Part shown: piece by piece, positions 1 through 10,198 of the stretch
Layout of the letters: the number at the start of each line of letters is the position of its first letter
Numbering within the stretch: position 1 is the first letter of the stretch
Virus record (IMG/VR): IMGVR_UViG_2531839473_000010
Location: 1-10,198 of that record
Source of the DNA: a virus
Taxonomy: Duplodnaviria; Heunggongvirae; Uroviricota; Caudoviricetes
Reading direction: 5' to 3' (one strand)
Length of the DNA: 10,198 nt
Program-made: the position numbers and the translations under genes
The notes under the pieces: generated by a model
Database searches by the model: none
Told to the model about the DNA's origin: nothing
Seen by the model: the letters and a program-made list of their open reading frames with translations, nothing else

Positions 1-1074
1 TCATTTGTCGATTTCAATTTTGTCCCATTCCCGTCCACGGCTGTCCCTATACCGCGCCGCCATTGAATCTGATTTATGCCCGAGAAGACGTTGAGCAAAC
101 TTATCGCCAATCTGGTTCCGGTATAGCCTCGCCGACAGGCTACGCAGTTCATGGAATGTTGGCGGGTCTCCATCAAATGAGAGTCCTGATGCATTTCTCG
201 CCTTTGTAAAATACTTCGATACTGTTTTCGGGGAAAGCGGATCGTGATGCTTTGATGCGATTATTGTTTCACTGCTGCTGGCCTCCCTGCATTTCTGTAG
301 TGTATCAGCCAATGAGATATTGAGCGCGTCAATCGTTAGCGTTAGCGGAATGGCGAGTTTAGCCCCTGTTTTACTCTGTTCAATGTGAAGATGGTTGTCG
401 TTTATGTCTGACCATTTCATTCTGCACAAATCGCCGACTCTCTGCCCTGTAACGACGGCCAAATCCATCGCCAGCCTTAGCCAGATAGGGAGAGGTTCGG
501 CTGCATGGTAAATCTCGACATACTCATTAGCTGTCAGCCTTGAGCGCCTTACTTCTGACTTTGCTGTACGGGTTGCTGTTACCGGATTCGTTGCCACATG
601 CCCCTCGGCTATTGCTTCACGAAAAACGTCAACAAGGGTTGATCTGATTAATTTTGCGGAGGCCGCTTTACCTTCTGCTACGTAGGTGTTTAGCATTGTT
701 GCCACCTCTTTCGTTGATATGTCAGCGAGCGGTTTGTCCGGCAATTTTCTTCGGATTGCCCTGATTTTGCTGGCGTAGTCGAGTAGAGTTTTCGGCCTGA
801 TACCCCTCTCGCTGAGGATTGTTTCATATCGGTCAAGCCACACATGAAGAGTGATTACGTCAGCGCCTTTAATTCTGTCTATCAGTGACTCACGCCTGTT
901 CTCGGATAGCAACTCAATATTGGCCTGAATAGCCTCTGAAACTGCTATCCTTCTGTCTCTGCCTAATCCGAACTCTTTACCCGTCCTTGGGTCCCTGTAG
1001 CAGTAATATCCATTGTTTCTTATATAAAGGTTAGGGGGTAAATCCCGGCGCTCATGACTTCGCCTTCTTCCCAT
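1..1074 (-). CDS. int: Lambda-family tyrosine integrase (357 aa); the window begins at its stop codon
   Basis: Full-length ORF. N-terminus MGRRRSHERRDLPPNLYIRNNGYYCYRDPRTGKEFGLGRDRR matches recalled lambda Int nearly residue for residue. C-terminal region contains HELRSL, LLGHKS and a tyrosine in ARYRD consistent with the tyrosine-recombinase catalytic set. Start overlaps xis by 23 nt as in lambda. Confidence 0.95.
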   Translation of the reverse strand: MGRRRSHERRDLPPNLYIRNNGYYCYRDPRTGKEFGLGRDRRIAVSEAIQANIELLSENRRESLIDRIKGADVITLHVWLDRYETILSERGIRPKTLLDYASKIRAIRRKLPDKPLADISTKEVATMLNTYVAEGKAASAKLIRSTLVDVFREAIAEGHVATNPVTATRTAKSEVRRSRLTANEYVEIYHAAEPLPIWLRLAMDLAVVTGQRVGDLCRMKWSDINDNHLHIEQSKTGAKLAIPLTLTIDALNISLADTLQKCREASSSETIIASKHHDPLSPKTVSKYFTKARNASGLSFDGDPPTFHELRSLSARLYRNQIGDKFAQRLLGHKSDSMAARYRDSRGREWDKIEIDK

Positions 1075-1270
1075 TTCTGATCCTCTTCAAAAGGCTACCT
1101 GTTACTGGTCGATTTAAGTCAACCTTTACCGCTGATTCGTGGAACAGATACTCTCTTCCATCCTTAACCGGAGGAGGGAATATCCTGCATTCGCGCACCC
1201 ATCGACGAACTGTTTCAAGACTTCTTGGACGTCGCTGGCGTGCGTTCCACTCCTGAAGTGTTAAGTACAT
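1052..1270 (-). CDS. xis: Excisionase Xis (72 aa), starting at the internal ATG of the 95-aa tool ORF
   Basis: From MYLTLQEWNARQRRPRSLETVRRWVRECRIFPPPVKDGREYLFHESAVKVDLNRPVTG..LLKRIRNGKKAKS the protein matches recalled lambda Xis. GGAG lies 9 nt upstream of the ATG at 1270. The longer N-terminal extension has no counterpart and is probably not translated. Confidence 0.9.
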   Translation of the reverse strand: MYLTLQEWNARQRRPRSLETVRRWVRECRIFPPPVKDGREYLFHESAVKVDLNRPVTGSLLKRIRNGKKAKS

Positions 1271-1292
1271 CGCAAAGTCTCCGCAATTACAC

Positions 1293-1318
1293 GCAAGAAA
1301 AAGCCGCATTGATGCGGC
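1293..1318 (-). terminator. Candidate intrinsic terminator or attenuator between the 114-aa ORF and xis
   Basis: Minus strand reads GCCGCA-TCAA-TGCGGC (6-bp perfect stem, plus 1303-1318) followed by TTTTTCTTG. It sits inside the PL-type operon, so it would be read through under N antitermination. Confidence 0.4.
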
Positions 1319-1374
1319 GATGGTAGGTCTGGATATCATTGAGCAATGAACAGGCCGGCGGTGTTATTTCATGG

Positions 1375-1719
1375 TTAGTCCTTGCGTAGCTCGCTGATTC
1401 TTCTGTAAGTCTCTGGTGCTTTGTTTCCGTGTATCTTCATTTCAGACTTCAACAGAGCAACGAGGGAATCCCATTCGTTGAGGATTCCTTTGAATGCCGG
1501 AACGCGCTTTGCAACCTTGTTGAATGAATCTCTGATTTCTGGAATCTGCTCAACAAGTGCAACGCATCGTCTGAAATCGGCTGCGTCATGGGGAGCGCCG
1601 AAGTGATGACCATAGATATTCTTTTTCAGTCCACATGCGATTGAGGCAAGAGTTGCGCTACTGATGCCAACATCGCCAGTCGATTGCCATTTCAAAACCT
1701 TCATAGCCAAATCTGACAT
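1375..1719 (-). CDS. Hypothetical protein (114 aa), ea/b-region accessory gene
   Basis: Intact ORF, ATG with GGAG 9 nt upstream, co-oriented with neighbours. No family recognised from sequence. Confidence 0.55.
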   Translation of the reverse strand: MSDLAMKVLKWQSTGDVGISSATLASIACGLKKNIYGHHFGAPHDAADFRRCVALVEQIPEIRDSFNKVAKRVPAFKGILNEWDSLVALLKSEMKIHGNKAPETYRRISELRKD

Positions 1720-1791
1720 TTCTTGTCTCCATAAAACAAAACCCGCCGTAGCGAGTTCAGATAAAAGAAATCCCCGCGAGTTCGAGGATTG

Positions 1792-2076
1792 TTATTCATT
1801 GCCGATATTCACCTTTATCGCGAACACCTTTACCGGTTTATCGCCGAAGTGCGGATGTGTGATTGTCTTGATTTCATATCCGTCATACGGAACATCAATT
1901 CTACGGCTGGAATCGTCGCGCTTCGGATATCCCTTTGTGATAATCAGGCGGTCATACTCCCTGAACATAATTCGCTTATTCCAGTAGTCATTACACAGGC
2001 GATACTCTTCCGTTTTCTCTCCGCGAATGATGGCATCGAAGTATTCACCTTTAACGGCTAGTTGCAGGTTAGCCAC
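1792..2076 (-). CDS. Hypothetical small protein (94 aa); possibly an ASCH/PUA-like fold
   Basis: GTG start at 2074-2076 preceded by AGGAGG at 7-nt spacing. Starts 2 nt after the stop of the upstream Ea22-like gene. Fold assignment is a weak impression from size and composition only. Confidence 0.55.
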   Translation of the reverse strand: MANLQLAVKGEYFDAIIRGEKTEEYRLCNDYWNKRIMFREYDRLIITKGYPKRDDSSRRIDVPYDGYEIKTITHPHFGDKPVKVFAIKVNIGNE

Positions 2077-2863
2077 GGTTAACCTCCTGCGGCGGTTCCG
2101 GTAGCGGCATCCAATTGATTACATCGCATTCAGGGATGCTGATATCATCACCAAGCCACCCTTGACCTTCAGACCAGCATTGCACGTAATACCCGTATTT
2201 TGTGTTCACTACGCACCACTGCGCGTCGTTCGGCATTCGCTCACTACAGCTTATCCAACCATCCGGAGTTACCGGATAGTTGCCATTTACATCGAAGTTT
2301 GGCTCTGCGTCCTGAACCAGGAGGATGTAACCATTCTTGGCCGTATCAAGTTCTAACGCCTCGGTGACGGTGCCGAAATAGCGATTACCTAAATCAGCAT
2401 CACAAGTGCTTACATCAATGGAAACTTCCATGCCTTCGATTAATTCTGCCAAGTTGTAAGCTTGGCTTACAGGTTCGGCTTCCAGTTCTGCTATGCGCTT
2501 ATTTGCTGCTTCCAGCTCAACACGCAGCTTCCCTACCGTTAGCGCAATTTCCTCGTTCTCCTGGTCGCGGCGTTTGATGTATTGCTGGTTTCTTTCCCGT
2601 TCATCCAGAAGCGCCAGCACAGTAGCCGGATTGGCTGCGGCGATGAATTCAGCATTGGCCTGCTGTTCAGTTTGGAAATCTTCATCGAAACCGCTTTCAG
2701 GATGCGCTCCTTCAATTCTGCAAATGGGAATATATCCAGCAACTTCACGATGAATTAGCGCATCATCACCATCAAATCGGCCCTCTCCATATTCGAGCGA
2801 CCACACACCACACGTTGCTTTTTCTGCCTTGGCACGCAGTACCTGATAGTCAATCTTGCTCAC
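2069..2863 (-). CDS. Ead/Ea22-like protein with central coiled coil and C-terminal DUF551-like domain (about 264 aa from the second GTG)
   Basis: N-terminus (M)[20 protein letters not shown] resembles the recalled Ea22-like N-terminal motif. C-terminus [28 protein letters not shown]...WMPLPEPP resembles DUF551. The tool start at 2884 is a GTG without a ribosome-binding site; the GTG at 2861-2863 is preceded by AAGGAGG at 6-nt spacing and overlaps the upstream stop as GTGA. Confidence 0.6.
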
Positions 2864-3027
2864 TGGTTGCCTCCTTTGCGCCACATCGCATTCAGATATT
2901 TGTTTTGATTCACTGATGGAAAAGAATTTCTCTTAAGCAATTCCTCTCTCGATGGCATTGGCTTTACGCGTTGGCTAATAATCATTTCTGCCGGAAGAAT
3001 GCCGGGATTGTATGCAAGTCCTCTCAT
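2860..3027 (-). CDS. Hypothetical small protein (55 aa from the ATG at 3027; the tool ORF extends to 3060)
   Basis: The ATG at 3025-3027 has GAGGAA about 8 nt upstream and lies just after the stop of the 98-aa ORF (3038-3040). The longer tool start at 3060 has no ribosome-binding site and overlaps the upstream gene. Confidence 0.4.
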
Positions 3028-3037
3028 GGTAAATTCC

Positions 3038-3334
3038 TCAGTCATTACTGATAGCGCCATAGCGTGAGCGGTAATTACGCAGGCGCGGGTCGATATATTC
3101 AGGGAAGTTGGTATATGTGGCTTTGCGGAATGGTCGGATTGATGTTTCGTTTATTCGGTCTTTTTCCTGTTTTTCTGCGAGTTGTATATCGCGTCGGTAC
3201 TTCCGTTCTGCTTTTGTTTCTGGTGGCAGAGCAAGAAACGCGTCGAGATTATTCTTGATATTTTCCAGCACCTCCGATACGGAATTGCCGGAACAGCGGC
3301 GCGGGTCATCCGCACCATACAAAGGCGCTGGCAT
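3038..3334 (-). CDS. Hypothetical protein (98 aa)
   Basis: ATG with GGAG at 7-nt spacing, starting 17 nt after the exonuclease stop. Basic and charged; no family recognised. Confidence 0.5.
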
Positions 3335-3350
3335 GTTTTTCTCCTGTTGA

Positions 3351-3899
3351 TTATTTAGCTAACTTTTTCCAGATCGCTGAAACGTATTTGGCTTGGTGGA
3401 TGGCATCATCAAGCGCGTTGTGGCGAGTTCCTTTGAATGGCATATCTCGCTTAGGGTCGAATCCTATTACCTTTCCAAGCTCGACGATTGTTCTTACGTC
3501 GCGGTCATTCCACCACTGCCACGGAACTGGCTGCCCTGTCAGCGAATAACTGTTTCGGAGAATAACGCAGTCAAATGATGCTCCATTCCCCCAAACCTGA
3601 ACGAATTTGTGGTTAGCGTTCTTTATGATGAATTCAGATAACCATGAAAGAGCCGTTGAAAGCTCCTGAGTGTTGCTGGTTAGCGATTTTCTGGCTTCTT
3701 CACTCTGTTCCATCCACCATAAAATCGTTGAAGCGTCAGGACGCGCTCGATATCGCATTGATGACTCAAGCGAGATATTTACCGAGAACTCTTCTCCTGT
3801 TTCTCCGGTATTCGGGTCAAAGAATACCGCCCCAATAGAAATAACTGGCGCGTATGGCTCGTTGACCATTGTTTCAAGGTCAACCATCAAGTGATTCAT
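3351..3899 (-). CDS. DEDDh-type 3'-5' exonuclease (182 aa)
   Basis: Motifs consistent with the DnaQ-like fold: VDLETM (motif I, D-x-E), WGNGASFD (motif II), HNALDDA (motif III, H and D). AAGGA ribosome-binding site. Part of the recombination gene cluster. Confidence 0.75.
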   Translation of the reverse strand: MNHLMVDLETMVNEPYAPVISIGAVFFDPNTGETGEEFSVNISLESSMRYRARPDASTILWWMEQSEEARKSLTSNTQELSTALSWLSEFIIKNANHKFVQVWGNGASFDCVILRNSYSLTGQPVPWQWWNDRDVRTIVELGKVIGFDPKRDMPFKGTRHNALDDAIHQAKYVSAIWKKLAK

Positions 3900-3907
3900 G
3901 TAAGTCC

Positions 3908-4387
3908 TTAAATTGCGTGAATAGCGTGACGAGGGAAGGGGAGGGTTACTGGTTCCTCGTCTGGGTAGATAGGTTTGTTATGTTTGTGCCACTCGACATG
4001 GCATGACTTGCAGAGCCACATCACATCGGTTGGTTTGCTGTAGTCGCAGTGGTGCGCCTGTGGTTTACATTCTGATCCGCAGCACTCACATTGTGGTGGT
4101 CGGATTAGCTTACCGTCGCGCAAAAAATTACCCACAATGATGTGGGCTTTTCTTTTCCATGGGTTGCTCTGAATGAACCGCTTTTTGGCTGCGTTACACC
4201 GTTCTCTTCCGCGTTCCGATGATTGATATTCTCTCCTTGCTGATACTCGATGTGGCAATCCAGCGCGTTCTTTGTCGTATTCAGCCAGGCAAGCCCGGCA
4301 AGCGGCAGTTAATCCATCTCTGGATGCTCTTCTGATTTGAAATTCCCTTTCTTCCTTCTGTTGATGGCATCTTGAGCAGATTTTCAT
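3908..4387 (-). CDS. HNH endonuclease-like zinc-binding protein (159 aa)
   Basis: C-terminal CECCGSECKPQAHHCDYSKPTDVMWLCKSCHVEWH fits an HNH motif with Cys pairs. N-terminus has a further CxxC...CxxC zinc-ribbon pattern. GGAG ribosome-binding site. Confidence 0.7.
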   Translation of the reverse strand: MKICSRCHQQKEEREFQIRRASRDGLTAACRACLAEYDKERAGLPHRVSARREYQSSERGRERCNAAKKRFIQSNPWKRKAHIIVGNFLRDGKLIRPPQCECCGSECKPQAHHCDYSKPTDVMWLCKSCHVEWHKHNKPIYPDEEPVTLPFPRHAIHAI

Positions 4388-4396
4388 ATTCAGCTC

Positions 4397-4870
4397 CTAG
4401 AACGGAATATCCGAATCGTCGAAGTTCATAGGTGGTTCGCTGTGATTTCCCTGCTGCAGAGGTTGCTGTCTTTGTTGCTGACCGTTATTTCGCTGAGGTG
4501 AAGACTGTTCATTGCCTCCTTGCTTGCCACCAAGCATTTGCATGGTTCCACCAACGCCTACGATAACTTCGGTAGTGAACCTATCCTGTCCGCTTTGATC
4601 CTGCCATTTTCTTGTCCGTAATTTGCCTTCAAGATAAACCTCTGAGCCTTTTCGCAGATATTCGCTGGCAATTTCTGCCAGTTTCCCGCTCATTACCACT
4701 CGGTGCCACTCCGTCTGCTCCTTTTGCTCTCCAGTTTGCTTATCACGCCATTGTTCTGACGTAGCAACTGTAAGGTTTGCAAATGCCGTTCCTGATGGTG
4801 AATATCTGATTTCTGGATCATGCCCAAGGCGACCAATAATGATCACCTTATTTACGCCTCTGCTTGCCAT
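4397..4870 (-). CDS. ssb: Single-stranded DNA-binding protein (157 aa)
   Basis: OB-fold N-terminal region ([43 protein letters not shown]...TEWHRVV), Gly/Gln-rich linker and the acidic C-terminal tip DDSDIPF characteristic of bacterial and phage SSB. Confidence 0.9.
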
Positions 4871-5578
4871 TTATGCCGCCTGTTTTAGTTCGTTAACTCT
4901 GATGTTCATTACCTGAACGCATTTAGCCTGCGCCTCCTCGTTGCCAGCCATTAATTGCCAGTCACGCTGATAACGCTCGATGAGTTTTTTCTTGTCAGTT
5001 TCTGTTGAAGCATAATCGCTGAAGTCTTTCAGGATTTGTTCGCAGTCAACCGATGGAGATTTCTGGTTGGTATTTTCTGGTGATGGTTTGTTATCTGATG
5101 CTGGGATTGCCCATCCCGGCAGCGATGGAGGGAGCCAGTAAAATCCTGTTCCATCCTTCAGTTTTGCCCTGTGCCACCCCTGCTTTTTATCGAGAGATGT
5201 TTGTGCGAAACCTTCCTCAAGGTTATACAGATACCGACCGATTCCCCACTGAACGGCAGCACGCTTCATTGCACCTGAACGACCACCTTTGACGGCTTCT
5301 ACCTGCGTGTTTTCAGCAGCATCCCATTTGGTTACCCATTCGGAATCAATCTTGATTGATATGCCGCATTCAACTCCGCCGTTGTTGGGAATATCGCGGT
5401 ATTCATTGCGCCATCCTGCTTTGCCGCAAACATCGTCCAGGCGTTTCATGATTGCCCGGTTCGTGACATAAGCCAGCACCATAGCCCACACCTTGCCATC
5501 GCGTGTTTTACCGCTTTGCTGTATTCGCCATTCGATATCTTCAGGGCTGAATGGCTCATCGAATTTATTCAAATCCAT
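4871..5578 (-). CDS. Single-strand annealing protein, Rad52/Sak-like family (235 aa)
   Basis: Lies immediately upstream of ssb, with its stop abutting the ssb ATG (TAAATG). The N-terminal region (GKVWAMVLAYVTNRAIMKRLDDVCGKAGW) resembles Rad52/Rad22-type phage recombinases as recalled; it is not lambda Bet or RecT-like to my eye. Confidence 0.6.
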   Translation of the reverse strand: MDLNKFDEPFSPEDIEWRIQQSGKTRDGKVWAMVLAYVTNRAIMKRLDDVCGKAGWRNEYRDIPNNGGVECGISIKIDSEWVTKWDAAENTQVEAVKGGRSGAMKRAAVQWGIGRYLYNLEEGFAQTSLDKKQGWHRAKLKDGTGFYWLPPSLPGWAIPASDNKPSPENTNQKSPSVDCEQILKDFSDYASTETDKKKLIERYQRDWQLMAGNEEAQAKCVQVMNIRVNELKQAA

Positions 5579-5586
5579 AATTCACC

Positions 5587-5757
5587 TCAGAATGGACATG
5601 GCCCAAGGAAATAACGCTGATTTAATACTTCGACTCGGGACAAATTAAGGCATACCCGCATTCCTTCGCGGTCACCATTATGGCGATACCAGAGAGCTTT
5701 CTGCGTGTACATGCGTCTCTGTAACTTGCTCTCCTTCACTGTGGTTGCAAGTGACAT
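5587..5757 (-). CDS. Hypothetical small protein (56 aa), MSLATTVKESKLQRRMYTQKALWYRHNGDREGMRVCLNLSRVEVLNQRYFLGPCPF
   Basis: Below the ORF-track length cutoff; read manually. ATG at 5755-5757 with GAAGGAG about 7 nt upstream. Its stop lies inside the ribosome-binding site of the downstream annealing-protein gene. Confidence 0.4.
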   Translation of the reverse strand: MSLATTVKESKLQRRMYTQKALWYRHNGDREGMRVCLNLSRVEVLNQRYFLGPCPF

Positions 5758-5836
5758 GAATATCTCCTTCGTTACCGATTAAATCTTTCATCTGACGAAT
5801 GAATTCTTCGTCTGACCAGTTATCTGTAAAACTCAT
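5678..5836 (-). CDS. Hypothetical small protein (52 aa), MSFTDNWSDEEFIRQMKDLIGNEGDIHVTC..., overlapping the previous ORF by 80 nt in another frame
   Basis: ATG at 5834-5836 overlaps the kil-like stop as ATGA. Either a genuine overlapping gene pair or one gene split by a frameshift. Confidence 0.3.
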   Translation of the reverse strand: MSFTDNWSDEEFIRQMKDLIGNEGDIHVTCNHSEGEQVTETHVHAESSLVSP

Positions 5837-5985
5837 TTCCTGCGATACCACGGAAGGTTGATAGCTGATTTCATCGCTTTATTTGCTTCAAGCCACATTT
5901 TTGAATCACCAATAAATCGGGCTATTACTGCTTTGTTCTGTGCAGCACGAAGCATCTGGTGATTGATGGCTATTTCATTGCGCAT
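5833..5985 (-). CDS. kil: Kil-like small protein (50 aa), candidate FtsZ/cell-division inhibitor
   Basis: MRNEIAINHQMLRAAQNKAVIARFIGDSKMWLEANKAMK... resembles recalled lambda Kil (motif IATFIGDEKMF). GGAGG ribosome-binding site at 4-5 nt spacing. Overlaps the 3' end of the cIII-like ORF as kil and cIII do in lambda. Confidence 0.5.
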   Translation of the reverse strand: MRNEIAINHQMLRAAQNKAVIARFIGDSKMWLEANKAMKSAINLPWYRRK

Positions 5986-6104
5986 AACGCCTCCAGTTGT
6001 TTCTTTGCTGCTCTGATTAATTGTTTTACTCGGCGTGATAATTCAGATTCGTGCGGGTAGAAAGCGGACATGACGCCGCTACCCGCGAGCTGAAAGTGCA
6101 TCAT
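5970..6104 (-). CDS. cIII: cIII-like small protein (44 aa), candidate FtsH inhibitor
   Basis: MMHFQLAGSGVMSAFYPHESELSRRVKQLIRAAKKQLEAL aligns by eye with recalled lambda cIII (MQYAIAGWPVAGCPSESLLERITRKLRDGWKRLIDIL). AAGGAG ribosome-binding site at 7-nt spacing. Synteny cIII then kil then recombination genes matches lambda. Confidence 0.5.
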   Translation of the reverse strand: MMHFQLAGSGVMSAFYPHESELSRRVKQLIRAAKKQLEALCAMK

Positions 6105-6179
6105 GGGTAACTCCTTATATTTGATTGCATAACGAAAACGCCTCGAGTGAAGCGTTATTGGTATGCGGTAAAGCCGCGC

Positions 6180-6491
6180 TTAGGCGGCTGATGTTTCTTC
6201 TTTCAGGCTTTCGAGATATTTACGTGGGTCGTCGTAACATTGGCATTCGCTGTACCAATCCACCCAGCGATCAGTAAGCCCCATCTCTGATAAATCTTCA
6301 TCGGTAAGGCTCTCATCCCACATCTCAAGGCCGTTAGCATTGCAGTAATCAGGCTTGATGTTGTTGTCATACTGAAAGGCATCATAATCAGCCAGTGCAT
6401 CCATCAGGCGAACACCCTCTTCAACACTTGCCACTTCTACAATGAACGGCTTCATAGGTACTTGCGGGATATGCCAGACACGTAATTTCAT
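6180..6491 (-). CDS. Hypothetical strongly acidic protein (103 aa from the ATG at 6491; the tool ORF is 121 aa)
   Basis: The internal ATG at 6489-6491 has GGAGG at 6-nt spacing immediately after a terminator-like hairpin. Protein MKLRVWHIPQVPMKPFIVEVASVEEG...DESLTDEDLSEMGLTDRWVDWYSECQCYDDPRKYLESLKEETSAA is rich in Asp/Glu. No family recognised. Confidence 0.55.
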   Translation of the reverse strand: MKLRVWHIPQVPMKPFIVEVASVEEGVRLMDALADYDAFQYDNNIKPDYCNANGLEMWDESLTDEDLSEMGLTDRWVDWYSECQCYDDPRKYLESLKEETSAA

Positions 6492-6503
6492 ATATCCTCC
6501 GTC

Positions 6504-6530
6504 AAAAAAATCGCCCTCACATTGGAGGGC
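6504..6530 (-). terminator. Candidate intrinsic terminator (tL-like) between the 207-aa ORF and the acidic ORF
   Basis: Minus strand reads GCCCTC-CAATGT-GAGGGC followed by GATTTTTTTGA. Perfect 6-bp GC-rich stem and a 7-T run. Confidence 0.5.
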
Positions 6531-6592
6531 AAAGAAGATTTCCAATAATCAGAACAAGTCGGCTCCTGTTTAGTTACGAGCGACATTGCTCC

Positions 6593-6620
6593 GTGTATTC
6601 ACTCGTTGGAATGAATACAC
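6593..6620. repeat. Perfect 9-bp inverted repeat GTGTATTCA-N10-TGAATACAC in the intergenic region downstream of the 207-aa ORF
   Basis: Seen directly in the sequence. No adjacent T-run on the minus strand, so it is not a canonical terminator for the operon; possible protein-binding site or RNA processing hairpin. Confidence 0.5.
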
Positions 6621-6664
6621 AGTGCAGTGTTTATTCTGTTGTTTATGTCAAAAATAAAGGCCGA

Positions 6665-7288
6665 CTATGCGGCCTCGGAAGGAAGTCCAATCATCTTATT
6701 CAAATCTTCTACCCGTAAAGCAGGAAGTGCTGTACTTGCTTTATCTGCTTCTTTTGGTAGCAATTCTTTGCTTTCAGGCCAAACCTCAATAAGTCGCTTA
6801 ACTGTTGTGACTGAGTTCAAAGCAGCCCATACATTTGATTCGATATCATTTTTCTTGGCTTCAAGTTTTTGTTGCAATGCGCAGATTTCATCAAACCTTT
6901 TTGTTATTTCGTGTTCTGCGCTAAACATGCATTTATCTTTTTTCGGAGTAGGGAGCAATATATCTTCGCCGTTGCCGTCTTTCCCATATGAATGCCATCC
7001 AACCCTTCTGCCAGATACAGTCAGATAAATTGAAGTAGAACGAACATCGTATGAGTAAAATGAACATCCCAGTTTTTCAAGTTCTTCACTTATAGCTACT
7101 AACTTGGAATATAAATGATCCACTTCCTCAGTTTTCTTTTTACCGCCAAACGCAATAACTCTGGCGTCAAGTGCAAGCTGGTTCTTTAACTTTGTTACTT
7201 CTTCAAGTTCAGTGAAAACCCCAGACTTAATTAAATCGTTACGAGCGATTTCCTCTTTCATTCTCGTAGTTAAGCGGATTGATGACAT
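6665..7288 (-). CDS. Hypothetical protein (207 aa from the ATG at 7288; the tool ORF is 227 aa), uncharacterised accessory gene
   Basis: The ATG at 7286-7288 has GAGG about 8 nt upstream. Lys/Glu-rich with predicted helical segments; no catalytic motif recognised. Occupies the ral/ea10 position of lambda, divergent from the sieB-like gene. Confidence 0.6.
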   Translation of the reverse strand: MSSIRLTTRMKEEIARNDLIKSGVFTELEEVTKLKNQLALDARVIAFGGKKKTEEVDHLYSKLVAISEELEKLGCSFYSYDVRSTSIYLTVSGRRVGWHSYGKDGNGEDILLPTPKKDKCMFSAEHEITKRFDEICALQQKLEAKKNDIESNVWAALNSVTTVKRLIEVWPESKELLPKEADKASTALPALRVEDLNKMIGLPSEAA

Positions 7289-7432
7289 ATTAATTCCTCT
7301 CAAATAAGTGGTTTGCTGCCTAATTTCATTTTCTGGCGACCAACACAAGTCACACCCATTTCACTGCGTGGCTTGCGGTAGTAAAGATTGTGCCTGTCTT
7401 TTAACCACATCAGGCTCGGTGGTTCTCGTGTA

Positions 7433-7483
7433 CCCCTACAGCGAGAAATCGGATAAACTCTATTCACCCCCTACAGAGAGAAT
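7433..7483. repeat. Two direct repeats CCCCTACAG(C/A)GAGAA(A/T) spaced 35 bp, just upstream of the sieB-like start
   Basis: Copies at 7433-7448 and 7468-7483 are 14/16 identical. They lie in the 210-bp divergent region between the 207-aa ORF and the sieB-like gene; candidate regulator binding sites or promoter element. Confidence 0.45.
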
Positions 7484-7498
7484 GATGGAGATTCACCG

Positions 7499-8038
7499 AT
7501 GAGTAACTGGTGGCAGGAACTATTACGTTTCTTCCTGCGTGGTCTTACGCTACAACAGTTAATTCATATGCTTATTATTTTAATTGCCTTGATAATAATC
7601 ACCCCTGCATCAATTAAAGAGTGGGTAGATATAAGGAACCCAGAAATACTTCCAGATCACTGGATGTATTACGCAATGCTTTTGTGTATCAGTTATGTTC
7701 TGAACAGGGTGATGGAGTTTATATTTCTGGCATCTTCAGACAGATATAAAAAATATCTCAGTAAGAGAGATGAGGCTAAAGTAATTGTGGAGACTGAGCG
7801 CCTGTTCAATTCTCTGAGTATTCAGGAAAAAGAGGTTTTAGCATTTGCTGTTATGGCAAATAACAAAATCGTACTTAAGCACGGCGATCCGGTCGCTTTA
7901 TCTCTTATGAGAAAAGGCCTTCTCCATCGCTCAGGTGTGACTTACAGCGCGTCAGGTAAAGAGAAATTTGTTATACCTGACGTCTGGTTCCATGAGTGTT
8001 ATATGCGCTTTGCTGGTAAAGCTGATGAGCTAATTTAG
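7499..8038 (+). CDS. sieB: SieB-like superinfection-exclusion membrane protein (179 aa)
   Basis: The only plus-strand gene inside the leftward operon, convergent with and immediately adjacent to the N-like gene, as I recall for lambda sieB. Two hydrophobic helices (LIHMLIILIALIIITPASI and YYAMLLCISYVLNRVMEFIFLA). Assignment rests on synteny and topology, not on recognised sequence identity. Confidence 0.5.
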   Translation: MSNWWQELLRFFLRGLTLQQLIHMLIILIALIIITPASIKEWVDIRNPEILPDHWMYYAMLLCISYVLNRVMEFIFLASSDRYKKYLSKRDEAKVIVETERLFNSLSIQEKEVLAFAVMANNKIVLKHGDPVALSLMRKGLLHRSGVTYSASGKEKFVIPDVWFHECYMRFAGKADELI

Positions 8039-8059
8039 TTCCTCGACGGCGGGGGATCG

Positions 8060-8332
8060 TCACCTCGCTGTCAGTTGTTTTGATTTCCGGTAGCCTGCCG
8101 CGTAAAGAGCTACGTTCGGAAGACAAGTTGAGCCTTCATATTTTCTGGTCAACGTTGTCAGTGTTATTACTTCTGCTCTCATTGCTGGTTTGCGCTTGCA
8201 TTGCAAGACCACTCGTGAAGGGGTTGGCCTGTGTAGCTTGTCGGAGCTGATCGCCTCCTGACTTTGCAGATTTGCACGACGAGCTCTACGGCGAGAAGCT
8301 GCGGTGCCTTTAAATTCTGTTTTTCTGGACAT
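8060..8332 (-). CDS. N: N-like transcription antiterminator (90 aa from the ATG at 8332; the tool ORF is 114 aa)
   Basis: N-terminal arginine-rich motif GTAASRRRARRANLQ. C-terminus ...LPNVALYAAGYRKSKQLTAR resembles the P22/phi21-type N proteins as recalled. GGAGG ribosome-binding site at 5-nt spacing. First gene downstream of the predicted PL and nutL. Confidence 0.7.
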   Translation of the reverse strand: MSRKTEFKGTAASRRRARRANLQSQEAISSDKLHRPTPSRVVLQCKRKPAMRAEVITLTTLTRKYEGSTCLPNVALYAAGYRKSKQLTAR

Positions 8333-8430
8333 GGATTCCTCCCGAATAAACTTTGGCGATGCAATCTCGAAGCCCCTCCTGAGAGGGTTGCTTCGGCATT
8401 GCATCCCACAGCTTATGTGGTTGGGTGATC

Positions 8431-8478
8431 TGGCTTTTCAGCCACGTAGTCGAGTGTTCGACGTTGTTTAAAGAGCAT
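8431..8478 (-). promoter_or_regulatory. Candidate nutL site: boxA, spacer hairpin, boxB
   Basis: Minus strand reads TGCTCTTTAAACAAC (boxA-like; compare rrn boxA TGCTCTTTAACAA), then hairpin GTCGA-ACAC-TCGAC, TACG, then TGGCT-GAAA-AGCCA (boxB-like stem-loop with a GAAA loop). Same architecture as the candidate nutR. Confidence 0.6.
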
Positions 8479-8522
8479 GCCAGTCTGTTCCGTTTGGCTT
8501 CCAGCTTCCTGCTGATGGCTAA

Positions 8523-8598
8523 ATAGTACGATGTGTACTTTACTGAGTCAATACAAAATGTTCTAAATATGGTTTAGTTTTTTATAACGCTTTGTATT
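8523..8598 (-). promoter_or_regulatory. Candidate PL promoter with three OL operator sites
   Basis: Minus strand -35 TTGACT (plus 8546-8551), 17-bp spacer, -10 TACTAT (plus 8523-8528). Fifteen-bp sites on the plus strand: AGTACGATGTGTACT (8525-8539, perfect 5-N5-5 palindrome), AATACAAAATGTTCT (8550-8564) and ATAACGCTTTGTATT (8584-8598). All share AC-N5-GT spacing with the OR sites. Confidence 0.45.
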
Positions 8599-8616
8599 TT
8601 ATTGATTTATATTTTG

Positions 8617-8645
8617 GAAAAAGAAAACCCGACGCTAAGGTCGGG
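8617..8645 (-). terminator. Intrinsic terminator downstream of the repressor gene
   Basis: Minus strand reads CCCGAC-CTTAGC-GTCGGG followed by TTTTCTTTTTCC, beginning about 30 nt after the cI stop. Confidence 0.55.
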
Positions 8646-8677
8646 TTATTGTTGTGTGTTTTAGAGTGGTGAGGCTG

Positions 8678-9337
8678 TTAACTAAATGTCTCTTCAGGCC
8701 ACTGGCTGGCGATAACTTTCCCTACTACGGAACAGCTATCATTGCATGGAATCATTGGATATTGCGGGTTTAGTGGTTGTAGGAACACCTGACCGCTATC
8801 CCTGATCAGTTTCTTGAAGGTAAACTCGTCACCACCAAGTCTGGCTATGCAGAAATCACCTGGCTCAACAGCCTGCTCAGGGTCAACGAGAATTAACATC
8901 CCGTCAGGAAAGCTTGGCTTGGATCCTGTTGGCGCGGTCATGGAATTACCTTCAACTTCAAGCCAAAACGCACAATCACTGGCTTTTTTGGTTGTGCTGA
9001 CCCATCTCTCCGCATCACCTTTGGTAAAGGTTCTAAGCTCAGGCGAGAACATCCCAGCCTGAACATGAGAAAAAACAGGGTACTCATATTGTTTTTTAAC
9101 GGGGGCAGATGAGTATTCGCCAACAGGTGAAAATGTACCGTCGTGGTTGAATGAGACGTTATCAATACCAAGGTATTTAAACACCACACCAATCTCGTCA
9201 AGAGATGGATGACGATATCCGCGCAACCAGTGACCAATTCCACCCTGCGTCATACCAAGCTCTTCAGCTAACTTCTCTTGAGTTATGCCGAGCTCTTTCA
9301 TTCTGGATCTAGCCAGTTCATACCATTTCATTTTCAT
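8678..9337 (-). CDS. cI: cI-type prophage repressor (about 219 aa from the ATG at 9337): HTH_XRE N-terminal domain plus LexA/S24-like autocleavage C-terminal domain
   Basis: The C-terminal segment from [38 protein letters not shown] through [88 protein letters not shown] matches recalled lambda cI almost exactly, including the Ser/Lys dyad. The N-terminal DNA-binding domain ([44 protein letters not shown]...) is not lambda's. The tool start at 9499 would extend into the operator region; the ATGs at 9337 and 9331 are more plausible. Confidence 0.85.
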
Positions 9338-9346
9338 ACCCTTATT

Positions 9347-9421
9347 ATTACGCTCTGTACTAAAATCATCCATGCACAAGATGTATTTTTGTTTGCATTC
9401 TAAAAGTACATATCGTATTAT
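9347..9421. promoter_or_regulatory. Candidate OR operator cluster with PR promoter (PRM not resolved)
   Basis: Sites ATTACGCTCTGTACT (9347-9361), TGCACAAGATGTATT (9373-9387, weaker) and AGTACATATCGTATT (9405-9419). Plus-strand PR: -35 TTGCAT (9393-9398), 17-bp spacer, -10 TATTAT (9416-9421), about 20-nt leader to the cro-like ATG. The last site overlaps the -10, as expected for an OR1-type site. Confidence 0.45.
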
Positions 9422-9447
9422 TGCGTTATGATTACTATGGAGGGCAT

Positions 9448-9663
9448 ATGAGCAACCTACGAAAATATCGAGAGTCACTGAATATCTCTCAAACAACACT
9501 TGCTAAGGCAGTTGGATGCACACAGGGAGCTATCGGACATTGGGAATCTGGTCGTCGCTTCCCAGACCTTAAAACATGCCGTGCTCTTGTTGAGTGCCTA
9601 AACAAGTTAGGCGCAAAAGTCAGTCTTGATGACGTGTTCCCGCCGGAACACAAAGCTGCTTAA
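9448..9663 (+). CDS. cro: Cro-like HTH_XRE regulator (71 aa from the ATG at 9448)
   Basis: Divergent from the repressor across the operator region. GGAGG ribosome-binding site 4 nt upstream. Its helix-turn-helix ([22 protein letters not shown]) closely parallels the repressor's ([22 protein letters not shown]), consistent with shared operators. Confidence 0.7.
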
Positions 9664-9673
9664 TAAGCGGATC

Positions 9674-9719
9674 CGCTCTTTGTAACAACGGACATTCGTC
9701 CTACGTCGCTGAAAAGCGA
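9674..9719 (+). promoter_or_regulatory. Candidate nutR site: boxA, spacer hairpin, boxB
   Basis: CGCTCTTTGTAACAAC (boxA-like), hairpin GGAC-ATTC-GTCC, TACG, then TCGCT-GAAA-AGCGA (boxB-like). Begins 11 nt after the cro stop. A perfect palindrome AGCGGATCCGCT (9666-9677) overlaps the 5' edge of boxA. Confidence 0.6.
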
Positions 9720-9763
9720 GTCCCAATATATCTGACCAACTAAGGCCATATGCGTTTCCACGC

Positions 9764-10198
9764 TGAACCGCCCCGGGTTTCCTGGAGAGTGTTTTATCTG
9801 TGAACTCAGGCTGCCAGATCATTGTTTCCGATGGAAGCATAATAAGCTTTTTCTGCTTCTGCCGGAGGAGTATGGCCCAGCCTTCCCAGCAATCGTCGAT
9901 TGTTATACCAGTCCACCCACGTGAGTGTGGCCAGTTCCACTTCTGCACGGTTTTTCCAGCTCTTACGGTGTATTACCTCCGCTTTGTAAAGACCATTGAT
10001 GCTCTCAGCCATCGCGTTGTCATACGAGTCGCCTGTACTCCCTGTTGATGCCAGCAGTTTTGCTTCTTTTAGTCGCTCCGTATAGGCCAGTGACACATAC
10101 TGAGAGCCTTTATCGCTGTGATGGATGGTGCCAGACGGACGACGGGCCCAGAACGCCTGCTCCAGCGCATCCAGCACGAATGTCGTTTCCATAGACGA
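9764..10198 (-). mobile_element. IS3-family insertion sequence, partial (one end only; continues past the window edge)
   Basis: Terminus TGAACCGCCCCGGGTTTCCTGGAGA starts at 9764 with the TG typical of IS3-family ends, and resembles the recalled IS629/IS3411-type inverted repeat. It contains the 3' part of a transposase gene on the minus strand. Confidence 0.75.
9806..10198 (-). CDS. IS3-family transposase OrfB (integrase-core/DDE domain), C-terminal part; 5' end lies outside the window
   Basis: IHHSDKGSQYVS..., DSYDNAMAESINGLYKAEVIH... and WVDWYNNRRLLGRLGHTPPAEAE are the hallmark of the IS3-family OrfB catalytic core C-terminus. The reading frame runs to the window edge. Confidence 0.85.
   Translation of the reverse strand, partial: SSMETTFVLDALEQAFWARRPSGTIHHSDKGSQYVSLAYTERLKEAKLLASTGSTGDSYDNAMAESINGLYKAEVIHRKSWKNRAEVELATLTWVDWYNNRRLLGRLGHTPPAEAEKAYYASIGNNDLAA

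Follow-up and report, generated by a model that had tools for sequence, protein, structure and literature searches.

The gene at positions 6180 to 6491 of the stretch of DNA analyzed here (10,198 nucleotides, hereafter the window) encodes a small protein that, judging from its sequence, is almost certainly the orthologue of gp17 of phage P22, carried by an Escherichia lambdoid prophage of which the window is the left arm. In P22, gene 17 counters the exclusion of the phage by the P2-like prophage Fels-2. Taken as a whole, the explanation that we favor, and consider probable, is that the window protein is a gp17 orthologue with a counter-exclusion role in the lytic phase, and that it acts as a putative binder of an abortive infection (Abi) protein. 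As a sequence feature, it is an ordinary, catalogued accessory gene of lambdoid phages, and it is already known, since the family is named and the identical sequence is present in public databases. What it represents is an old, genetically defined counter-defense function.

The open reading frame runs on the minus strand from an ATG at 6491 to a TAA at 6182-6180, and its 103-residue product (MKLRVWHIPQVPMKPFIVEVASVEEGVRLMDALADYDAFQYDNNIKPDYCNANGLEMWDESLTDEDLSEMGLTDRWVDWYSECQCYDDPRKYLESLKEETSAA) matches the Pfam family PF17420, with the full label "GP17, superinfection exclusion gene product 17," at an E value of 7.3e-56 and 186.8 bits. The match covers the family over its full length (residues 1-98 on profile positions 1-98 of 98) and lies far above the curated cut-off of 25 bits. 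PHROG 1510 was matched at an E value of 5.7e-58. An earlier note on this DNA had left the protein unrecognized, but the profile searches place it in these two named families. In tblastn comparisons, the product of P22 gene 17 is 88% identical to the window protein over all 103 residues, and a product of an Stx1a-converting phage is 100% identical; in phage H-19B, the same gene is annotated "17." Under the name "superinfection exclusion protein," the identical sequence is public on at least 1000 contigs, and the unchanged gene is present across many E. coli and Shigella genomes. The reality of the open reading frame as a gene is supported by the Pfam match (E 7e-56) together with 1183 clusters of relatives. 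A longer reading of 121 amino acids from a TTG at 6545 was rejected because it crosses the terminator ahead of the gene and because the homologues begin at MKLRVW.

The gene occupies the early-operon position known from P22, after N and before cIII and kil, with terminators on both sides (Table 1), and its placement just upstream of cIII-kil in the earlier note was confirmed by the Pfam assignments of both genes. P22 gene 17 is of the same length and, in the pL operon, likewise directly precedes c3/cIII and kil; it also has a terminator and GGAGGA upstream and a hairpin over its stop codon. When window positions 5501-8500 were compared with the P22 pL region by local blastn, the gene was found within a mosaic module shared by the two phages, and, apart from it, only sieB and a short stretch of N were shared. 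The cIII, kil, and Nmad5 DNA beside the module had no P22 counterpart in this comparison, so that the flanks are other mosaic pieces. The two phages differ in host (Escherichia or Shigella for the window phage, Salmonella for P22), in the upstream neighbors of the gene (an Nmad5 gene and sieB in the window, ral-orf78-orf87 in P22), and in the recombination module (Rad52-like protein and SSB in the window, erf-abc1 in P22).

Table 1. Features of the window, in minus-strand order, and the two accessory genes of Fels-2 (last two rows, coordinates of the Fels-2 record, L002)
Feature	Position	Strand	Basis or remark
IS3-like (IS1203 family) transposase gene	9806-10192	(-)	Directly after cro
LexA-type repressor gene			Before the pL-like promoter in minus-strand order
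pL-like promoter, TTGACT-17-TACTAT	8523-8551	(-)	Promoter scan; between repressor gene and N, as in P22
N antiterminator gene	8060-8404	(-)	Pfam N_peptide, E 2.5e-32
sieB	7499-8035	Opposite to pL operon	Pfam
Nmad5 gene	6668-7288	(-)	Pfam, E 2.5e-70, full-length; PHROG 1965, of unknown function
Second terminator-like hairpin, end of upstream Nmad5 gene	6657-6676	(-)	Terminator scan; fold
Mosaic module shared with P22, ~420 bp	6170-6591	(-)	82% DNA identity; leader, terminator, gene 17, stop-codon hairpin
Intrinsic-terminator-like hairpin directly upstream of gene 17	6503-6532	(-)	Terminator scan; leader fold
Shine-Dalgarno sequence GGAGGA	6495-6500	(-)	Read from sequence; 3 nt before ATG; GGAGGA at same position in P22
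Gene 17 homologue, CDS	6180-6491	(-)	103 aa and TAA stop; translation, Pfam, PHROG
GC-rich hairpin over gene 17 stop codon	6172-6189	(-)	Scan; fold; "terminator" position in P22
Terminator-like hairpin between gene 17 and cIII	6137-6156	(-)	Scan; fold of 6120-6200, z = -4.5
cIII	5970-6104	(-)	Pfam; just downstream of gene 17
kil	5833-5985	(-)	Pfam; downstream of gene 17
Two small PHROG families labelled "recombinase"			After kil in minus-strand order
Small acidic protein, 57 aa	5681-5851	(-)	PHROG 2123, labelled "recombinase"
Rad52-like annealing protein	4874-5578		
SSB	4400-4870		
Rv2179c-like 3'-5' exonuclease	3354-3899		
Abc2 anti-RecBCD homologue	3041-3334	(-)	PHROG 656, E 3e-49
Ead/Ea22-like gene			After Abc2 homologue in minus-strand order
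ORF at excisionase position and integrase-like ORF			End of minus-strand order; integrase-like ORF named from matching genome records
Fels-2 STM2723.1, 565 aa	22639-24336 (first listed of the pair)		AbiU/AIPR
Fels-2 STM2726, 243 aa	24604-25335 (second listed of the pair)		PHROG of unknown function

The signals around the gene suggest when it would be expressed. A terminator-like hairpin directly before the gene and a strong ribosome-binding site had both been read from the sequence in the earlier note, and both readings hold: the hairpin found by the terminator scan at 6511-6532 has the form GCCCTC-CAATGT-GAGGGC and is followed by a run of seven T, and GGAGGA stands 3 nt from the ATG. The gene 17 leader folds at z = -4.6 relative to shuffled sequences, and its terminator stem is apparently kept between the window and P22 despite base changes, in an alignment judged by eye. 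At the other end of the gene, the P22 record annotates a terminator (L001, 3304-3324) that overlaps the end of gene 17. Between positions 5800 and 8700 of the window, 11 terminator-like sites were counted, compared with 2.8 ± 1.5 in shuffles, and the promoter scan gave no promoter-like site from N to gene 17. Gene 17 would therefore be read as a member of the early-left (pL) operon, with at least two terminator-like hairpins in the roughly 2 kb that separate it from the promoter. Its transcription is presumably driven by the pL-like promoter, and the layout of the operon suggests that N is presumably needed to pass the terminators ahead of it. Because no promoter-like site lies between N and gene 17 and two terminators intervene (6657-6676 and 6511-6532), gp17 would be made only under active N antitermination, which would restrict it to lytic growth and rule out the repressed prophage as a source.

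Two minor observations concern RNA structure. A search of the whole window against Rfam gave no match to a structured RNA. In the predicted fold of the leader (6492-6560, minus strand), the ribosome-binding site GGAGGAU is paired with AUCUUCU, a sequence immediately 5' to the terminator hairpin; this pairing is treated as probably due to chance, since the P22 leader, aligned by eye, shows no obvious counterpart.

The function on record for P22 gene 17 is escape from exclusion. The note in the P22 RefSeq record reads "allows growth on phage Fels2 lysogen," and two papers that cite Semerjian et al. 1989 (PMC6486243, PMC9409062) state that gp17 is required to counteract the Fels-2 exclusion system. 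One paper (PMC4837284) names Fels-1, not Fels-2, as the excluding prophage. This functional evidence is second-hand and comes from P22 in Salmonella, not from this coliphage; by homology, an anti-exclusion role of the window protein in its own phage is probable. Since P22 gene 17 counters exclusion, the label "superinfection exclusion protein" has the direction backwards, and what is attached to this protein across public records is the opposite of its recorded function. The suggestion of the earlier note that the protein is an anti-defense factor gains support from homology in its generic form, because P22 gene 17 counters exclusion and does not cause it, but the more specific suggestion of a DNA-mimic anti-restriction factor does not (only the charge is in its favor). 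A phage function that cancels exclusion by a resident prophage follows the same logic as P22 Esc against SieB and T4 rII against lambda Rex (P22 annotation; PMC9409062). The Esc and rII proteins are themselves unrelated to gp17. Esc is made from within sieB itself, whereas T4 rIIA and rIIB are large proteins associated with the membrane. A literature search linking gene 17 or gp17 to Fels-1, Fels-2, AbiU, or modern anti-defense work returned only genome announcements, and no paper giving its target or mode of action was found in that search.

The AlphaFold2 model of the window protein (pLDDT 92.5, pTM 0.81) is a compact alpha/beta domain with predicted strands at residues 3-8, 16-20, 52-58, and 76-78 and predicted helices at 23-42, 64-70, and 89-102. 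No hydrophobic segment is present (maximum Kyte-Doolittle value over 19 residues, 1.02; GRAVY, -0.59). A search of the model among viral models matched family members only, a fold search of solved structures found no similarity, and neither the single sequence nor the family profile gave a PDB sequence match beyond noise at E values up to 10; the ERH (enhancer of rudimentary homologue) fold is named among the comparison systems for gp17. The structure prediction proposed in the earlier note thus yielded a confident alpha/beta model and, among its matches, no fold resembling that of a mimic. The least variable residues of gp17 (P9, Q10, F16, L33, Y36, D37, F39, Q40, K46, P47, D48, Y49, N51, W76, and W79) are mostly aromatic or polar and map to the end of helix 1, to the loop behind it, and to strand 4. 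The window protein keeps P9, Q10, F16, L33, Y36, D37, F39, Q40, K46, D48, Y49, N51, W76, and W79, and each of these 14 core residues is kept in 89-100% of 100 divergent GP17 representatives.

The profile search of the GP17 family returned 1183 clusters at 50% identity, 770 of them at an E value of 1e-10 or better. One relative is gp18 of phage N4, annotated "similar to P22 gp17" and located beside the RNA polymerase II genes; others occur in Kuttervirus myophages, in Bacillus phage SBSphiC, and in prophage-like early regions of Firmicutes, Actinobacteria, several classes of Proteobacteria, Planctomycetes, and candidate-phyla bacteria. Relatives from outside the enterobacteria are 43-56% identical to the window protein. 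A scan of 147 open reading frames around 30 GP17 loci across phyla found no constant partner gene, and the neighbors were generic phage early, replication, and recombination genes. Gene 17 is a stand-alone accessory gene, present in the early regions of many unrelated phages without a constant neighbor.

How gp17 would counter exclusion can be sketched from these properties. It would be a small, soluble, compact alpha/beta protein, made early, that binds and neutralizes a prophage abortive infection protein or, alternatively, masks whatever triggers that protein. The confident model, the lack of a hydrophobic segment, and the conserved aromatic and polar residues are points for a soluble, folded binder, and the candidate contacts, as placed on the predicted model, are P9-Q10, Y36-D37-x-F39-Q40, K46-P47-D48-Y49-x-N51, W76, and W79. 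That gp17 is a direct protein inhibitor is possible, with a likelihood that we put somewhat short of even. As for the inhibited protein, Fels-2 (NC_010463) carries two accessory genes flanked by portal gene Q and replication gene A, at the position of the old/tin hotspot of P2. The product of STM2723.1 matches AbiU in PADLOC (2.7e-112), AIPR in Pfam (8.8e-43), and PHROG 1841, "Abi alpha-like abortive infection mechanism." Because Fels-2 has an AbiU/AIPR gene in this accessory hotspot beside the portal gene, STM2723.1 is the best candidate for the excluder that gp17 counters, and the identity of the excluder of P22 gene 17 mutants is therefore directly testable. As the actual target of gp17, AbiU is a tentative and rather doubtful candidate; STM2726 is a further candidate for the Fels-2 system that excludes P22 gene 17 mutants.

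Extended to the whole family, this proposal would make GP17 a cross-phylum inhibitor of AbiU/AIPR-type Abi proteins that acts through YD-x-FQ, KPDY-x-N, W76, and W79. We know of no earlier description of such a role, and we regard it as a speculative reading with a low chance of being right. If true, it would explain the Fels-2 exclusion of P22 gene 17 mutants as well as how the gene came to spread among N4-like, Kuttervirus, and Gram-positive phages. In a variant of the proposal, the family would bind a universal ligand or host factor on which several defense systems depend.

Other readings of the protein have to be weighed against an Abi-protein binder. The strong negative charge had led the earlier note to propose a DNA mimic of the Ocr, ArdA, and Gam form. 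On such a reading, the acidic surface would imitate DNA and titrate a DNA-binding defense enzyme (type I restriction, RecBCD, or a nuclease-type Abi). The acidity itself was borne out by computation, with a pI of 4.14, 23 Asp and Glu against 9 Lys and Arg, a net charge of about -14, and an Asp/Glu-rich stretch, DESLTDEDLSEMGLTD, at residues 59-74, and the protein is among the three most acidic encoded in the window. The acidity is shared across the family: the 63 close homologues all have a pI of 4.05-4.40 and a net charge of -8 to -18, 95 of the 100 divergent representatives have a pI below 5, and the variable loop is acidic even when shortened from 18 to 5 residues. With T7 Ocr, ArdA, and lambda Gam, gp17 shares small size, strong acidity, early expression, and action against host or prophage defenses. 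However, it has no sequence or structural relationship to them: Pfam gave no Ocr, ArdA, or Gam match at E values up to 1, GP17 being the sole match, and neither the PDB sequence searches nor the fold comparison linked it to a solved mimic. Unlike those proteins, gp17 has a mixed alpha/beta fold and a conserved aromatic/polar motif, and most of the family does without its acidic insert (residues 63-73 of the acidic stretch, which more than half of the divergent members lack). In a few members the protein is neutral, with a pI of up to 7.5, and among the most conserved residues only D37 and D48 are acidic, which leaves no carboxylate array. In P22, moreover, restriction alleviation belongs to ral and anti-RecBCD activity to abc1 and abc2, and the window has its own Abc2 homologue. 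Charge is the only point that favors DNA mimicry by gp17, and we consider this mechanism quite unlikely.

The breadth of the family bears on a different possibility, namely that gp17 binds a universal small molecule or a conserved host component, as a signaling-nucleotide sponge or a host-takeover factor would, and that relief from Fels-2 is one consequence among several. With 1183 clusters and 43-56% identity across phyla, the family is unusually conserved for the inhibitor of a single, fast-evolving defense protein, and its target or ligand may be a more universal one. Y36 and D37 are invariant, F16, D48, L33, Q40, and W76 are each retained by at least 97% of the 100 divergent representatives, the gene has no conserved partner, and the loop and helix-end residues, rich in Tyr, Trp, Asp, Asn, and Gln, may resemble a ligand pocket. 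Nevertheless, neither fold nor sequence resembles a solved structure, known sponges included if deposited, none of the analyses run suggested a ligand or host target, and small-molecule signaling is, to our knowledge, not known for AbiU-type systems, so that we judge this reading unlikely. The family name would imply yet another function, that of a genuine superinfection exclusion protein with which the prophage would block incoming phages, and the name in the Pfam, PHROG, and NCBI records is all that speaks for it. What the sources of that name report is escape from exclusion. The gene has no promoter of its own and, as part of the repressed pL operon, is preceded by two terminators; its product, unlike SieB, is an acidic soluble protein lacking a membrane segment, and Pfam gives no SieB match for it. 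The gene is also common in the strictly virulent N4 and Kuttervirus phages, which form no prophage. This last reading is largely refuted and, in our estimate, very improbable.

Some observations on distant relatives and on the neighborhood of the gene remain. A few distant GP17 proteins are fused to Phage_gp49_66, to DUF6166, or to an RNA polymerase alpha C-terminal-like or HAD-like piece, and others have long extensions that lack annotation (together, proteins P0154, P0173, P0144, and P0209 and loci L029 and L032). As a clue to function these fusions are uninformative, because no partner recurs. GP17 matches were also found in bins labelled archaeal (L008, L028, and L032; for example, Methanothrix). 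These loci are probably wrongly binned phage contigs, since the protein of L008 is 65% identical to the window protein and the locus has large upstream open reading frames in an arrangement that recalls phage N4.

Within the window, the gene directly upstream of gene 17 encodes an Nmad5 ("nucleotide modification associated domain 5") protein, ends in its own terminator-like hairpin, and sits in the slot that ral-orf78-orf87 occupies in P22. The recombination module (Rad52-like protein, SSB, Rv2179c-like exonuclease, and Abc2) differs from erf-abc1-abc2 of P22. The 57-residue protein encoded at 5681-5851 is also very acidic (pI 4.3, net charge -10); its gene overlaps the start of kil and has the position of P22 arf. 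At the other end of the window, the IS3-like transposase gene lies near the cII position in the annotation of other genomes; with its right arm interrupted in this way, the prophage may be defective.

Follow-up and report, generated by a model that had tools for sequence, protein, structure and literature searches.

Lambda Ral, a protein of 66 aa, acts on type I restriction-modification. In lambda the genes around ral are arranged in the order cIII, ea10, ral, sieB (plus strand) and N. The gene described here occupies the same genomic slot between the same conserved flanks, and would share the pL- and N-dependent expression inferred for ral, whereas its product is 207 aa long and gave no Ral-family match. 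It belongs to the family of Pfam PF18757, whose full name is "Nucleotide modification associated domain 5" (Nmad5).

Experimental data on Nmad5 concern Dhillonvirus only (PMC11846954). Dhillonvirus mutants that escaped the defence system Tmn carried K296E (or K216E) in nmad5, and Tmn sensitivity returned when the nmad5 mutation was reverted (PMC11846954). Deletion of nmad5 gave viable phages that did not escape Tmn; as escape was obtained by substitution and not by deletion, it was read by the authors as a gain of function (PMC11846954). Dhillonvirus nmad5 could not be cloned, for which the authors blamed toxicity (PMC11846954); the cloning failure is equally compatible with a protein that attacks a host process. 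In a 2026 preprint, the T2 early protein RIIB was described as directly activating Tmn (PMC13001434), and this direct sensing makes a protein-level contact between Tmn and Nmad5 plausible. In the M6-like phage SN1, Nmad5 is listed in a thymidine-hypermodification cassette (PMC9476957).

Gene content of the window

The stretch of DNA analysed (10,198 nt, referred to throughout as the window) corresponds to the early-left arm of a lambdoid prophage. Genes were assigned as follows:

1-1074, int
1052-1339, xis
2069-2884, Ead/Ea22-like gene
3038-3334, Abc2 (anti-RecBCD)
3351-3899, Rv2179c-like exonuclease
4397-4870, SSB
4871-5578, Rad52-like annealing protein
5833-6104, kil and cIII
6180..6497, minus strand, P22 gp17-family gene at the lambda ea10 position (Pfam PF17420, E 7.8e-56)
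6665..7288, minus strand, gene for an Nmad5-family protein (ORF, Pfam PF18757, PHROG 1965, AlphaFold2 model)
7301-7296, minus strand, ribosome-binding site GAGAGG (read from the sequence; 7 nt spacing to the ATG at 7288)
7499..8038, plus strand, sieB (superinfection exclusion B), convergent with the pL transcript (Pfam PF14163, PHROG 1301, lambda-like arrangement)
8060..8404, minus strand, antiterminator N gene (Pfam PF25694, E 2.5e-32)
8678 to about 9340, cI
9421-9663, cro

The order in this region is cIII, gp17, the Nmad5 gene, sieB (plus strand) and N. A preliminary description, made from the sequence of the window, had placed the gene in the ral slot between N/sieB and cIII-kil, and the comparison with lambda confirmed this, the position being exactly that of ral. 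No base-modification genes were found within the window by Pfam scan.

The 207-codon gene is real, and the coordinates and good ribosome-binding site first assigned to it were borne out. The reading frame runs on the minus strand from an ATG at 7288 to 6665 and encodes 207 aa (ORF list). The first start listed for the same frame is a TTG at 7348; since the homologues of the 207-aa protein all begin MSSIRLT, the ATG at 7288 was taken as the true start. The gene product has a mass of 23.3 kDa, a pI of 6.4 and a net charge of about -1, and the G+C content of the gene is 39%, low like that of sieB and many morons. A DNA mimic was considered and rejected on the basis of this pI and charge.

Family assignment and distribution

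The 207-aa protein was matched end to end by the Nmad5 profile (residues 4-203 against positions 1-206 of 206; E 2.5e-70; 237.2 bits, cut-off 27) and was also matched by PHROG 1965, a family annotated as being of unknown function. The RefSeq label for the protein is "Nmad5 family putative nucleotide modification protein". The earlier statement that the protein has no recognisable family was thus overturned: the gene is an unremarkable member of a phage family that is widespread and already has a name, and its position too can be found in public annotation. Weak Pfam matches to YfjL_C and P4Ha_N fell below their own cut-offs and were disregarded. These two and Nmad5 were the only families matched in the Pfam scan at E up to 0.1, with no similarity to the Ral family among them. 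Scans of the protein against NCBIfam, and against the PADLOC defence-family models at E up to 0.1, returned no match.

Near copies with 94-98% aa identity over all 207 residues, and with the same C-terminal module (described below), were found in mEp235 (gp37, YP_007111613.1; 95.7% identical), HK244 ('HK24401') and E. coli NRG 857C (WP_000095077.1). These copies lie in the same place, between N (or sieB, Nun) and cIII/kil in early-left operons, and differ from the window in their neighbour cassettes alone (sieB and gp17 in the window, Nun and cIII in mEp235). Copies within the same identity range are also present in Stx1a- and Stx2a-converting phages and in many IMG/VR prophage contigs.

Complete E. 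coli genomes were surveyed for the gene and for its flanking sequence. The gene was present in 211 of 5426 genomes, while the flanks were found in 2236, most of which have ral or other small ORFs between them; it is therefore an accessory gene and not a core one, as had been proposed. In the Stx2a-converting phage of locus L106, an IS3-family element removes the 5' end of the gene, and the other Stx2a records listed gave the same N-terminally truncated match. The disruption in L106 likewise suggests that the phage can do without the gene.

The family as a whole is large. A profile search returned 2295 cluster representatives (50% identity) at E 0.001 or better, and nearly all of the best 150 of these 2295 are stand-alone proteins of about 190-230 aa.

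Flanking sequence

The gene had been described as bracketed by unusual non-coding elements, with a 210-bp region holding two direct repeats upstream and a perfect 9-bp inverted repeat plus an intrinsic terminator downstream, and these had been read as a sign of a self-contained, separately regulated module. The following elements were located:

6532-6511, minus strand, second terminator-like hairpin, 8-bp stem then T7, upstream of gp17 (terminator scan, fold)
6583..6630, minus strand, long hairpin that contains the perfect 9-bp inverted repeat (repeat search, lambda alignment, RNA fold)
6676-6657, minus strand, terminator-like hairpin with the TAG stop in its loop, followed by TATTTTT (terminator scan, sequence, lambda alignment)
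7366..7482, plus strand, conserved lambdoid segment upstream of sieB with two CCCCTACAG repeats (lambda alignment, repeat statistics)

All of the elements themselves exist. The gap between the Nmad5 gene and the start of sieB (7499) is 210 bp long (7289-7498), and contains CCCCTACAGCGAGAA at 7433-7447 and CCCCTACAGAGAGAA at 7468-7482, that is, two 15-nt copies of the pattern CCCCTACAG(C/A)GAGAA that begin at 7433 and 7468. Two copies of the 9-mer CCCCTACAG are present in the window, where 0.01 would be expected, and none of 200 shuffled sequences reached two copies, so the repetition is non-random. On the other side of the gene, the inverted repeat GTGTATTCA / TGAATACAC extends to arms of 22 nt (6583-6604 and 6609-6630). 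A 193-nt intergenic RNA over these downstream elements folded with -64.8 kcal/mol (z = -5.6 against shuffled controls). No match was found in a scan of the whole window against Rfam at E up to 0.1.

The interpretation of these elements did not survive alignment with lambda. Positions 7366 to about 7455, including the first repeat, are identical to the lambda ral-sieB intergenic region, and lambda also has the second CCCCTACAG core; by sequence comparison, the segment 7366..7482 is part of the sieB and backbone side and not of the Nmad5 cassette. Downstream, window positions 6497-6660 align with the lambda ea10-ral intergenic region with almost no mismatch, both hairpins and the terminator T-run included. 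The hairpin at 6532-6511 differs from lambda by one base, the distal half and T-run of that at 6676-6657 are common to lambda, and the hairpin stretch at 6583..6630 is unchanged across lambda and three E. coli loci. The two hairpins are presumably members of a lambda-type tL2 terminator cluster; such a cluster reportedly lies between bet and ral in lambda (Luk and Szybalski).

The flanks are also near-identical in E. coli loci where ral or unrelated ORFs lie between them, and loci with identical flanks bear ral in this very slot. Because they are near-identical to lambda and enclose unrelated cassettes, the flanks are a common backbone for cassette exchange, and not regulatory parts of an Nmad5 module. 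A self-contained module with its own regulatory elements was rejected on this ground, the flanks being lambda sequence that is common to other cassettes. What the alignments show is a cassette exchange, which has put an Nmad5 gene at the ral position of a lambda-type pL operon between conserved flanks.

Transcription and neighbouring genes

A promoter scan of positions 5900-8700 gave a single sigma-70-like site, a pL-like promoter at 8551-8523 on the minus strand, which was assigned together with a nutL-like site by analogy with lambda:

8431..8551, minus strand, pL-like promoter (8551-8523) and nutL-like site (promoter scan, boxA search)

The nutL-like parts are a boxA, TGCTCTTTA, at 8477-8469 and a boxB-like hairpin at 8444-8431. 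No sigma-70-like promoter for the Nmad5 gene was found on the minus strand of 7289-7498 by the simple consensus scan used, which could miss a weak or activator-dependent promoter.

Gene neighbourhoods were compared in a sample of 80 loci whose gene is 94-98% identical. In 76 of them the gene is preceded by a homologue of N on its own strand, and in 45 of these 76 it starts 15-65 bp after N. The downstream neighbour differs among the 80 loci. A link to sieB had been proposed from their adjacency in the window; among the 80 loci, sieB adjoins the gene in just 5 and gp17 in 4, and an obligate partnership with either was rejected. The gene for Ral itself stands in tandem upstream of the Nmad5 gene in 10 of the 80.

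By analogy with lambda, the gene is most likely an N-dependent passenger of the pL operon that is made in lytic growth. It would have no promoter of its own: antiterminated by N, a transcript begun at pL would cross N and then, in antisense, sieB before reaching the gene. Expression would take place early in lytic growth and after induction, with repression in the lysogen. For the two hairpins after the gene, the same analogy points to ordinary terminators of the operon, at which RNA polymerase modified by N would not stop.

Predicted structure and conserved residues

A structure was predicted with AlphaFold2 from an alignment of 59 sequences. The model was confident (pLDDT 90.8, pTM 0.79) and consists of three long helices (8-72), a small beta-sheet (about 83-122) and a further long helix (127-158), after which W170-P-E172 lies on two short helices. 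The tail from about residue 181, which includes a short helix at 194-200, was modelled with low confidence. Comparison of the model with BFVD by Foldseek gave a best match with E 5.4e-13 and a TM score of 0.75, and the matches with E 0.001 or better either carried the name Nmad5 or "nucleotide modification associated domain" or were unnamed conserved phage proteins. Structure comparison thus led to the Nmad5 family again. No analogue of the model was found among solved structures, and when the single protein and the 59-sequence profile were each searched against the sequences of solved structures, all matches were at chance level (best E 0.027).

Conservation was scored over an alignment of 195 family members with a threshold of 90% or more. 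Residues conserved at this level were R5, I14, R43, G48, G93, T162, L166, W170, P171, E172, E175, L176, P178, P189, L196, N197, G201, L202 and P203; position 18 also passed the threshold, as alanine, and is Asp in the window protein. These positions cluster in the last 45 residues. The C-terminal signature (T162, L166, W170-P-E172, E175-L, P178, L188-P, L196-N197 and G201-L-P) is present in full in the window protein, and its residues are 87-99% conserved over the 195 aligned members. The corresponding module can be written T-x-K-[RK]-L-x-x-x-W-P-E-x-x-E-L-x-P ... L-P-A ... L-N-x-x-I-G-L-P. Among the residues conserved in the 195 members there was no set of His, Asp, Cys, Ser or Lys of catalytic type and no nucleotide-binding motif.

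The tail is highly conserved from about L188 despite the low confidence with which it was modelled, a pattern typical of a docking peptide, and the tail may be one. Because the conserved set is not catalytic in character and the tail is conserved though of low confidence, a non-enzymatic binder is suggested.

Comparison with Dhillonvirus Nmad5

The Dhillonvirus proteins (SM_S22 CDS0006, SECphi18 gp24) also fall into PF18757, whose profile they match in full (E 1.3e-57), and share with the window protein the module T-x-K-[KR]-L-I-x-x-W-P-E ... L-N-x-x-x-G-[IL]-P. They are longer, at 254 aa (334 aa in the SM_S22 annotation), and BLAST similarity to the window protein is confined to the C-terminal 100 residues (33% identity). 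K296 of SM_S22 aligns with R165 of the window protein, which is inside the conserved module, next to the invariant L166 and just before W-P-E; this position is R or K in 156 of the 195 members. The genomic settings differ, as Dhillonvirus nmad5 lies on the opposite strand in a head-morphogenesis module and the window gene in an early operon.

Homologues in other phages

Beyond the lambdoid phages, the homologue records include many isolated lytic-type phages (N4-like Pollock, YuA-like phages, Dhillonvirus). The Pollock homologue stands in the replication module between thymidylate synthase and a gp42-like exonuclease, near DNA polymerase, exonuclease and primase. YuA gp15 (186 aa; Pfam E 4.2e-56) is of similar size to the window protein and is encoded in an early/DNA-metabolism region, right behind a 5-hmdU DNA kinase and near a dUMP hydroxymethylase. 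In metagenomic and temperate contigs, homologues were found near helicases, DNA polymerase A, Rv2179c-like or RNase T-like exonucleases and SSB, and also near MT-A70 or Dam methyltransferases (adjoining the homologue in L100, L101 and L092) and genes for 2-aminoadenine genomes (PurZ-type, adjoining it in L102). The contexts of L098, L099 and L104 hold replication or recombination genes only. In Dhillonvirus and in locus L103, the homologue is beside portal and head-morphogenesis genes. The position of the gene is fixed in many Dhillonvirus and YuA-like records.

An association of the family with DNA metabolism is drawn from these settings, because homologues adjoin genes for polymerase, exonuclease, kinase, helicase, SSB and methylase; a single role in DNA metabolism is not secure, because the family occurs in several modules, including that for head morphogenesis (Dhillonvirus, L103). 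The association with modification genes, from which the family name comes, is seen in YuA and in M6/SN1, where Nmad5 lies beside hypermodification genes, and is absent from the lambdoid copies in the window and in mEp235. This association is contextual, and membership of the window protein in Nmad5 is unaffected by it.

Possible functions of the lambdoid Nmad5 protein

We favour, tentatively and at somewhat less than even confidence, a reading in which the Nmad5 protein is dispensable, is made early and, without catalytic activity, acts as an adaptor in the metabolism or protection of phage DNA. It would be a non-enzyme, a helical scaffold that presents the conserved C-terminal module with its flexible tail, and this module would dock on a partner from phage or host DNA metabolism, such as the replication, recombination, nuclease or DNA-modifying machinery. 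The protein would thereby be an accessory that aids or protects newly made phage DNA, and not an exclusion gene expressed by the prophage. The latter had been the reading of the preliminary description, in which the gene was the best candidate for exclusion or defence, alone or together with sieB. Several features of the window are in keeping with it: the gene has sieB on one side and, on the other, a member of the P22 gp17 "superinfection exclusion" family, its G+C content resembles the low values of sieB and many morons, and the Dhillonvirus homologue was uncloneable. We nevertheless hold a prophage-expressed exclusion gene to be highly improbable. The gene is on the pL strand with no promoter-like site of its own in the consensus scan, its neighbours sieB and gp17 are rarely retained, PADLOC gave no match, an IS element breaks the gene in Stx2a-converting phages, and homologues occur in many lytic-type phages, near replication, nucleotide-metabolism and head genes.

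A counter-defence function comparable to that of Ral, in which the early protein would neutralise or evade host immunity by binding or by promoting a protective DNA modification, is a more serious rival, although we consider it somewhat unlikely. The slot and flanks are those of ral, the gene directly follows N in most loci, its distribution is patchy as for an accessory gene, and members of the family often adjoin methyltransferase and base-modification genes. In addition, one substitution within the conserved module of the Dhillonvirus protein permits escape from Tmn and deletion does not (PMC11846954). A simple substitute for Ral is harder to reconcile with the loci in which ral and the Nmad5 gene stand in tandem, as these show that the two are not simple alternatives. 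No similarity was found to Ral or to the PADLOC models, the pI of 6.4 is not acidic like that of DNA mimics, and the fixed position of the gene in many Dhillonvirus and YuA-like records is atypical of counter-defence genes. Participation in a DNA base-modification pathway, for example as a specificity or targeting subunit, is what the Pfam and RefSeq names suggest, and the YuA and SN1 cassettes (PMC9476957) and the PurZ-type and methylase neighbours agree with it. For the lambdoid protein we regard such a role as quite unlikely, since the complete genome of mEp235, with its 95.7% identical gene, has no annotated base-modification or methyltransferase gene, which means that the "nucleotide modification" of the family name does not describe the lambdoid copies. 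The window also has no such genes, the conserved residues are not of catalytic type, and many contexts hold replication or recombination genes alone.

These elements may be combined in a wider proposal, which we offer as speculative and rather unlikely as a whole. Nmad5 proteins would be non-catalytic modification or protection adaptors that use the conserved C-terminal docking module to recruit DNA-modifying or DNA-processing enzymes to new phage DNA, the enzymes being phage-encoded in hypermodifying phages and host-encoded in lambdoid phages. At the position of ral, such an adaptor would be a second factor that alleviates restriction as Ral does but has another target, and the same surface, formed by R165 and W-P-E, would be read by, or would block, host sensors such as Tmn.

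The value of this locus as a discovery is small: gene, family and position had all been annotated publicly before, and the flanking elements belong to the lambda backbone. Nmad5 is however a large family of temperate and isolated lytic-type phages that was recently linked to escape from Tmn, and the lambdoid copy, which lies in the well-understood ral slot and has both ral-carrying and IS-disrupted relatives, would offer a clean genetic system for the function of Nmad5.

Sequences flanking Nmad5

The 60–75 bp directly 5' of the Nmad5 start codon (window 7289-7365) are common to E. coli ETEC1703 (locus L004, about 3404-3480), where the gene behind them is a 156-aa hypothetical gene unrelated to Nmad5. 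Because this common stretch starts just upstream of the Nmad5 ribosome-binding site, a mosaic junction falls essentially at that site. On the other side of Nmad5, the intergenic RNA between the ea10/gp17 and ral/Nmad5 positions (window 6498-6664, minus strand) folds into three hairpins with strong structure (z = -5.6); its sequence is near-invariant between lambda and E. coli prophages, and nothing matching it was found in Rfam. Lambda (locus L006, about 1630-1680) also keeps the CCCCTACAG repeat pair that precedes sieB (window 7433-7482), and in it the second copy lies 4 nt ahead of the sieB start codon.

Four more ORFs of the early-left operon in the window had no match in Pfam:

1375-1719, minus strand, ORF without Pfam match
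1792-2076, minus strand, ORF without Pfam match
3908-4387, minus strand, ORF without Pfam match
5587-5757, minus strand, ORF without Pfam match

One of them encodes a Cys-rich 159-aa protein, its gene lying between the exonuclease and SSB genes.

Nmad5 in other loci

The commonest identifiable gene downstream of Nmad5 (15 of the 80 loci) encodes a 322-aa hypothetical protein; the copy in E. coli NRG 857C had no Pfam match. In two unrelated phage groups, Nmad5 was found outside the early and replication modules, adjoining portal and Mu-F-like head-morphogenesis genes, a placement that the proposed role in DNA metabolism leaves unexplained.

L002 (E. coli NRG 857C) 1465-2433, 322-aa hypothetical protein gene in the ea10/gp17 position
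L103 5001-5582, Nmad5 beside portal and Mu-F-like genes
L008 3533-4297, Nmad5 beside portal and Mu-F-like genes
L105 (phage SM_S22) 5005-6009, annotated Nmad5 ORF, 334 aa

The annotated SM_S22 ORF shares ~200 nt with the head scaffolding gene, and its product exceeds the 254-aa SECphi18 homologue by 80 aa. The start of this ORF is probably annotated too far upstream, which would account for the Tmn paper (PMC11846954) giving both K296 and K216 as residue numbers.

Insertion sequences

In the Stx2a-converting phage Stx2_3725 (L106), the 5' end of Nmad5 has been removed by an IS3-family element, leaving a 152-aa remnant ORF. The remaining Stx2a-converting phage records among the matches listed show this same Nmad5 match, with residues 1-33 missing. 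The L106 element closely resembles the one right of cro in the window.

L106 238-2025, IS3-family element region and Nmad5 remnant
L106 1125-1451, IS3-family orfA
L106 238-1128, IS3-family orfB
Window 9421-9663, cro
Window 9674-9682, boxA-like site, nutR-like
Window 9806-10198, minus strand, IS3-family transposase, C-terminal part

Since the transposase part sits just right of cro and the nutR-like boxA, an insertion sequence appears to have broken the rightward early operon, which may make this a defective prophage.

Follow-up and report, generated by a model that had tools for sequence, protein, structure and literature searches.

A conserved spacer hairpin in the nut sites of a probable VT2-Sakai-type lambdoid prophage

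The two nut sites identified in the window (the whole analysed stretch of 10,198 nucleotides from a virus of the class Caudoviricetes, IMG/VR record IMGVR_UViG_2531839473_000010) each contain an extra hairpin between boxA and boxB, and this hairpin is a real, conserved RNA structure that is kept by compensatory evolution. The element that follows the arginine-rich motif (ARM) of the N protein is the boxB loop, whereas the spacer hairpin is independent of the ARM class. Taken jointly with the mechanism outlined below, the identification of these elements as nutL and nutR of a VT2-Sakai-type (Shiga-toxin-phage-like) lambdoid prophage, in which the spacer hairpin is a structural insert, appears probable.

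Identity and genomic context of the nut sites

On direct reading, nutL spans 47 nt of the minus strand (8477 to 8431) and has the composition TGCTCTTTAAACAAC/GTCGA-ACAC-TCGAC/TACG/TGGCT-GAAA-AGCCA; this sequence and its four-part layout are those reported in the first-pass annotation, but the start given there, 8478, included one base too many. The nutR string, CGCTCTTTGTAACAAC/GGAC-ATTC-GTCC/TACG/TCGCT-GAAA-AGCGA, is located on the plus strand at 9674–9719, exactly as described previously. The composite motif GCTCTTT-N2-6-ACAAC-N11-16-TACG has two matches in the window, only at nutL and nutR, with a mean chance expectation of 0.00 (0 of 200 shuffles contained any match). A permissive Rfam scan of positions 7900–10198 returned two chance-level matches (E about 9) and no nut-site family, and the nut site is unmarked in all three annotated records inspected.

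A PL-like promoter was detected by consensus scan at 8523–8551 on the minus strand (-35 TTGACT, 17-nt spacer, -10 TACTAT). The predicted transcript start is A8516, from ATCAGCAGGA, which is conserved in all related loci and corresponds to the lambda PL start; boxA is accordingly found at +40, in keeping with the earlier placement of nutL about 40 nt downstream of the PL start. From 5′ to 3′ on the minus strand, nutL consists of boxA with the conserved ACAAC (UGCUCUUUAAACAAC, 8463–8477), an rrn-like extended boxA recognised by direct reading and motif scan; the spacer hairpin GUCGA-ACAC-UCGAC (8449–8462), with a 5-bp stem and a 4-nt loop supported by the minimum free energy (MFE) fold and by covariation; the UACG linker from the spacer hairpin to boxB (8445–8448), which is conserved in scaffold-type nutL sites; and boxB, UGGCU-GAAA-AGCCA (8431–8444), which folds into a 5-bp stem capped by a GNRA tetraloop and is the putative binding site of the N ARM.

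The start codon of the N antiterminator gene (8060–8332, minus strand; stop codon at 8060–8062) follows the nutL boxB by 98 nt and is preceded by the ribosome-binding site GGGAGG, so that an N protein with an arginine-rich motif is encoded downstream of nutL. The 90-aa product (MSRKTEFKGTAASRRRARRANLQ...), in which the ARM is GTAASRRRARRANLQSQ, matches the Pfam family PF25694 (N_peptide, E = 3.4e-32) and is 100% identical to N of VT2-Sakai and of many Stx phages, and 41% identical to N of H-19B. Scanning the genome contigs with the N alignment yielded only 15 loci, mostly C-terminal matches.

Between nutL and nutR lies the immunity region, with the gene for the cI repressor (8678–9337, minus strand; HTH_3 and Peptidase_S24 domains). 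A PR-like promoter (9392–9421, plus strand; TTTGCA, 18-nt spacer, TATTAT; consensus scan) precedes the gene for a cro-like repressor (9448–9663, plus strand; 71 aa, HTH_3), and nutR begins 10 nt past the cro stop codon (9661–9663), that is, just after cro as originally noted. On the plus strand, nutR comprises boxA with ACAAC (CGCUCUUUGUAACAAC, 9674–9689; direct reading and motif scan), the spacer hairpin GGAC-AUUC-GUCC with a 4-bp stem (9690–9701), the UACG linker (9702–9705; direct reading) and boxB, UCGCU-GAAA-AGCGA (9706–9719). The boxA form YGCTCTT(T)A is represented by TGCTCTTTA in nutL and CGCTCTTTG in nutR, and both boxB elements combine a short stem with a purine-rich loop that is identical in nutL and nutR while the stems covary. 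Position, composite motif and the adjacent N gene thus agree with the initial assignment of a matched nutL–nutR pair of a lambdoid N antitermination system.

Folding and conservation of the spacer hairpin

The RNA folding suggested in the first-pass annotation yields two hairpins in nutL and a nearly isoenergetic alternative in nutR. For the nutL 48-mer, the two-hairpin fold has an energy of -12.2 kcal/mol (z = -3.1), which 0 of 200 shuffles attain, and the pair probabilities of the spacer hairpin in this MFE fold are 0.87–1.0. The pair probability of the nutR spacer hairpin is 0.99, and the two-hairpin fold of nutR (-11.1) is nearly equal in energy to a structure (-11.5) that pairs boxA with the 3′ side of boxB. 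This boxA:boxB pairing was rejected as a conserved switch, given that the nutL variants (UGCU, CGCU and AGCU against AGCCA) lose it on inspection by eye. Similarly discarded were the interpretation of UACG as a UNCG-type tetraloop bridging both stems (most sites have C and U/A as closing bases) and RNase III processing of the hairpins (the stems are only 4–6 bp long).

A dyad separates boxA from boxB in both nutL (8449–8462) and nutR (9690–9701). Covariation in related phages, the second check proposed at the outset, proved to be present and strong, with four of the five spacer-helix pairs compensatory and both stems conserved. Across 44 distinct sites, drawn from about 230 related phage loci, 90.2% of the pair cells are paired; the corresponding figures are 65% for shuffles, of which 0 of 500 come up to the real sites, and 29–42% when the partners are slid. 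The four pairs of the spacer helix change on both sides (GC/AU/UA; AU/UA/CG/GC/GU; CG/GC/UA/GU), five G-U cells occur in this helix (e.g., GGCGA/TTGCC and GGGC/GTCC), and both helices are recovered unaided by RNAalifold. When sites are selected solely by the ACAAY..TACG frame and boxB, the insert contains 3–6 nested pairs (92 unique sites), compared with 0–1 in chance matches. As a background control, the viral contigs of the whole collection were scanned for the scaffold without further requirements; of 109 chance matches, 2 reached four or more nested pairs and none was accompanied by a boxB, and no new boxB class emerged. Natural covariation therefore indicates that pairing matters and sequence does not. 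The nutR stem GGAC/GTCC, however, is almost invariant, and most of the covariation comes from the nutL classes and from the contrast between nutL and nutR, so the nutR stem may have a sequence-specific role.

The TACG linker is present in 215 of 215 scaffold-type nutL sites in a search that did not presuppose it. A boxB-anchored look brought out the variant CACG in three nutR sites, and the apparent invariance of TACG is thus partly a matter of ascertainment. ACAAY and YACG are nearly invariant, and the stem sequence free, across five boxB/ARM classes drawn from Escherichia, Enterobacter and relatives of Cronobacter- and Pantoea-type N proteins. The nutL and nutR architectures are concordant in 169 loci, in which the two sites lie 1.2–3.5 kb apart.

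Comparison with known antitermination systems

The nut sites of H-19B (an Stx1 phage; also 933W/HK97-type N) show the same four-part layout, in nutL as well as in nutR. H-19B nutR (locus L004) reads CGCTATTTTCACAAT/GGAC-ATTC-GTCC/TACG/TCGCT-GACAA-AGCGA, with the hairpin at 1149–1160 of that locus; the window agrees with it exactly in the hairpin, the TACG linker, the boxB stem (TCGCT/AGCGA) and the sequence further downstream, and the N proteins (41% identity, as noted above) are homologous members of one Pfam family. H-19B nutL reads ACAAC/GATTC-GAATAT-GAATC/TACG/GCGCT-GACAA-AGCGC. The differences lie in the boxB loop (a GACAA pentaloop in H-19B against a true GAAA tetraloop in the window), the ARM (GNSRSRRRERLKAKALANGV against GTAASRRRARRANLQ) and the nutL stem (GATTC/GAATC against GTCGA/TCGAC). 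The window sites, with GAAA and GTAASRRRARRANLQ, accordingly fall outside the H-19B class, which combines the GACAA loop with an H-19B-type ARM, and the Sakai type is a sister class of H-19B on one scaffold. Moreover, a boxA cannot be recognised in H-19B nutL (GGCGGTGAATAT), whereas boxA in the window is of the consensus, rrn-like form at both sites; dependence on NusB/NusE may therefore differ from H-19B, and the putative reduced host-factor requirement of the latter (NusB/S10 independence, with boxA dispensable) may not carry over.

For the H-19B spacer dyad, Neely and Friedman are said to have put forward, in 2000, a distance-reducing ('reducer') model; reportedly, changes in one arm inactivated the site, compensatory changes restored it, and deletion of the dyad was tolerated with little effect. 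The title of Neely and Friedman (Mol Microbiol 2000;38:1074, PMID 11123680) refers to a reduced host-factor requirement of H-19B N. The H-19B site also served as the model in PMC3526286, where nutR is described as containing 'two hairpins', and N together with NusA/NusG protects its spacer and boxB from RNases H and T1 (PMC3526286). Given this publication and the identity of the nutR hairpins, the spacer hairpin is not new; it is the stem-loop previously documented in the spacer of the H-19B nut sites. Other literature explaining the hairpin was not found; PMC4499122 and PMC11893012 contributed no information about it.

Lambda nutL and nutR likewise follow PL and cro, respectively, and have the same boxA, a 5-bp boxB stem and a purine-rich, GNRA-type loop, and the core of the lambda N ARM is related to that of the N protein considered here (RRRxRRAxxQ in both). 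Lambda differs in its short, unstructured spacer of 8–9 nt (cacauucca and aaaauuaa; PMC2724277, Table 1) and in its pentaloop boxB. The spacer hairpin was found in none of the 18 lambda-type N loci of the locus set, which bears out the original remark that it lies outside the canonical lambda nut site. P22-type sites share boxA (GCTCTTTAAC) with the scaffold family and the GACAA boxB with its H-19B branch, and their N proteins fall into the Pfam family of the N considered here, but the spacer hairpin is absent (GGCTCTTTAACTTCGATGGCGCGCTGACAAAGCGCG in the loci L088 and L192). The Escherichia coli rrn boxA and spacer is ugcucuuuaacaauuua (PMC2724277, Table 1); boxA and the bases that follow it (UGCUCUUUAACAAUUUA) closely resemble nutL UGCUCUUUAAACAAC, so that ACAAY looks like an rrn-type extension of boxA. 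Antitermination in the rrn operons, unlike that at the phage sites, requires neither N nor a boxB after boxA, and there is no spacer hairpin at that position.

Proposed role of the spacer hairpin and alternative explanations

The most likely explanation, which we hold to be substantially more probable than any other, is that the spacer hairpin is a structural insert. Under this scenario, each nut site would fold into two adjacent hairpins in the PL and PR transcripts. The 3′ hairpin, boxB with its GAAA tetraloop, would serve as the specificity element bound by the ARM of the N protein encoded downstream of nutL, and N would then join the host Nus factors on RNA polymerase and enable terminator read-through, by analogy with the lambda paradigm. 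The 5′ hairpin would be a sequence-independent insert without a part in recognition by the N ARM: pairing of 12–16 spacer nucleotides would pull the single-stranded flanks (the rrn-like boxA-ACAAY and YACG) close to boxB, such that the N–Nus complex could assemble as on a short, lambda-type spacer. What we infer here is the binding of N, the participation of Nus factors and the function in shortening the distance.

It is conceivable, albeit not likely, that the scaffold (boxA-ACAAY, hairpin and YACG) serves actively as a docking platform and not as a passive reducer of distance. The hairpin might then present its flanks to a host factor, with the S1-KH domains of NusA or NusB-NusE as the most plausible partners, or, alternatively, to the post-ARM region of the N subfamily, which could change the Nus-factor requirements; these two versions share the same low probability. 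The near invariance of ACAAY and YACG over five boxB/ARM classes, with the stem free, is far above what a passive spacer needs and hints at an active binding platform beyond mere distance reduction. The constant concordance of the nutL and nutR architectures, the binding of NusA to the lambda nut spacer (PMC2724277), the protection of the H-19B spacer by N with NusA/NusG (PMC3526286) and the reduced host-factor requirement named in the title of PMID 11123680 point in the same direction. Furthermore, the scaffold is found, with essentially no exceptions, only with N proteins that share the post-ARM motif HRPTxxRVxLQCK or ELSRAExxCK, so the scaffold may possibly be matched to a region of N outside the ARM; this co-occurrence, however, is also explicable by joint inheritance of N and its neighbour nutL. 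The little effect that deletion of the H-19B dyad reportedly has argues against an essential platform. With the same reservation, one could tentatively regard the scaffold as a portable host-factor docking module onto which boxB/ARM cassettes (GNRA, GACAA and CGAGAAC) have been repeatedly swapped; if so, the Sakai GNRA boxB, which lacks an extruded loop base, would represent a mode of N–boxB–NusA interaction unlike those of lambda and P22.

An effect of the hairpin on termination or pausing, for example by masking a part of the rut site at nutR/tR1 or by causing a pause for N loading, seems quite unlikely. Rho footprints on the nutR spacer of H-19B, where nutR overlaps the tR1 rut site (PMC3526286), are compatible with such a role, but nutL, according to the same source, has no overlapping Rho-dependent terminator and the hairpin is equally conserved there. 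In addition, no conserved U-rich or pause-like sequence is present at the proper distance, and boxB follows only 4 nt later.

Even less credible is the suggestion, made in the first-pass annotation, that the hairpin and TACG form a second recognition element for this N protein in particular, read by its distinctive ARM. Both features adjoin boxB in the two nut sites and are missing from lambda-type and P22-type sites, which function with other N ARMs. Nevertheless, the element that tracks the ARM is the boxB loop: GAAA occurs with the Sakai-type ARM in 161 of 161 cases, GACAA with the H-19B type in 154 of 154, and CGAGAAC with a third type in 20 of 20. The identical nutR hairpin GGACATTCGTCC with TACG, by contrast, serves four ARM classes (152 loci in total: 78 of the Sakai class, 69 of the H-19B class and 5 from two further classes), and GGACATGAAGTCC is common to phages with the GAAA boxB and phages with an unrelated ARM and a boxB with a 7-nt loop (CGAGAAC). 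Conversely, the hairpins of nutL and nutR in one and the same phage are unrelated in sequence (GTCGA.. and GGAC..); the nutL stems covary freely (GTCGA/TCGAC, GATTC/GAATC, GGTGA/TCACC, GGCGA/TTGCC and GAGC/GCTC, with loops of 3–6 nt); and the loops vary (CTC, ACAC, ACTC, ATC and GCAC) among phages with an identical N ARM and whole N proteins that are 98–100% identical. These observations do not support the notion of an N-specific hairpin.

Finally, the dyad is scarcely to be taken for a palindromic protein-binding site on the DNA, or for a terminator of the antisense strand, instead of a nut RNA element. A consensus scan did mark the complement of the nutL hairpin on the plus strand, together with the GTTGTTTAAA that follows it, as terminator-like, but the G-U pairs of the sense strand become C-A mismatches on the other strand and break the palindromy of the DNA, the stems are only 4–6 bp long, and the half-site sequences are not conserved.

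Implications for N antitermination

The current understanding of N antitermination is not overturned by these findings. Rather, the old model is sharpened, with a spacer hairpin that is kept by compensatory evolution independently of N specificity, with the ACAAY and YACG flanks as concrete candidates for host-factor contacts, and with boxB loops and ARMs that are exchanged together, cleanly and as modules, while the scaffold stays constant. The importance of the result is modest; given that the early genes of Stx-converting phages are under the control of N antitermination, the correct anatomy of the nut sites is useful for annotation and engineering.

Nut sites of the window and their genomic context

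The gene set flanking the nut sites is that of a lambdoid immunity region: N (8332-8063, minus strand; 90 aa; Pfam N_peptide, E = 3e-32), a LexA-like cI (9337-8681, minus strand), the HTH gene cro (9448-9660, plus strand) and sieB (7499-8035), with a PL-like promoter (TTGACT-17-TACTAT, 8551-8523) and a PR-like promoter (9392-9421) predicted by consensus scan. On the minus strand, nutL reads TGCTCTTTAAACAAC / GTCGA-ACAC-TCGAC / TACG / TGGCT-GAAA-AGCCA, as in the first-pass annotation, but starts at 8477, one base short of the 8478 assigned there, and ends at 8431; nutR, CGCTCTTTGTAACAAC / GGAC-ATTC-GTCC / TACG / TCGCT-GAAA-AGCGA, is present at 9674-9719 on the plus strand as originally described. 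Their placement relative to PL and cro is also borne out: the nutL boxA lies at +40, taking the conserved start ATCAGCAGGA, and nutR begins 10 nt past cro, with 98 nt separating the end of the nutL boxB from the N start codon. The composite pattern GCTCTTT-N2-6-ACAAC-N11-16-TACG matches the window only at these two sites, and matches none of 200 shuffled windows. Nut sites are annotated in none of the three annotated records inspected.

The N protein is 100% identical to those of VT2-Sakai, the Morioka Stx1/Stx2 phages, phage 1717 and PA phages, and 41% identical to those of H-19B, 933W and HK97. In public annotations of VT2-Sakai and the Stx1 phage, N is given as a 114-aa ORF, from a start codon 72 nt further upstream (MQCRSNPL...; 8060-8404, minus strand, in the window; 2929-3273 and 3429-3773 in the loci L002 and L003, respectively). 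This extended form seems to be an artefact of annotation: evidence for the 90-aa protein from 8332 (MSRKTEF) comes from the Pfam match, from homologue N-termini and from a ribosome-binding site, GGGAGG. A hairpin between the cI end and the PL region (8626-8647; AACCCGACGCTAAGGTCGGGTT) resembles a strong bidirectional terminator, with T runs flanking it on each strand. An IS3-family element (9764-10198; end, TGAACCGCCCCGGG) encoding a transposase fragment with rve domains begins 44 nt past the nutR boxB; O157 genomes contain nearly identical copies, which their annotations assign to the IS1203 family. E. coli MMC-J-0105, the closest genome (99.1%), follows the window only as far as 9763, the point from which VT2-Sakai runs on into cII; thus, the PR operon is cut after nutR and before cII, which probably leaves the prophage defective.

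The fold predicted for nutL RNA consists of precisely the two hairpins proposed (-12.2 kcal/mol, z = -3.1). The nutR spacer hairpin has a pair probability of 0.99 and is present in two nearly isoenergetic folds, the two-hairpin structure (-11.1) and an alternative that is 0.4 kcal/mol more stable (-11.5), in which boxA (CGCU..CUUU) pairs with the loop and 3′ arm of boxB; this pairing is not consistently preserved among nutL variants. With boxA omitted, the two-hairpin structure is the minimum at both sites, and boxA is expected to be out of pairing while NusB/NusE hold it. Within the nutR hairpin is ACAUUC (9692-9697), the hexamer of the lambda nutR spacer cACAUUCca in which AUU is needed for NusA binding; its presence may be coincidental or may go back to a lambda-like spacer, and it is not retained in other nutR loops (AUGAC, AUGAA, AUAA). 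The antisense copy of the nutL hairpin (8449-8462, plus strand), followed by GTTGTTTAAA, is flagged as terminator-like by the consensus scan, probably meaninglessly, given that the stem is only 5 bp long and the G-U pairs of relatives favour the sense strand.

Conservation, covariation and extent of the architecture

The search for sites covered 272 loci with an N homologue and was made twice, first on structure alone and then on the ACAAY...TACG frame alone, in which pairing of the insert was not required. In the latter, all 92 unique sites with a boxB downstream have 3-6 nested end pairs in the insert, against 0-1 in 23 evident chance matches. An independent scan of a viral collection for boxA...ACAAC...TACG alone gave 126 matches, 17 of them with a paired insert and boxB, all nut sites of classes already seen; among the 109 chance matches, at least 4 nested pairs occur in 2 and a paired insert plus boxB in none. 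In an alignment of 44 distinct site cores, 90.2% of cells are paired; column shuffles give 65%, with none of 500 attaining the observed figure, and sliding the partners gives 29-42%; the covariation score is 0.57 versus 0.14, and both sides change in four of the five pairs of the spacer helix. Unguided RNAalifold predicts both helices. The nut regions of relatives thus clearly display the compensatory conservation that the first-pass annotation proposed to look for, the hairpins are real, and the G-U pairs in the alignment assign the structure to the transcribed RNA strand.

Wherever nutR was located, a nutL of this scaffold type (boxA-ACAAY, spacer hairpin and YACG, 5′ of boxB) is partnered by a nutR of the same type across 1.2-3.5 kb of variable-length sequence, in 169 loci and in further ones where CCAAC or CACG variants had kept a site from being detected; the linker is YACG, not strictly TACG. 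The single-stranded frame, that is, an rrn-like boxA ending in ACAAY (resembling rrn UGCUCUUUAACAAUUUA) plus YACG, is constant over all ARM/boxB classes. Common to all scaffold loci is a post-ARM motif of N, HRPTxxRVxLQCK or ELSRAExxCK, an association that may stem from shared ancestry or from functional matching. The spacer hairpin is absent from all 18 loci with lambda-type N, all 3 with P22-type N and assorted other N loci; lambda itself and the hairpin-less loci have a short boxA-boxB spacer.

In a set of environmental phages with lambda-type N (L212, L216, L217, L222-L229), a conserved hairpin, GGGAA-ACGGAACUG-AUUCCC or GGGAC...GUCCC, lies 5′ of boxA, not in the boxA-boxB spacer, and several carry a second boxB-like hairpin, GCGUGAAAAAGCGC, further downstream in the N leader. 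Locus L204 looks like a prophage in decay: its nutL region (around 4815-4850) lacks boxA, ACAAC and TACG, GGTGGCCGGTGCTTCACC directly abuts TGGCTGAAAAGCCA, and N has an in-frame stop around 5000 (MTRRT*FNG).

The boxB loop, not the spacer hairpin, follows the ARM

Tabulated per locus, the boxB loop is coupled to the ARM without exception: GAAA in 161/161 sites with the Sakai ARM (GTAASRRRARRANLQ), GACAA in 154/154 with the H-19B ARM (GNSRSRRRERLKAKALANGV) and the 7-nt CGAGAAC in 20/20 with a third ARM (AKSRRNARRAEEAIKA), other RRRxRRAxLQS ARMs being accompanied by GAAA or GCAA. The spacer hairpin is independent of ARM class. Loci with the nutR hairpin GGACATTCGTCC have the Sakai ARM in 78 cases, the H-19B ARM in 69 and one of two other ARM classes in 5, and GGACATGAAGTCC is used by GAAA and CGAGAAC systems alike; L086 combines an H-19B-like nutL stem with a GAAA boxB, and L180 a Sakai-like nutL stem with another ARM. 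Conversely, the hairpin loops differ (CTC, ACAC, ACTC, ATC, GCAC) across phages with an identical N ARM (whole N 98-100% identical), and the nutL and nutR stems are unrelated within one phage. The earlier suggestion that the hairpin is a recognition element for this particular ARM is therefore abandoned.

The 7-nt-loop class (L203-L210, L254-L257; L252, L261, L264; ARM AKSRRNARRAEEAIKA or ARTRRHRRRMVEAIE) has the same boxA-ACAAC/hairpin/TACG scaffold, with nutL about 4.85 kb into each of L203-L210 and L254-L257. Its boxB stems covary (nutL, GGTGC-CGAGAAC-GCACC; nutR, GCCAC-CGAGAAC-GTGGC), and 3-4 extra bases separate TACG from boxB.

Relationship to known nut sites and possible role of the hairpin

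The spacer hairpin itself is already known from H-19B. The nutR of this phage (AF034975.3) reads CGCTATTTTCACAAT / GGAC-ATTC-GTCC / TACG / TCGCT-GACAA-AGCGA, with the same downstream sequence as in the window, so that the two nutR sites share an identical spacer hairpin, linker and boxB stem and differ only in the boxB loop, that of the window being one base shorter; H-19B nutL reads ACAAC / GATTC-GAATAT-GAATC / TACG / GCGCT-GACAA-AGCGC. In the window, the boxB loop (8436-8439, 9711-9714) is GAAA, a genuine GNRA tetraloop (relatives can have GCAA; L180 has GAAA in nutL and GCAA in nutR), and differs from the pentaloops of lambda (GAAAA/GAAGA) and of P22 and H-19B (GACAA). Because the GNRA loop has no extruded base, the N-boxB-NusA contacts may differ from those of lambda.

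Dyad symmetries in the spacer are said to be unique to the H-19B nut sites; altering one arm reportedly inactivates the site, compensatory changes restore activity and deletion of the dyad has little effect, and the stem-loop is said to have been proposed as a 'reducer' that brings flanking sites together. The best-supported account of the hairpin is that of a sequence-independent structural insert, which would cut the effective boxA-boxB distance and set the conserved flanks beside boxB, where the ARM of N would bind the tetraloop and an N-NusA-(NusB/E) complex could assemble. In the main competing account, which the near-invariance of ACAAY and YACG suggests, the scaffold would serve as an active platform on which NusA, NusB-E or the post-ARM region of N docks. 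In the model H-19B nutR, which contains two hairpins, the spacer and boxB are protected by N plus NusA/NusG, and Rho footprints map to the spacer (PMC3526286); a role of the hairpin in Rho loading or pausing is nevertheless less likely, because nutL keeps the hairpin where no terminator overlaps. Action at the DNA level is contradicted by the G-U pairs.

In the literature searched, no description was found of the Sakai-type class, in which boxB has a GNRA tetraloop and boxA is consensus at both sites; with the hairpin published for H-19B, the sites of the window represent a further case of a known element. The only aspect that a specialist might wish to test is the modularity, with a scaffold of invariant flanks on which boxB/ARM cassettes can be exchanged.

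Follow-up and report, generated by a model that had tools for sequence, protein, structure and literature searches.

Gene content of the window

The window, that is, the whole stretch of 10,198 nucleotides analyzed here, carries the early-left arm and the immunity region of a lambdoid prophage, as judged from its Pfam domains and gene order. The genes, the domains of the repressor and the terminator are located as follows.

1-1339, minus strand: integrase and excisionase genes
Between the excisionase gene and SieB: genes of an Ea22-like protein, an Rv2179c-like exonuclease, SSB, a Rad52-like recombinase and a Nmad5-domain protein
Left of the N gene, plus strand: SieB
8060-8404, minus strand: N antiterminator gene (Pfam N_peptide, E 2.5e-32), transcribed from PL
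8626-8647, minus strand: intrinsic terminator after cI, then TTCTTTTTCC (terminator scan; fold -12.4 kcal/mol, z = -3.98)
8678-9337, minus strand: cI repressor, 219 aa, starting with MKMKWYEL (Pfam HTH_3 and Peptidase_S24; PDB 3bdn)
8678-9088, minus strand: lambda-type C-terminal module of cI, with the Ala-Gly cleavage site, the Ser/Lys catalytic dyad and the dimerization and cooperativity surface (by identity to lambda cI)
9089-9337, minus strand: VT2-Sakai-type N-terminal helix-turn-helix (HTH) DNA-binding domain and linker of cI (by identity to the cI of relatives)
9448-9663, plus strand: cro, 71 aa, of HTH_3 type (Pfam HTH_3, E 1.4e-12)
9764-10198, minus strand: end of an IS3-family (IS1203/IS629-like) element with an rve-domain transposase, cutting the rightward operon before cII

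The terminator, a strong one, is placed directly 3′ of cI. Neither rexAB nor any other gene is found between cI and the left operators, and the OL-OR distance is therefore only ~0.82 kb. To the right of cro, the alignment shows that homology to relatives runs through nutR and ends at 9763. There, the IS1203/IS629-like end starts with TGAACCGCCCCGGG, about 40 bp short of the position where cII begins in relatives, and the element takes the place of cII 100 bp downstream of cro. An identical cro-IS junction exists in Escherichia coli strain 350, with an IS1203-family annotation and a rearranged region beyond it. The Rfam scan of the whole window gave no match at gathering thresholds.

The two domains of the repressor and Cro

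The cI protein combines an HTH_3 domain (residues 11-58, Pfam E 3.6e-11) with a C-terminal Peptidase_S24 domain (PF00717, E 8.9e-29), and matches the full-length lambda repressor 3bdn in PDB (E 1.4e-96). Together with its Ala-Gly site and Ser/Lys dyad, this domain content is that of the LexA or lambda cI-type autocleaving phage repressors.

From the sequence YEYPVF to the C-terminal end, 133 of the 136 residues (98%) are the same as in lambda cI, and 383 of the 411 nucleotides of the module are shared. Thus, the near-exact lambda match stated in the initial annotation was borne out by the alignment to lambda cI. The motifs VQAGMF, GNSM and FKKLI are identical to those around A111-G112, S149 and K192 of lambda, and on the basis of the 98% identity RecA-stimulated self-cleavage is predicted for this cI. 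The codon differences (24 synonymous vs. 3 non-synonymous) indicate that the C-terminal domain is under strong purifying selection.

The nucleotide similarity to lambda begins at the stop codon of cI (8678) and stops abruptly near 9088, with background level on both sides. In this cassette, the type of the window, the VT2-Sakai type and lambda are at about the same distance from one another (92-93% nucleotide identity), which indicates an old, conserved and exchangeable cassette and not a recent capture from lambda itself. Since Salmonella phage g341c has a full-length homologue of this cI, the proposed "fusion" may have run in either direction, and lambda may just as well have received the shared C-terminal cassette.

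The N-terminal 83 residues show only 15/53 local identity to lambda (~28%). The description of this domain as different holds for its sequence, but the fold is the same HTH_3 lambda-repressor-like one, of which it is a diverged member. On the other hand, the domain is 95-99% identical to that of cI from phi458, 2B8, the Stx1 converting phage, PA phages and YYZ-2008, and its 21-residue HTH segment is identical in all relatives aligned. In the case of the VT2-Sakai record, the segment matches apart from an in-frame stop in that record. Just past the recognition helix, the cI of the window has a private Ser-to-Tyr change.

As had been noticed from the sequence beforehand, the N-terminal domain parallels the adjacent Cro (22/62 identity, 35%, E 5e-13), with nearly the same recognition helix (TQGGIGHW in cI, TQGAIGHW in Cro). 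By this resemblance, Cro is to be considered a paralogue of the N-terminal domain of cI. It is identical in 70-71 of 71 residues to the Cro of VT2-Sakai, the Stx1 phage, Dewey and UTAK-1. The PDB sequence matches of Cro comprise 28tn (E 2.4e-16) and, besides it, only P22 C2 N-terminal domains (E about 0.006). In a four-way alignment, the Cro of the window groups with that of phage g341c, and the Cro of phage P13374 groups with that of lambda.

In the database annotation of relatives (GenBank, RefSeq), cI begins at an upstream ATG (9373) and has 231 aa; this frame covers OR3 and reaches the edge of OR2. Such a start is probably too far upstream, and the true one is probably the ATG of MKMKWYEL at 9337 (an alternative ATG is found at 9331). 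Three arguments lead to this. First, OR3 falls within the 12 added codons. Second, the comparison of these codons with the Stx1 phage gives three non-synonymous and zero synonymous changes, with the operator left unchanged. Third, the g341c homologue keeps MKM(K/N)WY (as MKMNWY) and not the upstream residues.

Operators and promoters

The control elements on both sides of cI are listed below; the operators are given without strand, with their identity to the respective published VT2-Sa operator.

8523-8551, minus strand: PL, -35 TTGACT (8551-8546), 17-nt spacer, -10 TACTAT (8528-8523), from the promoter scan
8524-8540: OL1, TAGTACGATGTGTACTT, 16/17; weight matrix score 19.2; best palindrome; overlaps the -10 of PL
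8549-8565: OL2, CAATACAAAATGTTCTA, 15/17; overlaps the -35 of PL
8583-8599: OL3, TATAACGCTTTGTATTT, 16/17
9344-9372, minus strand: putative PRM, -10 AATAAT (9349-9344), weak -35 TGGATG (9372-9367), read from the sequence
9346-9362: OR3, TATTACGCTCTGTACTA, 16/17
9372-9388: OR2, ATGCACAAGATGTATTT, 15/17; weight matrix score 11.2; weakest match to the consensus
9392-9421, plus strand: PR, -35 TTTGCA (9392-9397), 18-nt spacer, -10 TATTAT (9416-9421), from the promoter scan
9404-9420: OR1, AAGTACATATCGTATTA, 15/17; weight matrix score 18.4; overlaps the -10 of PR

A 15-bp form, AKTACN5GTAYT, had been ascribed to all six operators. It is present exactly at 8525-8539, 9347-9361 and 9405-9419 (three sites, or four strand matches, against 0.06 expected in the whole window), whereas the candidates at 8550-8564, 8584-8598 and 9373-9387 miss it by one or two bases. 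When two mismatches are allowed, the window contains 29 matches against 19.3 expected, and therefore the three inexact sites would not stand out by the pattern alone.

A symmetrized weight matrix was built from the six VT2-Sakai (VT2-Sa) operators, OR1-3 and OL1-3, published in Supplementary Table S1 of PMC10742460. With this matrix, the six candidates rank above all other 17-mers of the window (scores 11.2-19.2, next best 9.5); at the score of OR2, a shuffled window is expected to yield ~0.6 sites by chance. Each candidate corresponds to one published operator at 15 or 16 of 17 positions, which upholds the proposed arrangement of three sites at OL and three at OR. The positions of the published sites were determined in AP000363 and AP005153, and the candidates differ from these sites at the central bases or at the outermost base.

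In alignments with Dewey, UTAK-1, the Stx1 phage and VT2-Sakai, 6 of 84 half-site columns vary, compared with 41 of 108 columns between the operators (Fisher p = 4.6e-7). For instance, bases 9346-9361 of OR3 are invariant in four aligned sequences and only the outermost base, 9362, varies. Dewey carries a better half-site of OR2, TGTAC. The half-site consensus is (T/A)A(G/A/T)TAC(A/G), in which A5 and C6 are invariant, and the full site is a 17-bp pseudo-palindrome of about TAGTACA-N3-TGTACTA. As far as sequence can tell, the six sites are confirmed as real, non-random operator candidates.

Centre-to-centre distances are 32 bp for OR1-OR2, 26 bp for OR2-OR3, 25 bp for OL1-OL2 and 34 bp for OL2-OL3. 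Among relatives, the OR1-OR2 spacing ranges from 32 to 34 bp, and the T-run between OR2 and the -35 of PR has 5, 6 or 7 T depending on the relative. This spacing is variable and, at 32 bp in the window, larger than the 24 bp of lambda, so that a lambda-like pairwise cooperativity at OR1-OR2 is not assured. As a speculation, the variable T-run, which sets the spacing, could tune the switch between lineages.

The location of PR is that of the "putative major rightward promoter" of AP005153, and the putative PRM coincides with its "putative maintenance promoter for CI". The overlap of operators with the hexamers of PL and PR, as initially claimed, is found for OL1, OL2 and OR1, but OR2 ends 4 bp before the -35 of PR and abuts the weak -35 of PRM; OR3 overlaps the -10 of PRM. 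The hexamers of PRM are weak. Judged from its -10, transcription would be expected to begin at A9337, which opens the MKMKWYEL start codon, or right beside it, and the cI mRNA is possibly leaderless. The centre of OR2 would then be at about -43 from this presumed start.

Immunity type, relatives and function

We consider this locus, with a probability of ~0.9, to be an immunity region of the VT2-Sakai (VT2-Sa) type, belonging to a lambdoid prophage and acting as a lambda-style bistable switch. Several lines of evidence lead to this reading. The domain content, the identity to the lambda structure, the sharp mosaic boundary and the paralogy of Cro with the N-terminal domain of cI form the first. 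The second consists of the one-to-one match to the six published VT2-Sa operators, the identical HTH and the 70-71/71 identity of Cro, and the third of the operator statistics, the conservation of half-sites, the promoter overlaps and the annotation of AP005153. Finally, equivalent sites of the form ATAC-N5-GTAT exist in g341c, and the surrounding genes (int, xis, Ea22-like, Rad52-like, SSB, SieB and N) give a lambdoid context. The mosaic lambdoid immunity region of the initial annotation, with a lambda-type C-terminal domain, a divergent DNA-binding domain and operators of its own, is therefore retained.

The construction of lambdoid repressors from exchangeable DNA-binding and oligomerization cassettes has stood in textbooks for decades. 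The specific VT2-Sakai case was described in 1999-2003, and the immunity type with its six operators was published in 2000, so that the finding is a correct rediscovery. According to the account of Fattah et al. 2000 in PMC10742460, the CI proteins of VT2-Sa and lambda have high C-terminal and low N-terminal homology, and VT2-Sa has six operators. OR1-3 and OL1-3 were also identified in Sakai-type (PST1) Stx2a phages (PMC4587872). The notes of AP000363 (VT2-Sakai) read "cI similar to CI repressor of bacteriophage lambda" and "cro similar to C2 of bacteriophage L". The record AP005153 (Stx1 converting phage), 92.7% identical over cI-cro, annotates three 17-bp "putative operator" OR sites, PR and PRM at exactly corresponding places. 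In consequence, the operator prediction is not a new one.

In the literature, no experiments on direct binding, footprinting or transcription were found for this repressor on these sites, the work of Fattah et al. 2000 being known here through citing papers. From what these papers convey, the published VT2-Sa operators seem to be based chiefly on sequence analysis together with immunity tests.

The closest known system is formed by VT2-Sakai / VT2-Sa (Sp5), the Stx1 converting phage AP005153, Stx2 II, 2851, Nil2, YYZ-2008, 1717 and the PA/PST1 phages. Besides the cI HTH, Cro and the operators, the places of PR and PRM and the lambda-like C-terminal domain are common to them and the window. On the contrary, the overall nucleotide identity is ~93%, three C-terminal residues of cI differ in addition to the Tyr for Ser after the recognition helix, and the operators differ in their centres and outer bases. 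The OL-OR distance is ~2.2 kb in VT2-Sakai, compared with ~0.82 kb in the window, which is without a gene between cI and OL. The sub-variant of the window is 98-99% identical to Dewey, Louie, vB_EcoP-683R2/720R6, phi458 and many E. coli prophages. Full-length matches of the immunity region are present in ~764 of 5426 complete E. coli genomes and in 61 phage records, of Stx and non-Stx phages alike.

Similarly to lambda, the window has three plus three 17-bp operators over PL, PR and PRM, a C-terminal domain with the same cleavage site and dyad, and an OR2 centre close to the -42 that lambda has relative to the start of PRM. The PRM transcript of lambda is leaderless, as may be the cI mRNA here. 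In contrast, the recognition helix differs from the QSGVGALFNG of lambda, Cro is an HTH_3 repressor paralogue and not the alpha+beta Cro of lambda, and the absence of rexAB is accompanied by an OL-OR distance of ~0.82 kb instead of 2.4 kb. The half-site is TAgTACa, compared with TATCACCGC in lambda. To call these operators unlike those of lambda was an overstatement, because although TAgTAC differs from TATCAC, both kinds share the 17-bp length, TA at positions 1-2 and AC at positions 5-6. With respect to the imm-lambda group (lambda, HK542, mEp234 and SfI), the window agrees in the C-terminal domain and departs from it in the N-terminal domain and helix, the operators and the fold of Cro.

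Phages 434 and P22 resemble the window in having a Cro that is a paralogue of the repressor N-terminus with a near-identical recognition helix, so that both proteins read the same operators. However, the sequence similarity is weak and the operator sequences are other ones. A close sharing of the lambda C-terminal domain by the 434 repressor, assumed at first, proved wrong, its identity to that of the window cI being 37%.

Full-length homologues are the C1/C2 proteins of the Salmonella P22-like phages g341c, epsilon34, SPN9CC and ST64T, with 54-55% identity in the N-terminal and ~79% in the C-terminal part. They likewise start with MKM(K/N)WY and carry annotated repressor sites, ATAC-N5-GTAT, where the OR sites of the window are placed. 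They differ by the recognition helix TKGAVSHWLNG, the host genus and a C-terminal domain that is not lambda-identical. The annotated repressor sites of g341c are ATACGATGTGTAT, at the position of OR1, and ATACAATTTGTAT, at the position of OR3. Since they are placed at equivalent positions, the specificity for nTAC-N5-GTAn is a property of this family of N-terminal domains.

The repressor of BAA2326 / P13374 (an O104:H4 Stx2a phage), footprinted by Chakraborty et al. 2018 (PMC5977221), is another lambda cI-related Stx-phage repressor, with three OR sites, OR2-dependent activation of PRM and a leaderless cI mRNA. It is 61% identical to lambda. From the similar look of the reverse complement of its OR1, ATTACGCACAGTTAT, it was at first suspected to be of the same immunity type. 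This candidate was rejected because its cI is lambda-like over the full length, including the N-terminal domain, its Cro is of lambda type and its C-terminal domain shares no more than 64% identity with that of the window cI; the operators are unrelated.

By homology with lambda, 434 and P22, the observed and conserved parts of the VT2-Sakai-type switch would work as follows. Dimers of cI on OR1 and on OL1/OL2 would shut off PR and PL, and a dimer on OR2 would activate PRM. Binding to OR3, which lies across the -10 of PRM, would produce negative autoregulation, probably aided by OL-OR looping over ~0.82 kb through the lambda-type C-terminal domain. Induction of the prophage would follow from RecA-stimulated cleavage of the conserved Ala-Gly bond. 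Cro would compete for the same sites, as in 434, and shut off PRM.

The heteroimmunity toward lambda that had been put forward is a natural inference from the different recognition helix, but PMC10742460 cites Fattah et al. [quoted passage not shown] A repressor that is functionally cross-immune with lambda, either by operator recognition or by mixed oligomers, would not be truly heteroimmune, and we regard this as improbable. In its favor, lambda CI binds all six VT2-Sa operators, with 3.7-6.4 µM (PMC10742460), the two kinds of operators share length and the TA..AC positions of the half-site, the recognition helices have Q-x-G-(V/I)-G in common, and the C-terminal domains are 98% identical. 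These micromolar affinities, however, are 1.2 to 30-fold weaker than those of lambda CI for its own sites (0.2-3 µM), were measured on isolated sites and may be near non-specific. The alignment further shows that residues with which lambda contacts DNA are changed (Ser45 to Gly, Asn55 to Arg), and half-site positions 3, 4 and 7-9 differ from lambda.

A related, speculative and on the whole unlikely idea is that co-resident repressors of lambda and VT2-Sakai immunity form mixed dimers, tetramers or octamers, and in this way link prophages that are otherwise heteroimmune, Stx phages among them, in their stability and induction. Such oligomers are conceivable since the C-terminal domain is 98% lambda-identical while the DNA-binding specificities are different but partly overlapping. 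If true, they could explain the reported cross-immunity of VT2-Sa and lambda.

It is also very improbable that the module is a decaying relic, in which cI, cro and the operators of a prophage made defective by the insertion after cro are no longer functional. The IS3-family element does occupy the cII region of relatives, and the private Tyr stands immediately past the recognition helix. Nevertheless, the reading frames of cI and cro are intact with all catalytic and cleavage residues conserved, the half-sites are kept in all six operators, and copies of the region in prophages whose cII and replication genes (cII-O-P) are intact show 99.4% identity to it. That the six palindromes are chance matches in AT-rich intergenic DNA, as the barely enriched two-mismatch count might suggest, is effectively refuted by the three exact sites, the confinement of the six top scores to OL and OR, the conservation of half-sites and the same ATAC-N5-GTAT core at equivalent sites of the 55%-diverged g341c system.

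Given the insertion after cro, the source prophage is probably defective, although its VT2-Sakai-type immunity module itself is, by its sequence, intact. In this copy, the IS element would split PR, cro and nutR from cII and anything downstream. The role of the module is now probably restricted to maintenance and to immunity against superinfecting phages of its own immunity type. The practical value of the finding is in annotation, as the immunity type of the prophage is that of VT2-Sakai. By this assignment, the host is predicted to resist superinfecting Stx phages that belong to this immunity group.

Translation start and sequence differences of cI

In the relatives, cI is annotated as a protein of 231 aa, read from the ATG equivalent to window position 9373. 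The N-terminal extension that this start produces (9338-9373, minus strand) contains OR3 and the presumed -10 element of PRM, and its evolution is non-synonymous. Translation of cI is likely to begin instead at the ATG at 9337, possibly as a leaderless message, or at the ATG at 9331, which is preceded 7 nt upstream by a Shine-Dalgarno-like AAGGG.

Directly past the recognition helix, the cI of the window carries a Tyr within RGYRHP (about 9158-9160), whereas Dewey, UTAK-1, the Stx1 converting phage and VT2-Sakai all have Ser at this position. In the alignment, the Tyr adjoins the position of lambda Asn55. In the VT2-Sakai record of 1999 (AP000363, 2465-2660), the recognition helix (MTQGG) has a stop in place of its Gln codon, and for this reason the record lists cI as a fragment of 169 aa. 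The Sakai-type PA phages and the Stx1 converting phage AP005153 have Gln at the same codon, and the stop is probably an artefact of sequencing or of the clone.

Spacing of the rightward operators

Between OR2 and the -35 element of PR there is a run of T (9385-9389), which numbers five in the window and in the Stx1 phage, six at the aligned position in Dewey and seven in UTAK-1. The spacing of OR1 and OR2 therefore ranges from 32 to 34 bp, and the position of OR2 relative to PRM is unaltered by this change.

Antitermination sites and the flanks of the immunity region

A nut site was located on each side, as follows:

9674-9719, plus strand: nutR, with boxA CGCTCTTT, spacer hairpin and boxB
8477-8431, minus strand: nutL, with boxA TGCTCTTTAA, spacer hairpin and boxB

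The order is alike in both, that is, boxA, a small spacer hairpin (GGAC-ATTC-GTCC in nutR, GTCGA-ACAC-TCGAC in nutL) and boxB, a 5-bp stem closed by a GAAA tetraloop (TCGCT-GAAA-AGCGA and TGGCT-GAAA-AGCCA, respectively). In contrast, the nut sites of lambda have a short spacer and a GAAAA pentaloop.

The interval between cI and OL (8600-8680) holds only a strong terminator (8626-8647), with neither rexA/rexB nor any other gene. In VT2-Sakai-type Stx phages this interval is longer by about 1.4 kb and has an additional ORF of 522 nt (orf22/b63).

Further features of the window are:

9764-10198: end portion of an element of the IS3 family (IS1203/IS629-like), inserted downstream of cro at a distance of 100 bp
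6665-7348, minus strand: protein with an Nmad5 domain (nucleotide modification associated domain 5; Pfam match at E 3.5e-70)
7499-8038: SieB, neighbor of the Nmad5 gene in divergent orientation

The IS3-family insertion separates PR-cro-nutR from cII in this prophage. E. coli strain 350 shares this cro-IS junction, and its IS is followed by a partial HNH gene and by nin genes. The Nmad5 gene sits within the PL operon.

The top solved-structure match of Cro (9448-9663) is PDB 28tn (E 2.4e-16, residues 1-69 aligned), an 82-aa protein titled "lambda repressor-like protein"; a solved structure thus exists for a close relative of this Cro.

Follow-up and report, generated by a model that had tools for sequence, protein, structure and literature searches.

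An IS3-family insertion sequence between nutR and cII of a lambda-like prophage

The immunity region and the edge of the insertion sequence

The stretch of DNA analysed here, 10,198 nucleotides in length and hereafter called the window, is base for base the reverse complement of part of scaffold GL872042.1 (GCA_000190955.1; L004) and carries the immunity genes of a lambda-like prophage together with one end of an insertion sequence (IS). Towards its right end lie a gene for a cI-type repressor of 231 amino acids (8678-9373, minus strand; PF01381, HTH, and PF00717, S24 peptidase), whose product is annotated in relatives as a LexA family protein, and a gene for a cro-type HTH repressor of 71 amino acids (9448-9663, plus strand; Pfam HTH_3, E=1.4e-12), which is likewise annotated in relatives. 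Just upstream of cro is a pR-like promoter that is a match in a consensus scan only (TTTGCA, 18-nt spacer, TATTAT; 9392-9421, plus strand). This promoter and a pL-like promoter (8521-8551) overlap a common palindromic motif, AGTACA(C/T)ATCGTA(C/T)T, copies of which probably serve as operators in this immunity type.

Further left, between N and the recombination genes, the window holds a gene for a putative nucleotide-modification protein of the Nmad5 family (6665-7288, minus strand; Pfam) and a SieB-type superinfection-exclusion gene (7499-8038, plus strand; Pfam). Positions 1-1074 (minus strand) are occupied by an HK022/mEp235-type integrase gene (357 amino acids), at whose end the window starts, and the next gene in the scaffold (L004 19468 onwards) encodes a TorS-like sensor kinase; taken together, these two genes place the end of the prophage and its attachment site just left of the window.

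Downstream of cro, nutR (9674-9719, plus strand) aligns with the annotated nutR of lambda and consists of boxA, CGCTCTTTG, at 9674-9682 and boxB, TCGCT-GAAA-AGCGA, at 9706-9719. Its partner nutL (8431-8476, minus strand), with boxA, GCTCTTTAA, at 8476-8468 and boxB, TGGCT-GAAA-AGCCA, at 8444-8431, is located between the pL-like promoter and the N gene (8060-8332, minus strand; 90 amino acids; PF25694, E=3e-32). The boxB stems of the two sites differ by one compensatory pair (C-G to G-C), and the boxB loop is the 4-nt GAAA here, whereas that of lambda is GAAAA. In HK97 and Stx2 phage I the boxB stem is the one found here, and the loop is the 5-nt GACAA. Given its boxA, its boxB, its position downstream of cro and the presence of both nutL and N, nutR has the makeup of a lambda-type nut site and is predicted to be active in antitermination.

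To the right of nutR, the window reads AAGG at 9742-9745 and ATG at 9750-9752, then CGT TTC CAC GC, and from 9764 onwards TGAACCGCCCCGGG. The initial annotation had read these positions in the same way and had placed the terminus of an IS3-family element at 9764 (TGAACCGCCCCGG...), inside a lambda-like prophage; that observation is confirmed. IS-free relatives are 99-100% identical to the window through 9763 and divergent beyond it, positions 9764-10198 match positions 1-436 of a complete 1310-bp IS3-family copy (L008) at 435/436, and the same stretch encodes an rve transposase. Since relatives diverge exactly there, a complete copy is matched from that point and transposase coding follows, we conclude that 9763/9764 is the true IS boundary. 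The element had been said to lie 45 bp downstream of nutR; it does indeed start just downstream of nutR, at a measured distance of 44 bp past boxB.

The IS portion of the window (9764-10198, minus strand) comprises 435 bases of the 436 nearest the orfB end, and its transposase genes run antisense to pR. It contains the C-terminus of OrfB (9806-10198, minus strand; 130 codons plus the stop), in which the Pfam domains rve, rve_2 and rve_3 (integrase core, DDE) are recognized. Elements of the IS3 family with 99.8% identity to this portion occur in numerous E. coli genomes (about 40 complete-genome records), and a further copy, which carries the annotation "IS3-like element IS1203 family", agrees with it at 428/436 positions (98.2%). 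An independent assembly of run SRR032846 from Logan (L007) has the left junction as well, its contig stopping after 30 nt of the repeat. Among complete E. coli genomes none has an identical junction, the nearest IS positions being 4 bp to several hundred bp off, and the exact junction is absent from a genome contig collection that holds one genome per species. Within the phage collection, no record covers at least 80% of the window (the top record covers 48%), and an Rfam scan of the entire window returned no family at gathering score.

cII, the right arm and the hairpin at the insertion point

The last base of the window lies 1 base short of an N-gap within the IS in scaffold GL872042.1, and past the gap and the remainder of the element the scaffold carries a complete cII gene of 98 amino acids. 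The encoded protein covers positions 1-90 of the 91 in the Pfam Phage_CII profile and is 35% identical to lambda CII, the two being aligned to their C-terminal ...MQF / ...MEF. The start codon of cII is located 44 nt past the far IS end. Beyond cII follow a 53-amino-acid ORF, O, a DnaB-type helicase gene, the nin genes, Q and a holin gene, with sizes equal to those in the IS-free relative L003. Over 7610 bp this right arm is collinear with L003 with 16 mismatches, the first 6825 bp being identical (genes were seen up to the holin gene). Because the right arm (cII, O, helicase, nin, Q, holin) shows no decay, the insertion looks recent. We also considered whether the prophage genome ends at the IS, and this was ruled out, as phage genes continue past the element.

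The spacer between boxB and cII was aligned among this phage, HK97, Stx phages, Salmonella phage Si3 and lambda, and a hairpin within it proved to be conserved. In IS-free coordinates the full hairpin, TATGCG-TTTCCA-CGCATA, occupies 9749-9766, and it is predicted by ViennaRNA in the IS-free RNA. What is left of it in the window, 9749-9763 (plus strand; TATGCG-TTTCCA-CGC, cut before the final ATA), is recognized from the alignments with lambda, HK97, Stx phages and Si3 and includes the ATG at 9750-9752, which sits in the 5' arm. Across the alignment 98% of the cells in the stem are paired, and two of the seven pairs covary, with changes on both sides. The lambda counterpart, TATGCA-TTTATT-TGCATA at 38306-38323, has an A-U pair where a G-C pair is found here, and the Si3 hairpin has an extra C-G pair. 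In this phage as in lambda, the hairpin lies between nutR/rutB and the ribosome-binding region of cII and is followed by a CAATCAA/CAACTAA-like stretch. The lambda record annotates only rutA, nutR and rutB in that region, and we take the lambda hairpin at 38306-38323 to be part of tR1. From its sequence and position, the hairpin in this phage appears to be of the terminator type and the counterpart of the lambda tR1-region hairpin, and Rho-dependent termination would be expected there. The published order of elements in lambda is cro-nutR-tR1-cII (PMC5869508).

The conserved hairpin bears directly on the ATG at 9750, from which the initial annotation had a cII-like first gene start that was cut to four codons by the IS. 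This reading is barely credible: an AAGG does stand 4 nt upstream of the ATG, roughly where cII is expected, and the ATG does open an ORF of 32 codons here and in close relatives, but that ORF shrinks to 16 codons in HK97, 12 in lambda and 5 in Si3 while the hairpin that holds the ATG is kept with compensatory changes, no gene is annotated between cro and cII in any record (nor at this ATG in RefSeq genomes, HK97, Stx1 and Stx2 phages or Si3), and the true cII, whose start in IS-free phages is 41 nt further right, is intact past the IS and is in a different frame. A search past the IS for the remainder of an interrupted gene found none, and came upon the intact cII instead.

The two ends of the element and its target site

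The gap in the scaffold (L004 8133-9174) begins directly right of window position 10198 and is written as 1042 N, where about 394 bp would complete a 1310-bp IS; the length of 1042 is probably an estimate. The initial annotation had proposed extending the sequence across the IS, and past the gap we found both the second inverted repeat and a 3-bp target-site duplication, CGC. Here the far part of the IS provides 478 bases that align to positions 831-1310 of the 1310-bp copy (474/478) and are 96.7% identical to the annotated IS1203. The terminal inverted repeats, TGAACCGCCCCGGGTTTCCTGGAGA at the orfB-proximal (right) end (9764-9788) and TGAACCGCCCCGGAAATCCTGGAGA at the far end, are 25 nt long and 88% complementary, and the element has the 5'-TG...CA-3' ends of the IS3 type. 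The far part also contains orfA, in which an HTH_Tnp_1 domain was identified.

The left copy of the duplicated CGC is at 9761-9763, a second CGC abuts the far IS end in L004, and a single CGC is present in the IS-free L003, so that the two junctions read ...TTTCCACGC/TGAACC...GGTTCA/CGCATACC... (slashes mark the IS ends). When the IS and one CGC are deleted, the sequence is identical at 170/170 positions to that of L003, an uninterrupted relative with the same cI. This IS-free sister prophage is carried by strains GCA_036679865.1 and ERR11778261. The duplication thus has a length within the 3-4 bp range of the IS3 family, and target-site duplications of 3-4 bp have been described for IS629 (PMC3271280). 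With respect to the hairpin, the IS is situated within the 3' arm, and the duplicated CGC corresponds to the first three bases of that arm.

That the scaffold contains a single 1310-bp copy is deduced from its two ends, the central stretch of about 394 bp being behind the scaffold gap. The two ends could instead belong to two copies, with other DNA between them in a composite or misjoined scaffold. A gap of 1042 N where 394 bp would suffice would fit such a structure, as would two irregularities close to the edge of the gap, an N and a 1-nt deletion, but the 3-bp direct repeats match, the flanks are perfectly contiguous when compared with the IS-free relative, the orientations and coordinates of both ends are those expected of one copy, and scaffold gap sizes are estimates. 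We consider two copies or a misjoin very improbable.

The 1-nt deletion concerns orfA. In L004 this gene (about 8040-8135, beside the N-gap) is 113 amino acids long and has the deletion at its stop, with an N nearby; the stop lacks one A, reading AAAAAATATG in L004 and AAAAAATAATG in a complete copy. The orfA product of IS629 has 108 amino acids, and a programmed -1 frameshift between orfA and orfB is annotated in near-identical copies elsewhere; in this copy the start of orfB falls within the gap. The deletion may reflect mis-sequencing where a contig ends, or it may be a change that places orfB beyond the -1 frameshift and inactivates the transposase.

Bringing these observations together, we think it very probable that one 1310-bp element of the IS629/IS1203 type (IS3 family) inserted into the non-coding spacer between cro and cII. 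The recipient was an immunity module of the HK97/Stx-phage type, and the point of entry the 3' arm of the hairpin that matches the lambda tR1-region hairpin, 44 bp past the boxB of nutR and 41 bp ahead of the start codon of cII. Insertion produced the 3-bp CGC duplication and left the transposase genes pointing leftward, antisense to pR, with no reading frame broken. The interpretation given in the initial annotation is thus partly supported: the presence and family of the IS, where it sits relative to nutR and how it cuts pR off from the genes beyond were all read correctly, and the reading of a truncated gene was wrong.

Predicted effects, recurrence and comparison with known systems

The initial annotation had reasoned that the IS comes between the replication and late genes on one side and pR, cro and nutR on the other, and the scaffold bears this out, with cII, O, the helicase gene and Q all located on the far side. 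To reach cII-O-P-Q, transcription from pR would have to extend over about 1.3 kb of IS that is read antisense and left untranslated, and Rho-dependent polarity would be expected when N is absent or limiting. Since polymerase would meet nutR before the IS, its N-modified form should get through much of the element. N-modified polymerase overrides terminators as well as the polarity of insertions, and Adhya, Gottesman and de Crombrugghe reportedly found in 1974 that N relieves the polarity of insertions. Scans of the IS revealed no outward promoter towards cII, and weak terminator-like matches only, which were not clearly above those in shuffled sequences.

In lambda, the leftward promoter pE is partly embedded in cII's first eight codons (PMC5869508). 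For this phage, a pRE can be predicted by homology to the right of the IS, with the -10 sequence TAAGAT as the complement of IS-free positions 9795-9800 and a CII site, TTGCTGTAACTTGT (TTGC-N6-TTGT; complement of 9814-9827), in the first cII codons, also right of the IS. With pRE in this location, the establishment transcript for cI would need to run through the whole IS, in the direction that is sense for the transposase. The frequency of lysogenization by progeny phage should fall as a result of the insertion, and transposase expression could rise from pRE read-through. Maintenance of an existing lysogen from pRM should be unaffected.

For the lytic programme, we see about an even chance that it is weakened or delayed rather than abolished, an outcome that we rate as roughly comparable to a cryptic state. 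One alternative holds that the IS is fully polar on cII-O-P-Q, so that the prophage is cryptic and undergoes neither replication nor killing on induction, and that selection favoured the insertion for its taming effect. Such selection would be consistent with the distribution of related insertions: IS629-type elements are present within about 1 kb downstream of cro in 37/589 module-bearing E. coli genomes, at many positions and in both orientations, and several of them are accompanied by cII-O-P deletions. It would also be in line with laboratory results, as IS insertions in the pR operon, among them an IS2 insertion in lambda P, have been found among survivors of prophage induction (PMC4926192). 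Against it, the position of nutR ahead of the IS should let N-modified polymerase override polarity, and the right arm is without decay, as would be expected of a very recent event or of continued function. We regard a cryptic prophage tamed by a selected insertion as possible but somewhat doubtful.

The survey behind these counts covered 5426 complete E. coli genomes, 589 of which have the cro-nutR module. Where an IS629-type element follows the module on its right, no further than about 1 kb away, it has the same orientation as the one described here in 13 genomes and the opposite orientation in 24, and an orientation bias of the IS near cro was accordingly rejected. Insertion points were sampled from eight further sequences (L001 and L009-L015) in addition to the window, and in IS-free coordinates they span about 9734-10199. 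Three are in the spacer between nutR and cII: one after about 9734, accompanied by a deletion, the one at 9763 in this window, with no accompanying change, and one at 9767, with loss of cII-O-P. Those within cII are at 9883, at about 9890 (two cases, both with deletions), at 9929 and at about 10067, and a further insertion is at 10199, between cII and O; no accompanying change was noted for 9883, 9929, 10067 or 10199. Three of these IS629-type events thus fall within 34 bp around the hairpin.

The sampled insertions are independent events and would reflect either a regional hot spot or repeated selection. We estimate that there have been about a dozen or more independent insertions in this stretch, and the excess over random placement is at least tenfold by a rough estimate that is not corrected for phylogeny. 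It may be that nutR-tR1-cII-O is a true recurrent target of the IS629 family, through selection for taming or through targeting of the hairpin, and that in the present copy the transposase is in addition coupled to pRE; we consider this combined proposal unlikely. If it were true, pRE-driven transposase would tie transposition of the IS to the lysis-lysogeny decision of the phage. That IS629-type insertions have recurred in this 0.5-1 kb stretch in different E. coli lineages points to a possible route of prophage domestication, and the pattern may merit a population survey.

The event itself, an ordinary insertion of a known IS into a known kind of prophage region, has little import beyond correct annotation, according to which the ATG belongs to a terminator-type hairpin rather than to a gene start and cII is intact. 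The element resembles IS629, IS1203 and IS3411 of E. coli and Shigella in its ends (TGAACCGCCCCGG...CCGGGGCGGTTCA), its 25-nt inverted repeats, the 1310-bp length of near-identical complete copies, an orfA with an HTH and an orfB with rve, its 3-bp duplication and its location in a prophage. This copy is a sequence subtype of that group, about 97-98% identical to the annotated IS1203, and differs from the group in nothing essential. Prophages are common sites for such elements: 62% of the IS629 copies in O157 genomes are within prophages or prophage-like elements (PMC3271280), and O157:H7 Stx prophages that are otherwise identical differ chiefly in the copy number and position of IS629 (PMC4587872). 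We also observed O157 strains in which an IS1203 is inside cII of this same module. Compared with IS629 in the Stx and lambdoid prophages of O157:H7, the present insertion is intergenic, in the hairpin equivalent to tR1, and cII is intact.

The recipient region is like the cro-nutR-tR1-cII region of lambda in having the same order of elements, both boxA and boxB, and a TTGC-N6-TTG(C/T) CII site in the first codons of cII; in this prophage, unlike in lambda, the hairpin is split by an IS. Lambda also offers classical polar IS insertions in its y/cII region, namely r32, which is an IS2, and r14, which is an IS1. As in those mutants, an IS here lies between cro and O/P and cuts off pR, and polarity would be expected on cII, O and P. 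In this sense the prophage parallels, in nature, the classical polar IS mutants of lambda, and it could serve to examine the distance that N antitermination reaches through the IS and the effect of uncoupling pRE from cI. It differs from r32 and r14 in that the IS belongs to another family, and in being a natural prophage, known from its sequence, rather than a laboratory mutant.
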